Shown piece after piece: positions 1 to 55,215 of a stretch of DNA of 55,215 nucleotides. The position numbers were made by a program, and so were the translations under genes. Numbering within the stretch: position 1 is the stretch's first letter; every line of letters begins with the position of its first letter. A model generated the notes under the pieces. That model was not told where the DNA came from. It worked only from the letters and a program-made list of their open reading frames with translations, and ran no database searches. Source of the DNA: Acidobacteriota bacterium (GTDB lineage: Bacteria; Acidobacteriota; Vicinamibacteria; Vicinamibacterales; CAVVIG01); NCBI GenBank assembly GCA_046728115.1, contig JBKPDW010000110.1, forward strand, positions 1 through 55,215, read 5' to 3'.

Positions 1-1
1 C

Positions 2-268
2 GTGTACATCGATGAACCATCTGTGCCGCGACTTCGCATGGGCCAGAAGGCAACCGTGTTCACAGACGCCGGTGGTCCGGGATTTTCAGGCACGATCACG
101 TACGTCGCCTCCAAAGCGGAGTTCACGCCGCGCAACGTGCAGACAGCCGAGGATCGCTCGAAACTGGTCTATCGGATCAAGGTCACTGTCGACAACACGA
201 GCGGTGGGCTGAAGATCGGCATGCCGGTCGAAGCCGAGGTGCCGTTCACCGATGCCGAGGGCAAGTAA
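2..268 (+). CDS. HlyD/YbhG-like membrane-fusion (periplasmic adaptor) protein, C-terminal fragment (5' end outside the window)
   Basis: C-terminal beta-barrel signature ..GTITYVASKAEFTPRNVQTAEDRSKLVYRIKV..LKIGMPVEA; heads an ABC efflux operon. Confidence 0.9.
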   Translation: MYIDEPSVPRLRMGQKATVFTDAGGPGFSGTITYVASKAEFTPRNVQTAEDRSKLVYRIKVTVDNTSGGLKIGMPVEAEVPFTDAEGK

Positions 269-269
269 C

Positions 270-1214
270 GTGGCGGATGCCATCACGCTCGATCGTGTCA
301 GCAAGCGTTATGGCGCAACCGTCGCGGCGCACGAGCTTTCGTGGTCCGTCGCGACAGGCGAGATGTTCGGACTCATCGGACCAGACGGCGCCGGCAAGAC
401 GACGACGATCCGGCTGATTTGCGGGCTGCTTCGCGCCGACGGCGGCACGGTCCGGGTGTTCGGACGCGACGCTCGAGCGGAACATCGGCAGCTGAGCGCC
501 TCGATCGGCTATCTCTCGCAGCGATTCAGCCTGTACGGCGATCTGAGCATCGACGAGAACATTGCGTTCTTTGCCGAAATCCACAGCGTTCGCGATTATC
601 GCGCGCGCCGCGATCGTCTGCTCGACCTGACACAGCTCACGCCGTACCGGGCGCGGCTGGCGGATCGGCTGTCGGGCGGGATGAAGCAGAAGCTGGCGCT
701 GGCCTGCACGCTCGTGCACGAGCCGGCGCTCCTGGTCCTCGACGAGCCGACTACCGGTGTCGATCCGGTGTCGCGTCGCGAGTTCTGGAAGCTTCTGTCC
801 GAATTCCTGTCGCAGGGTATGACGGTCGTGATGGCCACGCCCTACCTCGACGAAGCGGAGCGGTGCGGACGCGTCGCGTTGCTCTATCAAGGTCGTCTCC
901 TCGCGCTCGATCGGCCCGACGCCTTGCGCGCCGAGCTCCCCGGATCGTTGTTCGAGGTCATCGTCACCGATCACCGCCGCCCCGCCGACGTGCTGCGCGG
1001 CATCGACGGCGTGAGCGGCGTCCAGATGTTTGGCGAGCGCGCTCACGTTCGCGTCAATCGTACAGATGCACGGTCGGCCGAATCGCTGTCGGCAGGCATC
1101 GCGGCCGCAGGGCTCCGCGTGGAGAGCGTGCGTCCGATCGCGGCATCCCTCGAGGATGTGTTCATAGCGCGGCTGAGCGAGAAGTCACATGAACGGACCG
1201 CGTCTGATCACTGA
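270..1214 (+). CDS. ABC transporter ATP-binding protein (YbhF/DrrA-like)
   Basis: Walker A GPDGAGKTT, signature LSGGMKQK, Walker B LLVLDEPT; GTG start 1 nt after the upstream TAA. Confidence 0.93.
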   Translation: MADAITLDRVSKRYGATVAAHELSWSVATGEMFGLIGPDGAGKTTTIRLICGLLRADGGTVRVFGRDARAEHRQLSASIGYLSQRFSLYGDLSIDENIAFFAEIHSVRDYRARRDRLLDLTQLTPYRARLADRLSGGMKQKLALACTLVHEPALLVLDEPTTGVDPVSRREFWKLLSEFLSQGMTVVMATPYLDEAERCGRVALLYQGRLLALDRPDALRAELPGSLFEVIVTDHRRPADVLRGIDGVSGVQMFGERAHVRVNRTDARSAESLSAGIAAAGLRVESVRPIAASLEDVFIARLSEKSHERTASDH

Positions 1215-2577
1215 GTCCGCTGCAAACCCTTTCAACGCGATCTGGGGTCTCTGTGCTCCTGTACTGTTGCCTCTCATCGCCATCTGCGTCATCGCCGTTC
1301 CACTTTCGGCGCAAGGTGCAGGCACGCTCACGTTGCGGCTCACCCTGGACGAGGCCGTCGCCCGGGGGATTGCGAACAGCCATCGACTGGCAGAATTCCG
1401 CGCAGGTGGTCAAGCAGCAGAGGCGATCGTCGGTCAACGACACGCTGCCGGTCAGCCGCAGGTAGCCGCGCACGCCGGCTACACGCGAACGAATCATGTC
1501 CGCGAATTCACGCTCGTGGCGCCGAACGGGCAGGTTGGCGTTCTCTACCCGGACGCCCCCGACAACTATCAGACGCGCGTCGACCTGCAATGGCCGATCT
1601 ACACAGCCGGACGAATTGATGCTCTCGAACGCGCGGCGCGCATCGAGGCGACCGCGTCGACGGACGATCTCGCTGCGGCGCGTGCGGATTTGACGCTCGA
1701 GATCACTCGAGCGTACTGGGCGCTGGTGACGGCAGGCGAAGCGATGCGTGTGGTTCAGGAAGCAATGGACCGCATCGACGCGCACCTCCGCGATGTCCGA
1801 AATCAGCTCGACGTCGGCCTGGTTCCGCCGAGCGACGTGCTGAACGTCGAGACGCAGCAAGCGCGGCAGCGGATGCTTTCGATCCAGGCCCGGTTGGCCC
1901 GGAATGTCGCAGGGGCCGAGCTGGCGCGACTGATTGGTGCGGCGGCGGGCACGCCGATCGAACCCGACGCCACATTCGAGGTGCCCGCCCCAACTAGCGC
2001 AGCCGTGGATGCACTCGTCGAGACGGCGCGGCTGCAGCGTCCGGAGCGGGCTGCGCTGCTCAGACGTGTAGCCGCCGCGCGAGAACGCGGCATCGCGGCA
2101 GAGGCCGAGCGCAAACCAACTGTCACGATCGGCGGCGGTGTCGACTATGCGCGTCCCAATCCGCGAATTTTCCCGCGCGCCGAGGTCTGGCAGTCGTCGT
2201 GGGACGCGGGCGTCTACGTCAACTGGCCTTTGTTCGATGGCGGCCGTGCCAAAAGCGATGCCGCCGAGGCCGCTGCCAATGTTCGCGCCGCCGAAGAGCG
2301 CCTTGCCGACGTCGATGCTTCGCTAGCGCTCGAAGTTCGCGAACGTCTCAGCGAGGTCGAATCGTCGCGCGCCGCTATCGAGGCCGCGACAACAGGCGTT
2401 CGCAGTGCCACCGAGGCCCGTCGAGTCCTCGGCGATCGGTTCGCGGCCGGAGTGGCCACGAGCACCGACGTTCTCGATGCGCAGGTGGCCCTGCTGCAAG
2501 CCGAGCTCGACCGCACGCAAGCCATCGCCAATGCAAGGCTTGCCGACGCGCGCCTGGCACGGGCCCTCGGCCAATGA
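1189..2577 (+). CDS. TolC-family outer-membrane efflux protein
   Basis: N-terminal hydrophobic signal, LTLDEAVARGIANS, two helical OEP repeats, C-terminal F.AGVATSTDVLDAQ..L..A motif. Confidence 0.92.
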   Translation: MNGPRLITESAANPFNAIWGLCAPVLLPLIAICVIAVPLSAQGAGTLTLRLTLDEAVARGIANSHRLAEFRAGGQAAEAIVGQRHAAGQPQVAAHAGYTRTNHVREFTLVAPNGQVGVLYPDAPDNYQTRVDLQWPIYTAGRIDALERAARIEATASTDDLAAARADLTLEITRAYWALVTAGEAMRVVQEAMDRIDAHLRDVRNQLDVGLVPPSDVLNVETQQARQRMLSIQARLARNVAGAELARLIGAAAGTPIEPDATFEVPAPTSAAVDALVETARLQRPERAALLRRVAAARERGIAAEAERKPTVTIGGGVDYARPNPRIFPRAEVWQSSWDAGVYVNWPLFDGGRAKSDAAEAAANVRAAEERLADVDASLALEVRERLSEVESSRAAIEAATTGVRSATEARRVLGDRFAAGVATSTDVLDAQVALLQAELDRTQAIANARLADARLARALGQ

Positions 2578-3500
2578 ATGCGATTTCGGTCAGGAACCTC
2601 ACCAAACGGTTCGGCGATTTCGTCGCCGTCGACAACGTCACGTTCGACGTCGCGCAAGGCGAGGTGGTCGGATTTCTCGGCAGCAACGGCGCTGGCAAGT
2701 CGACGATGATCAGGATGCTCTGCGGCCTCCTGAAGCCGACGAGCGGCGAGGCCAAGGTGGGCGGCGTGGACGTCGGCCGCGATCCCGAAGGCGTCAAGCG
2801 CCGGATCGGCTACATGTCACAGCGGTTCTCGCTCTACGAGCGGCTGACGGTCGATCAGAACATTCGATTCTTTGGTGGCGTGTACGGTCTCGACCGCCGA
2901 ACGCTTGATGCGCGCCGGCGGTTCGTCCTGGCCATGGCCGGACTCGAGGGCCGCGAGCGGACACGCACCGCTGATCTCGCAGGCGGCTGGCGGCAGCGCC
3001 TGGCTCTCGGCTGCGCGATTCTCCACGAGCCGGCCATCGTGTTTCTCGACGAGCCCACGGGAGGCGTCGATCCGCTTTCGAGACGCGAATTCTGGAGCCT
3101 CATCGATCATCTGTCCGAGACCGGCGTGACCGTCCTGGTGACGACGCACTATCTGGACGAGGCGGAGCATTGCAATCGCATCGCGATCATGCACGGCGGG
3201 CGTCTCGCGGCGCTCGGCACCGCCAACGAGCTGAAACGCGTGTTCGCGGATCGCTCGATCGTCGAAGTGCAGGCCGTCAATCCGATCGACGCGATGCGAG
3301 CGCTCGATACCATGCCGGAGGTAGAGAAGACCAGTGTGTTCGGCACAGCCGTCCACGCCGTCCTCACGGCGGGAAGGGCCGGCACGCTGGATGCGATCAG
3401 CGAGGGCTTGCAGCGCGCAGGTGTGCCAGTTGGTGGAATCACGCCAGTGCAGCCCTCGCTCGAAGACGTCTTCCTGGAAGTCGTGCAGGAGGCGCAATAA
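2574..3500 (+). CDS. ABC transporter ATP-binding protein (second YbhF-like NBD)
   Basis: ATGA overlap with TolC stop; Walker A GSNGAGKST, LAGGWRQR, IVFLDEPTGG, H-loop TTHYLDEAE. Confidence 0.93.
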   Translation: MNAISVRNLTKRFGDFVAVDNVTFDVAQGEVVGFLGSNGAGKSTMIRMLCGLLKPTSGEAKVGGVDVGRDPEGVKRRIGYMSQRFSLYERLTVDQNIRFFGGVYGLDRRTLDARRRFVLAMAGLEGRERTRTADLAGGWRQRLALGCAILHEPAIVFLDEPTGGVDPLSRREFWSLIDHLSETGVTVLVTTHYLDEAEHCNRIAIMHGGRLAALGTANELKRVFADRSIVEVQAVNPIDAMRALDTMPEVEKTSVFGTAVHAVLTAGRAGTLDAISEGLQRAGVPVGGITPVQPSLEDVFLEVVQEAQ

Positions 3501-3501
3501 C

Positions 3502-4608
3502 GTGAGGAAGGTGCTGGCGGTTGCACGCAAGGAATTTCGCCAGCTCGTCCGTGACCGGCGCACTCTGCTCACGTTGTTGTTCGTCCCGACGTCGATTCTC
3601 CTGATCTTCGGCTACGCCCTGAACTTCGACATTCGCCACGTGCGGCTGGCAGTCGACGATCGCGATCATTCGGCGGCGAGCCGGTCCCTCGTTTCGGCCT
3701 TCGTCAATTCCGGTTACTTCGATTTCGTCGCCGCCGTCGACGAGGAGGAAACCACACGGTTGATGGACCTCAACGAGGTGCGCGCAGTCCTCGTGATTCC
3801 AACAGGGCTGTCGAAGGCTCTGTACACGGGTCAACCGGCGGCGGTGCAGGTACTGATCAACGGCGACAACGCCAACACCGCGACGACAGTGATGGGGTAT
3901 GCGCTGACGATCGTCCGCAGCGAGTCGGCGAAGTACCAGCCGGCCGTGCGGGCGCCTCGCCCCCTGATCGGCATCGAACAGCGTGTCTGGTACAACCCGG
4001 AACTGCGAAGCGCGCTGTTTCTGGTGCCTGGCCTCATCGCGTACATCGCGATGCTGACAGCAGTAGTCTCGACCGCTCTGTCGGTCGTGCGCGAGAAGGA
4101 GCGCGGCACGATGGAGCAGGTGCGCATGGCTCCCCTCGACGCAGCATCGTTCGTCGTCGGTAAGACGATTCCGTATTTCTTCGTGTCCGTGGCGTCTGCC
4201 GTCGGCGTCGTTGTGGCGGCCATGATCCTCTTCGGGATGCCGATGCGTGGTTCGTGGCTGCTGCTCCTGACGGTGCTGTCGCTGTTCCTTGTCGGCGCGC
4301 TCGCGCTTGGCCTGTTGATCTCGAGCGTCGCCGACACGCAGCAGGTGGCGTTTCAGGCGGCGCTGCTCGCTTCGTTTCTGCCGACGCTGATGCTGTCGGG
4401 CTTCATTTTTCCCATCGCCAGCATGCCCCGGTTCCTCCAGATCATCACCTACGCGGTTCCCGCCAGGTATTTCCTCGTGGCGCTGCGTGGAATCATGCTG
4501 AAGGGCTCCGGTCTGGCCGTCTGCTGGACCGATCTGACCGCGCTGCTGGTGTTCGCCATCACCGTGCTTGCGCTTGCATCAATCCGGTTGCAGCGGCAGT
4601 GGGTGTGA
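3502..4608 (+). CDS. ABC-2 type permease (YbhS-like)
   Basis: N-terminal TM, periplasmic domain, RVWYNPELRS, VREKERGTMEQ motif, five C-terminal TMs. Confidence 0.92.
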   Translation: MRKVLAVARKEFRQLVRDRRTLLTLLFVPTSILLIFGYALNFDIRHVRLAVDDRDHSAASRSLVSAFVNSGYFDFVAAVDEEETTRLMDLNEVRAVLVIPTGLSKALYTGQPAAVQVLINGDNANTATTVMGYALTIVRSESAKYQPAVRAPRPLIGIEQRVWYNPELRSALFLVPGLIAYIAMLTAVVSTALSVVREKERGTMEQVRMAPLDAASFVVGKTIPYFFVSVASAVGVVVAAMILFGMPMRGSWLLLLTVLSLFLVGALALGLLISSVADTQQVAFQAALLASFLPTLMLSGFIFPIASMPRFLQIITYAVPARYFLVALRGIMLKGSGLAVCWTDLTALLVFAITVLALASIRLQRQWV

Positions 4609-4609
4609 C

Positions 4610-5848
4610 ATGAGGCGCATGTCCTTCCTCGTGTGGAAGGAGCTCATCGAGCTCAAGGAAGATCCGCGGCTTTTCGTCATCGTTGTCGCCGCGCCCCTTC
4701 TCCAGCTGGTCATGCTGGGGTACGCCGCCACGACCGACGTGCGTCATGTGCCGATCGTCGTTGCCGACGGGGATCGGTCAGCCTCCAGTCGCGACCTGAT
4801 CGCACGCTTCGCCGCCTCGCCGAACTTCACGCTGATTGATGTCGTATCGAGCCCCGGCGACATCGATCCATATCTCGAGCGTGGCCGCGCATGGATGGCC
4901 CTTGACATCCCACCGCAGTACGGCCGAAGGCTCGAGCGCCGAGAGTCGCAGTCGCTCCAGCTCGTCGCCGATGGAAGCGATGCGAGCTCGACGAATGTCG
5001 CGCTCGGCTACGCCACGAATCTCATCGCCGCGTATGCCCAGGAGCTGGTGGAAGCAGGGCGGCCGGGAGCGGCTGGACGGATCGACGGGGCAGGTGCGGC
5101 GGGCGGGGACGACAGGGCAGGTGGGTCGGAGGGCCTTCGTGCCGAAGGCGCTTCCACGGGCGTTGCCGAAGCTCGCCCGACAGGCGAGCGAGCCGAGGCG
5201 CGTGGCATTGATGCGCGCGTGCGCGTGTGGTTCAACCCGCGTCTCGAGAGCCGCGACTTCATGTTGCCCGGCATTCTGGCGCTGCTGCTGCTCGTGGTCA
5301 CGACCAACCTCTCGTCGATGGGGATCGTCCGCGAGAAGGAGGTCGGCACGCTCGAGCAACTCAACGTCACACCGCTCCGGCGGTGGGAGCTGATCGTCGG
5401 CAAGCTGCTGCCGTACGCGCTCGTCGGCCTGATAGATGCCTGTCTGGTCGTGGCGGTCACTCTGTTCTGGTTCCAGATTCCGCTGCGCGGCAGCGTCGCC
5501 TTGTTGTTCGCGCTGACGGCGCTTTACTTACTGAGCACGCTCGGTCTGGGCTTGTTCGTGTCGACGATCTCCTCGACACAGCAACAAGCCATGATGACGA
5601 CGATGTTCTTTTTTCTGATGCCGATGGTGTTCCTGTCCGGATTCGTGTTTCCCATCGAGAACATGCCCGCCGTGATTCAGCCTCTCACCTATTTGTTGCC
5701 TCTCCGATATTTCCTCGTGATTCTTCGGTCCATCTTCCTGAAAGGCGTGGGATTGGAGACACTCTGGCCGCAGGCGGCGGCGTTGACCGCATGGGGAGTC
5801 GCGGTGCTGGCTCTTGCCATCGCGCGTTCCACCAAACGCATGGTGTGA
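4610..5848 (+). CDS. ABC-2 type permease (YbhR-like) with a low-complexity in-frame insertion
   Basis: RVWFNPRLES, VREKEVGTLEQL, LSGFVFPIENMP; about 50-aa Gly/Ala/Arg-rich extra segment before IDARVRVWFNP. Confidence 0.92.
   Translation: MRRMSFLVWKELIELKEDPRLFVIVVAAPLLQLVMLGYAATTDVRHVPIVVADGDRSASSRDLIARFAASPNFTLIDVVSSPGDIDPYLERGRAWMALDIPPQYGRRLERRESQSLQLVADGSDASSTNVALGYATNLIAAYAQELVEAGRPGAAGRIDGAGAAGGDDRAGGSEGLRAEGASTGVAEARPTGERAEARGIDARVRVWFNPRLESRDFMLPGILALLLLVVTTNLSSMGIVREKEVGTLEQLNVTPLRRWELIVGKLLPYALVGLIDACLVVAVTLFWFQIPLRGSVALLFALTALYLLSTLGLGLFVSTISSTQQQAMMTTMFFFLMPMVFLSGFVFPIENMPAVIQPLTYLLPLRYFLVILRSIFLKGVGLETLWPQAAALTAWGVAVLALAIARSTKRMV
5054..5200 (+). repeat. 9-mer periodic tract plus two REP-like hairpins, inside the permease CDS
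   Basis: Units GCAGGGCGG/GCTGGACGG/GCAGGTGCG/GCGGGCGGG/GCAGGTGGG at 5054-5125; perfect 7-bp stems GCCTTCG-tgc-CGAAGGC (5133-5149) and GCTCGCC-cgaca-GGCGAGC (5171-5189). Confidence 0.7.
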
Positions 5849-5907
5849 CCGAGGTCGGATGGAGACTTCGGCGGTGAGCGCGCTGGACGGATACAGGGAG
5901 CCAACGC

Positions 5908-7035
5908 TCAAAACGTTTGTCGCGCCACCCACTCTCGCAGCAGCGAATCCACCACGCTGTACCGCGGACCTTCTCGCGCGATCAGATCCTCGCGAACCAG
6001 CGCGCTCAAGGCGGTCTGCACGCTGGATGGCCCCCCGAGCCGATGACGTGCGCGCACGTCGGCGGACAGCAGCTCGCGTCCGTCTTCGAGCACGACCGCG
6101 CGGAGCACGCCGCGCTGAGCGAGCGTCAACCGCTGCCAGATGGCTTCGAACATCATCTGCTGCTCGCTGAGCAGACGTTTGAGCGCATCGTGCAAATCTT
6201 CGAAGGTTGCACGCCGCCGCGATCGCAGTCGAACCTGATCCCAGGTTTCGTGCGCCAGCCGCTGAACGTCGTACGGCAGGTTTGCCGCCAGTTCCACGAT
6301 CGCCGTGCCGAGGCCGGGATCGGGCGCGATACCGGTGCGCGCGAACCGCGCGTCGATGAACGCCGCGAACTCGTCCGGCGGAATCTTCTCGAGGCGCATC
6401 ACCGGGCCGGCCTTGTAGAAGGGCCGCTTCGATCCCAGCATCCGCTCCATCAGCGTCGGCTCGGATCCCGCGAAGACATAGCCAACCTGGCGCTGATGCT
6501 GAACGGCGGCGCGCAGCGCGTGTTCGACCGACCCGCCATCGAAACCGCCTATGGCCTGGAACTCGTCGAGCGCGACGACGACGGTTCGCTTACGCGCGTC
6601 GGCCAGACGTGCGGGCAGCTCGAACACTTCGCTCGCCAGACGTGAGATGTCCCGATCGGTCCGGGCGTTGGGGAACGCGACGCGCGAGTCCGGCGAGAGC
6701 TCCACGCGCGTCGAGGCGACGACGCCGCGAATCCAATGGCGCGCGCGGTCCCATTTCGTTTCGGCCGCCAGCAGAGCCTGGGCGTAGCCTTCGAGAAAGG
6801 ACACGTAGGAACTGAAACTGCTGACCGTCATATGTACGGTGAGCGCACCGCGTCGGGTCATGGCCGCGAGGGCGTGTCGGATGAGCGAGGATTTGCCGTA
6901 TCGGCGTGGCGAGATCAGAAACACTTTCTGGCCCGCGACCAAATCCCCAACCAGGCGGTCGAGCTCCACCACACGATCCACAAATGCAGACGTTGGCACA
7001 ACTTCGCCATATACGAAGGGATTCGTTTTCGCCAT
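5908..7035 (-). CDS. AAA+/'archaeal ATPase'-family P-loop ATPase with probable C-terminal winged-helix
   Basis: NPFVYG N-terminus, Walker A SPRRYGKSSL, Walker B VVALDEFQ, FAGS, C-terminal ..SVVDSLLREW. Confidence 0.82.
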   Translation of the reverse strand: MAKTNPFVYGEVVPTSAFVDRVVELDRLVGDLVAGQKVFLISPRRYGKSSLIRHALAAMTRRGALTVHMTVSSFSSYVSFLEGYAQALLAAETKWDRARHWIRGVVASTRVELSPDSRVAFPNARTDRDISRLASEVFELPARLADARKRTVVVALDEFQAIGGFDGGSVEHALRAAVQHQRQVGYVFAGSEPTLMERMLGSKRPFYKAGPVMRLEKIPPDEFAAFIDARFARTGIAPDPGLGTAIVELAANLPYDVQRLAHETWDQVRLRSRRRATFEDLHDALKRLLSEQQMMFEAIWQRLTLAQRGVLRAVVLEDGRELLSADVRARHRLGGPSSVQTALSALVREDLIAREGPRYSVVDSLLREWVARQTF

Positions 7036-7134
7036 ATGTTCACCTTACAGCCGCGCTGCGGACGATTGGTGCTATAGTGCCCGCAATCACGCCAAAGCTC
7101 GACTCGGAAGGAATTTACCGGGCATCGCCGTCGC

Positions 7135-8247
7135 ATGGCCATCAGTTCCGTCGGGGATCGGCTCGTATTGTCACCGCAAGAGGCGCTCGTTGCTGGCGGG
7201 GCTGCTGAAGCGTTCGAGACACAACTCCGTCAGCTATACCGAAGCGGACAGTATCGGCATCTGGTCATTGATTTCACGAATGTCCCAGCACTCGACAGCG
7301 CAGGCATCCGCGCCCTCGTGCGAGCCCATACGACGGCTCAGCGCATGGACGCCACGCTGCGCCTTGCGGGACTCCCTCCCAAGGTACGTCAGGTTCTTGA
7401 TGCCGCGAACCTTACGGGCGTTTTCGACATCTACGAATCGCCCGAAGCGGCGCGGTTCGCATCGTGGCCGTGGCGCGCGATTCGAGTCGGCATCGCCGGG
7501 ACCATCCTGTGTGGTGGCCTGGTGTGGGCGGGGCTGAAATGGCCGATGGAACTCAGCGGTATCAGCGAGATCGCGGAAGAGGCCATCGGCGGGAAGAAAG
7601 GCGGGTCGAGCCTTCCGGTCCATGCCTTCCAGCCATTTGTCGAGCTCGTGAAGCTCGTTGTCGCCGCGCTGATTGGCCTTCTGATCACCGCGATTCACCA
7701 GCCCGCATCGCGTGAGCGTGGACGGTCGATGGAGCAGGCGCAAATCCTTCTGTGCGTATCCGGTGCGATGATGATGATCATCATCGGCAACTCACTCGCC
7801 CGCGCGTTCGGCATCGCAGGCGCGGCCAGCATCATCAGATTTCGGACACCGGTCGACGATCCAAAAGACGTGACGATTCTGTTCCTTTTGATGGGGCTGG
7901 GCATGTCGTCGGGTCTCGGCGCGTTCGCGGTTGCTGGCCTGGGCACGGCCTTCCTGTGCATCGCCCTGCTGGGGCTCGATCATCTGGCAACCCAGAAAGC
8001 GCGCAGCATGTCGGTTGAGATTCAGGCGAGCGGGCGCGTGTTTCCGACAACACACGTCGAGAACGTATTTGTCCGCAATCAGATCGTCTTCGAACCACGC
8101 GAGATCTCCCAGGCAGACGACGTCACGGTCAAGTACTACACGTGGCTGGATGCGCGCATGTCACTCGAAGACCTGAGCAGCCAGCTGATGACCGCGGGCG
8201 CGGGCGTGCAGTCCGTGGCCTGGGGAAATCCCAAACGCGAGCGATGA
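7135..8247 (+). CDS. STAS (anti-anti-sigma-like) domain fused to DUF4956/MgtC-like membrane domain
   Basis: N-terminal LVIDFTNVPALDSAGIRALV (STAS with conserved DS.G Ser); membrane part IGNSLARAFGIAGAASIIRFRTPVDDPKD typical of DUF4956. Confidence 0.82.
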   Translation: MAISSVGDRLVLSPQEALVAGGAAEAFETQLRQLYRSGQYRHLVIDFTNVPALDSAGIRALVRAHTTAQRMDATLRLAGLPPKVRQVLDAANLTGVFDIYESPEAARFASWPWRAIRVGIAGTILCGGLVWAGLKWPMELSGISEIAEEAIGGKKGGSSLPVHAFQPFVELVKLVVAALIGLLITAIHQPASRERGRSMEQAQILLCVSGAMMMIIIGNSLARAFGIAGAASIIRFRTPVDDPKDVTILFLLMGLGMSSGLGAFAVAGLGTAFLCIALLGLDHLATQKARSMSVEIQASGRVFPTTHVENVFVRNQIVFEPREISQADDVTVKYYTWLDARMSLEDLSSQLMTAGAGVQSVAWGNPKRER

Positions 8248-9134
8248 CCATGACGACTCTCGAACCCCTTCCGCCGGACCGCCTGGTGGTGTCGATCGAC
8301 GACCGGCGGCCGACAATTCTCGACGTCATCCGGAACGCAAAACATCGCATCGAGCTCTCGCTGTTCCGGTGCAACGACGACGCGATTTTCGACACGCTCG
8401 CTGAGGCGACCAGGCGCGGCGTCGCTGTCGAAGTCCTCACGACCTCGAGAGCAAAGGGCGGTCGCAAGCGACTCGAAAAACTGTGGGCGGCGCTCGAGCA
8501 GACCGGCGCCATAGTGAAGACCTACACCGACCCGGTCGTGAAATATCACGCCAAGTACATGATCGCCGACGAGGGGCCGGCAGTGGTGGCGTCGTTGAAC
8601 TTGACGAAGAAGTGCTTCAGCAAAACCTGCGATGGCATCGTCGTCACGCACGATCCAGCGGTTGTGGCGGATCTGCGCCGAGTGATGGTCGCGGATGCGC
8701 AAGGCGCGAAGATTCCGGGCGACCTCACGGATCGACTCGTGATTGGACCCGAGCGCGCGCGGCGCCAGTTCACCGCGCTCATCGAGCAGGCCCGCACGAG
8801 CATCCGGTTGATCGACGCGAAGCTTTCCGATCCCGATCTCGTCTCGCTGCTTCGGGCGCGGCGTGCCGCCGGCCTGACAGTCGAAGTGTTCGACAGCCGG
8901 CGCCTGGGCGCACTGAAGTCGCACGGGAAGATCATGCTGATCGACGACGCGAAGGTCGTGGTGGGCAGCCTGGCGCTGGCGGCCTTGAGTCTCGACTTCC
9001 GCCGCGAGGTCGCAATCGTGGTTCACGAACCGTCGGCGGTCGCCGAGGCTGCCGAGCTGTTCCGGACGTTGAACGCCGCAGCCGCCGAAGCGGGAACGAT
9101 CCCCGCCGGGGCCGTCGATGGAGCTTCATGTTGA
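8244..9134 (+). CDS. Phospholipase D-superfamily protein with two HKD motifs
   Basis: HAKYMIAD and HGKIMLID (HxKxxxxD twice); ATGA overlap with the upstream gene; no signal peptide or TM seen. Confidence 0.88.
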   Translation: MTMTTLEPLPPDRLVVSIDDRRPTILDVIRNAKHRIELSLFRCNDDAIFDTLAEATRRGVAVEVLTTSRAKGGRKRLEKLWAALEQTGAIVKTYTDPVVKYHAKYMIADEGPAVVASLNLTKKCFSKTCDGIVVTHDPAVVADLRRVMVADAQGAKIPGDLTDRLVIGPERARRQFTALIEQARTSIRLIDAKLSDPDLVSLLRARRAAGLTVEVFDSRRLGALKSHGKIMLIDDAKVVVGSLALAALSLDFRREVAIVVHEPSAVAEAAELFRTLNAAAAEAGTIPAGAVDGASC

Positions 9135-10636
9135 TTCGAGTCGCCGTCGTCCTTCTCGTCAGCGCGCTCGCGGCGGCGACTCGGGCCTCAGCCGTGCCGC
9201 TCCTGCAGGCGCAGGCCGAACAGACCGATAAGAAGGAAACGCCCGCGAAGGCGCAAACGGCCGAGAAAGGCAAGAAGGCGCCGAAAAGCCAGAAGGCCCC
9301 GAAAGGGCAGAAGGCGAAGAAGCCCAAAAAGGCGAAGAGCGACGTGCCGTCTCCCGACGAAAAAATCGACACCGAGGCTGCCGACGGCCCTGAGGATGGA
9401 TTCCGCTTCGTCTGGAAACAGCACCCGTCAATCCGGTACGGATCGGTTTTCCGAATGGATTTCGAAGGGAAATTCCAGGAAGATGCACGCTGGTCCTATC
9501 CGAACGCCAAGGGCCTGGAAGACCCGATTACCGCCGAAACCGAGACGTGGGAGTTGCACCGCAACCGATTCGGCATTCAAGGCCACCTCTTCAAGAAAAT
9601 CGAATACGAGGTCGAACGCGAGTTCACCGAGAAGGAACTGACGGAAAAAGACATCTTGAACGGCGTGACGCCGAGCTCGCACTGGAAAGACGTCTATCTG
9701 AACTTCACGTTCATCAAGAACGCGCAGGTGCAGGTCGGCAAGTTCAAGATCCCCTTCGGTCTCGACCAGTTGACCGGGGTGACGCACAACGACTTCATCT
9801 ACAGATCGCTCGGCGCCAATTACCTTGCGCCCGCGCGCGACATTGGCGGGATGGTGCACGGCCGATTCTTCAAGCGTGGTCTGAATTATTGGGCTGGTGT
9901 CTTCCAGCACGACGGCGACAACGCAAGGTCGAAAAAAATCCAGGGCGGCGATACGACCGTGGCGGCCCGTGTCACCGGAGCGCCGCTGCGGGCCCTGACT
10001 CATTCATCCGGGAATTTCGAGGTCGGATCGGCCTTTACCGGCAGCAAGCTCTCGGACGACTCATTTCGTCCGAACGGCCTGCGCGGGCGCACGACACTCA
10101 CACAGGACACGTTCTACGAGCCGGTGTATGTGAAGGGCAGGCGTTATCGCTGGGAAGCCGATGCCGACTGGTTTCATGGACCGGCGTCGGCGCGTGCCGA
10201 GTACACACTTGTTCTGGACAATCGCCAGGATCAGGGCATCTCGGGAGACGACCTGCCAGATGCGCGCGCCAGATCCTGGTACGTCTCAGGAACGTTTCTC
10301 CTCACGGGCGAAACGAAGAAGCGCCCGGTGCGGCCGTCAAACGATTTCCTGCAAGGGGGCATCGGTTCCGTTGAGCTGGCGGCGCGCGTCGAACGTATGT
10401 GGTTCGACAGCCTGGGCTCCGGCGAGCCGTATCGAAGCCCGAGAGCCGAATTCGTGCTGCCCGACGGAGAGAACGCCTTTACGCTCGGCCTGAACTGGAC
10501 GCTCAACCGGTTCGTGAAGCTGCAGTTCAACGCGATTCGCGAGAACGTGGAGCACCCGCGCAACCCCGCGCTGCCCGACAACTTTCCGCCGGGCGCCTTC
10601 TGGAACAAGATCTTCCGGTTGCAGCTCGTGCTCTAG
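9128..10636 (+). CDS. OprO/OprP-like (phosphate/polyphosphate-selective) outer-membrane porin with Lys-rich N-terminal extension
   Basis: Signal peptide; VQVGKFKIPFGLDQL, RDIGGMVHG, WYVSGTFLLTGE, VELAARVE, TLGLNWTLNRFVKLQFN; ends RLQLVL. Confidence 0.8.
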   Translation: MLIRVAVVLLVSALAAATRASAVPLLQAQAEQTDKKETPAKAQTAEKGKKAPKSQKAPKGQKAKKPKKAKSDVPSPDEKIDTEAADGPEDGFRFVWKQHPSIRYGSVFRMDFEGKFQEDARWSYPNAKGLEDPITAETETWELHRNRFGIQGHLFKKIEYEVEREFTEKELTEKDILNGVTPSSHWKDVYLNFTFIKNAQVQVGKFKIPFGLDQLTGVTHNDFIYRSLGANYLAPARDIGGMVHGRFFKRGLNYWAGVFQHDGDNARSKKIQGGDTTVAARVTGAPLRALTHSSGNFEVGSAFTGSKLSDDSFRPNGLRGRTTLTQDTFYEPVYVKGRRYRWEADADWFHGPASARAEYTLVLDNRQDQGISGDDLPDARARSWYVSGTFLLTGETKKRPVRPSNDFLQGGIGSVELAARVERMWFDSLGSGEPYRSPRAEFVLPDGENAFTLGLNWTLNRFVKLQFNAIRENVEHPRNPALPDNFPPGAFWNKIFRLQLVL

Positions 10637-10648
10637 ACAGAGGATGTC

Positions 10649-11905
10649 ATGCTGAAACGGATCCTGATCGCTCCGCTTGTCGTCGTCGCGCTGGCTGCGC
10701 TGTCGCCCCTCGTGGCGCAAGGGGATCCGGCCGCGCCGCTGTTCGACGACAGCGTGCTGCACGAAATCAGACTGACCGTCAACAGCAAGGACTGGGCGTC
10801 GCTGAAGGAGCACTTTCAGGACAACACCTACTATCCGGCAGACTTGCGGTGGCGTGACCAGGTGGTCCGCAACATCGGCATCCGGTCGCGCGGCACGGGC
10901 AGCCGCCGCCCGAACAAGCCGGGCCTTCGCATCGACTTCAATCGCTACACAACGGGCCAGACATTTCTCGACCTGAAATCGATTCTCCTTCGCAACAATT
11001 CGCAGGATGCGACGAATCTGCGCGAACGTCTGGCGATGTTGTTCTTCAGACGTCTGGGGATCGTCGCCGAGCGTGAGGCGCACACGCGGCTCTACGTGAA
11101 CAACGAGTACCTCGGTCTGTTCACGATCGTCGAGTCACCGGACAAGGACTTCCTGCAGAAGAACCTCGGCGAGAACGATGGCCACCTGTACGAGTTCGCC
11201 TTCGACAACGAAGCCGTCCTCGCCGGCGCGGCGCCGTTCGTCTTCCAGTACCTCGGGTCGAACCCCGCACTCTACACGCCCTCGCCGTTCAAGCCGGAAA
11301 CGCTCGAGAGCGACCCGCAGGGAGACGTGCTCGCGCGATTCGTGCAGGCGATCAACGACACCAGCTCCGCGGCCTGGCGATCCAACGTGTCGGCTTACCT
11401 CGACCTGCCGCGATTCATCCGGCATCTGGCCGTCGAGAATTTCATGGCGGAAGAAGACGGGCTGACCGGCGACTACGGCCCGAACAATTTCTATCTGTAT
11501 CGATACGTGAACACGACGAAGTTCCTGTTCCTGCCGTGGGACAAGAGCAACGCGTTCTGGGACGCGAATTTCTCGATCTTCCACAACATCAACGATGGGC
11601 CGGAAGATCATCGCAACCGGCTCGTGGTCCGCGCGCTGCAGGAAGCCGATCTGCTCCAGCTCTATCTCGGGACGATGATCGAATGCGCCGATTCGGCGGG
11701 CGCGATCGATGCCGGCCAGACGCAGCCTTGGCTCGCCGGCGAAATCCAGCGCGAGTACGACCAGGTGCATCAGGCGGCGCTCGACGACACGTTGCTGTTC
11801 ACGAACGCCGAGTTCGAAGCGGCAATCACCGATCTCAAGGCTTTTCCAGCGAACAGAATCACAACGGTGCGTGCGCAAGTGGCCGCGGCGCAAGCGGGAC
11901 ACTAG
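10649..11905 (+). CDS. CotH-family secreted kinase-like protein (copy 1)
   Basis: Signal peptide; IRSRGTGSR..KPGLRIDF, LRNN..D...LRE, LYVNNEYLGLF..VE, D....NNFYLY, FLPWD motifs. Confidence 0.88.
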   Translation: MLKRILIAPLVVVALAALSPLVAQGDPAAPLFDDSVLHEIRLTVNSKDWASLKEHFQDNTYYPADLRWRDQVVRNIGIRSRGTGSRRPNKPGLRIDFNRYTTGQTFLDLKSILLRNNSQDATNLRERLAMLFFRRLGIVAEREAHTRLYVNNEYLGLFTIVESPDKDFLQKNLGENDGHLYEFAFDNEAVLAGAAPFVFQYLGSNPALYTPSPFKPETLESDPQGDVLARFVQAINDTSSAAWRSNVSAYLDLPRFIRHLAVENFMAEEDGLTGDYGPNNFYLYRYVNTTKFLFLPWDKSNAFWDANFSIFHNINDGPEDHRNRLVVRALQEADLLQLYLGTMIECADSAGAIDAGQTQPWLAGEIQREYDQVHQAALDDTLLFTNAEFEAAITDLKAFPANRITTVRAQVAAAQAGH

Positions 11906-11999
11906 AAGAATCGCGCCAGACGTCGGCTGCGATGAGAACGTTTTAGAATCAGTCTGAACCGGATCGATTCAACCGTTTCGTGAAGGTGCAGGTGATGGC

Positions 12000-13262
12000 G
12001 TGGCGAAGCGGATTCTCGTTGCTCCGATGGTCGTCGTCGGGCTGGCCGCGCTGCTGGCGCCGCTGCTCGTGGCCCAGGCGGATCCCGCCGCGGCGCTGTT
12101 CGACGACCGCGTCCTTCACGAGATCAGACTGACCCTCAACCCCAAGGACTGGGCGTCGCTGAAAGAACACTTCCAGGACAACACGCCCTACACGGCAGAG
12201 CTTCGATGGCGTGACCAGAGGTTGCGGAGCATCGCGACCCGATCGTACGGCTCCGGCAGCCGCCGGCCCAACAAGCCGAGTCTTCGTCTGGACTTCAATC
12301 GCTTCGAAGCGGGCCAGACGTTTCTCGCGCTGAAGTCGGTCATCTTTCGCAACAACTCGCAGGACGCGACGAACCTCCGCGAACGCCTGGCCATGCTGTT
12401 TTTCAGGCGTCTCGGGATCGCGAGCGTTCGCGAGGCCCATACGCGCGTGTACGTGAACGACGAGTACATCGGCCTGTTCACGATCGTCGAGTCCCTGGAC
12501 AAGGAGTTCCTGCAGAAGAATCTTGGCGAGAACGACGGCCATTTGTACGAATTCGCCTTCGACAACGAGGCGGTCCTTGCCGGCGCCAAGCGGTTCGTCT
12601 TCCAATTTCTCGGGTCGGCTCCGTCCCTGTACACGCCGTCCCCGTTCAAGCCGCAAACGCTCGAGAGCGATCCGCAGGGAGAGGTGATTGCGCGCTTCGT
12701 ACAAGCGGTCAACGACACCAACTCGGCCACCTGGCGTTCGTCGGTAGGCGCTTATCTCGACCTGGCAAGATTCATCCGGCATCTGGCGGTCGAGAATTTC
12801 ATGGCGGAAGAGGACGGGCTGACCGGAGACTACGGGCCGAACAATTTCTATTTCTATCGGCTCGTGAACACGACGAAGTTCCTGTTCCTGCCGTGGGACA
12901 AGAGCAACGCGTTCTGGGATCCAAACTTCTCGATCTTCCGCAACATCAACGACGGACCGGAGGATCATCGCAACCGGCTCGTAATCCGCGCCCTGCAGGA
13001 AGCCGATTTGCGCGAGCTCTACCTCGACACGATGATCGAGTGCGTCAATTCGGCGAGCGCGATCGATGCCGGCCAGACGCAGCCCTGGCTCGCCGGCGAA
13101 ATTCAGCGCGAGTACGACCAGGTGCACGAGGCGGCGCTCGAAGACACGTCGCTGTTCACCAATGCGGAGTTCGAAGCGGCAATAACCTCTCTGAAGGCGT
13201 TTCCGGCAGACAGAGTCGCCGCGGTGCGTGCGCAAGTGGCCGCTGCGCCCGCGCGTCGATAG
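12000..13262 (+). CDS. CotH-family secreted kinase-like protein (copy 2, tandem paralogue)
   Basis: Collinear with copy 1, with long identical stretches (RFIRHLAVENFMAEEDGLTGDYGPNNFY; NTTKFLFLPWDKSNAFWD); GTG start. Confidence 0.88.
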   Translation: MAKRILVAPMVVVGLAALLAPLLVAQADPAAALFDDRVLHEIRLTLNPKDWASLKEHFQDNTPYTAELRWRDQRLRSIATRSYGSGSRRPNKPSLRLDFNRFEAGQTFLALKSVIFRNNSQDATNLRERLAMLFFRRLGIASVREAHTRVYVNDEYIGLFTIVESLDKEFLQKNLGENDGHLYEFAFDNEAVLAGAKRFVFQFLGSAPSLYTPSPFKPQTLESDPQGEVIARFVQAVNDTNSATWRSSVGAYLDLARFIRHLAVENFMAEEDGLTGDYGPNNFYFYRLVNTTKFLFLPWDKSNAFWDPNFSIFRNINDGPEDHRNRLVIRALQEADLRELYLDTMIECVNSASAIDAGQTQPWLAGEIQREYDQVHEAALEDTSLFTNAEFEAAITSLKAFPADRVAAVRAQVAAAPARR

Positions 13263-13356
13263 CATTTAAGCGCGTTGAATCAAGTTCTCGACGGCGAAGA
13301 ACGCGCTGTCTCCTCTGTGTCCGCCGTGGTTGCGAGTCGCGAGGTAGTTCGCAACT

Positions 13357-13893
13357 TTACCGTTTCATTCGTCGAGACATCCGCCTCAGTTCCGCCGCAG
13401 CGAGCTTCATGATCTGCCGCGGTGTTCTGCCTCCGGGCCTGCCTCCCAGGCGGGCGCACCCGAAGCCGATGAATCCGTCCATGCCCACGCGGAGTTTCGA
13501 CCGGTGTGTCGCGACGAAGCGACGCTCGGTGGCGCATGGCGCAAACCGGAACAGGTTGTCGAGCCAGCCGACCGGCACGCCGGCCGCACGTCCGAACGCC
13601 ACGGCCGTGTCGACGTAGGGCGCCGCGACCACGGTATGGCCCTCGGCGAGCGCGGGCCGGATTTCCCACCGCAGCCTGAAAGCGAGATCCGCGGCGTACA
13701 GCAGCAGGAGCGTGCGCGGAGAGGGTGCCCCCGCCAGTCCGTCCGCGACCGCGAGCTCCTGAAAGACACCCGAGGCATCCCAATGGCTGATGCCGCCCTG
13801 GCCCGACGAGCCGAGGAGGCGGCGTGCTGCCGCGACCACAATCTGCGCGTCGACACCATCCACGGCGATCAGTCGGGGCTTGGTTCGTTTCAC
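13357..13893 (-). CDS. Degenerate thymidylate-kinase-fold protein (P-loop eroded)
   Basis: GTG start overlaps the upstream TGA (GTGA); RLIAVDGVDAQ where a Walker A is expected; LLLLYAADLAFRLRWEIRPALAEGHTVVAAPYVDTAVAFG parallels LLHGADFRHRVEQIILPALWQGKLVIADRFLFTGLA of the neighbour. Confidence 0.78.
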   Translation of the reverse strand: MKRTKPRLIAVDGVDAQIVVAAARRLLGSSGQGGISHWDASGVFQELAVADGLAGAPSPRTLLLLYAADLAFRLRWEIRPALAEGHTVVAAPYVDTAVAFGRAAGVPVGWLDNLFRFAPCATERRFVATHRSKLRVGMDGFIGFGCARLGGRPGGRTPRQIMKLAAAELRRMSRRMKR

Positions 13894-14660
13894 CAGGTGT
13901 CCCCCGTGCGCACGAGCCAGTCGGCCACCACGTCCACGTTCCATTGTGACCAGGGCCTGCGCTGTCCTTCGAGGAACAGTTCTCGAATCTGGCGATGCTG
14001 ATCGCCGATCGACTGCTCGGCGTCCACGGTGATGAAGTTGAAGATGAGCGCCAGCGACTCGTACTCGCGAATGACGCGCGCGATGAAGTGCTGGTAGCTT
14101 TCGACCGGATCCTCGACGTTCGTCACGTCCTGGCCGGCCTCGTAGAAATTCGGCAGCCGCGTGGCAGTGACCCGCTTGCCCGACGTCACCGGCGAGACCG
14201 AGAAATAGAACACGAGGTCGGGCCAGAGCAGCGGCTGATAGAGTTTCAGCACCCAGTCGAGGTCGAGGCCGCGGGCGACATCCCTGGCCAGCCCGGTGAA
14301 GAGGAACCGATCCGCGATGACGAGTTTGCCCTGCCACAACGCCGGAAGGATGATCTGCTCGACGCGGTGACGGAAATCCGCACCGTGGAGCAGCGAGAAT
14401 TCTTCCGGGCTGAGGGCCCGAACCGTCTTTCGGCTCCTGATGATCGGCTTGATCAGCTCCGACGAATTCCACTTGGTGGTGACGACGTCGTAGCCCTCTG
14501 AGCGGAGCCAGGTTTTGAACAGCTTCCGCTGGGTCGTCTTGCCAGACCCGTCCGGACCCTCGAAGGCGACGAGCAATCCTCGCCGTCTGGAAGGGTCCGT
14601 GAAGTGGCGTCGGGCACGCTGCCGCGCCCGCCGGAGCGCTGTACCCCTTAGATGTGACAT
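13890..14660 (-). CDS. Thymidylate-kinase-fold nucleotide kinase (dTMP kinase-like); start uncertain
   Basis: LLVAFEGPDGSGKTTQ P-loop, VIADRF motif, PDLVFYF; has TTKWNSS rather than the canonical TREPGG. Confidence 0.85.
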   Translation of the reverse strand: MSHLRGTALRRARQRARRHFTDPSRRRGLLVAFEGPDGSGKTTQRKLFKTWLRSEGYDVVTTKWNSSELIKPIIRSRKTVRALSPEEFSLLHGADFRHRVEQIILPALWQGKLVIADRFLFTGLARDVARGLDLDWVLKLYQPLLWPDLVFYFSVSPVTSGKRVTATRLPNFYEAGQDVTNVEDPVESYQHFIARVIREYESLALIFNFITVDAEQSIGDQHRQIRELFLEGQRRPWSQWNVDVVADWLVRTGDTW

Positions 14661-14692
14661 TCGTGTAAACGAAGCCGGCACATGATACAGCA

Positions 14693-15940
14693 CTAATAGT
14701 AGAGCTTCGGTAAGTCCAGTATCACCCGGCGGTTACCGAGATCCTCGAGCGAGGCCGGCAGCGTCGTCCCAGGCAGCAGCTCGAGATCCTGCCGCGCGAC
14801 GTCGACCTGCTCTGGTAAGTATCGGCGGCACGCTCCATATTCCAGCTCGTAGTCCTCGGATGGGAACCGAAGGCGCAGTCGAACGCGGTCGCCGTTGGGC
14901 TCCTGCGCGTACAGCGGATTCACCCTGAGCTCGCCGCGGACCGCGGTGCGTTTCTGAAGTGGATGACGGGCGAACACGTCCGGGTTCCTGGTAGCGACGA
15001 TCGTCAGCGCCTGTTCGCGATCGAGCGAATCGCTGGACTCGCGGCGCGAGAGATCGAGTGGTCCTCCGGACACGACATCCTCGAACAGGCGCGTTTCGCC
15101 GAACACGCGCGGCTCGAACGTCTCGAACAGGTCCACGTATCCTTCCGGCGAGAGCGGCTGACCATGAGAAGGCGTCCAGGTCCGCTCGTTGTGTGTATGG
15201 CCGATGAGGACCGTGCCCAGGCCTCGGGCGCCGTCGACCAGCCGCGTCATCTCACCGACGAACTGACGCTTGGTCCAGATATACATGAACGCGTCGACGC
15301 ACATGGCGAAGGAAAACACACCTTTGGCAAACGGCATCGGTGCGTTTCCATCGCAGCACACGGGCTCGCAGCCGGGCGCGGTGAACCGCCGGGCGAGCCA
15401 GACCTTTGCGAAATAGAGATCCGCCAGGATCGGCGGCGCCGACGAAACCTCGAGCAGCGATCGCGTGAGGTGCCCGGACCCGCCGCAGATGTCGATCGTT
15501 CGTCCGATGCCGCCGGTCGCCAGGCGTGCGACAGCGCGGACCACTGCATCAGCGACGAGAAACGTCGGGTCCGAGAAGCGGTAGAGGAAATATCCGCCTT
15601 CGAAATTCGGCCCGAGCGCGTCCACGGTTTCCCGATAGGTCGCCGCCGGAGACGCCGCAACCGCCGCAAAGGCTTCGGCGGCCCCCTCGTCCTCGAGTCC
15701 GAACATCGTCTGCCGCGCGCGATCCGGACGTCCGGCCTGAATGTGATCGCGTGCCGCGACCGCGGCGGGCTGAAGGTGGAGAACGGGGATGCCGTCCACC
15801 AGCGCGAATATGCAGCAATGGCACCCAAGCACGGCGTCCTGCAGGTCGTCGCCGTCGCGCCGATGGAAGATCGATTCGACGAGCGACAAGCGCCCGCCGC
15901 AGTAGGGACAGCGTAGGATGTCCAGCGTAGAAGAGTTCAT
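14693..15940 (-). CDS. Class I SAM-dependent methyltransferase with N-terminal Trm112-like zinc ribbon
   Basis: LDILRCPYCGG..LGCHC..FALVDGIPVL; SAM motif TIDICGGSGHL; CCDGNAPMPF. Confidence 0.8.
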   Translation of the reverse strand: MNSSTLDILRCPYCGGRLSLVESIFHRRDGDDLQDAVLGCHCCIFALVDGIPVLHLQPAAVAARDHIQAGRPDRARQTMFGLEDEGAAEAFAAVAASPAATYRETVDALGPNFEGGYFLYRFSDPTFLVADAVVRAVARLATGGIGRTIDICGGSGHLTRSLLEVSSAPPILADLYFAKVWLARRFTAPGCEPVCCDGNAPMPFAKGVFSFAMCVDAFMYIWTKRQFVGEMTRLVDGARGLGTVLIGHTHNERTWTPSHGQPLSPEGYVDLFETFEPRVFGETRLFEDVVSGGPLDLSRRESSDSLDREQALTIVATRNPDVFARHPLQKRTAVRGELRVNPLYAQEPNGDRVRLRLRFPSEDYELEYGACRRYLPEQVDVARQDLELLPGTTLPASLEDLGNRRVILDLPKLYY

Positions 15941-15952
15941 ACGCAACACTTA

Positions 15953-16113
15953 GAAGTCTGAAGTCTGAAGTCTGAAGTCTGAAATTCGAAGTCGTGAAAT
16001 CTGACGTCATGTCCGACCGAGGGATCCGAACGCGGCAGGGGCCGCACTCTTGATTTCGTACTTCTGACCGCTGACTTCTAACTTCTAACTTCGAACTTCG
16101 AACTTCGAACTTT
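15953..16113. repeat. Inverted 7-mer periodic repeat element (GAAGTCT)n ... (NNACTTC)n
   Basis: GAAGTCT x4 plus variants at 15953-16003; TGATTTC/GTACTTC/TGACTTC/TAACTTC x2/GAACTTC x2 at 16051-16113; arms are complementary in the GAAGT/ACTTC core. Confidence 0.85.
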
Positions 16114-16909
16114 ACGAATTCGCGACCGTCTCTCCAAGCTGCTCCAACGGCGACTCGCGGAGTCCCACGATTGGCGCTCGAGTGAAATACTCGACGCCGA
16201 GCCAGCGTCGTGCGTCTTCCTCGCCAATCCAGGCGATTGGATTCCGGGGGCCGATCTGCGTGCGATGGCAGCGGAGCGCGGCCAGCTTGCGCGCGATCCA
16301 GGGACGGACGTCGATGCCGAAGCCGGCCGGCCGGGCGGCCTCGCCGAAGGCATCGGGTGCGATGCCCCAGAAACTCGAATCTGCGGGGGCCCTGCCCTCG
16401 GTGCGGGCCGCCGCAAACACCTCGCGCATGATCCCCTTGCGCATCGTGACGTAATAGAGCGGCGGTGCGGCATCGCCGAAGGATCGCACGGCGGTGTACG
16501 TGCGCTCGTGCACGCCCACATGATCGAGATGCCAGTACAGCCCGTCGTCGGCGAACGTGATGATCGCGGATGGGCGATGACGCTCGACGAGTGAGACGAT
16601 GTCGGCGTGAAACTCCGATACGTGCGCCCATCGCAGGCAGCCGTCGGGATGCGCGAGCACCACGACTTCGGCGACGCCGAGCACCTTGGCGGCTTCGGTC
16701 AATTCGTTCGCGCGCACGCGCCCGAGATCGCCGTCCGGCGCCAGGACCGGATCGCTGATCGATCCGGCCTCGCCGTGCGAACCGCACACGACAACGACGT
16801 TTGCGCCGGCGTCCGCCAACCGCGCAAGGGTGCCACCGCAGGTCAACGATTCGTCATCCGGGTGAGCGAAGATGGCGAGAACGGTCCGACCGCTAACGGT
16901 GTCCGGCAC
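16112..16909 (-). CDS. PIG-L family (MshB/BshB-like) N-acetylglucosaminide deacetylase; start may be 16909 or 16933
   Basis: AIFAHPDDESL, GEAG, R..E...A..VLGV, H.DH (WHLDHV), K..AL.CH.TQ. Confidence 0.9.
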   Translation of the reverse strand: MPDTVSGRTVLAIFAHPDDESLTCGGTLARLADAGANVVVVCGSHGEAGSISDPVLAPDGDLGRVRANELTEAAKVLGVAEVVVLAHPDGCLRWAHVSEFHADIVSLVERHRPSAIITFADDGLYWHLDHVGVHERTYTAVRSFGDAAPPLYYVTMRKGIMREVFAAARTEGRAPADSSFWGIAPDAFGEAARPAGFGIDVRPWIARKLAALRCHRTQIGPRNPIAWIGEEDARRWLGVEYFTRAPIVGLRESPLEQLGETVANS

Positions 16910-17927
16910 GATGAGCCTCGATGACGCGCGCATAAACCCTTAGATATCCGTCGACCATTCGCTCCACGCCGAAGCGCGACACGGGCTGTTGGCGCACATG
17001 CCGTCGATTCAGCGCGAAGACCCGGTCGAGCCCATTGACCATCTGCTCGAGATCGTCGTACACGATGCCCGTCACCCCGTCGTCGACGACTTCTCTGACG
17101 GCGCCGCGATCGAGCGCCGCCACCGGCGTGCCGCACGACATCGCCTCCGCCAAGACGAGTCCGAATGGCTCGCGGGACTGGATCGGATAGAGCAGGGCGC
17201 GCGCGCCTCCGTATAACGCGACTTTGGCGGCGAAATCGGCTTCGCCGAAGTACATGATCAATCGGTTGTCGACGTGTGGCGCGACCTTCTCCCGGTAGTA
17301 CTCGTCCTCGGCGGCGGCGAGGATCAACCGGATGCCGACCCGTTTGGCGATTTCTATGGCCTGCAGCACGCCTTTGCCGTCCGTGAAGCGTCCGATGAAG
17401 AGCAGGTAGTCATCGGGTTTTTCCCGGAACGCGAAGCCATCGGTGTCTATCCCGTGGAGGACCGTATCGATGATGTTGACGCCGCTCAAGAGGCGGGCCT
17501 GCTCGTTCGAGATGGCGACAAACGGTGCCTCCGGATACCGCGACCACAGTTTGATTTCGGCGTCGCTCGGCGAATGATGCAGCGTCTGCACGATGGGCGT
17601 CGGCGACAAGCGCGCGAACGCCAGCGACATAGGGTAATACGCAGCTTCGTAGTGAATGATGTCGAACTCGGCTGCGCGCTCCACGGCGGCGGCGAGATTG
17701 AGCATCTCGTACAACTCCCACGGCCACATGTTCAAGTCGTGCCAGTACCCACGCGGATAGATCGCACACAGGGCGGCGCTGGTTTTCGAATCGCCGGTGG
17801 CGAACAGCGTCACATCGTGACCGCGGGCGACCAACCCTTCTGTGAGCAGCGAGGTCATCGTTTCCACCGATCCCGACTTCGGCGGCGGAACCATCGTTGC
17901 GACGGGTGCAATGTGAGCGATTTTCAT
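16893..17927 (-). CDS. Glycosyltransferase family 4 (GT-B)
   Basis: MKIAHIAP..PPPKSGSVE, LLFIGRF..KG, EPFGLVLAEAMSCGTPV (EX7E motif). Confidence 0.92.
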   Translation of the reverse strand: MKIAHIAPVATMVPPPKSGSVETMTSLLTEGLVARGHDVTLFATGDSKTSAALCAIYPRGYWHDLNMWPWELYEMLNLAAAVERAAEFDIIHYEAAYYPMSLAFARLSPTPIVQTLHHSPSDAEIKLWSRYPEAPFVAISNEQARLLSGVNIIDTVLHGIDTDGFAFREKPDDYLLFIGRFTDGKGVLQAIEIAKRVGIRLILAAAEDEYYREKVAPHVDNRLIMYFGEADFAAKVALYGGARALLYPIQSREPFGLVLAEAMSCGTPVAALDRGAVREVVDDGVTGIVYDDLEQMVNGLDRVFALNRRHVRQQPVSRFGVERMVDGYLRVYARVIEAHRAGHR

Positions 17928-19042
17928 GAGCACGCCACGTCCAGGAGCCGCGGGAGCACGCGGTTCGCGTCGAAGTACTCACGGGCGATCTCGGTCGCGC
18001 GGCGTGCGTGTCGCTCGTAATCGGCGTTGATCCGGTCGATTCCGGACACGGCTTCGTCGACCGTTGAGAACGCCAGCAGGCCGTCGCCTTCCGGCAGGTG
18101 CGCCGACCATCCGGTGTCCTGCACGAGCGCAGGACGGCCGGACGCCAGATAGCACTCCGTTCGGTCGCTGAACCATCCGGTTCGATGCGTCACGTACGTG
18201 TGTTTCGCGACGCCGAACTCGGCCCTGGACTGATGGATGAAGTCGCGATATCCCTGCGGCGTGCTCGACATCGCCATGGCGTCGATCGTATCCCACCCAT
18301 ACTCGCGAAGCAGCTTCTGCGGACCGTTGACCGCCAGCTGGAACCCCTGGGACGTCCGAGACGGCAGATCGATGAACTTCAGGAACTCGATGTCCTTGTT
18401 GCCGCCGACGTCCGTGAAGCTCTCGATTTGCCACGTCATGACCGTCGTGAACCGATCGCCGCCATTCGTGCGCGGCTGCCAGTCGTTCAGCGTAATCGGC
18501 TGCCACGTCTTCTGCCAGGTGAATGTCCCGGTGGGGACGTCAGATGCCGGCGTGCCGATGTTGGCGCCGAAGGTGAACAGACGATCGAATCGCTGAAAAA
18601 ACTGGACGTACCACTCCACGCCTTTCGCCATGGCCAGCTGCGTAAAGGCGGGATCGGAATCGATGAACACCTTGCGCGGAATCCGCGCGTACTCGTCGCG
18701 CCAGAACCACGATCCACCCGAGAGGTTGATGTACAAGTCGGCGTCGGCGGCATACGTCCGCACCGCATCGGCCGTCGATCCGTGGTAGCTCCCGTCGTAG
18801 TTGACGAACGCCCACCGATCGCCGAGGCCGAACGGCGCAAGGGCGTTGTGAATGTACGTCGTGCCGTAAGCGGGATCGAGCGCGCGGACGTTCTGCACCG
18901 GGTCGTACACGCACTCGCCCGTGTCTTCGATATAGAAAACCTCGTGCCCCAACGCCCGCAGCCCGAGCAGATACATCAGCGAACACCAGGTGACGCCGCC
19001 GAACGGGTAACGAGCGATGATGCCTGCGAACAAAATGCGCAT
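17924..19042 (-). CDS. Putative GT-B glycosyltransferase-like protein
   Basis: N-terminal GG..W..L.Y..GL..LGHEVFYIED; C-terminal SDR..CYLASGRPALVQDTG..LP.G.GLLAF, resembling CgeB/YkvP-type GT C-terminal domains. Confidence 0.65.
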   Translation of the reverse strand: MRILFAGIIARYPFGGVTWCSLMYLLGLRALGHEVFYIEDTGECVYDPVQNVRALDPAYGTTYIHNALAPFGLGDRWAFVNYDGSYHGSTADAVRTYAADADLYINLSGGSWFWRDEYARIPRKVFIDSDPAFTQLAMAKGVEWYVQFFQRFDRLFTFGANIGTPASDVPTGTFTWQKTWQPITLNDWQPRTNGGDRFTTVMTWQIESFTDVGGNKDIEFLKFIDLPSRTSQGFQLAVNGPQKLLREYGWDTIDAMAMSSTPQGYRDFIHQSRAEFGVAKHTYVTHRTGWFSDRTECYLASGRPALVQDTGWSAHLPEGDGLLAFSTVDEAVSGIDRINADYERHARRATEIAREYFDANRVLPRLLDVACS

Positions 19043-19043
19043 T

Positions 19044-19140
19044 TCCAGACTTCAGATTTCAGACTTCAGATTGATTGCAGGATGGATTAGAGATTTCAGA
19101 AATCTGGAAATGAATCTGCAGGCTGACCCTGAAATCTGAA
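19044..19140. repeat. 7-mer periodic repeat with terminal inverted repeat
   Basis: TTCAGAT/TTCAGAC units at 19051-19071; perfect 12-bp IR TTCAGATTTCAG (19051-19062) / CTGAAATCTGAA (19129-19140). Confidence 0.8.
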
Positions 19141-19146
19141 CTGCCA

Positions 19147-20973
19147 TCAGCGACGTGCCGCTTCTATCAGCTCATCGACCGTTTCAGGTTCGTCGAGCGA
19201 CCTGCCGACCGACAGCCTGGCGCACATCCGTCGATAGAGCTGGCTTATCTTGAGCAGCTCTTCGTGACGGCCCTGAGCGGCGATCTTCCCACCGTCGAGA
19301 ACGAGAATCCGGTCGGCGTCGCGCACCGTCGACAAGCGGTGCGCGATCACGATAGTCGTCCGCCCCGCGCGAAGTCGACGGAGCGCGGCAAAGACGATCT
19401 CCTCGGAGATCGCATCGAGCGACGATGTAGGCTCGTCGAGGATGAGAATGGGGGCGTCCTTCAGGATCGCTCGCGCCACGCTCAGGCGTTGACGCTCTCC
19501 GCCCGACAATCCGCCGCCCGCTTCGGCGATTTCCGTCTCGTAGCCTTTGGCCAATCGCGAGATGAACTCGTGCGCGTGCGCCGCGCGGGCGGCCTCCTCG
19601 ATCTCCTCCTGCGCCGCTTCGAGCCGGCCGTACCGCAGGTTATCGGCGATCGTTCCGGAAAAGAGGACCGGATCCTGCAACACGATAGCGATCTTCTCGC
19701 GCAGTTCGCGGACCTTGTATCGCCGCACATCGACACCGTCGATGAGGATGCGCCCGGTCGTCGCGTCGTAGAACCGGGGGATCAGGCTCACGAGCGTAGT
19801 CTTGCCCGCGCCGGTCAAGCCGACGAGCGCGACCATCTGTCCGGGTCTGGCTTCGAATGTGATGTCGTCGAGAACCTTCGTGCCGTCCGGGTAGGTGAAA
19901 CTCACGTCTTCGAACGCCACCTCGCCGCGAACGGCGGAAGCCTCGATCGCGTCAGGCGCCTGGACCGTTTCAGGCACCAGCGCAAACATCGCGCGAACAC
20001 GCTTCGCTCCGGCGAACGCGCCCTGCAGCTGACCTGTGGTGTGGGCAATCGCCGACAGCGGTCCGTACACCGCTCCGAGGTACGAGATGACGACGGTTAG
20101 CTGGCCGATGGTGAGGACGCCGCGCATGACGTGGCGGCCGCCGACGATGACCACCAGCGCGGTGCCAAGAATAGTGATGGTGCTGACGACGACCGAGAAC
20201 AGCGAACTCTGCCACGTCAACTTGATGCGCGCGTTCATCGTGACATCGCCGGCGCGCGTGTAGCGGCCCAGCTCGTGCGGCTCGCGTGCGAAGCTCTTGA
20301 TGAGCCGCATGGCGCCGAACGTCTCGTAGAGCCGTTCGAGAAGCTTCGACTCGAGCTCTTTCACCCGCTCTTCCCTGTTGACGAGCGTGGAGGTGTAGTA
20401 CCGCAGACAGAGGTACATGAACGGCACGACCGTGAGTGACAACAAGGCGATCGTCACGTTCAGCCGAACCAGAATCGCGAACATGACGGTCAGCGATGTG
20501 ACCGAGGTCGCAAGCGGAAAGATGCCGCTCATCACCAGGTTCTCGATCGCGTAGGCGTCCACGTCCACGCGATACACCGCGTCGGCCGTGCTCGTCGTGA
20601 TGTGGTGATGAAGCCCGAGCGACGTCAGGTGCTCGAACAATCGTGCGCGCAGGTCGTAGACCATGCGCTGTCCCGTGTCGACCTGCACCTGCGTCCCGTA
20701 CGCCGACACGAACTGGTTGATCACCTGGAGCAGCACGCCGGCGACGACGAGCACGATCAGCAGTACCAGCCGGTTCCCGCCGTGAATCGGCATCAGCCAG
20801 CCCGCAAACGGTTGCGGGATCGGACGCGCTACAAGCACGTAGTCGATGACCACGGCCAGCGGCCATGGCTGGAGCGCGCCGAGCCCGATTTCCGTCAGCA
20901 GCAGCACGACGAGCAGCGCAACCTGGTTCCGATACGGTCGCAGGAACGACAGCGTCCACACGAGGAGGTTCAT
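19147..20973 (-). CDS. Type IV ABC exporter, fused TMD-NBD (MsbA/NdvA-like)
   Basis: Six-TM N-terminal domain; GLTGAGKTT, LSGGERQR, ILILDEPTSSLD, IAHRLST; ATGA overlap with the upstream gene. Confidence 0.93.
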   Translation of the reverse strand: MNLLVWTLSFLRPYRNQVALLVVLLLTEIGLGALQPWPLAVVIDYVLVARPIPQPFAGWLMPIHGGNRLVLLIVLVVAGVLLQVINQFVSAYGTQVQVDTGQRMVYDLRARLFEHLTSLGLHHHITTSTADAVYRVDVDAYAIENLVMSGIFPLATSVTSLTVMFAILVRLNVTIALLSLTVVPFMYLCLRYYTSTLVNREERVKELESKLLERLYETFGAMRLIKSFAREPHELGRYTRAGDVTMNARIKLTWQSSLFSVVVSTITILGTALVVIVGGRHVMRGVLTIGQLTVVISYLGAVYGPLSAIAHTTGQLQGAFAGAKRVRAMFALVPETVQAPDAIEASAVRGEVAFEDVSFTYPDGTKVLDDITFEARPGQMVALVGLTGAGKTTLVSLIPRFYDATTGRILIDGVDVRRYKVRELREKIAIVLQDPVLFSGTIADNLRYGRLEAAQEEIEEAARAAHAHEFISRLAKGYETEIAEAGGGLSGGERQRLSVARAILKDAPILILDEPTSSLDAISEEIVFAALRRLRAGRTTIVIAHRLSTVRDADRILVLDGGKIAAQGRHEELLKISQLYRRMCARLSVGRSLDEPETVDELIEAARR

Positions 20974-23900
20974 CCGCCGACCCTTCGGGCTGGCGCCGGC
21001 AGCCCGAGTGGACGCGGGGGCACCAGGTTGGGCGCGATCTTCGGTATCACCAGCGGCACGATCCGGTTGTTGCTCGAGTCGGCGACGTAGAGCCAGCCTC
21101 GCCGCGGAGCATATGCCACGCGCGTTGGTGCGCCGAACGCGACACGGCCCTCCTCGCTGATGCCGCGAATGATGCCGTCCGGGCCGACGGCGCGAACACG
21201 CTGGTTGTAGAAGTCCGCGATGAAGATTGTCGTCCGCTCCGACTGCTCCGCCGGCTTGGCCTGAGGGAGGTCATTCTTGGCCGGCGCCGGCGTGACCGAT
21301 TCGACGGGCTCCGCGACGAGCGCGATACCTGCTGGTCCGGCCAGCCGTGCCTCGGTTGCCGGACCATCGTCGCCCGAATATCCCCACATGCCGCTGCCGG
21401 CGACCGTGGAGATGATGTGCGTAAGAACGTCCACCTTGCGCACACGGTTGTGATGCATGTCCGCGATGTAGATGTCGCCATTGGGCGCTACAGCCACGTC
21501 GCTCGGCATGTTCAGGTGCGCGCGCGTCGCCGGTCCGCCGTCGCCGACGTCGTTCGGTTCGCCGGGCATGCCATCGCCGGCTATGGTGTGGATCAGTCCG
21601 GTCTTGGCGTCGATCATCCTGATGCGATAGTTCAGCGTGTCCGCGATGTAGATGTCGCCGTTAGGCGCGGCAGCGACGGCGCTCGGGGTCTGGAGCGCGG
21701 CTTCGGTCGCCGGCTTGTCGTCGCCGTCATACCCGCTCTCGCCCGAACCGGCGATCGTGGTGATGACGCCGGTCGGCCGATCCACCCGCCGAATCCGGTC
21801 GTTGTGCGAGTCGGCGATGATCAAATCGCCGTCGGGTGCGATGGCTACGCCGTCAGGTGTATCGAGCTGCGCTTCGCTCGCCTGGCCGTTGTCGCCGGCA
21901 TAGCCGGCATCGAGATCGTGATTCCCGACAGCCGTCGTGATCACCAGGTTGCGCGAATCGATCCGACGGATGACGTTGTTGTTCGAGTCGGCGAAGTAGA
22001 CGTCGCCCGTAGGCGCCACGGTGATCCCGCCCGGCGCATCCAGCCAGGCTTCAATCGCGGGCCCGTAATCGCCCGCGAACCCCTTGCGGCCGCCAATGAC
22101 GGGCGCAGTGGCGGCCTCGCGGAGCATCAACGTTCCAGCGCTCAGCGTGACGATCATCACCACGAAGATGATCGCGCTGCGCAGCCCGTACATGCGAAGC
22201 GCCACGAGCGGCGCGCGAACCGGCGCCGACCGCAGCTGCACCATGCCCTGGCCGACAGTCACCCACGCGATGCCGCGCCGGACAATCGCGGTCGTCTGGG
22301 CAGTCCGCCACGCGACGGCGATGACCAGCAGCAACGCGAGCGCCGCGACAATCGTTCCGGCGAGCGGCCACCGCAGCGCCAGACCGTATGCCGCGCCGAT
22401 CGACAGACCGGTTCCGAGCATCAGCGTGGTCACGACTCCGTACGACGTCGGCCGGAGATGCGTGCTCAGCCGTACCAGCGACTTGCCGGCGTTGTGCGTC
22501 TCGACGAGCGCGCGGACGTCGAGCCACGCCCATCGGCCGACGAACACGCTGACATCGCGGTCGGCCGACCACCCCTCGTCGATTTCAATGGTCCGGACCG
22601 ACCGCGATCGGCGGAGCCAGTCGGCCAGCGACGTCAGCACGCGATCCGCCGACGTCCAGGTCTCGCTCCAGAAGCGATCTTCGGCGACGTTGCCGGAAAT
22701 GAGCAGCAGGGCACGCCAGGCTTCGTTGAGTGACGGGCGCGGTCTGCGGCTCGTTTGCGCCGGCCTGGGAGGCGGCAGCGCGACTTCCGGCGGCGACAAC
22801 AGCCCCCGGATGCGGCCGCGTACGCGCGCGATCGGCTGCAGGAAATGCAGATACGCCACGGTTGCGCGATACCAGAATCGCGGACCGTGCAGCGACTCCA
22901 TGTCGGACCGGAGCGCGTAATTGATGTTCTTGGCGATGGTTGCCGCGATGCCGACGCCTCCGCTCATTAGGAGCAGTGCAGCTGCCCACCGATGATCGCC
23001 GGTTGCCGTCACGCCAAGCCCTGCGAGCAGCAGGCAGAACGAAATCACCTGGAACTTGATGGAATGCGGCAGAAACGCGAACGGATGAACGTCGGTGCGA
23101 TACACCGACGGAAACGGCGCCGTGCCCCACACGCCGGAGTTGATCCGGGTGCCCGACAGCGAGCGCACGAACGGCAGCGGACTGTAAATGCGTCCGCGCC
23201 ACAGCATGCGGCCGTCCAGGAACTTGTCGGGATGGTGCGCCATCAACCACGTTTCGCCCTCGCCGTAGCCCACCTGCTGCCGCCAGTACGATTTCACCGA
23301 CGCGCGGTGGTGATGCCAGACGAGCGCGGACGAAGCGAACCCGATTTTCCAGCCCCGCGCCTGCAGCCTCCAGCAGACATCCACGTCGTCACCAGCGCGC
23401 AGGAAGACCGGATTGAAGCCGCCGATCGCAACGAGCGCATCGCGCCGGAATGCCATGTTGCAGCCGGGGACGTGCTCTGCAATTCGATCGTCGAGCAATA
23501 CGTGCGTCGGGCCACCGGGCGCGCGCGCGATGCACTGCGCCATCGGCGGATCGTCGGGGGGCACGACGTTCGGCCCGCCGGATCCGACGACATCGGATTT
23601 GAGGAACGGCTGGACGAGGAAGGTCAGCCAGTCCGGGTCCACGTGCGTATCGGCGTCGGTGTACGCGACGATTTCGCCCGTGGCATGTGCCAGGCCGACA
23701 TTGCGAGCCGCACTCAGGCCGCCATTGGGGATGTCGACGACGCGCACACGCGGGTGGGCGCGACCGATCTCGCTGGTGCGATCTCTCGAGCCGTCGTTGA
23801 CGAGTATGACCTCGTAATTCGGATACGACAGCCGATCGAGCGAGGCCAGGCAATCCTCCAGCGTGTCGGCGGCGTTATAAGCACAGACGATGACAGAGAC

Positions 23901-24854
23901 CCAAGGCCAGCTGCGTTGCGCGTCGCGACTGAACGGCGCGTCATCGAACGCAGCGGAAACCGCCTTGGCTGCCGGCTTCGGGCGGCGCTCGCGATCGACG
24001 AGTCCGAAGTTCCAGTCGTCCACGTCTGATCCGCCGCGCCACCATTCGTCGGTCCAGGCAAAAGCCACCGCGCCGCAGGCGCCTTCGTCGAACGCGACGC
24101 GGATGTGCATGGCAGTTATGGCGGCCTGCCCCTCTTCGCCCTCGCGAATGCTGTCAGCGCCCGCTTCGGCCAGCAACAGCGGCTTGTGGCTCGCAATGTG
24201 CTGCAGCCGCGCGATGTAAGCACGCAGGTCGCGCTCGCGGTGCAGGTACACGTTGAATGCGCAAATGTCGAAGAACGAGAGGTCGAGAAACTCCGTTGGC
24301 GGAAAGTTGACGTAGGTCAGCAAGCTGTCGGGCGAAGCGGACTTGGCATCGTCGTACACAGTGTGGAGATACCGCTCGATGCGCCTCCGTCCGTGCCAGC
24401 GCACAACGCCCGGAGGAATCTCATTGCCCAGGGCGAAGACGAGAACGGCTGGGTGATCGCCAAGCTCGCGAACCTTGGCGGCCAGGTCTCGACGGATCTG
24501 GCGGCGGAGCGAGCGGTTGTCGAGAAACGCGACGTGCTGCGACCACGGCAGCCCCACCATCACGCGCAGTCCATGGAGAGCTGCCGCATCGAGCAGTTCG
24601 CGTCGCGGCATCGTGTACGTGCGGATAGTGTTGATGCCGAGACCCGCCATCAGGCGAAAGTCTTCGGCAATCTGCGTCGCGCTGGGGAACTGATAGCCGT
24701 CTGCGTCCGGGGCGAAGGTGCCGTAGGTGACGCCCTTTACAAGGAAGCGTTCGTTCGCCACGCGGAGAAACTTTCCGTCCGTGGCGATCCGGGCGTTCGA
24801 CGGCAGCGGCGTGGCGCGCCGCACTTCGCGGTCGGCCTGAACCGCTGTGCTCAC
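20970..24854 (-). CDS. Multidomain protein: clan GH-A TIM-barrel glycoside hydrolase + GT2 glycosyltransferase + TM segments + C-terminal NHL-repeat beta-propeller
   Basis: GH: GINTIRTY, ALGNEIP (acid/base), LLLAEAG (nucleophile), W.DEW; GT2: VSVIVCAYN, VNDGS, YTDAD, GCNMAFRR, GDDVD, RQQVGYG; NHL: repeated P.GVAVAP.GD.YIAD..N.RIR.VD. Confidence 0.88.
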   Translation of the reverse strand: MSTAVQADREVRRATPLPSNARIATDGKFLRVANERFLVKGVTYGTFAPDADGYQFPSATQIAEDFRLMAGLGINTIRTYTMPRRELLDAAALHGLRVMVGLPWSQHVAFLDNRSLRRQIRRDLAAKVRELGDHPAVLVFALGNEIPPGVVRWHGRRRIERYLHTVYDDAKSASPDSLLTYVNFPPTEFLDLSFFDICAFNVYLHRERDLRAYIARLQHIASHKPLLLAEAGADSIREGEEGQAAITAMHIRVAFDEGACGAVAFAWTDEWWRGGSDVDDWNFGLVDRERRPKPAAKAVSAAFDDAPFSRDAQRSWPWVSVIVCAYNAADTLEDCLASLDRLSYPNYEVILVNDGSRDRTSEIGRAHPRVRVVDIPNGGLSAARNVGLAHATGEIVAYTDADTHVDPDWLTFLVQPFLKSDVVGSGGPNVVPPDDPPMAQCIARAPGGPTHVLLDDRIAEHVPGCNMAFRRDALVAIGGFNPVFLRAGDDVDVCWRLQARGWKIGFASSALVWHHHRASVKSYWRQQVGYGEGETWLMAHHPDKFLDGRMLWRGRIYSPLPFVRSLSGTRINSGVWGTAPFPSVYRTDVHPFAFLPHSIKFQVISFCLLLAGLGVTATGDHRWAAALLLMSGGVGIAATIAKNINYALRSDMESLHGPRFWYRATVAYLHFLQPIARVRGRIRGLLSPPEVALPPPRPAQTSRRPRPSLNEAWRALLLISGNVAEDRFWSETWTSADRVLTSLADWLRRSRSVRTIEIDEGWSADRDVSVFVGRWAWLDVRALVETHNAGKSLVRLSTHLRPTSYGVVTTLMLGTGLSIGAAYGLALRWPLAGTIVAALALLLVIAVAWRTAQTTAIVRRGIAWVTVGQGMVQLRSAPVRAPLVALRMYGLRSAIIFVVMIVTLSAGTLMLREAATAPVIGGRKGFAGDYGPAIEAWLDAPGGITVAPTGDVYFADSNNNVIRRIDSRNLVITTAVGNHDLDAGYAGDNGQASEAQLDTPDGVAIAPDGDLIIADSHNDRIRRVDRPTGVITTIAGSGESGYDGDDKPATEAALQTPSAVAAAPNGDIYIADTLNYRIRMIDAKTGLIHTIAGDGMPGEPNDVGDGGPATRAHLNMPSDVAVAPNGDIYIADMHHNRVRKVDVLTHIISTVAGSGMWGYSGDDGPATEARLAGPAGIALVAEPVESVTPAPAKNDLPQAKPAEQSERTTIFIADFYNQRVRAVGPDGIIRGISEEGRVAFGAPTRVAYAPRRGWLYVADSSNNRIVPLVIPKIAPNLVPPRPLGLPAPARRVGG

Positions 24855-24899
24855 AACAGGTCAATAGCCCTCAAGGGCAAGTTCCTATTGTAGCAGTGG

Positions 24900-25691
24900 T
24901 TAGCGGTTTATCCGGACGCTCCCGCTGAAGGTCTTGAAGCGCATCGATCCCTTGGAGGCCGGTGCCGGCGCTCCGGGCTCTGCTTCCGCCCTGACTGGTC
25001 CGGAGGCGCCTAGCTCAGCTCTGAGGGAACGTCGGCTGCTCGTTCGAAGCATCAGGGGGACATCCGAATTCAGCTGACCGCTGAAGGAGTTGAACGTCAC
25101 CGTCCCCCTGGCCGTTTCGGGCACGCGCACGTTGATGCTGCCGCTGAAAGTGTCCACATCAATCAGTTGGTCGGGTTGCCAGTTCCGGGCGGCGATTTCG
25201 ACCGAGCCGCTGAAGCTGTGGGCGCGAATCGAACCGATCATGTCCTCGAGCCGGATCCGCGACGAGAACCCGTGCACCCTGTGCGATCCCTCGAGTCCGG
25301 TCGCAAAGAGCGGAGCGCTGAAGACCTCGGCTTCGAGATTCGTCCGTTTCGGGACCTTGATGTCCAGGTCCGTTTCGACGATCCGGTTATGCCGGGACCA
25401 ATTCGCGTAGTCCTTGTGGTTCGCGTTGACGACCAGGGTCGACCCTTCAGTGTGTATATCGAGCTTGATATGGTCGAGTCGCTCTCGATCGGCGCGCCGC
25501 GTGGCCTCGATCGACGCGTTTTGTCGCGCCTCGCCGGTAATCGTTACACGGCCGGAAAAGTTCTTGACCCTCAGCGTGCCGCCTGGGGCGAGCGCGGCCG
25601 TTTGCGAGATGTGCTCGGTTTCAATGTCCGCAGCCACAACGAGCGTGCAGCCTGCCGAGAGGACAGCCAGAGCGAAAAGAGCATTTCGCAT
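24900..25691 (-). CDS. DUF4097/adhesin-like beta-strand repeat secreted protein (possible lipoprotein)
   Basis: Signal ending LSAGC; repeated (T/S)FSG.(V/I) beta-strand units. Confidence 0.72.
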   Translation of the reverse strand: MRNALFALAVLSAGCTLVVAADIETEHISQTAALAPGGTLRVKNFSGRVTITGEARQNASIEATRRADRERLDHIKLDIHTEGSTLVVNANHKDYANWSRHNRIVETDLDIKVPKRTNLEAEVFSAPLFATGLEGSHRVHGFSSRIRLEDMIGSIRAHSFSGSVEIAARNWQPDQLIDVDTFSGSINVRVPETARGTVTFNSFSGQLNSDVPLMLRTSSRRSLRAELGASGPVRAEAEPGAPAPASKGSMRFKTFSGSVRINR

Positions 25692-25713
25692 AGACGGTTG
25701 GACGAATCCGTTG

Positions 25714-25748
25714 GGTTCAGGGTTCAAGGTGCAGGACTCAGGGTTCAA
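25714..25748. repeat. 7-mer tandem repeat GGTTCA(G/A) overlapping the hisA stop
   Basis: GGTTCAG GGTTCAA GGTGCAG GACTCAG GGTTCAA. Confidence 0.65.
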
Positions 25749-26412
25749 GCCGGCCGGTGTACAGGGCCATGCCCACCACGGCGTCCACCCCGAGTGCGTC
25801 GAGTTCCTCGATTTCCGCGCGGCTGCTGATGCCACCCGCGGCCGTCAAACGGCGGCCGGTAACTCCCCGGACCTCGCGAATGGCAGCGAAATTGGCGCCC
25901 TGCATCAGTCCCTCGGTGTCCACGTTGGTATAGAGGAATTCGTCGCAATATGGCTCCAGAGCCTTGACGGCTTCGACCGGAGTGAGCGGCAGGACCGTCT
26001 TCCAGCCATGGATGACAACGCGGCCGCCGCGGCTGTCGACGGCGGCGATGATGCGATCACGGCCGATCGCATCGGCGAGCGTCGCGGCAAATTCCAGGTC
26101 GGGCCGGCCGTCTTTGAAGAGCGCCGAGCCCGCGATGACCTGGCCGGCGCCGGCGCCCAGGACGTCACGTGCGCGCGCGACCGTTCGAATGCCGCCACCG
26201 ACGCGGCAGGCGAGCGAGGCGGCAATCATCCGGACCAGCCCCAGGTTGTCGCCCGCGTCCATGGCGGCGTCCAGATCGATGACCTGCACTTTCGGAAAGC
26301 GATCGAAGCGACGGACCCAATGAAAGACATCCTCGTCTCGAATGGCGAGTCGTTCGCCCTGAACGAGCTGCACGACGGCGCCGCCCTGCAAATCGATCGA
26401 AGGAATCAGCAT
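25738..26412 (-). CDS. hisA: ProFAR isomerase (HisA)
   Basis: LIPSIDLQGG..VQL..G, DLD, GGGIR, GW, V..EG..QG, AAGGI; position in the his operon. Confidence 0.88.
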   Translation of the reverse strand: MLIPSIDLQGGAVVQLVQGERLAIRDEDVFHWVRRFDRFPKVQVIDLDAAMDAGDNLGLVRMIAASLACRVGGGIRTVARARDVLGAGAGQVIAGSALFKDGRPDLEFAATLADAIGRDRIIAAVDSRGGRVVIHGWKTVLPLTPVEAVKALEPYCDEFLYTNVDTEGLMQGANFAAIREVRGVTGRRLTAAGGISSRAEIEELDALGVDAVVGMALYTGRLEP

Positions 26413-26419
26413 TTCAGGT

Positions 26420-27175
26420 TCACACACGCACCGGTATTTCTCGAGCGCGGAGATACTCTTTGAGACTCCGCACGCTCGTCTCTGCGTAATGGAACATCGA
26501 CGCCGCCAGCGCGGCGTCGGCGCGACCTTTGGTGAAGACCTCCACAAAGTGGTTCAGCGTTCCAGCGCCTCCGGACGCAATGACCGGGATCGATACGGCT
26601 GACGACACCGCGGCCGTCAGCAGGCAGTCGAAGCCGGATTTCGTTCCGTCGCGATCGATTGACGTCAGCAGGATCTCCCCGGCCCCGCGGGATTCGGCCT
26701 CGCGTGCCCACTCGACTGCGTCGCGGCCGGTTGCGGTTTGGCCGCTGCGGGCGTAGACCGCGAATCGATCGCCATCCTGTTTGGCGTCGATCGCGATTAC
26801 GACGGCCTGGCTGCCGTACCGTGCAGCGAGTGTCGTGATGAGCGACGGGTCCGCCAGGGCCGCCGTGTTCAGGCTGACTTTATCGGCGCCGGCGTCGACT
26901 GCCGCGCCGGCATCCGACTCGGTTCGAATGCCCCCGCCGACCGCGAGAGGAATGAACAACTCGCGCGCGACGGCGCGGATCGTATCGGCAAGCGCCCGAC
27001 GCGCCTCGATCGTTGCCGTGATGTCGAGAATGACAAGTTCGTCGACCCCTTCAGCGTTGTACCGCCGCGCCAGTTCCGCGGGGTCGCCCGCCGACCGCAA
27101 CCCTTCGAAATTGATGCCCTTGACCACCTGTCCATTTCGGACGTCCAGGCAGGCGATGATGCGTTTAGAGAGCAT
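26420..27175 (-). CDS. hisF: Imidazole glycerol phosphate synthase cyclase subunit
   Basis: [51 protein letters not shown]. Confidence 0.96.
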
Positions 27176-27770
27176 CAGGCACGCACCGCACAAAGTTCCG
27201 CAACACCTGCAATCCGACGTCTCCGGATTTCTCGGGATGAAACTGCACCCCTGCGATGTGATCGCGGCGCACGATCGCCGCAAAGCGCTGACCATGTTCC
27301 GTCACGGCGACCGTGTCGGCGGTGATCGGCGCGACGTAGCTGTGGGTGAAATACACCTGTGCGCCGGCTGGCACGCCAGACACGATCGAGTCCTGGCGCG
27401 CGATCGTCAGACTGTTCCAGCCGACATGAGGGACTTTGACGTTGGCTGCCTCCAGCCTGACGACGTGGCCCGACAGCACACCCAGTCCCTTCAGGTCCGG
27501 CGCCTCGTCGCTGGATTCGTACAGCCACTGCATCCCGAGACAGATCCCAAGCAGGCGGCGTCCGCTGTCGACGTGCCGGCGAATCGCGTCGATCCAGTCT
27601 GCCGTCAGAACCCGTGTCGCGCCGAAATGCCCAACGCCGGGCACGATGATCGTCTCCGCTGGTGAAATGTCCTCAGGTACTCCGGGCACGAACACCTGGG
27701 CGCCAATCGCCGCAAGCGCCTTCTTCACCGACGTCAGATTCCCCGCCTGGTAGTCAATGAGCGCGATCAT
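27165..27770 (-). CDS. hisH: Imidazole glycerol phosphate synthase glutaminase subunit
   Basis: [40 protein letters not shown]. Confidence 0.96.
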
Positions 27771-27786
27771 CGGCACGGCGTCGTCC

Positions 27787-28374
27787 TTACAAGAGTCCCT
27801 TGGTGCTCGGCAGCATCCGCGCCAGACGCCTGTCTCGCGCGCACGCGACGCGCAGGGCTCGGCCGAATGCCTTGAAAACGGCCTCGATCTTGTGATGACT
27901 CGATCGTCCGTACAACACTTTCGCGTGGACGTTCGCGCGAGCTCCGATCGAAAACCCTTCGAAGAAGTCGTGGACCAGCTCGGTCTGCAAATCGCCCACC
28001 CGCGCGGTCTTCACGCGCACGTCGATCACCGCGTGCGGGCGGCCGCCGAGATCGATAGCGGCGACTGCCAGCGTCTCGTCCATCGGCATCACGAAATATC
28101 CGGCTCGATTGATCCCTCGTCGGGTACCCAGCGCCTTCGAGACGGCCTCGCCGAGTGCGATGCCGAGATCTTCCACAGTGTGGTGCTGATCGACGTCCAA
28201 ATCGCCGTTCGCTTCCACACGCAGGTCGAACGCGCCGTGACGCGCGACCAGCTCCAGCATGTGATCGAGAAACCGGATGCCGCTGCGCACCAGATAGCGC
28301 CCCTTGCCGTCGAGCGCGATCGACAGCTTGATGTGCGTTTCCTTCGTCCGCCGATCGATCATTGCGCGGCGCAC
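27787..28374 (-). CDS. hisB: Imidazoleglycerol-phosphate dehydratase (monofunctional)
   Basis: [38 protein letters not shown]; GTG start with GAGG SD. Confidence 0.96.
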
Positions 28375-29402
28375 AACACCTCTTCCATCACGGCGATGCA
28401 GTGTCGCGTGTGTGCAACGATGCCGGCGCCCACCCGGATGCAGCCGGCACAGCCCGGCTCCGTGGATCGATCGCGAATGTACACGCCCCGGTCGAAGGCG
28501 CCTTGGACGAGCGCACTCGTGCGATCGCCGGCACACACGAGGACGAAGTTCGCCGAGCTCTGCCAGTAAGTCAGTCCCAGCCGGTCGCAGGCGTCGTACA
28601 GCAGCGCTTTCGATTCCTTGACCTGGCGCAGGTATTCATTCAGGTGATCGAGATCGCCGAGCGCGGCCTCAATGGCCGTGACGGCTGCAAGGTTGACGCT
28701 GTACACCGGAATGGCGCGACGGATCGCATCGACCGTATCGGGTGCACCGACCAGGCAACCGATGCGAAGCCCCGCCAGACCGAACGCCTTCGAGAACGTG
28801 CGCCCGACGATCACGTTCGGAAACGTCGCGAGCTCCGGAATGAAACTGATGCCGGCAAACTCGGCGTACGCTTCGTCGACAAAGACCACGGCTTCCTTCG
28901 GGACGCGCTGCGCTATCGTGCGGATCGCATCGAGCGGCATCGAGACGCCCGTCGGGTTGTTGGGGTTCGTCAGGAAGATGACGCGCGTCTGCGGCGTGAT
29001 GCCGGCGAGGACGCGATCGAGCGCGAACGAAAAGTCGCGATTCGGCAGCACCTGCACGAGGCGTCCGCCGGCGACCGCCGTATCGAAGCGGAAGATCTCG
29101 AATGCGGGTTCGGGGACGACGGCTTCGAGGACGGGTCCGCCGACGGATGGACGCAGGTAGGCGACGGCGAGCGCCATGATCCCTTCGTCGAGGCCGTTGG
29201 TCAACGTGACGCGATCGGCATCGACGCCAAGATATTGCGCAACCGTGGCGGTGGCGGCGTCGTAGGGCGGATAGAAACCAATCCGATCGGCGCGCAGCCG
29301 TGCCAGCGCTTCGATGACTCTCGGCGAACAGCCACCCGTGTTCTCGTTCTGATGCAACCGCAAGCCGTCGTACAGCTCGGGCGGTTTCTGGTAATGCGAC
29401 AC
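28359..29402 (-). CDS. hisC: Histidinol-phosphate aminotransferase
   Basis: [38 protein letters not shown]. Confidence 0.95.
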
Positions 29403-29403
29403 G

Positions 29404-30645
29404 TCACGCGCCTTTCAAGCGAATCTCGATCGACTCTGCATGTGCGTTGAGCCCCTCGGCACGCGCGAGGGGCAGGATGATCGGCGCCAGCCCGGCGAGT
29501 CCTGCCCGCGTCAGTCGCTGCACCGACATGACGCGCATGAAGTCTGCGGCCGACAAGCCGCCGCGAAACCGCGCCGCGCCAGCCGTTGGCAGGACGTGGT
29601 TGGACCCTGTCGCGTAGTCGCCCGCGGCCTGCGCGCTGTACGGGCCGATGAACACGGCGCCAGCAGTCAGCGATCGGCGGCCCAGGTCTTCGCTTTCGAT
29701 GACCAGATGCTCCGGTGCGAACCGATTGGCCAGCATCATCGCCTCGTCGCTCGATCGCGCGATGACGATCGCGCCATGCTGCGCGACCGAGCGGGCAGCG
29801 ATCGTGCGAAATTTGCACGCCTTGTTCACGGCGTTGGCTACCGCGGTGCCAAGACGCCGGTTCCACGTGATGAAGATCGCTCTCGCGTCGGGATCGTGCT
29901 CGGCCTGCGCCGACAGATCGGCGGCAATCCAGGCCGGCCGGCCGCGGCCGGCGACGATGACGATCTCGGTGGGGCCGGCGTAGAAATCGATGGCGCACTG
30001 GCCGGCTACGAGGGATTTCGCCGTAGCCACGTACCGATTGCCGGGCCCGACGATCTTGTCCACCCGAGGCACCGCCGGAGTGCCGAATGCCATGGCCGCA
30101 ATCGCGTGCGCGCCGCCCATTCGAAAGAGCCTCGTCACGCCGGCCTCGAGCGCGGCGGCCATCACCACCGGATCGGGCCGTGGACATGCCACGATGATTT
30201 CCCTCACTCCCGCCACTCTCGCCGGCACCGTCGTCATCAACAGCGAGGACGGCAACGGAAAGCGACCGGCGGGGACGTAACACCCCACGCGTGCGAGCGG
30301 CTCGACGCGCTGTTCGATCGACACACCGGACGCAACCTCGAGATCCCAATGGCGCGGAATCTGGCGGAATGCCACGCGCGCGATGTGCGCGGCGGCACGT
30401 GCGATTGCGCGCCGCGTCGCCACGTCCACCCGCGCGGCCGCGGACTGCATCTCGCTGGCGGACACTTCGAGCGGACCCGACAGGTCGTCGAACCGCCGTG
30501 CGAATCGAACGAGCGCCCGATCGCCTCCCGAGCGAACCGCATCGACAATCGTCCGCACCCGGCGCTCGAACCCAGGGTCCGCGCGTGTTGCAGGCGTCAG
30601 CAGCCGGCGAATCGCCTTCTTATCGGTCGCCTCGACAATCCTCAA
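29404..30645 (-). CDS. hisD: Histidinol dehydrogenase
   Basis: GCYVPAG, GGAHAIAA.AFGT, KIVGPGN, SAQAEHD, APEHL, GDYATGSNHVLPT; TTG start. Confidence 0.96.
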   Translation of the reverse strand: MRIVEATDKKAIRRLLTPATRADPGFERRVRTIVDAVRSGGDRALVRFARRFDDLSGPLEVSASEMQSAAARVDVATRRAIARAAAHIARVAFRQIPRHWDLEVASGVSIEQRVEPLARVGCYVPAGRFPLPSSLLMTTVPARVAGVREIIVACPRPDPVVMAAALEAGVTRLFRMGGAHAIAAMAFGTPAVPRVDKIVGPGNRYVATAKSLVAGQCAIDFYAGPTEIVIVAGRGRPAWIAADLSAQAEHDPDARAIFITWNRRLGTAVANAVNKACKFRTIAARSVAQHGAIVIARSSDEAMMLANRFAPEHLVIESEDLGRRSLTAGAVFIGPYSAQAAGDYATGSNHVLPTAGAARFRGGLSAADFMRVMSVQRLTRAGLAGLAPIILPLARAEGLNAHAESIEIRLKGA

Positions 30646-30654
30646 TCGATTAAT

Positions 30655-30770
30655 CTCCCAACCCGTGCCACCCGCCCGACCGCTCTACGTCCTACCTGCT
30701 CTTCCAGTCCGTTCCTCCCAACCGCCCGCTGGGCTGAAGCCTTGGCGCCACAAGCGCGGTTTCTAGTCCC
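30655..30770. repeat. Degenerate 9-mer periodic tract between hisG and hisD
   Basis: Minus-strand reading GCGGGCGGT/AGAGCAGGT/AGCGGTCGG/GCGGGTGGC resembles the tract at 5054-5125. Confidence 0.45.
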
Positions 30771-30773
30771 TGG

Positions 30774-31661
30774 CTACAGAACAATCTTGTTCAGCGGATA
30801 CTCGACGATCCCCTGGGCGCGCGCTGATTTCAACCGCGGAATCAGATCGCGCACCGTTCGTTCCTCGATGATCGTGTTGACCGCCACCCACTCCTCGTCG
30901 CTCAGTCCGGAAATCGTCGGCCGCTGAAGCGCCGGCAGCAGCGCGAGGACCGCGTCGAGATCGGCGCGCCGGACGTTCAGCATCAGGCCCACGCGACCTT
31001 GAGCTTCGATCGCGGCCCGGAGCAGCAGTGCGATGTTTTCCAGCTTCGTTCGCTTCCACTGGTCGGCGAGCGCCGTGTGGTTCGCGATGAGCTGTGTGTT
31101 CGATTCCATCACGGTGTCGACGATCCGCAGTCGATTGGCGCGAAGGGTCGAGCCTGTTTCGGTCGCCTCGACGATCGCGTCGGCGAGAACCGGTGGTTTC
31201 ACCTCGGTGGCGCCCCACGAGAACTCGACGTTCACCTTGACGCCATGCCGCTCGAAATACGCGCGCGTTGCGCGAACGAGTTCCGTTGCGACGGTCTTCC
31301 CCTCGAGGTCCCTCGGGCAGCGAATCGAGGACTCCTCCGGTGCTGCCAGCACCCATTTGACTTTCCCGAAACTCTGCTTCGAATAAATCAGATCAGCGAT
31401 GGTCGTGATGACGCCGGTCCGGCCGTCGCCGGCCTCGTGCTCGGCGATCCAGTCCTGTCCCGTCAGACCGGCGTCGAGCACGCCATCCGAGACATAGCGC
31501 GCCATTTCCTGCGCGCGGATCAACATGCATTCGAGTTCCGGATCGTCAACCGCCGGAAAGTACGATCGTGAGCTGACGTAGATGTTGAAGCCCGCGCGTG
31601 CGAACAACTGCACGGTCGCGTCCTGCAACGAACCCTTGGGAATGCCGAGTTTCAGTGTCAT
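30774..31661 (-). CDS. hisG: ATP phosphoribosyltransferase, long form with C-terminal regulatory domain
   Basis: [39 protein letters not shown]; C-terminal LPAL..PTIS.L. Confidence 0.95.
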
Positions 31662-31726
31662 GGCTTCAGTCACACCTCCAGCACGGGGCGCAAGCTCTCC
31701 ACTGCGCGGCGCGACGCTCTCCGCCA

Positions 31727-31792
31727 CAGACGACACACGGGACACGGGGCAGGACTTTCATGCTCCGTGTCTCCCGTGTCCCCCGTGGTGGA
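31727..31792. repeat. Palindromic 9-mer repeat (GACACGGG.../..CCGTGTC, CCGTGGT) spanning the hisI stop
   Basis: GACACACGGGACACGGGG ... CTCCGTGTCTCCCGTGTCCCCCGTGGTG forms an imperfect hairpin; related unit TCCTCTGTGTCCGCCGTGGT near 13311-13330. Confidence 0.65.
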
Positions 31793-32117
31793 GAGATTCT
31801 GGAGCTGGCTCGAGCTTGCGATAGAAACACGTTCTCGCCCCCGTGTGGCACACGTTGCCGTCGCCGAGGCGTTTCACCTTCACGAGCACCGTGTCATCGT
31901 CGCAATCCACGAGGATGTCGATCACTTCGAGCCTGTTGCCGGAGGTTTCGCCCTTGGTCCACAGCCTGTTGCGCGTGCGGCTGAAGAACGTGGCATAGCC
32001 GGTCCGCCTGGTGTCAGCCAGCGCCTGTTCGTTCATGAAGCCGACCATCAGCACTTCGGCCGAGTCCGCATCCTGAATGACCGCGGGTATCAGTCCGTCG
32101 AGTTTTGAAAAGTCCAT
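31758..32117 (-). CDS. hisI: Phosphoribosyl-AMP cyclohydrolase (monofunctional, no HisE domain)
   Basis: GLIPAVIQD, VLMVGFMN, SR.R..LW.KGETSG, DCDDD, CHTG..TCF. Confidence 0.95.
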   Translation of the reverse strand: MDFSKLDGLIPAVIQDADSAEVLMVGFMNEQALADTRRTGYATFFSRTRNRLWTKGETSGNRLEVIDILVDCDDDTVLVKVKRLGDGNVCHTGARTCFYRKLEPAPESLHHGGHGRHGA

Positions 32118-32153
32118 AAAAGAAAAAACCCCGCCGGATGGCGGGGTCCCTTT
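32118..32153 (-). terminator. Intrinsic terminator (attenuator) upstream of hisI
   Basis: Minus strand ACCCCGCC-atcc-GGCGGGGT followed by TTTTTCTTTT and then the hisI ATG. Confidence 0.9.
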
Positions 32154-32154
32154 T

Positions 32155-32196
32155 TGGTCCTTGGTTCCTGGTGCCTGGTCCCTGGTGCTTGGTCCC
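32155..32196. repeat. Six 7-mer tandem units TGGTNC(C/T) inside the his leader
   Basis: TGGTCCT TGGTTCC TGGTGCC TGGTCCC TGGTGCT TGGTCCC. Confidence 0.85.
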
Positions 32197-32198
32197 GC

Positions 32199-32270
32199 CT
32201 AGATCGCGCACACTCCACTGGCCCGATGGCCGTGATGATGGAAGTGGCCGTGATGGCAGACCGCGAACAT
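32199..32270 (-). CDS. hisL: His operon leader peptide MFAVCHHGHFHHHGHRASGVCAI (23 aa, 7 His)
   Basis: Translated by hand; 7 His in a 10-codon window; lies upstream of the terminator and the his operon; absent from the ORF track. Confidence 0.92.
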   Translation of the reverse strand: MFAVCHHGHFHHHGHRASGVCAI

Positions 32271-32279
32271 GAAGATGTG

Positions 32280-32309
32280 AGCCTAGCCGATCGTCAAATG
32301 ACGTGTCAA
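32280..32309 (-). promoter_or_regulatory. Sigma70-type promoter for the his leader
   Basis: Minus strand TTGACA-N18-TAGGCT; -10 ends 9 nt before the leader ATG, so the transcript would be nearly leaderless. Confidence 0.65.
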
Positions 32310-32752
32310 CGGCGCCGGTCGGCGTTGGAAGGCGGCGTGGCCTCGCGGGCGACCATGACTTCGGTCGCCTTGATAATCGCGAGCGCATCATCCCCTCTGC
32401 GAAGCTTCAACTCTTCGACGGCGTCGCGTGTGATGACGGCGGTCAGTGTTTGATCGCCAATCTTGAGCCGCACCTGGGCGAGGAGGCCCTCGACGCGGAC
32501 CTCGTCGACGTATCCATGCAGCTGATTCCGCCCGCTGATCGAGACGATCGCGCCGGTCCGCCGCGGCGGCCGCTTGCGCGCGTTCGGCCTCGTCGACGGC
32601 GCCAGCAGGCGATCGACCTCGTTTTCGGCAATGCGATGGTGGCCGCCGCTGGTCAGCCGCGTGCGGACGCGGCCTTCGTAGATCCAATGCTTCAGTGTGG
32701 AGTAGCCGACACCGAGGCGCCGCGCAGCCTGTCTGACCGTCAGGAGTGACAT
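32306..32752 (-). CDS. Excisionase/MerR-like HTH + TOBE domain protein (molybdate-responsive regulator, ModE-like role)
   Basis: LLTVRQAARRLGV..STLKHWI..G HTH; ISGRNQL.G.V..V TOBE with A.IKAT.V; divergent from modA. Confidence 0.9.
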   Translation of the reverse strand: MSLLTVRQAARRLGVGYSTLKHWIYEGRVRTRLTSGGHHRIAENEVDRLLAPSTRPNARKRPPRRTGAIVSISGRNQLHGYVDEVRVEGLLAQVRLKIGDQTLTAVITRDAVEELKLRRGDDALAIIKATEVMVAREATPPSNADRRR

Positions 32753-32806
32753 GGCTAATATCGCCTATAAAAAACAGCTTGAATCATATTAAACTGTGCG
32801 ATTGTT
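32753..32806. promoter_or_regulatory. AT-rich divergent promoter region with ATCGC..GCGAT inverted ends; candidate operator
   Basis: ATCGC (32760-32764) and GCGAT (32798-32802) flank an AT-rich core; spacing is longer than a canonical ModE box. Confidence 0.3.
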
Positions 32807-33598
32807 GTGAAGAGCTGCTGTCGGGTCGTGGCATGTGTCCTGCTTGGGGGAAGCCTCGCCTGCAGCGCCCCTGCGGGCACCGGCAGCGGCCGGACGAGTA
32901 TCCGGCTCGCGGCGGCGTCAGACCTTCAGGCCGCGCTCGGTGAGTTGACGGCTCGCTTCTCCGCGTCCCACGCGGTGGACGTGTTCGTTTCCTACGGATC
33001 GTCGGGGACGTTCTTCACCCAGCTCGTCAATGGTGCGCCGTACGACATGTTCTTGTCCGCCGACGTGGCCTATCCAAAAAGACTGGCGGATCGGGGACTC
33101 GCCGTCAGCGGCAGCGAGTTCACCTATGCCATCGGCCGGATCGTCGTCTGGGTTCCGGCGTCGTCGCCGCTCGCCGTCGAGCGCTCGGGTCTGGCCACGC
33201 TTGCCGCCGACTCGGTCAAGCGCGTCTCGATCGCGAATCCCGAGCATGCGCCATACGGCCGCGCGGCGGTTGCCGCGATGCAACACGCCGGCATCTACGA
33301 TCGGATCCGACCAAAGCTCGTGCTGGGTGAGAATATCGCCCAGGCGCTGCAGTTCGTTCAGAGCGGTGCAGCCGACGTCGGAATCGTCGCGTTGTCGCTT
33401 GCGCTCGCACCGAACCTCAAATTACAAGGTCGTTGGTTCGAGATTCCATCGAGCGAATATCCAACCATCGAACAGGGCGGCGTGATCCTGAAGAGCACAC
33501 CGAATCCCGCCGCCGCACAGGAATTTCGAGCCTTTCTGACCGGCGCCGACGGCCGCGCCATCCTGAAGCAGTTCGGCTTCTCGGTGGCCGGAGAATAG
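32807..33598 (+). CDS. modA: Molybdate ABC transporter substrate-binding lipoprotein
   Basis: Lipobox-like SLAC; AAASDL, GSSG, GAPYDMFLSAD, IANP.HAPYG.AA. Confidence 0.94.
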   Translation: MKSCCRVVACVLLGGSLACSAPAGTGSGRTSIRLAAASDLQAALGELTARFSASHAVDVFVSYGSSGTFFTQLVNGAPYDMFLSADVAYPKRLADRGLAVSGSEFTYAIGRIVVWVPASSPLAVERSGLATLAADSVKRVSIANPEHAPYGRAAVAAMQHAGIYDRIRPKLVLGENIAQALQFVQSGAADVGIVALSLALAPNLKLQGRWFEIPSSEYPTIEQGGVILKSTPNPAAAQEFRAFLTGADGRAILKQFGFSVAGE

Positions 33599-33599
33599 C

Positions 33600-34271
33600 G
33601 TGGACTGGACGGCGGTCTGGTTGAGTATTCGCCTCGCGACAGCGACGACGCTGGTGCTGTTGGCCATCGGCATTCCCCTCGCATACTGGATCGTATTCTC
33701 GCCGCGCCGCTGGAAATTTCTCGTGGAGGCGGTCGTCGCGCTGCCTTTGGTGTTGCCGCCCACTGTGCTCGGCTTTTACGTCCTGGTGGCAATCGGTCCA
33801 TTCAGTCCCGTCGGCCGTGCGTACGTGCGTCTGGTGGGACACGGGCTGCCGTTCACGTTCGAGGGGCTGCTGATCGCCTCCGTGCTGTACTCGCTGCCGT
33901 TTGCCGTGCAGCCGTTCAGCACCGAGTTCGCGTCGGTTGACGCGCGGCTGCTCGAGGCGTCGTGGTCTCTCGGGGTGTCGCGCCTCGCCACGTTTCGACG
34001 AATCGTCATCCCGTTGTCGGTGCGCGGCCTGGTGACCGGGGTCGTCCTCAGCTTCGCGCACACGCTCGGTGAATTCGGCGTCGTGTTGATGGTGGGTGGA
34101 AATGTCCCGGGAGCGACGCGCACGGTGTCGATTTCGATTTACGACGCCGTGCAGTCGCTCGATTATGCAGCGGCGTCTCGCACGTCGATGTTCCTTCTGG
34201 TGATTTCGTTCGTGATTCTCGTTTCGGCCTATCTGCTTCAGCGAACGGTATGGGTTCGGCCGCGGCATTGA
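33600..34271 (+). CDS. modB: Molybdate ABC transporter permease
   Basis: LPLVLPPTVLGF, FAHTLGEFG..LMVGGN.PG.TRT.S. Confidence 0.95.
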   Translation: MDWTAVWLSIRLATATTLVLLAIGIPLAYWIVFSPRRWKFLVEAVVALPLVLPPTVLGFYVLVAIGPFSPVGRAYVRLVGHGLPFTFEGLLIASVLYSLPFAVQPFSTEFASVDARLLEASWSLGVSRLATFRRIVIPLSVRGLVTGVVLSFAHTLGEFGVVLMVGGNVPGATRTVSISIYDAVQSLDYAAASRTSMFLLVISFVILVSAYLLQRTVWVRPRH

Positions 34272-35428
34272 CAGGAGACTCTGCCGGCCCCGGCCTGCAG
34301 ATGTCGGTGGCGCAGCGCTTCGCGAGCGGATTCAGTGTCGCAGCGAGGTTGGACGTTCGTCTGCCGCCGGGAACGATCCTCGTTTTCTTCGGACCGTCAG
34401 GGTCCGGAAAAACGACGTTGCTGAGATTAATCGCGGGGTTGGAGCGACCTGACCGCGGCACCATTCGGTTCGATGACCAGTCGTGGTGCGACACCGACCG
34501 CGGCATCTGGCGTCCGGCTCAGGATCGCCGCGTGGGCCTCGTATTCCAGGAGCCAGCGCTCTTCCCGCATCTCTCCGTCCGCGCCAACATCGCGTATGGG
34601 GTCGCAGCCAGGCGGCATCCAGGTCGCAGCCGGATCGCGTCGCCGCCCGGTCGCGCTCAGGTCGCATCCGGGTCCGACCGCATCGCAGAAATTGCGGGGA
34701 CGTTGGGGATCGCGGATCTCGATCGGTATCCGAGGAAGTTGTCGGGCGGCGAGGCGCAGCGCGTGGCTCTGGCCCGCGCCCTGACGCCGGATCCTCGACT
34801 GCTGCTGCTGGACGAACCGTTTGCCTCGCTCGACGGCCCGACGCGCGGCCGGCTGCGCCGCGATCTGCGCGCACAGTTACGCCGCATTGGCACACCAGCC
34901 ATCCTGGTGACGCACGATCGGACCGAGGCCCTGGCGATCGGCGATTCGATGGCCGTCGTCATGGCAGGCGAGGTTCGTCAGGTGGGCGCCGTTGCAGACG
35001 TGTTCAGCCACCCGCGCGATGCCGGCGTCGCCGCGGCACTTGGCGTCGAGGCGGTTCTGCCGGCCCGCATCGCCGAGACGTCAGACGGATTGCTGGCCGT
35101 TGCCATCAACGACGTCGTGCTGCACGTTGCGGAACGGACCGACGACGATCGCATTCAGGCCGGATCGCACGTCTACGCCTGCATTCGCGCGGAAGATGTC
35201 ACACTTGAAGCGCAGACGTCCAGGCGCGCGAGCGCGCGCAACCACCTGGCTGCTCGTGTGATGTCGATCCAGTCGGAGGGCGCCGTCGATCGCATCACGC
35301 TCGACTGCGGGTTTCCGCTCGACGCGGTGATTACGCGCCGATCGCGGGAGGATTTGAACCTGTCGGAAGGCGTGCAGGTCGTCGCAGCGATCAAAGCGAC
35401 ATCGATTCATCTCGTGCCGCGAGCGTAG
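34250..35428 (+). CDS. modC: Molybdate ABC transporter ATP-binding protein with TOBE domain; start may be TTG 34268
   Basis: GPSGSGKTT, LFPHLSV, LSGGEAQR, LLLDEPF; C-terminal SARN TOBE. Confidence 0.93.
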   Translation: MGSAAALTGDSAGPGLQMSVAQRFASGFSVAARLDVRLPPGTILVFFGPSGSGKTTLLRLIAGLERPDRGTIRFDDQSWCDTDRGIWRPAQDRRVGLVFQEPALFPHLSVRANIAYGVAARRHPGRSRIASPPGRAQVASGSDRIAEIAGTLGIADLDRYPRKLSGGEAQRVALARALTPDPRLLLLDEPFASLDGPTRGRLRRDLRAQLRRIGTPAILVTHDRTEALAIGDSMAVVMAGEVRQVGAVADVFSHPRDAGVAAALGVEAVLPARIAETSDGLLAVAINDVVLHVAERTDDDRIQAGSHVYACIRAEDVTLEAQTSRRASARNHLAARVMSIQSEGAVDRITLDCGFPLDAVITRRSREDLNLSEGVQVVAAIKATSIHLVPRA

Positions 35429-35438
35429 CGTTCGGCTG

Positions 35439-35501
35439 GCGCTTTCGCATCGGTGTAGTGCCAAGCCGGATCGCCACAAACCGACCGCTACACTGAAGCG
35501 C
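35439..35501. repeat. REP-like hairpin between convergent modC and MFS genes
   Basis: GCGCTT..CGGTGTAGTG (35439-35460) pairs with CGCTACACTG-AAGCGC (35486-35501). Confidence 0.5.
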
Positions 35502-35540
35502 AACGTGCAATAACCTCGCGGTCTAGTGCAAAGGCGACGG

Positions 35541-36836
35541 TCACACCGGCAGCGGCTTGCCCTTCGTTTCCTCACCGAATGGCAACAGGAGCAGTCCGAT
35601 TACAAACGCAATCGACGTGAACGCAACTGGCGTTCCAATCGTGTGGTACGCCTGGACGCCCGATCCCACGAGGAACGTAATGCCCGCTCCGGCGAAGCGG
35701 CCCACCGACGTCGCAAAGGCGAAGGCGCTGGCTCGACACTCGGTCGAGTACTGCTCGGGCAGCCACAACGTGTACATCGCGAAGTTCGCGCCACCGAGGC
35801 CGAGGAGAAACAGAATCGTCATGAACCACGGCAGCGCATTCGCGGAGAGATAGAAGACGTACCCGAAGCCGATAGCGATCGAGAAGAACATCAGGGCGAA
35901 GAACAGTCCCAACGTCATTCGGCGCCCCAACGATTCGGCCAAGGTCGGCAGGACGAGACACCCAAGTATCGTGCCCGCCGAGAGCAGCATCGTGCCGTAC
36001 GAGGCCAGGCGCGCGGCATCCGCCGCACCATACCCTCCGCGCAGCGCGATCTCTCGCACCGAGGTCGGTACGTAGACGGATCCGGCCCAGAGACCGACGA
36101 TCGATACGAGCAGGTACAACGAATTCAACAACGTCCGCCGCCGGTACATCGCCGAAAACAGTTTCCCGAAGGCTTCCCGCATCGTGGGGCGATGGACGGC
36201 GTCGACGCGTTGCTCCCATGCGGCCGACTCGCGGACACCGTATCGAATGAACGTAACGAGCAACGCAGGCGTGCCGCCGACCGCGAACATCCAGCGCCAC
36301 CCATATTTCGCCCCGACGAAGTAGTTCGCGATGGCCGCGAGAAAGAAGCCGAAGTAGTAGCCCGTATGCATATACCCGGCGCCGTTCTTCCGGCGGTCTT
36401 CCGGCCATTCTTCGGCGACGAACGTGCCGCCCATCGACCACTCGCCGCCGATGCCGATTCCGGCGAGCAGACGGAAGACGGCGAGCTGCCAGATGTTGGT
36501 CACGACCCCGCATAGCAGCGTGAACAGCGAGTAGCAGAGAATCGTGGCCATGAGCGTTCGGACCCGGCCGAAGCGATCGGCGACCGGACCCCACAGCATC
36601 GAGAGCCCCCACCCGATCAAGAACAGCGCGAATAAGACGCTCCCGTAGTAGACGACGTTGATGGGGGTGCCGGGGATACCCGAGCGCGGCAGCAGTTCGG
36701 TCAGCGCCGGTGCCAGGACGAGCGAGTAGATGAACGAGTCCATCCCATCGAGCGCCCAGCCGCCCCACGCGGCCCAGAATCCACGAATCTGATTGCGTGT
36801 GAGCCGGCTGGGACCGGCCGTTCCGGCCAGAGTCAT
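35541..36836 (-). CDS. MFS transporter
   Basis: About 12 TMs; GWALDGMD, motif A GPVADRFGR, GIGIGGEW. Confidence 0.93.
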   Translation of the reverse strand: MTLAGTAGPSRLTRNQIRGFWAAWGGWALDGMDSFIYSLVLAPALTELLPRSGIPGTPINVVYYGSVLFALFLIGWGLSMLWGPVADRFGRVRTLMATILCYSLFTLLCGVVTNIWQLAVFRLLAGIGIGGEWSMGGTFVAEEWPEDRRKNGAGYMHTGYYFGFFLAAIANYFVGAKYGWRWMFAVGGTPALLVTFIRYGVRESAAWEQRVDAVHRPTMREAFGKLFSAMYRRRTLLNSLYLLVSIVGLWAGSVYVPTSVREIALRGGYGAADAARLASYGTMLLSAGTILGCLVLPTLAESLGRRMTLGLFFALMFFSIAIGFGYVFYLSANALPWFMTILFLLGLGGANFAMYTLWLPEQYSTECRASAFAFATSVGRFAGAGITFLVGSGVQAYHTIGTPVAFTSIAFVIGLLLLPFGEETKGKPLPV

Positions 36837-36859
36837 GGTGGCGAGTATAGACTCTCGGA

Positions 36860-38932
36860 ATGGCTCGCAACATCATCGCAGCCGTTCTCGTCGTTCTCGC
36901 GTGTGTTCTCGCGCGCGCGCAGTCCGTACCGACACAGCCGGCCGAAACATTGCTCAGTCGGGCCATCCTCGCAGCCCTCGACGAGGAACTCTCCGGTATG
37001 GCCGCCAAGGACCACGTCTCGCGACTGACACAGCTGCATCGCGTGCCGGCATCTACCGGATTCCATGATGCAGTGGAGTACGTGATGGGGCGCGCCAAAG
37101 CCATCGGGCTGACCGACGCGCATGTCGAGACGTTCCCCGGCGACGGTACGACCTGGTTCGGCACGCTCCATGGCAACCGCGGATGGCGAGTCGAAGCCGG
37201 AACGCTGGACGAGATACAGCCAAAGCCGCGGCGGATCATTTCTTACGACGATGTGCGGTTGGCGGTCGCCGACAACAGTGAAAGCGCAAACGTCACCGTG
37301 GAACTCGTGGACGTCGGATCGGGCGCGCAGCGACAGGACTACGACGGCAAGGACGTCCGCGGCAAGCTGGTCTTGTGCGATGCCGTTCCCGCGGCGTGCC
37401 ATCGGCAAGCCGTCGAAGAACACGGCGCGGTCGGGCTGGTCAGCTACAACTCCAATCAGGTCAGCGCATGGTGGCGCGACGATCAGGATCTGATTCGCTG
37501 GGGGCATCTCGATTCGCGCGGCCGACGCAACACGTTTGCCATCATGATTTCCGGGCGCGAAGCGCGGTCGTTGCAGCAGCGGCTGGCTCGAGGCGAACAC
37601 ATCACGCTCCATGCGGTTGTTCGCGCCCGGAACGACGACACCATGCCGTACGAAACGATCGTTGCCACGATACCCGGCACCGATCCCTCGGCTGGAGACA
37701 TCGTCTTCAGTTGCCATCTCGATCACGAGAAGCCGGGCGCCAACGACAACGCCAGCGGATGCGCATCGATACTCGAGATCGCGCGCGCACTGACAACGCT
37801 GATCGACGCGAAGCGCCTGCCACGGCCCGTGCGGACGATCCGGTTCATCTGGCCGTCCGAGATGACGGGGACGATTGCCTACCTGACGAAGTATCCGGAC
37901 GTCGCCTCGCGCATTCGCGCAGTGGTTCATCTCGACATGGTCGGCGCCAATCCGTTCATCACGAAGTCCATCCTGCACGTGACGCGCTCGCCATGGTCGA
38001 TCGCGACGGTGACCGACGATGTGGAGGAGGTATTCGGCCGGTACGTGATCGAGGGGGCGTTTCGCGCCGCGGCAGAAGGCGACATGACGCATGCGATCCG
38101 ATCGCACGGCGGAACGAAAGACGCCTTCTGGGCCGACATCACGCCTTACGAGAGCGGCAGCGACCACTGGATCTATCAGGAAGGCGCATTTGGCATTCCT
38201 GCGATCTACCTGCGCGATCATCCCGACATCTACATCCACACGACGGGCGATCTCGCCGACAACATCGAGCCGACGAAGATCAAACGGTCTGCCTTCATTG
38301 CGGCCGCTTGCGGCTACTATCTCGCCACGATGCCGGATAAAGGTGAATCGCTTCTGGCATTGAGCGTCGCGAATGCGCACGAGCGACTGGCCGAAGATGG
38401 CAGGCGCGCAGTCGCAATGGCGGCCGATCGCCCTCGCAAGCGCGACGCGGCCATCATCGTCGTGCAGGCCGTGCAGCGCGAACAACGGCGGCTGCGATCG
38501 TTGACGCGGTTCGTGCGGTCGGACTCGCCGGCACACATCGATCAACTCGCCGCGGCGCTGACAGAAACGGCGAAGGCGATCCTCTTGACGTTCCTGACGG
38601 CCGACGAGGTGAGCGGCTTGGCCCAGACTAACTTCAGGATGCCGTCGGCCGACCGACGCGTCCCGGTTCGCAACATGAGCGTCAAGGGTCCGCTCGCGCC
38701 AGACGGGGAGTGGCTCGTCGCAAAGGCGGGCGCGCCGCCGTCGCTCGCCATCGCCCGCACCGACAACGGCGGGGACGTCTCTTACGAAATCGTGAATTTC
38801 ATCGACGGGGTTCGAACGGTCGGCGAGATCCGCGACGCCGTCAGCGCAGAGTTCGCGCCGATTGACCTCTCGGTGGTCGCAGAATACATGGACGTACTCG
38901 CGAGGGCTGGGGCGATCAGCTTCAAACGCTGA
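36860..38932 (+). CDS. Secreted M28-family metallopeptidase with PA domain (DUF4910-like)
   Basis: Signal peptide; CHLDH, GANDNASG, WPSE, HLDMVG, GSDH, HTTGD. Confidence 0.87.
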   Translation: MARNIIAAVLVVLACVLARAQSVPTQPAETLLSRAILAALDEELSGMAAKDHVSRLTQLHRVPASTGFHDAVEYVMGRAKAIGLTDAHVETFPGDGTTWFGTLHGNRGWRVEAGTLDEIQPKPRRIISYDDVRLAVADNSESANVTVELVDVGSGAQRQDYDGKDVRGKLVLCDAVPAACHRQAVEEHGAVGLVSYNSNQVSAWWRDDQDLIRWGHLDSRGRRNTFAIMISGREARSLQQRLARGEHITLHAVVRARNDDTMPYETIVATIPGTDPSAGDIVFSCHLDHEKPGANDNASGCASILEIARALTTLIDAKRLPRPVRTIRFIWPSEMTGTIAYLTKYPDVASRIRAVVHLDMVGANPFITKSILHVTRSPWSIATVTDDVEEVFGRYVIEGAFRAAAEGDMTHAIRSHGGTKDAFWADITPYESGSDHWIYQEGAFGIPAIYLRDHPDIYIHTTGDLADNIEPTKIKRSAFIAAACGYYLATMPDKGESLLALSVANAHERLAEDGRRAVAMAADRPRKRDAAIIVVQAVQREQRRLRSLTRFVRSDSPAHIDQLAAALTETAKAILLTFLTADEVSGLAQTNFRMPSADRRVPVRNMSVKGPLAPDGEWLVAKAGAPPSLAIARTDNGGDVSYEIVNFIDGVRTVGEIRDAVSAEFAPIDLSVVAEYMDVLARAGAISFKR

Positions 38933-39028
38933 GCATCGCCGCAACGAAAACGGCCAAGATCGGGCCGAAAGTCGTCCAATAATAGGGGCGGCTCCCAGAC
39001 GTACACGACAGAGTGGAGGACGGTCCCC

Positions 39029-41644
39029 TTGCCAGGCGACTCGATTGGGCCGTACCAGATCCGCGAAAAGCTCGGCTCCGGTGGCATGGGCGAGGTGTTT
39101 CTGTGCCTCGACACGCGCCTTCAGCGCATGGTGGCTCTGAAGTGTCTGACGAACCGCGACGCCGGCGACGATGACAACAACATCCTGCGCGAAGCGCGAG
39201 CGGCCGCACGGCTGACCAACCCTCACATTGCGAGCGTCTACGACGTCCTGGAGTACGAGGGCCGCGCCTTCATCGTGATGGAGTACGTGGAAGGAGAAAG
39301 CCTCAGGACCAGGCTTCTTCGAAGTTCGCTTTCTCCCGACCTAGCGATCGCGATCGGTCTTCAACTTGCGGATGCGCTCTGCGCAGCGCACACACAAGGC
39401 GTCATCCACCGCGATTTGAAGCCTTCGAATATTCAGCTGATGCAGGATGGCACCGTCAAGGTGCTCGATTTCGGCGTAGCCAAGGTGATTCCGCGGGTAG
39501 AAGGGGTCACTGAAGCCCCCACCACCAGACGCACCGGGGCCGGTGGCCGATCCGACAGTCCTGGCACTCCTGTGTACATGTCGCCAGAACAGCTGATCGG
39601 AGGCCGTGTCGACACTCGATCCGACATCTACAGCCTCGGGGTCGTGTTATTTGAAATGGTGACGGGACGCCGGCCCTACATCGAGACCGACGCGGTCGCG
39701 CTCGCCGTCGCGATGACCACATCGCGGCCTCCGCCGCCAGACGCCATCGATCCACGCGTGCCGCGCCGGTTGTCGTCGGTGATCGTCAAGGCGCTGCAGC
39801 ACGAACCGTTCAATCGTTACCAGTCCGCGCGAGAGCTCGGCGACGCGCTCCAGGAACTGATCGAGCCCACGACCCGCGAGGTTCCCCCGCCTTTTGTCGA
39901 GAACGTCTCTCGCCGCCGATTTTCACGACTCGCACTGGCTGCAGTGGTCGTGGCCGTGGCCGGCGCCCTGGGCTGGCTGATCGCGTCGAGCCGTGCTCGA
40001 ACGCCGGCGCCGAACGCCGCCTCGTCGGTGTTGGCGATTCTGCCCGTGGACAACCCGACAGGCGACCCGCACGCCTCCTATCTGGGAGAGGCGATGGCGT
40101 CGCTGGTAGCTGCCAACTTTCGCACGATCGGCTCGCTGAACGTCGTGTCACGAGCGTCGACGATTGAGTTTGCGCGCAGGCGCAACGATCTTCAGGCGCT
40201 CAAGGATCAACTCGGCGCCGCGTACGTGCTGGACGTGACGGTCAAGACCGCGCGACCCAGCCCGGAATTGACGGCGCGGCTCCGGCGGCCCGGTGATCCC
40301 GAGGCGGGCTGGCAGCAAACGCTGTCCGGTGATCCGGTGGAAATCGAGCGCGCCCTGATAGAAGGCGTGGCCCGCACGCTGTCCGGGTGGACGCGCCGCC
40401 GCTTCACCGACGCGGAATGGTCGAGACTTCGCCGTCTGCCAACCGCGCGCGGCGACGCCGTCGCCGCCTATACCGAGGCACGCGCGCTGCTCGAGCAGAC
40501 GAACGTCCCCGCGAGCATCGAGCGTGCAATCGCCCGTCTGCAGGATGCGATCAACGTGGATCCGTCGTTCGCTGGCGGACACGCCTGGCTTGGCGCCGCG
40601 ATCCTGATGCGCTGGGAACGTGTCCGCGACGCCGCGCTCATCGAGCGTGCGACACCGGCGGTGACGAAAGCATTGCAGCTCGATCCGGAGTTGAGCGCGG
40701 CCCACTACGCAAACGGCATGCTTCTGAACATCACCGGACGGCGCGACGCCGCCGTTCAGTCGTTGCGCCGGGCCATCGAGCTCGATCCCGATTCGGACGA
40801 TCCCCACCGGTTGCTGGGCTGGCGCCTTCTGTCCGCCCAGGGCAAAACCGACGAAGCCGTCGGGGAGCTGCGCGAGGCGGTACGAATCCGGCCCGACTCG
40901 TTCGAAAACTACTACCGCTTAGGGAATGTCTTGTATCTCGCGGGGCGGTATCGCGAGGCTGTGGATGCGTTTCGAGCGGCGACTGAGCTTCAGCCCAGGC
41001 GGGCTGATGTCTTCACGAATCTCGGCGCCACGTACCACATGCTCGGCGACGTCGAGCAGGCGATCGGGAACTATCAGCACGCGATCAGTCTTGGCGCCGG
41101 TGATGCGCAGGCGTACGGGAACCTGGCGTACTTCTATTTTCTGGCTGGCCGCGATAAGCAGGCGCTGCAGACGAGCCTCGAGGCGGTCAAGCGAGATCCG
41201 ACGCGCGCGTCGCTCCAGCGCGATCTCGGAGATTACTACTCGAAACTTGGCCGCACTCGCGAGGCGCACGGCGCCTATCAGCGAGCGATCGAATTGGCGC
41301 AGCAATCGTATGCCGTGAATTCACGCGATGCGGCCGCTGTGATGATCATGGCCCTGTCGGAGGCCCACATCGGCGACCGGGTTGCGGCCGAACGGCACGT
41401 GGCGGAGGCGTTGACGCTGGCGCCTGATGACCGCGACACCCAGATGCGCAGCGCGAAGGTTTACATCGTCCTCGGCAACGCGACGGCGGCGCTCGAACAC
41501 TTGCAGGTGGCCATCGAGCGCGGATATTCTCCGCAGCTGGCCCGCGACGATCCGGAACTGACGGCGCTGAAATCGTCACCGGGGTTCGAGAACGCCGTTA
41601 CGGCTGGCCAGCGGGCACGCGCGCGCGCCGGCACGTCTCGATAG
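39029..41644 (+). CDS. Hanks-type Ser/Thr protein kinase with TM, TolB-N-like domain and TPR repeats
   Basis: GSGGMGEV, VALK, HRDLKPSN, DFG, GTPVYMSPEQ; TM about aa 300-325; multiple TPRs; TTG start after a GGAGG SD. Confidence 0.93.
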   Translation: MPGDSIGPYQIREKLGSGGMGEVFLCLDTRLQRMVALKCLTNRDAGDDDNNILREARAAARLTNPHIASVYDVLEYEGRAFIVMEYVEGESLRTRLLRSSLSPDLAIAIGLQLADALCAAHTQGVIHRDLKPSNIQLMQDGTVKVLDFGVAKVIPRVEGVTEAPTTRRTGAGGRSDSPGTPVYMSPEQLIGGRVDTRSDIYSLGVVLFEMVTGRRPYIETDAVALAVAMTTSRPPPPDAIDPRVPRRLSSVIVKALQHEPFNRYQSARELGDALQELIEPTTREVPPPFVENVSRRRFSRLALAAVVVAVAGALGWLIASSRARTPAPNAASSVLAILPVDNPTGDPHASYLGEAMASLVAANFRTIGSLNVVSRASTIEFARRRNDLQALKDQLGAAYVLDVTVKTARPSPELTARLRRPGDPEAGWQQTLSGDPVEIERALIEGVARTLSGWTRRRFTDAEWSRLRRLPTARGDAVAAYTEARALLEQTNVPASIERAIARLQDAINVDPSFAGGHAWLGAAILMRWERVRDAALIERATPAVTKALQLDPELSAAHYANGMLLNITGRRDAAVQSLRRAIELDPDSDDPHRLLGWRLLSAQGKTDEAVGELREAVRIRPDSFENYYRLGNVLYLAGRYREAVDAFRAATELQPRRADVFTNLGATYHMLGDVEQAIGNYQHAISLGAGDAQAYGNLAYFYFLAGRDKQALQTSLEAVKRDPTRASLQRDLGDYYSKLGRTREAHGAYQRAIELAQQSYAVNSRDAAAVMIMALSEAHIGDRVAAERHVAEALTLAPDDRDTQMRSAKVYIVLGNATAALEHLQVAIERGYSPQLARDDPELTALKSSPGFENAVTAGQRARARAGTSR

Positions 41645-41664
41645 CGTGCAGGCGGGAGCCTAAA

Positions 41665-42060
41665 ATGGAAATCGACGAAATCGACCATGTCGCCACCATC
41701 ACCATCAGCGAGGCTGGCGAGATCAGTGTGGCGCCGGACCCAATCCAGACCATACCCGGCAAGGCGATCGTCTTCGTGATCGTGAACAATCACGGGCAGG
41801 AACATAAAGTCAGCGTTTCTCCGTTTCACTTCCACCGGAAACCGGATTCTCGTCCCGATGCTCCCGATCATCCGATCGATCTGTTCGCGAAGTTCTGGGA
41901 TGACGTTGATGCCGAGGACGCCGGTGCCTTCCAGTTGCGGGTGCGGGATAAGGGAGATTTCCCGAGCGGCTCAGACGACACCCGACCGTTTAGGTACAAG
42001 TACACGATCGCAGCCAAGGGATTGCCGGATTACGATCCGGACCTCGAGATCAACAACTGA
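41665..42060 (+). CDS. Small beta-rich hypothetical protein (ends YKYTI..DP.L, cupredoxin-like/DP-EP-like)
   Basis: GGGAG SD; 20 nt after the kinase stop; acidic 131-aa ORF with normal codon pattern. Confidence 0.65.
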   Translation: MEIDEIDHVATITISEAGEISVAPDPIQTIPGKAIVFVIVNNHGQEHKVSVSPFHFHRKPDSRPDAPDHPIDLFAKFWDDVDAEDAGAFQLRVRDKGDFPSGSDDTRPFRYKYTIAAKGLPDYDPDLEINN

Positions 42061-42064
42061 TCCG

Positions 42065-43390
42065 TCATAGCCCTCCACGGCCGCGCCCACGTCCGGCTGG
42101 GGCGGCTGCCGGCTCGAGCGCGACCGCGCGGCCCGCGACGAACACACGCGTGATCTTCGTCCGCTCGTCGAAGAGGTCGCCGTCGGCCACGACGAGATTG
42201 GCGGCTTTGCCTTTCTCGATTGATCCCACTCGATCGGCGACGCCGGCGATTCGTGCGGCGTCGATCGTCAGCGCTCGGACGGCCGCGTCCTCTGCGAGGC
42301 CGGCCTTGATTGCTTTTGCGGCATTCTTGACCAGGTCCTTCGGATCGGTCAGGCCTGCCGACTCGAAGGCGAAGATGATCCCCGCCTTGGACAGTTCGGC
42401 CGGAGTCCTGGGCGCTGCGGCCCGATCGCGCAGCGCCTCGATCGATTCGTCGGCGTCGGGCGCGAGCTGACGCGGACGCTGCGGATAGTTCAGGCTGTAA
42501 ATGACGCGGACGTTCTGGGCTTTCAGATCGTCCACCACTTCTGTCGCCCCTCGTCCGCCAGTGACGATCGGCACGAGTTTGAGCTCCTTCGCCATCCTGA
42601 GCACGCGCAGGATCTCACGCGTCCGATTGGCTTCGAAGGCAACAGGCAGTTTGCGGTCGACAGCGGGCTGCATCGCTTCGAGTGTCGGATCGTCGGGTTT
42701 CTGGCGCAGCGAGGCGTAGTGCTGTGCGTCGAGAAACGCCTGCCGTACGAACGCGATCACGCCCATCAACGACTGCGGGTAGGCATTTCCACCTGCGCGC
42801 GGCTGGTTGGGAAACGATACGTGTAACGCAATGGGCGCCTTGACGACGATCAGCCCGCGACGTGGCTCGACGATGTTGCCGATCTGAGGCTCGTCGGGCG
42901 GCGCGGCAACGTCAACGAATGCGCTTTGTCCGGCGATGACGTCGCCCGCCGGGAGCGCGAGTACGGATGTGATCCCGGCCGATGCCAGCTTCGTCAGTTC
43001 CGCATCGTCCACCTTGACGGCATCGGCCGCGCGCGCCTGCGGCTTCAGGATCTGCCCGCGCTTCCAGCGCTCGAGCTCTGCGGTGGTGCGCACGTTTTGT
43101 GGCGTTTGCGGTGCAGGTTGATCGGCTGCTCTCGTGTTGCCGAGATCGATCAGGCCCGGGTAAACGGTGAGCCCCTGGCCATCGATCACGGTTGCATCTG
43201 TCGGGACGGTCGCCGTTGCGCCCACCGCGTCGATGAGGCCGCCACGAATCACGACGGTTCCAGCATCGATCGGCGGACCGGCCGCCGTGACGATGCGGAC
43301 GCCACGAATGGCGTAAACGTTCGGCGTCTCTGCGCGAAGCGCGAACGGCAGTGCGATTGCCAGGGTGAATAGAACTGTCGTCGGTTTCAT
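42065..43390 (-). CDS. Secreted amidohydrolase-family protein lacking the HxH metal motif
   Basis: Signal peptide; VYPGLIDLGN replaces PG.IDxHxH; C-terminal T..AARIAGV..RVGSIEKGKAANLVV. Confidence 0.85.
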   Translation of the reverse strand: MKPTTVLFTLAIALPFALRAETPNVYAIRGVRIVTAAGPPIDAGTVVIRGGLIDAVGATATVPTDATVIDGQGLTVYPGLIDLGNTRAADQPAPQTPQNVRTTAELERWKRGQILKPQARAADAVKVDDAELTKLASAGITSVLALPAGDVIAGQSAFVDVAAPPDEPQIGNIVEPRRGLIVVKAPIALHVSFPNQPRAGGNAYPQSLMGVIAFVRQAFLDAQHYASLRQKPDDPTLEAMQPAVDRKLPVAFEANRTREILRVLRMAKELKLVPIVTGGRGATEVVDDLKAQNVRVIYSLNYPQRPRQLAPDADESIEALRDRAAAPRTPAELSKAGIIFAFESAGLTDPKDLVKNAAKAIKAGLAEDAAVRALTIDAARIAGVADRVGSIEKGKAANLVVADGDLFDERTKITRVFVAGRAVALEPAAAPAGRGRGRGGL

Positions 43391-43408
43391 GGGCGAGCCT
43401 TTGCCGAC

Positions 43409-46192
43409 TTACGGCCGTTTCGAGTAGCGCTCGAACAGCTCGAGTTGCTTGTCGTCGAGCGGGACATCACGGCCGGCAATGACCACGTGCGTAATGCGGG
43501 TGCGCACTTCGAGTGGATCACCATTCGACACGATGAGGTTGCCGATCTTGCCCGGCTCGAGGCTGCCGATGCGATCGGCCACACCGAATATCTCAGCAGT
43601 GTTGATGGTCAGCGCTTTCAGCGCCTCGTCGCGAGGCAGACCCCAGCCGACGGCTTCGGCGGCATGATAGGGGACCTGCCGCGCGTTCGTGTCGCTCGGG
43701 ACGGCAAACGCGATCTTGACGCCTGCCTTGACCAGCTCGGCTGCCGCGGCGTAGCTGGCCTGATGCGGCATGTCGGGTCGCGGCGGCAATGTGAGCACCT
43801 GCAGCAGGATCGCGGGGATGTTCTTTTCCTTCAGCAGCGGCGCTGCGAGTGCCGCCTCGGCGCCTGGAGCGGCGATGATCAATCGCACCCCGACGCGATC
43901 TGCAAAGGCGACGACGTCGCGGATGTCGTGATCGTTGGCAACGCGAGCGATGAGGGGCTGCCGCTTGTCCACGATCGGCTCGAGCGACTCGAGGACGAGA
44001 TCGCGGCGCCGATTCGGGCCGGCAGCCTTCATGTACGCACGCGCGTCATCGAACAGACGCGCAACCTTGTCGAGCTGCGCATCGCGCTCCTTCTTTAGAT
44101 CGTCGTAGCTGCGATCCTGATTCGGTCCAGCGCGTCCACCGCCGCCGCCCCGTCCGCCGCCGCCGCCGATGCGTGGGAATTGAAACGAAATGCCGACTGA
44201 CGGCGCCACGGCGCTTTCTTCCCACGTGTACCCATCGAGATCCATCACGGCTGCCTGGCCGCCGAGGAGGCCGCCGCCGGGCGTCACGACGATGGTCGTG
44301 AGACCGTTGGCGCGCGCGACAGGGATGGCTTCGCTGTCATTGTGAAACGCCACCTGGGCACGCAACTGCGGGTTGAAGTCGAGAATCTCGTTGGCGTCAC
44401 CGTAACTGCCAGCTCCGGGATCTTCGAGGCCCATCGTTGTCTGGGCGTTGATGAAGCCTGGATAGATCTCGGCGCCGGCGGCGTCGATCTGCTGCGCCCC
44501 AGCCGGTATGCTGACGTTCGCACCGACCGATTCGATGATGCCGTCACGCATCACGATCGTGCCGCGATCGATTGGCGGTTTGGTAATGGGAAAGATCTTC
44601 GCGTTGGTGATGGCGAGAACGCCCTTGGTGGCTGTACGCAGCGCGAGCCTTGCATCCCTCGACGAGCTCGGGATGCCCTGAGCCTGTCGAGCGAGAGACG
44701 AGCCTTGACCTCGCGCTCCATTCGAACCATCGGGGCCCTGAAAGGACCGCGCTACGTCCGAGGCAACTTCATCGCTCGGCCCGCCCGACGATCGGTTCTC
44801 CCTCGGCGCCGTCGTTTCCGTCGTCGTCGGCGCTCTCCGCTCGTTCCGCTCGGCGTTGACCAGCGCTTCCTTTTCCTTCACGAGATCCGCGATCCGCTTT
44901 TGATCGTCCTGACGGTCGTAGTACTTCTGCCCGTCGATGTAGACGCGATCGACGATGGCGTACGTGCTGAGCGGGTGATGATTCCAGATGACCACGTCGG
45001 CGTCCTTGCCGACTTCCAGCGAGCCAACGCGGTTGTCGATGCGAAGTTGCTTCGCCGGATTGATTGTGACCAGCGACAGCGCCTCGTCGTCGCTCAACCC
45101 ACCCCATTTGATCGACTTGGCCGCCTCGGTATTTAGATGGCGCGCGAGTTCTGCATCGTCTGAATTGATGGAGGCGACGACGCCCTTGCGCGTCATCAGC
45201 GCAGCGTTGTAGGGAATCGCGTCGATCGCTTCGATCTTGTAACCCCACCAGTCGGCGAACGTGGACGCGCCGGCCCCATGAGCGGCGATTTCCTTCGCGA
45301 CCTTGTAGCCTTCGAGAACGTGCTGCAGTGTTGCGATCTTGAATCCGAATTCGTCGGCGACGCGCAGCAGCATCAGGATCTCGTCGGCGCGATAGGAGTG
45401 TGCGTGAACGAGTCGCTTGCCTTCGAGGATTTCGACGAGCGGCTCGAGTTGCAGGTCGCGTCGCGGCGCCTCGACGTTCTCGCCGGCCTTCTTGCGCCGC
45501 TCGTAGTCCTGCCAATCCTTCTCGTACGCCCTGGCCCGTGCAAACGCGTCGCGGATGACGTATTCGACGCCCATCCGGGTGCCGGGGTAACGAGCGGGTC
45601 CCGGATTCTGAAGGCCGCCGGCGCCGCCGCCGCGCCGTTTCGGATTCTCACCGAGCGCGAACTTGATGCCGGGCATCGCGCCCTCGAACATGAAGTCCCC
45701 GGCGCGCGGCTTGCCCCACCGCAGTTTGATGACGTAATTCTTGCCGCCGATCGGGTTCGCGCTGCCGTGCAGCACGTTGGCGACGGTCAGACCGCCGGCC
45801 AGGTCGCGATATATATTGACGTCGCTTGGATCGAACACGTCTTCTATTCCGGTCATCGAGCTGACTGTCGTGCCGCCCTCGTTGATCGAATCGGCGGCGA
45901 TATGCGAGTGGCAGTCGATGATGCCCGGCGAGATGAACTTGCCGGTGGCGTCCACGACCTCGGCGCCCGAAGGAATGGCCACGTCTGCTCCAAGCGCTGC
46001 GATTTTGCCCTCGCGCAGCACGATAGTGGCGTTCTGAATCGCGCCCTTCGTCACCGTCAGGATCGTGCCGCCACGGATGGCCACGATCGATGGTGTGGCG
46101 CGCGTCTGGGCTCTCGGCCGCGGCAGCGCGGCCAGCGCGAGGCAGAGCACGCCGACGAGGATCGCGAGAGATCTGCCACGAATGTGCGCCAT
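43409..46192 (-). CDS. Secreted tandem amidohydrolase fusion (N domain with HxH, C domain degenerate)
   Basis: N domain PGIIDCHSH, HAHSYR, QHVLEG, SINSD; C domain YPGFINAQTT; two GSLE.GK motifs. Confidence 0.88.
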   Translation of the reverse strand: MAHIRGRSLAILVGVLCLALAALPRPRAQTRATPSIVAIRGGTILTVTKGAIQNATIVLREGKIAALGADVAIPSGAEVVDATGKFISPGIIDCHSHIAADSINEGGTTVSSMTGIEDVFDPSDVNIYRDLAGGLTVANVLHGSANPIGGKNYVIKLRWGKPRAGDFMFEGAMPGIKFALGENPKRRGGGAGGLQNPGPARYPGTRMGVEYVIRDAFARARAYEKDWQDYERRKKAGENVEAPRRDLQLEPLVEILEGKRLVHAHSYRADEILMLLRVADEFGFKIATLQHVLEGYKVAKEIAAHGAGASTFADWWGYKIEAIDAIPYNAALMTRKGVVASINSDDAELARHLNTEAAKSIKWGGLSDDEALSLVTINPAKQLRIDNRVGSLEVGKDADVVIWNHHPLSTYAIVDRVYIDGQKYYDRQDDQKRIADLVKEKEALVNAERNERRAPTTTETTAPRENRSSGGPSDEVASDVARSFQGPDGSNGARGQGSSLARQAQGIPSSSRDARLALRTATKGVLAITNAKIFPITKPPIDRGTIVMRDGIIESVGANVSIPAGAQQIDAAGAEIYPGFINAQTTMGLEDPGAGSYGDANEILDFNPQLRAQVAFHNDSEAIPVARANGLTTIVVTPGGGLLGGQAAVMDLDGYTWEESAVAPSVGISFQFPRIGGGGGRGGGGGRAGPNQDRSYDDLKKERDAQLDKVARLFDDARAYMKAAGPNRRRDLVLESLEPIVDKRQPLIARVANDHDIRDVVAFADRVGVRLIIAAPGAEAALAAPLLKEKNIPAILLQVLTLPPRPDMPHQASYAAAAELVKAGVKIAFAVPSDTNARQVPYHAAEAVGWGLPRDEALKALTINTAEIFGVADRIGSLEPGKIGNLIVSNGDPLEVRTRITHVVIAGRDVPLDDKQLELFERYSKRP

Positions 46193-46228
46193 CACGTTTA
46201 CCCTCCGTCGGAAAACGGCGTTATCTTC

Positions 46229-48235
46229 TCACCGTTGCTCGGTCGTTGGTTTGACCGGACTCTGCAACAGATACTGATCGAACCACTCGAGGTTGTGCTC
46301 CATCGTTGCGCGATGGCTCTTCGGCTTGGATGGCCCGTGGCCGATCCCTTCGAAACCCTGATACACGATGAGTTTGGCCGGGACTTTGTTGTCGAGCAGA
46401 CCCCGGTACAACTCGTATGCGTTCGGCAGCGGCACGCGCTGATCGGTGGCGCCGTGCTGGATGAGCGTCGGCGTCTTTGCCTGCCGGATGTACGTGATCG
46501 GCGAGGTCTTCGCGTAAATCTCAGGGTCATCCCACGGTGTCGCCTTCAGGTACTGCCGCGTGAAGGGATGGATGTCGGTGTTGACGTAGTACGTCATCCA
46601 GTCCGAGATGCCCGCGCCGACCGAGATGGCCTTGAAGCGCGCCGCATCATGCGTCGTCAGGAACGCGGAGATGTAACCGCCCTGGCTCCAACCCATCGCG
46701 CCGACTCTGGCCGGATCCACCATTCCTTTCGCCACGAGCGCATCGATCCCCGACAGCACGTCCCATGCGTCGCCGACGCCGAGATTGCGGACGTTCAGTG
46801 AGCGGAACTTTTCGCCGTAGCCGGCACTGCCGCGATAGTTCGGTTCGAGCACGAGCACGCCGCGCGGCACCCAGACATCGATCGGATAGATCGCGCTCGT
46901 GAAGGGAACCGCGCGTGAAACGCCCGTGGGTCCGCCGTGAATGACGACCAGTAGCGGATATTTGCGCGAGGCGTCGTAGTCGAGCGGCTTGTGCAGCACA
47001 CCCTCGATGGTCGTGCCATCCTGGCTCTTCCACGACACGACCTCCAGCGTGCTTGTGACCCATGTCGCCGCCTGTGCGTTCATGTCCGTGAGTCTTTTGG
47101 GTTGGCCTGTCTTTGTCGCCGCCACGTACACGTCCGCCATCCCTTTTGCATCGGATCGCAGATACGCGTAGCTGCCACCGTCGCTCGAGAACGAGAAACT
47201 CGAATCGACTGCTTGTTCGGCCGGCGTGATCTTCGCAATCGCCTTGCTCGTCACGTCCAGGCGATACAGATGCGCATAGGTGTGCTCACTTGCCGAGAAA
47301 AACAGTCCATTTGCCTTCCATGCGACGATGCTCGGATCCTCGTCGAAGGTGGAAGTCAGAACAGTCGGCGAGCCGCCGGCAACGGGAATGGTCGCAATCA
47401 CATGGTTCGTGTAGTAGTAGGCCGGATTGGCCATCGAGGTTTCGAAGGCGATGCGGGTTCCATCGGGCGCCCATTCCGGATTCGAGTCGGGGCCGTCCTG
47501 CGTGACAAGCTTTCGAATCGCGCCGTCGGCCACCGCGACAATCGAAATGTCCGCGGTGCCGCTGCTGGAGGGGCTGCTGTTGACGCGGTGATCGAACGCG
47601 ATCATCGTGCCGTCGGGCGACCATTGGAACCTGCCCACCGTGAACGGTCCGCTGGTCAACGCGCGCGTCGCACGCGAAGCCAGATCGAGCACGAACAAAT
47701 GGGTCATGCGGTAGTCGTGCTCCACAACCTGGAACTCGCCGTATTTCTTTTCGCGCTCTTTGACCGCGGCGGATTTCGACTCGGTTGCGGTGTATGCGAT
47801 GCGCTTGCCGTCGGCCGACCAGGCAAAGCTGCCAATCCCATCCTCGAACGTTGTCAGCGCTTCGGCCTCGCCCGCGCGCGGGTTGATGACGTAAAGCTGC
47901 CGTTTGTCCGTACGGTCGGAAATAAATGCCAGCCGCGACCCGTCGGGCGACCAGGCCGGCGCTTGGCTCGACTTCTTGGCGTTCGTCAGTTGGAACGTCG
48001 TGCCCAGTGTGGTGTCGGCCAGCCAGATCTCGGTTTCATACGCGTTCTCGTCCCAGTTCGTGTCGCGGACCGTATAGGCGACATAGCGACCGTCCGGCGA
48101 AATCTCGGGCGAGCCCACGCGCTTGAGCGACAGGATCTGGTCCACGGAAGGCGCAAGCTTCGCCCCGCTCGGCTGTTGGGCCACGAGCGTCATCGCCGTG
48201 ACGATCGTGAACAAGAGCGTCGTAATCGTCTTCAT
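46229..48235 (-). CDS. S9 family peptidase (prolyl oligopeptidase/acylaminoacyl peptidase-like) with PD40 propeller
   Basis: Signal peptide; WSPDG repeats; HGGP, NYRGS.GYG, GWSQGG, D..VP, GHG. Confidence 0.94.
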   Translation of the reverse strand: MKTITTLLFTIVTAMTLVAQQPSGAKLAPSVDQILSLKRVGSPEISPDGRYVAYTVRDTNWDENAYETEIWLADTTLGTTFQLTNAKKSSQAPAWSPDGSRLAFISDRTDKRQLYVINPRAGEAEALTTFEDGIGSFAWSADGKRIAYTATESKSAAVKEREKKYGEFQVVEHDYRMTHLFVLDLASRATRALTSGPFTVGRFQWSPDGTMIAFDHRVNSSPSSSGTADISIVAVADGAIRKLVTQDGPDSNPEWAPDGTRIAFETSMANPAYYYTNHVIATIPVAGGSPTVLTSTFDEDPSIVAWKANGLFFSASEHTYAHLYRLDVTSKAIAKITPAEQAVDSSFSFSSDGGSYAYLRSDAKGMADVYVAATKTGQPKRLTDMNAQAATWVTSTLEVVSWKSQDGTTIEGVLHKPLDYDASRKYPLLVVIHGGPTGVSRAVPFTSAIYPIDVWVPRGVLVLEPNYRGSAGYGEKFRSLNVRNLGVGDAWDVLSGIDALVAKGMVDPARVGAMGWSQGGYISAFLTTHDAARFKAISVGAGISDWMTYYVNTDIHPFTRQYLKATPWDDPEIYAKTSPITYIRQAKTPTLIQHGATDQRVPLPNAYELYRGLLDNKVPAKLIVYQGFEGIGHGPSKPKSHRATMEHNLEWFDQYLLQSPVKPTTEQR

Positions 48236-48376
48236 ATATCCGCGAAGTATACGGCGAACAATCCAGCCCGGGGCGTGGACCGTAAGGGTAGGCAGGCGCG
48301 CGAGGCCGGGTGCGTTGACACCCATGCGCGCGTGCGAGTATAAGACGAAGGTTTTCAGTTTTTGAAGGAGATCACG

Positions 48377-48760
48377 ATGGTCAAGCTATTCGCCGGATGT
48401 GTCGCTGTTGCCTTCGTGCTCGCCCTCGGGGCGCCGTTGTTTGCCGCGACCGAGACCGTCAAGGGTCAGGTCGTCGATCAGACCTGCTACACGAAAGACC
48501 CCGCGAACAACGCAGGAAGCGATCACAAGATGCCGCAGGACGTGAAGGACTGCGCGGCCGCGTGCGCCAAGAAGGGAGCTCCGCTAGCTCTGCTGACGAG
48601 CGATGGCAAGCTCTACCAAATCACAGGCGGTCTCGCGGCCGACATGAATGCGAAGCTGATTCCTCACATCACCCACACTGTTGAAGTAACAGGCGAGGTC
48701 ACCGAAAAAGAGGGCAAGAAGATGATCGCCTCGGACAGCCTGAAGATGATTAGTCGGTAG
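48377..48760 (+). CDS. Secreted hypothetical protein with D..C / H / CxxxC motif
   Basis: AAGGAG SD; signal peptide; VVDQTCY..DH..DCAAACAKKG.P. Confidence 0.8.
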   Translation: MVKLFAGCVAVAFVLALGAPLFAATETVKGQVVDQTCYTKDPANNAGSDHKMPQDVKDCAAACAKKGAPLALLTSDGKLYQITGGLAADMNAKLIPHITHTVEVTGEVTEKEGKKMIASDSLKMISR

Positions 48761-48769
48761 GCTGGGGCA

Positions 48770-48820
48770 GGGATTCGGGATTGGGGATCAGCGGTTAGGC
48801 GTTAGAGTTAGGGTTAGTAA
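48770..48820. repeat. Degenerate 7-mer tandem tract
   Basis: GGGATTC GGGATTG GGGATCA GCGGTTA GGCGTTA GAGTTAG GGTTAG. Confidence 0.6.
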
Positions 48821-48827
48821 GTCACAG

Positions 48828-48862
48828 AAAGGTCGCGGTTTATCAGCCGAGGCCTTTTTTGT
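48828..48862 (+). terminator. Probable intrinsic terminator
   Basis: AAAGGTCGCGGTT..AGCCGAGGCCTTT imperfect stem followed by a T tract. Confidence 0.6.
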
Positions 48863-48892
48863 TGCGGCTATTGTACTAATGTATTAGTATAA
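48862..48892 (+). promoter_or_regulatory. Promoter overlapped by a palindromic operator (YtrA/GntR-type)
   Basis: TACTAAT-gt-ATTAGTA (48874-48889); TTGCGG-N17-TAGTAT; ATG at 48900 has no SD. Confidence 0.75.
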
Positions 48893-48899
48893 CTGTGCA

Positions 48900-49286
48900 A
48901 TGGGTCTGGTCACGCTCGAACCTAAAGACCCGACGCCGATTTACGCCCAGCTCGATCGCGGTCTGCGCGCCGCGATTGCGACAGGTCGACTGCAGGTCGG
49001 CGATCAGCTGCCGACCGTTCGGCAACTAGCCGTTGACCTGCGGGTCAATGCCAACACGGTTGCGCGGGTCTATGCCGAACTCGAGCGCGCGGGGATTCTC
49101 GAAACGCGTCGTGGCGTCGGGTCGTTCGTCGCTGCGCCGGGCGCACAGGCTCAACCGGCCGAGGAACACGCTCGCAGGCTCGATGCGTTCGTCACGCGCG
49201 TGCTTGCGGATGCCACGGCCGCCGGATTCGGTCTCGACGTTCTCGTCGCCGCGCTCGATGCGCGGCGACATTCCGCGGGCCGCTGA
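48900..49286 (+). CDS. GntR family regulator (YtrA subfamily)
   Basis: PIYAQL, GDQLPTVRQLA..L.VN.NTVARVY.ELE..G..RRG.GSFV; short C-terminal domain. Confidence 0.93.
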   Translation: MGLVTLEPKDPTPIYAQLDRGLRAAIATGRLQVGDQLPTVRQLAVDLRVNANTVARVYAELERAGILETRRGVGSFVAAPGAQAQPAEEHARRLDAFVTRVLADATAAGFGLDVLVAALDARRHSAGR

Positions 49287-49308
49287 GGCTCGCGCAGGAG
49301 GAGTCCTC

Positions 49309-50235
49309 ATGGTTCCCGTCGTGTTCGCTCACCGTTCGGCGGAAGCCGCTGAGCGTTTGCCACGGATGAACATCGTGGCGATCGCGATGCTGCTGGGCTC
49401 GCTCGTCATCGGCGCCCTGGGAGTGATTGCGACCGCGAGCCCAGTGCCCATCGTCGTGATGGCCATCGTGGGCGTGATTGCCATGCAGTCGCCGCGAATC
49501 GCTCAGCAGTGGGAGCGTGGGATCGTGCTGCGCCTTGGCCGATTCATCGGACTCCGGGGGCCAGGGCTCTTCTGGATCGTGCCGTTCTTCGACTCGGTGT
49601 CGTCATGGATCGATCAGCGCACGATCACCACCAGCTTCGCCGCCGAACAGACACTGACGTCGGACACCGTGCCGGTGAACGTCGATGCTGTCCTCTTCTG
49701 GATGGTGCACGACGCGCAGAAGGCCGCGCTCGAAGTGCAGGACTACGGTCAGGCCGTGAGCTGGGCGGCGCAAACGGCACTCCGCGACATCATCGGACGC
49801 ACGACGCTCACCGACCTGCTGCGCGGGCGCGAACGTATCGAGTCGGAACTGCAGCAGCTGATCGATCAGCGTTCGAATCCGTGGGGCGTCACGGTTCAGT
49901 CGGTCGAGATGCGTGACGTAGTGATTCCTGGCGCCCTCCAGGACGCGATGTCGCGCGAAGCGCAGGCCGCCCGCGAGAAGCAGGCGCGCATCATCCTCGG
50001 TCAGGCAGAGATGGAGATCGCCCATTCCTTTCAGGAAGCGGCGAAGGCGTATCACGAGAATCCGACGGCCCTTCATCTGCGGGCGATGAACATGCTGTAC
50101 GAGGGCCTCAAGGAAAAAGGCGCGCTCATGCTGATCCCGAGCAGCGCCGTCGAATCGATGGGGATGGGCGGGCTGCTGGGAGCTGCCGCCATTCGCCAGC
50201 AGTCGCTGACGGGCGGTGACAGCACTGCGGAGTAG
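49309..50235 (+). CDS. SPFH/Band 7 (slipin/stomatin-like) membrane protein
   Basis: AGGAGG SD; two TMs; QWERGIVLRLG, Q.LTSDTVPV.VDA, AQTALR..IG, AM...A.A.RE. Confidence 0.93.
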   Translation: MVPVVFAHRSAEAAERLPRMNIVAIAMLLGSLVIGALGVIATASPVPIVVMAIVGVIAMQSPRIAQQWERGIVLRLGRFIGLRGPGLFWIVPFFDSVSSWIDQRTITTSFAAEQTLTSDTVPVNVDAVLFWMVHDAQKAALEVQDYGQAVSWAAQTALRDIIGRTTLTDLLRGRERIESELQQLIDQRSNPWGVTVQSVEMRDVVIPGALQDAMSREAQAAREKQARIILGQAEMEIAHSFQEAAKAYHENPTALHLRAMNMLYEGLKEKGALMLIPSSAVESMGMGGLLGAAAIRQQSLTGGDSTAE

Positions 50236-50289
50236 TGTCCGGGTTGCAGCCGGACCGAAATCGGAACCGGGCGCAATCGGAGGTGCACC

Positions 50290-50394
50290 ATGCCTACGAA
50301 CACCGTCGATCGTTCTCCACAAGTCATCTGGTTCTGGCTGGCCATCGTCGGCATCATCCTGATGCTCGTCGGCTGGTATCGCTGGGCGTTCTGA
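50290..50394 (+). CDS. Small single-pass membrane protein MPTNTVDRSPQVIWFWLAIVGIILMLVGWYRWAF (34 aa)
   Basis: GGAGG SD 6 nt upstream; one hydrophobic helix flanked by Trp/Tyr; not in the ORF track. Confidence 0.7.
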   Translation: MPTNTVDRSPQVIWFWLAIVGIILMLVGWYRWAF

Positions 50395-50450
50395 GCCACG
50401 CGACCTGCCGCGCCGTGGCTCGCGCGGTGCGCGCACGAGCGAGGGCGGGT

Positions 50451-50480
50451 GTGAACCTTTCGGCCCGCCGCGCGTAATAA
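50451..50480 (+). promoter_or_regulatory. Possible ECF-sigma promoter upstream of the ADOP permease
   Basis: GTGAAC-N16-CGTA, resembling ECF -35 GAAC / -10 CGTA consensus. Confidence 0.3.
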
Positions 50481-50518
50481 TCCCGGAAAAGGGGCCCGTA
50501 CCCTTTGCCGGGGGTTCC

Positions 50519-52984
50519 ATGCTCGATTGCTGGTTTCAGGACTTTCGCTACGCTGCTCGACTGCTGCGCCGCAACCCAGTCTTCGCTCTGACGGCGGCCC
50601 TGTCACTGGCCATCGGCATCGGCGCGAACACCACGATCTTCACGGTCGCGAATGCGCTGCTGTTCAAACCTCCCCCGGGCGTAGTCGACGCCTCCCGTCT
50701 GGTGGACGTCGGGCGATCGCAGGACGGACAAGGCTTCGACAACAGCTCGTATCCCAACTACCTCGACATCCGGTCGCGCAACACCGTCTTCGACGGCATC
50801 TATGCCGCTCGGTTCGGTGGGGAGCCCATGAGCCTGGGCGGGCCCGACGGTGCCGACCGGATCTACGGCAACCTCGTGACGGCGAATTACTTCAGCGTCC
50901 TGGGAACACGCCCCGCGGTTGGGCGGTTCTTCTCGACAAGCGATGGCGAGCAGCCGGGGAGTACGCCGCTCGTCGTGCTGAGTCATGCGTTCTGGATTCG
51001 TCGCTTCGCCGGCGATCCGTCGGTCGTCGGCCGGCAGCTTGTGTTGAATGGGCGGCCGTTCTCGATCGTTGGTGTCGCGCCAGAGGGATTCCACGGTACG
51101 ACGGTGCTGACGTCGGACATCTGGGTACCGCTGACGATGGTGGCCGAGGTGATGCCTCGACAGTCCGGGTCCATACTTACCAGTCGCCCTTCGGTCTGGC
51201 TGGTAATGGGGGCACGCCTCAAGCCGGGCGTGATGGTGCCACAGGCCCAGGCGGAGCTGGCCACCATCGGCCGCGCGCTCGAGCAGGAATTTCCCGACGA
51301 CAACCGGGGAAAAGGCCTCCGCGTCGTTCCACAGTCGCCGATTCCCGGCAACGGCGCCCCTGTGGCAGCGTTCTTGTCGATCCTGATGGGCATCGTCATG
51401 CTGGTGTTGGCGATTGCCTGCGCGAACATCGCCGGCGTGCTATTGGCCCGGGCAACGGCACGGCGCCGCGAAATCGCGGTGCGCATCGCAATCGGTGCAG
51501 GCCGCGCGCGTCTGGTCCGCCTGATGCTCGTCGAGACGTTGTTGCTGTTTCTCATCGGCGCCGCCATTGGCCTGGCGCTGGCGCGGGCGATGACGACGCT
51601 GCTCGTAGCGTTGCTGCCGGCGCTGCCCCTTCCGGTCGACATGTCGCTGCCGCTCGACGCGCGCGGCGTATCCTTTACTGTCGGCCTGACGCTGATCGCG
51701 GCACTGCTGGCGGGCCTCGCTCCCGCGTTGACTAGCTCGAGGGCCGACGTTATTCCCGCGCTCAAAGCCGATGTGCAAGGCGGGCCGGAGCGCCAACGAC
51801 TGCGCAGTGCCTTTGTCGTGGCGCAGGTGACCTTCGGCATCGTCCTGGTCGTGGGCGCCGGGTTGTTCGCGCGCGCGATGCAGCACGCGGCGCAGATCGA
51901 TCCGGGCTTCGATCCGCACGGTGTCGAGCTTGCGTCGCTCGATTTCGCGCTCGCCGGCTACACCGAGGCAAGCGGCCGGCTTTTCGCCAACCAACTGGTC
52001 GAGCGCGTACGCGCGCTGCCGGATGTGCGATCGGCCGCGCTCGCTGCCATCGTGCCGCTCGGACTAGGCGGCCTGGGACTCGGCGGGCTCAGCGTGCCTG
52101 GTGTGCCGCCGCCGCCGGGGCGGCGGTTCTTCTCCGCCGACTGGAACGTCGTCACGCCCGGCTACTTCGAGACGATGAAGACCGCGCTGACCGCAGGCCG
52201 GGATTTCATCGCCGCGGATCGCGCTGACTCGCCCTCAGTCGTCATCGTCAACGAGACCGCGGCGCGGCAGTGGTGGCCGGGAGGAAGCGCGATCGGACAG
52301 ACCCTGCTGCGGCAGGACGGTCGGCCCGAGGCGCCGGATGCCATGCGTACGTTGACCGTCGTCGGCGTAGCGCGCGACGGCAAGTACCGCAGTCTGGCCG
52401 AGGATCCGCGCCTCTTCGTGTACGTGCCGCTCCAGCAGCAATACCTTTCTCAGATGACGATCGTCGCGCGATCGACGACCGACCGGCGGCTCGCGAGTCA
52501 GCTTCGCGCAGTGGTTCGGTCGTTGAATCCGAATCTGCCAATCCTGTCTGCGCAGACGCTCGACGAATACGCGAGGCTCGGCCTCGTCCCGCAGCAGGTG
52601 GCCGCGTCGGTCACTGGCAGTCTCGGCCTCGTCGGTCTGCTGCTCGCCGCGATTGGCGTATACGGTGTGACGGCGTACATGGTGACGAGCCGCACGCGCG
52701 AAATCGGGATTCGCGTCGCGCTCGGCGCGCAACCGCGTGACGTGATGCGCATGATCGTCGGTCACGGGCTGGTTCTGACGCTCGCTGGTGCCGCAATTGG
52801 GCTGTCGCTCGCGGCGGTGGCCGCCAGGTTGATTGCCTCGCTCCTGATCGGAGTGGCGCCGGTGGACTTCGTCACGTTCGCCAGCGCCACCGTGCTGTTC
52901 GTCGTGATTGGCGTCGGCGCGTGTCTCGTGCCGGCGCATCGCGCCCTGCGCGTCAACGCGATCGAAGCGCTGAGATGCGAGTAG
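50519..52984 (+). CDS. ADOP-type (MacB-periplasmic/FtsX duplicated) ABC permease without an ATPase domain
   Basis: QDFRYAARLLRRNP.F..LAIGIGANTTIF; two FtsX repeats R.REI..R.A.GA; C-terminal PA.RA..V....ALR.E. Confidence 0.93.
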   Translation: MLDCWFQDFRYAARLLRRNPVFALTAALSLAIGIGANTTIFTVANALLFKPPPGVVDASRLVDVGRSQDGQGFDNSSYPNYLDIRSRNTVFDGIYAARFGGEPMSLGGPDGADRIYGNLVTANYFSVLGTRPAVGRFFSTSDGEQPGSTPLVVLSHAFWIRRFAGDPSVVGRQLVLNGRPFSIVGVAPEGFHGTTVLTSDIWVPLTMVAEVMPRQSGSILTSRPSVWLVMGARLKPGVMVPQAQAELATIGRALEQEFPDDNRGKGLRVVPQSPIPGNGAPVAAFLSILMGIVMLVLAIACANIAGVLLARATARRREIAVRIAIGAGRARLVRLMLVETLLLFLIGAAIGLALARAMTTLLVALLPALPLPVDMSLPLDARGVSFTVGLTLIAALLAGLAPALTSSRADVIPALKADVQGGPERQRLRSAFVVAQVTFGIVLVVGAGLFARAMQHAAQIDPGFDPHGVELASLDFALAGYTEASGRLFANQLVERVRALPDVRSAALAAIVPLGLGGLGLGGLSVPGVPPPPGRRFFSADWNVVTPGYFETMKTALTAGRDFIAADRADSPSVVIVNETAARQWWPGGSAIGQTLLRQDGRPEAPDAMRTLTVVGVARDGKYRSLAEDPRLFVYVPLQQQYLSQMTIVARSTTDRRLASQLRAVVRSLNPNLPILSAQTLDEYARLGLVPQQVAASVTGSLGLVGLLLAAIGVYGVTAYMVTSRTREIGIRVALGAQPRDVMRMIVGHGLVLTLAGAAIGLSLAAVAARLIASLLIGVAPVDFVTFASATVLFVVIGVGACLVPAHRALRVNAIEALRCE

Positions 52985-53007
52985 GGAACGCTTCGGCTTC
53001 AGCGACG

Positions 53008-54999
53008 TTATCGCGCGATTCCCGCCGTTGTCGCACCTGGGCGTTTCACGACGGTCACCGTGATCTGCGACGGATACTGCTTCGAGTGATGCACGGCATT
53101 GTGCGCCACAATGCCCTTCGCCTCGTCGTAGTTGTTCCCGCCGGTGTTCAGGTTGCGGTCGAAACGCGGGAAATTGCTGCTTGACACCTCGATTCGCAAC
53201 CGGTGCCCCGCTTCGTAGTAGTTGCTCGTATTCAGCGGCTGCAGCGCGACCTTGTAGACCTTGCCGGACGCCATCCATACAACCGGCTTGTCGTACCCCT
53301 CGCGATAACGCATCCGCTGAATCGACTCGTCAAGGTTGTACGCGCGGCCATCGGGATAGACATCCAACACTTTCACCGTGAAATCGGTGTCCTTCGCATC
53401 CGACGAGACGTACAACGTCGGCGTGATCGGTCCGCTCACCTCGGTACCGTCCTTGAACGGCTCCGAGGTATAGACGAGGATGTCGTCGCGCGCTTCCATA
53501 CGGCGTTGATCGAAGGCGCCGGCCTGCACGGCGTTGCCCGTGCAGCAAACGTTGCCGCCGTAAGACAGCACAGGGTTCATCGGGTCGTAGGTGAATGCGT
53601 CCGGTTTGTCGGTCTCGGGCGCCGATGGGACAAGCGCACCGTCGCCGGACACCGAGTTCGCTTTGCTGCCGCTGGCCAGGTAGAACGTCAACGGCTGCGC
53701 GCCCGCCGGCGGCCACGTCTCTGACGTCTGCCACTTGTTGAGCCCCATCGTGTAGTACGTCACCTTTGCCAGCGTGTCGAGACGTGTGTTCTTCTCACCC
53801 TTCAGGAATCGATCGAAGAAGCCGTAGACGATCTCGTTGTAGTCGAGGCGCGCGTCGCCCATGCTGCGCTCGCCAACGATGGTGTTGGCCGTGGCGCGGG
53901 TGTAGGCGCAGTGTCCAACAGGTGCGATGACGGCCCATTGCTGAGCGGCGATTTCCGGCGAGGCGGTCTTTCGAACGTGGTTGTAGAGCTCGAGGTTGGG
54001 ACCGATCGACACGTCGTACCACGACATGAACCACAAGCCCGGCACGTTCAGCTTCATGTCGTCGTGGTACAGACCGCCGCGATACCACGCGGCATCGTTC
54101 GGTATCCGTTGAATCATTCGCCCGCCGGTTTCGACCGGCATCGCGTCGGCGAAAATGCCGTGTGGCGCATCGACCGCTTTCAGGATGTCCTGCTCCGGCA
54201 GGTGCCACAGCGCCTGCGACCAATCAATGGGCGGCAGATGCTGACCGAGGTCGAACGACTTCGACACGCGAATGAGATCGTCGCGCGACGTGTTGGCCGG
54301 CAGCATCGGCCGGACCTGATTCTGTTCGCCGTACAGCCAGGTGATGAACAGCATCTGAACCGCGCCGCCGCGATACCAGTTGCCTTGCTCGTAGTACGGG
54401 CCGACGCGTCCCACGCCGGCGCCGAATCCCTGGACGTTCATCGCTGCGTATCCGGGATGACCAAGCGCGGCGATCCCCATCTGGTACTCCGCGGTGGAAG
54501 AGCACCCGGTCGTCCCGACTTTGCCGTTCGACCACGGCTGCCTGGTCATCCAGTCGATCGCGTTGTACCCGTCGCTTCGCGGCGCGCCGAGAATGTCGTA
54601 GTTGCCCTCGGAGAAAAAGTGACCGCGCTCGTTTTGAAGGACGTACGCGTAGCCGCGTTTCACGGCCGCCAGCTGCGCGCTCATGTCGGCCGGGACACCG
54701 TTGTGCACGTCCCAGAAATTGAAATTGTACGGCGTCCGTACCCAGATGATCGGGACCTTGTTCGCCGGTCCGGCATTCTTCGGCCGATAGATGTCGGTCG
54801 CGAGCCTCACGCCGTCGGGCATCGGCATCATCACTTTGCGTTCGACGATCGCCAGCGACTGCAGCTCGTTTTCGATATCCCATCGCCGCGCCTTGTCCGC
54901 AGCCGACAGCCCGTTCTGCTGCTGCGCGCGGACCAAGGCTGTCGCCATGATCATCGACACGAGCCCGGCGATGACGACCCTGCGACCTGGCATGATCAT
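53008..54999 (-). CDS. CocE/NonD family (S15-like) alpha/beta hydrolase; start 54999 or 54993
   Basis: [34 protein letters not shown]-terminal jelly-roll [13 protein letters not shown]. Confidence 0.92.
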
Positions 55000-55026
55000 G
55001 GTTGGATGATACCGCAGAAGATCGCG

Positions 55027-55215
55027 TCAGCTCGTCCTTCTGACGTACAGACTCGCCCCGCCCCCCTTCAGACAGAGGGGCATCGTCTTTCGAATGAAAT
55101 CTTCGAAAACCTTCTCAACGTAGGATGTGAAGAAAACGATTTCCCACGCGTTGTTGTAGGAGAGAAAAGCGCGAAGAAAGTAAACCTCGTTCCAGTACCG
55201 CCCTTCACGTAACCA
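55027..55215 (-). CDS. C-terminal fragment of a class I SAM methyltransferase (Methyltransf_24-like); 5' part outside the window
   Basis: Hand translation WLREGRYWNEVYFLRAFLSYNNAWEIVFFTSYVEKVFEDFIRKTMPLCLKGGGASLYVRRTS*; WNE.Y.LRAFL..N..EI and MPLC.K..G.SL pattern; missed by the ORF track. Confidence 0.7.
   Translation of the reverse strand, partial: WLREGRYWNEVYFLRAFLSYNNAWEIVFFTSYVEKVFEDFIRKTMPLCLKGGGASLYVRRTS

Follow-up and report, generated by a model that had tools for sequence, protein, structure and literature searches.

Does a soil acidobacterium of the order Vicinamibacterales control its histidine operon through a leader peptide and, if so, which alternative helices would carry the switch? 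The window analyzed here, that is, the whole stretch of 55,215 nt from contig JBKPDW010000110.1, contains an operon of eight genes identified by Pfam matches (25741–32117, minus strand), namely hisI (32117–31758), hisG (long form), hisD, a hisC-type class I/II aminotransferase gene, hisB (IGPD), hisH (GATase) and two His_biosynth genes (hisA/hisF). Ahead of hisI, a candidate His attenuator spans 192 nt, with every element on the minus strand, to which all feature coordinates below refer. A previous sequence-only reading had proposed a complete ribosome-mediated His attenuator with a leaderless or near-leaderless peptide, composed of a TTGACA-N18-TAGGCT promoter, a 23-aa His-rich ORF, a GGCGGG motif over the stop codon of this ORF, and a terminator with a U tract that runs into the hisI ATG. 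All of these elements were located on the minus strand, and the comparative evidence upholds the proposal. We estimate at about 80% the probability that the element is a ribosome-mediated His transcription attenuator, with charged tRNA-His as its signal and the whole his operon under its control. The mechanism is a known one and not new; the lineage, on the comparative evidence described below, is new and well supported.

Promoter, leader ORF and the hisI start

The predicted promoter consists of a –35 box, TTGACA (32304–32309), which encloses the TGA stop (32308–32306) of an upstream co-directional HTH/TOBE regulator gene, and a –10 box of the TAnnnT type, TAGGCT (32280–32285), which lies 18 nt past the –35 box and 9 nt ahead of the leader ATG. 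This promoter was absent from the output of a consensus promoter scan, because TAGGCT agrees with TATAAT at only three of six positions. The leader ORF, which is hisL-like (MFAVCHHGHFHHHGHRASGVCAI; 32199–32270), begins with the ATG at 32270 and comprises 23 codons plus UAG (32201–32199). Seven of its 23 residues are His, with codons at 32255–32250, 32246–32244, 32240–32232 and 32228–32226, and a longer leader ORF is not possible because of an in-frame TAG inside the –10 box. The nine nucleotides between the –10 box and the leader ATG contain no Shine-Dalgarno (SD)-like motif.

We compared this arrangement with that of related loci. TTGACA (with at most one mismatch)-N16–19-TAnnnT was found just upstream of the leader in 67 of 101 loci, and the –10 box and the start codon were 9 nt apart in 31 of these 67 loci and 8–10 nt apart in 50 of them. 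An SD-like motif upstream of the leader ORF was found in only four of the 101 loci. Because the boxes and their distance to the start codon are conserved across loci, the predicted promoter gains support, and the short, fixed distance together with the missing SD sequence argues that the leader mRNA is leaderless or nearly so. The fixed spacing of 9 nt between the –10 box and the AUG can be regarded as indirect evidence for leaderless translation in Acidobacteriota.

Downstream of the leader ORF, the 5΄ arm AAGGGACCCCGCC (region 3; 32140–32152) and the 3΄ arm GGCGGGGUUUUUU (region 4; 32123–32135) enclose the loop AUCC (32136–32139) and form a terminator stem (32152–32123) of 13 pairs, seven of them G-C, at about –19.6 kcal/mol. 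The U tract UUUUUUCUUUU (32118–32128) ends at the hisI start codon, and the hisI ATG at 32117 follows directly. Since the 3΄ arm lies 11 nt from this ATG, hisI looks like a gene with an SD-less, U-rich leader. It had been suggested from the sequence alone that the G-rich 3΄ arm doubles as a sequestered ribosome-binding site, and this part of the proposal is unsupported: in a start-codon spacing scan of the genome, GGAGG peaked 4–8 nt upstream of start codons and GGCGG had no peak anywhere. The 3΄ arm was accordingly ruled out as an SD sequence, GGCGG being without a preferred spacing before start codons.

The position of this hairpin raises the possibility that control is mainly translational, with the hairpin near the hisI start blocking ribosome binding until a ribosome on the leader opens it. 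Such control would suit the window, where the terminator stem ends 6–11 nt before the ATG of an hisI gene that lacks an SD sequence, and translational attenuation by leaderless sORFs provides a precedent (bioRxiv 10.1101/834739). However, the hairpin is a full intrinsic terminator, with a G-C stem and at least six U residues, in 52 of 53 relatives, and GGCGG is not used as an SD sequence in the genome. Moreover, occlusion cannot be the general mechanism, because a terminator no more than 12 nt from the hisI ATG is seen in only 21 of 99 loci, against a distance of more than 12 nt in the other 78 (median 30 nt; 20–200 nt upstream), many of which have their own SD-like AGGxGA. We therefore judge mainly translational control to be very unlikely, although the adjacent hairpin may add some translational effect on hisI.

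Alternative helices in related genomes

The gene hisI was present in 53 of 61 related genomes. A His-rich short ORF was found upstream of hisI in all 53 of these, and a canonical intrinsic terminator lay between the ORF and hisI in 52, so the leader proposed from a single sequence proved to be conserved. The same layout was observed in about 60 further Vicinamibacterales contigs, and a count of named Vicinamibacterales/Acidobacteriota contigs with this layout gave about 48; the close homologues of HisI come from MAGs of Vicinamibacterales, Vicinamibacteria or Acidobacteriota. Median values for the leader, taken across 101 non-identical loci, are 24 codons in length and 6 His residues. No such leader arrangement was found at hisI loci of Bacteroidota, in which another gene precedes hisI in the operon.

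The family has conserved three helices that exclude one another: helix 1:2 over the His codons, the antiterminator 2:3 and the terminator 3:4. Region 2 of most relatives takes the form of a conserved box, GGCGGAG-UUGCGCGUGAUCUAGG (CCGGCGGAG-UUGCGCGUGAUCUAGG), which runs across the stop codon of the leader and the ~6 codons before it. The 5΄ half of this box pairs with CGCAA-CCCCGCC, including the 5΄ arm of the terminator, to form the antiterminator, and the 3΄ half pairs with AUCACGYGCA (His-His-Val/Ala-His codons) to form helix 1:2. The complementarity is in register for each helix. In the 10-bp core of helix 1:2 (AUCACGYGCA with UGCGCGUGAU), 81.5% of cells were paired in register, compared with 8–60% when the strands were slid by 1–3 columns; the corresponding values were 75% versus 37–48% for the antiterminator and 96% versus 41–64% for the terminator (36 relatives). 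Part of the conservation of helix 1:2 is forced by the His codons.

The box also bears on what is conserved in the leader. As GCGUGAUCUAGG, it supplies the stop codon as UGA in some genomes and, four nucleotides later and in another frame, as UAG in others; because the stop is supplied in two frames, the RNA, rather than the peptide, is under constraint. This observation speaks against the idea that the ORF is His-rich by chance and merely adjoins the terminator of the upstream regulator, or that it encodes a functional His-rich metal-binding micropeptide. Transcripts of the TOBE gene upstream, which has its stop codon within the –35 box, could indeed be ended by the terminator as well. However, the His-rich ORF is kept in ~100 loci despite different upstream genes, the his genes are always downstream of the element, and conservation is limited to the His run and the RNA-level boxes, with the frame across the 3΄ box varying by genome. 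The probability that we assign to either a chance ORF or a micropeptide is close to nil.

We further analyzed whether the paired regions vary in concert. RNAalifold recovered the terminator alone from the 36-sequence alignment and, for this reason, cannot resolve the alternative helices. In the smaller alignment, just one of five covariation measures exceeded the shuffles for the antiterminator. Because covariation in the small alignment was weak, we turned to an alignment of 92 rows, fitted to a model without the antiterminator and compared with 500 shuffles in which kinship was ignored, and to an independent duplex test of cognate regions. In the 92-row alignment, 70.2% of antiterminator cells were paired, a value reached in none of the 500 shuffles; there were 47 compensatory cells (reached in 2/500 shuffles), and the covariation score was 0.115 (1/500). 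Covariation across relatives, to which the sequence-only reading had pointed as a check, thus gives the antiterminator support that we regard as moderate, as most helix positions appear to be conserved rather than compensated. In the duplex test, region 2/3 duplexes assembled from one genome were more stable than those mixed between genomes (z = –6.6, P ≤ 0.0002), as were region 1/2 duplexes (z = –4.8).

The position of the ribosome changed the predicted folds. We modeled the ribosome as a simple footprint of 30 nt and used equilibrium energies. In RNA ending at the 5΄ arm of the terminator, this arm paired with region 2 in 35 of 53 leaders when the ribosome was placed in the middle of the His codons, in 16 when the RNA was naked, and in only one when the ribosome was placed at the stop codon. 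In the full-length leader, the terminator was part of the minimum free energy (MFE) structure in 49 of 53 leaders for naked RNA, in 52 with the ribosome at the stop codon and in 35 with the ribosome in the middle of the His codons. The earlier proposal that a ribosome at the stop codon masks the antiterminator strand, whereas one stalled at His codons frees it, is consequently borne out by the predicted folds of the family (35/53 versus 1/53).

The heptamer array and the putative antiterminator of the window

In the window, region 1, the predicted anti-antiterminator strand (32238–32262), covers codons 3–11, over the first His codons, and in MFE folds it pairs with the 3΄ part of the leader ORF plus GGCGGGACC. 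The sequence-only reading had described the strands of helices 2:3 and 3:4, both of which are retained here, and had omitted region 1, which is present. The 1:2 helix of the window has an energy of –31 kcal/mol, ranking 10th among 53. A local hairpin, GGCC-AUCG-GGCC (32220–32231), lies between the His codons and region 2, and analogous GC hairpins occur in relatives. Region 2 (32191–32218) consists of AGUGGAGUGUGCGCGAUCUAG plus GCGGGACC, that is, a degraded family box and a window-specific antiterminator strand, GGCGGG. In the box AGUGGAGUGUGCGCGAUCUAG, GGCGG and UGA have been lost and the frame has shifted, which leads to the UAG stop. The GGCGGG motif (32199–32194) starts with the G of this UAG, lies 26 nt downstream of the last His codon and is complementary to CCCGCC (32145–32140) in the 5΄ arm of the terminator; within the predicted 1:2 hairpin it is sequestered by GGUCUGCC of codons 3–5. 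The pairing of GGCGGG with CCCGCC that had been proposed as the antiterminator is therefore present here, but it is restricted to the window and a few close relatives, most relatives using the conserved box.

Between regions 2 and 3 lies an array of six RGNACCA heptamers (42 nt; 32155–32196), which TRF reports with a period of 7, 6.0 copies and 77% matches. It contains five GGA/GGGA motifs, forms the loop between the two regions and stands in place of the pre-terminator segment that pairs with the box in relatives. The remaining 2:3 pairing of the window comprises the six G-C pairs of GGCGGG:CCCGCC and two more, which close a heptamer loop of ~50 nt. The window 2:3 duplex, at –14.3 kcal/mol, ranks 50th among 53 and is no better than duplexes with shuffled region-2 sequences (z = +0.7), and the duplex of the variable part ranks 53rd among 53. 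The fold of the whole leader is not unusually stable either (z = –1.16). In MFE folds, the terminator of the window wins at equilibrium in every ribosome state, and in the naked transcript before region 4 is made, GGCGGG:CCCGCC is already part of the MFE structure.

From these elements, a scheme can be proposed in which the transcription start, leader translation and His-dependent read-through are predictions from sequence and comparative analysis. Transcription would begin at, or a few nucleotides before, the leader AUG and, because the –10 box lies 9 nt upstream and there is no SD sequence, a ribosome would enter from the 5΄ end as soon as the RNA emerges. When His is plentiful, the ribosome would reach the UAG, and its footprint would hide region 2 including GGCGGG; region 3, left free, would pair with region 4 to form the terminator, and RNA polymerase would halt at the U tract before hisI. 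When His-tRNA is scarce, the ribosome would stall on any of the seven His codons and hide region 1 but not region 2, so that GGCGGG could capture CCCGCC once the 5΄ arm of the terminator has been made; no terminator would then form, and the polymerase would proceed into hisI-G-D-C-B-H-A/F. With no ribosome on the leader, region 1 (codons 3–11) would pair with region 2 and the terminator would likewise form. This branch, in which a lack of translation gives termination, is not clear-cut in the window, because the naked transcript already pairs GGCGGG with CCCGCC before region 4 is made.

The energies given above raise the question of whether the window still carries a working switch. A partly decayed attenuator, with fixed and largely His-independent termination or a constitutive leak in a family that is otherwise a true attenuator, would explain the low ranks of the 2:3 duplex and of its variable part and the presence of the terminator in the MFE structure in all ribosome states; in addition, the two same-genus relatives, L006 and L009, have both kept a long antiterminator, with –29 to –39 kcal/mol for the segment from region 2 to region 3. 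However, the new GGCGGG is placed right at the stop codon, within reach of masking by a terminating ribosome, and the UAGGGCGG(G)ACC motif of the window recurs in L025, L158 and L163, relatives that also bear arrays, which suggests compensation and not decay. The leader ORF with its His codons is intact, as are the terminator and the 1:2 helix, and a search with the covariance model R1, described below, finds no second such leader element in the genome. Furthermore, in classical attenuators the antiterminator is often weaker than the terminator; E. coli trp is an example, its antiterminator acting kinetically by forming first. We accordingly consider decay of the window copy unlikely. The reading that we prefer, and hold to be probable, is that the antiterminator of the window is a shifted, shorter strand that must act kinetically: as it is short and weaker than the terminator, it would have to form first. 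The window copy can then be viewed as a natural experiment, in which an attenuator outlives the insertion of a repeat array by shifting its antiterminator strand.

Arrays occupy the same spacer in a subclade, with units that differ by lineage (GGACCAA, GAACTGA and GACTGAC). Their position between the antiterminator and terminator strands, their recurrence in this spacer in several relatives and the five GGA/GGGA motifs of the window would be compatible with an RNA site through which a TRAP-, CsrA- or PyrR-like binding protein controls formation of the terminator, with the His ORF being secondary. However, arrays were found in only five of 111 spacers by a strict criterion and are missing from most relatives, including both same-genus genomes; the unit sequence varies between lineages; period-7 arrays of unrelated sequence number 322 genome-wide, with at least five in the window; and no candidate protein was identified. 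A protein-binding array as the principal control is, in our judgment, highly improbable. Given the absence of the array from most relatives and the occurrence of such arrays throughout the genome, we rejected it as the main explanation, whether as a specific protein site or as a rut site. In a metagenome scan, the leader 5΄ end identified 14 related contigs, and the window-specific junction had no matches.

Known attenuators and the spread of the leader

Attenuation in response to His is established in Gammaproteobacteria (RF00514). When positions 31000–33500 were searched with cmscan at E ≤ 10, no match to RF00514 (His_leader), a T-box or a riboswitch was obtained, and the only leader-type matches were at chance level (Thr_leader, 16.5 bits; rnk_pseudo, 21.8 bits against a gathering score of 55). 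The candidate leader nevertheless resembles hisL of E. coli and Salmonella in having His codons clustered within a short ORF, alternative 1:2, 2:3 and 3:4 helices and an intrinsic terminator ahead of the first his gene, and in the control of a unified his operon. It differs from hisL in that it has no SD sequence and starts ~9 nt past the –10 box, in that its His codons are interspersed (HHGHFHHHGH) whereas those of hisL form seven in a row, and in that its first gene is hisI instead of hisG, with the terminator abutting the start codon.

His-leader attenuators have also been predicted in several lineages of Firmicutes and in Actinobacteria (PMC9413887, PMC2965389, PMC1262725). Those of Firmicutes (B. 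cereus group hisZ/hisS, Peptostreptococcaceae and Erysipelotrichales) are, like the leader described here, lineage-specific and His-rich, combine a terminator with an antiterminator, were found by comparative genomics and are unmatched by RF00514 (PMC9413887, PMC2965389). They are unlike it in that their sequences are unrelated, the regulated genes and the phylum are different, and they have not been reported to be leaderless. Leaderless leader peptides with terminators were identified by transcriptomics in Streptomyces lividans and discussed for ilvL of Corynebacterium glutamicum (PMC8079986, PMC11857589). In trpL, leuL and ilvL of S. lividans and ilvL of C. glutamicum, a leaderless leader peptide, such as is predicted for the window, is followed by hairpins and a U tract, and –10 boxes of the TAnnnT type occur in high-GC genomes (PMC8079986, PMC11857589); however, the phylum and the amino acid are different, and no His leader is found among the eight leader peptides of S. 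lividans. In the mycobacterial polycysteine sORFs (Canestrari et al., bioRxiv 10.1101/834739), as predicted for the window, a ribosome stalled on a leaderless sensory sORF remodels the downstream RNA structure, and this design serves several operons. They sense Cys and act on translation through sequestration of the ribosome-binding site (bioRxiv 10.1101/834739), whereas the window has a canonical intrinsic terminator and predicted sensing of His.

In the literature searched, we found no report of a his attenuator in Acidobacteria or Vicinamibacter, and almost no functionally assigned attenuators are available for Acidobacteriota (PMC2965389). The implied view that an acidobacterial, leaderless version would be an unusual example is thus partly retained: the acidobacterial case is unreported in this literature, but His leaders have been predicted outside Gammaproteobacteria, and leaderless leader peptides are documented. 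With good support from the comparison of relatives, the present results bring Acidobacteriota, abundant soil bacteria that have been little studied, into the range of classical leader-peptide attenuation. They also flag an unannotated gene (hisL) and indicate how the his operon of these genomes is probably regulated.

We built the covariance model R1 from 36 sequences. In the genome to which the window belongs it matches a single site, and it has matches in 31 of the 37 genomes sampled from the order. With ~100 sequences and one match per genome, a seed alignment and a covariance model for a new RNA family are at hand. We inspected 20 weaker R1 matches elsewhere in the phylum. Ten of these, from five other families, have His-rich leaders; nine stand directly before hisI or hisG (families f45, f93, f58 and f60), and the tenth is in f36. 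A broader idea is that in Vicinamibacterales, and probably in Acidobacteriota more widely, his, aromatic and perhaps phe/pro operons share one attenuator design and that, in one subclade, the copy number of the array tunes the switch; we regard this as speculative and rather doubtful. If it holds, the shared design would comprise a promoter ~9 nt from a leaderless sensory mini-ORF and a terminator close to the first gene, and the copy number of the fast-evolving heptamer arrays would set the delay between the synthesis of region 2 and that of region 3, and thereby the sensitivity of the switch.

The other weaker R1 matches included leaders of different kinds: one ORF is rich in Phe and precedes a chorismate-mutase-like gene, and another contains Pro and precedes a proC-like gene. 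The remaining matches were plain terminators at gene ends. A putative second attenuator of the same design, with a WRWYW leader ahead of an aroD-aroE fusion gene, was observed in the same genome as the window.

Surroundings of the his attenuator

The his attenuator, a minus-strand His-rich leader ORF with a terminator, directly precedes hisI (ATG at 32117), and upstream of the leader the same strand encodes a ModE-like regulator with HTH_17/MerR and TOBE domains (32306–32752). The regulator gene is divergent from three plus-strand ORFs (32807–35428), which were named by eye as a putative modABC-type molybdate ABC transporter, and it also precedes the leader in some relatives (loci L002, L020 and L022). 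The regulator gene has its stop codon within the his promoter's –35 box, and no terminator was found between the two; therefore, the attenuator terminator may end the regulator transcripts as well. This terminator (32118–32157) is symmetric, with A and U tracts on its upstream and downstream sides, respectively, and accordingly it was also scored on the plus strand by terminator prediction. It could stop antisense transcription through hisI.

At the 3΄ end of the leader ORF, relatives share a conserved box, GCGUGAUCUAGG, in which UGA and UAG lie 4 nt apart in different frames. The stop codon used varies by genome, and thus translation in either frame terminates on region 2, the RNA segment that pairs alternatively with region 1 or, in the antiterminator, with region 3.

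Downstream, the last ~14 residues of HisI (…ESLHHGGHGRHGA; window positions 31758–31800) were unmatched in relatives, whose HisI alignments stop near residue 105, and this unmatched tail overlaps a 9-nt tandem repeat (31765–31787). The hisG gene is listed with a GTG start at 31745, which probably lies too far upstream; the conserved HisG N-terminus starts at the ATG at 31661, which is preceded by GGAGG.

Heptamer arrays in the genome and in attenuator spacers

Tandem arrays of period 7 occur throughout the genome that holds the window. Under one criterion applied genome-wide, we counted 322 such arrays (~40 per Mb), and the identical criterion yielded 148 arrays of period 5, 79 of period 6, 109 of period 8 and 12 of period 9. 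One array lies within the his attenuator (32155–32196), and the window contains others at 15953–16008, 16074–16112, 19041–19072 and 25713–25747. The repeat units differ among arrays (GAAGTCT, AGTTCAG, TGGTCCC/GGGACCA and GGTGCCA). Such arrays resemble the heptamer STRR repeats of cyanobacteria.

Among the relatives, one subclade has heptamer arrays filling the attenuator spacer between the leader stop and the terminator (loci L012, L154, L158–L160, L163–L167, L005 and L026), and their units vary within the subclade (GGACCAA, GGACTAG, GAACTGA and GACTGAC). When a strict criterion was used, a period-7 array was present in 5 of 111 attenuator spacers, and arrays of period 5, 6, 8, 9 or 10 were present in none of the 111. 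The attenuator spacer is either a hot spot for heptamer arrays or simply tolerant of them.

Candidate attenuators for other amino acids

The same genome has, on the minus strand of another contig (C9), a second attenuator built like the his leader. Its promoter (TTGACA-N17-TATCGT) lies 10 nt before the leader ATG (plus-strand position ~8531), and the leader ORF comprises 35 codons and ends in ...SAWRWYWSTTEEASALV. Within this ORF, ACUGAAGAGGC repeats the 3΄ arm of the terminator and could therefore base-pair with its 5΄ arm, GCCUCUUCAG. A fused AroD-AroE gene (DHquinase_I and shikimate dehydrogenase) starts with an ATG immediately after the U tract, and the element probably serves as an attenuator for aromatic amino acids.

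Other Acidobacteriota matches of the covariance model R1, which was built from 36 his-leader sequences, look like leaders for further amino acids. The downstream genes at these loci were identified by eye from their N-termini only: a Phe-rich ORF (MFDRASLSFVFLADF...) and a terminator precede a chorismate-mutase-like gene at L139 (genome G185, family f69), and a Pro-containing ORF (MILIPAIHPRPS...) and a terminator precede a pyrroline-5-carboxylate-reductase-like gene at L135 and L140 (genomes G147 and G253, family f48).
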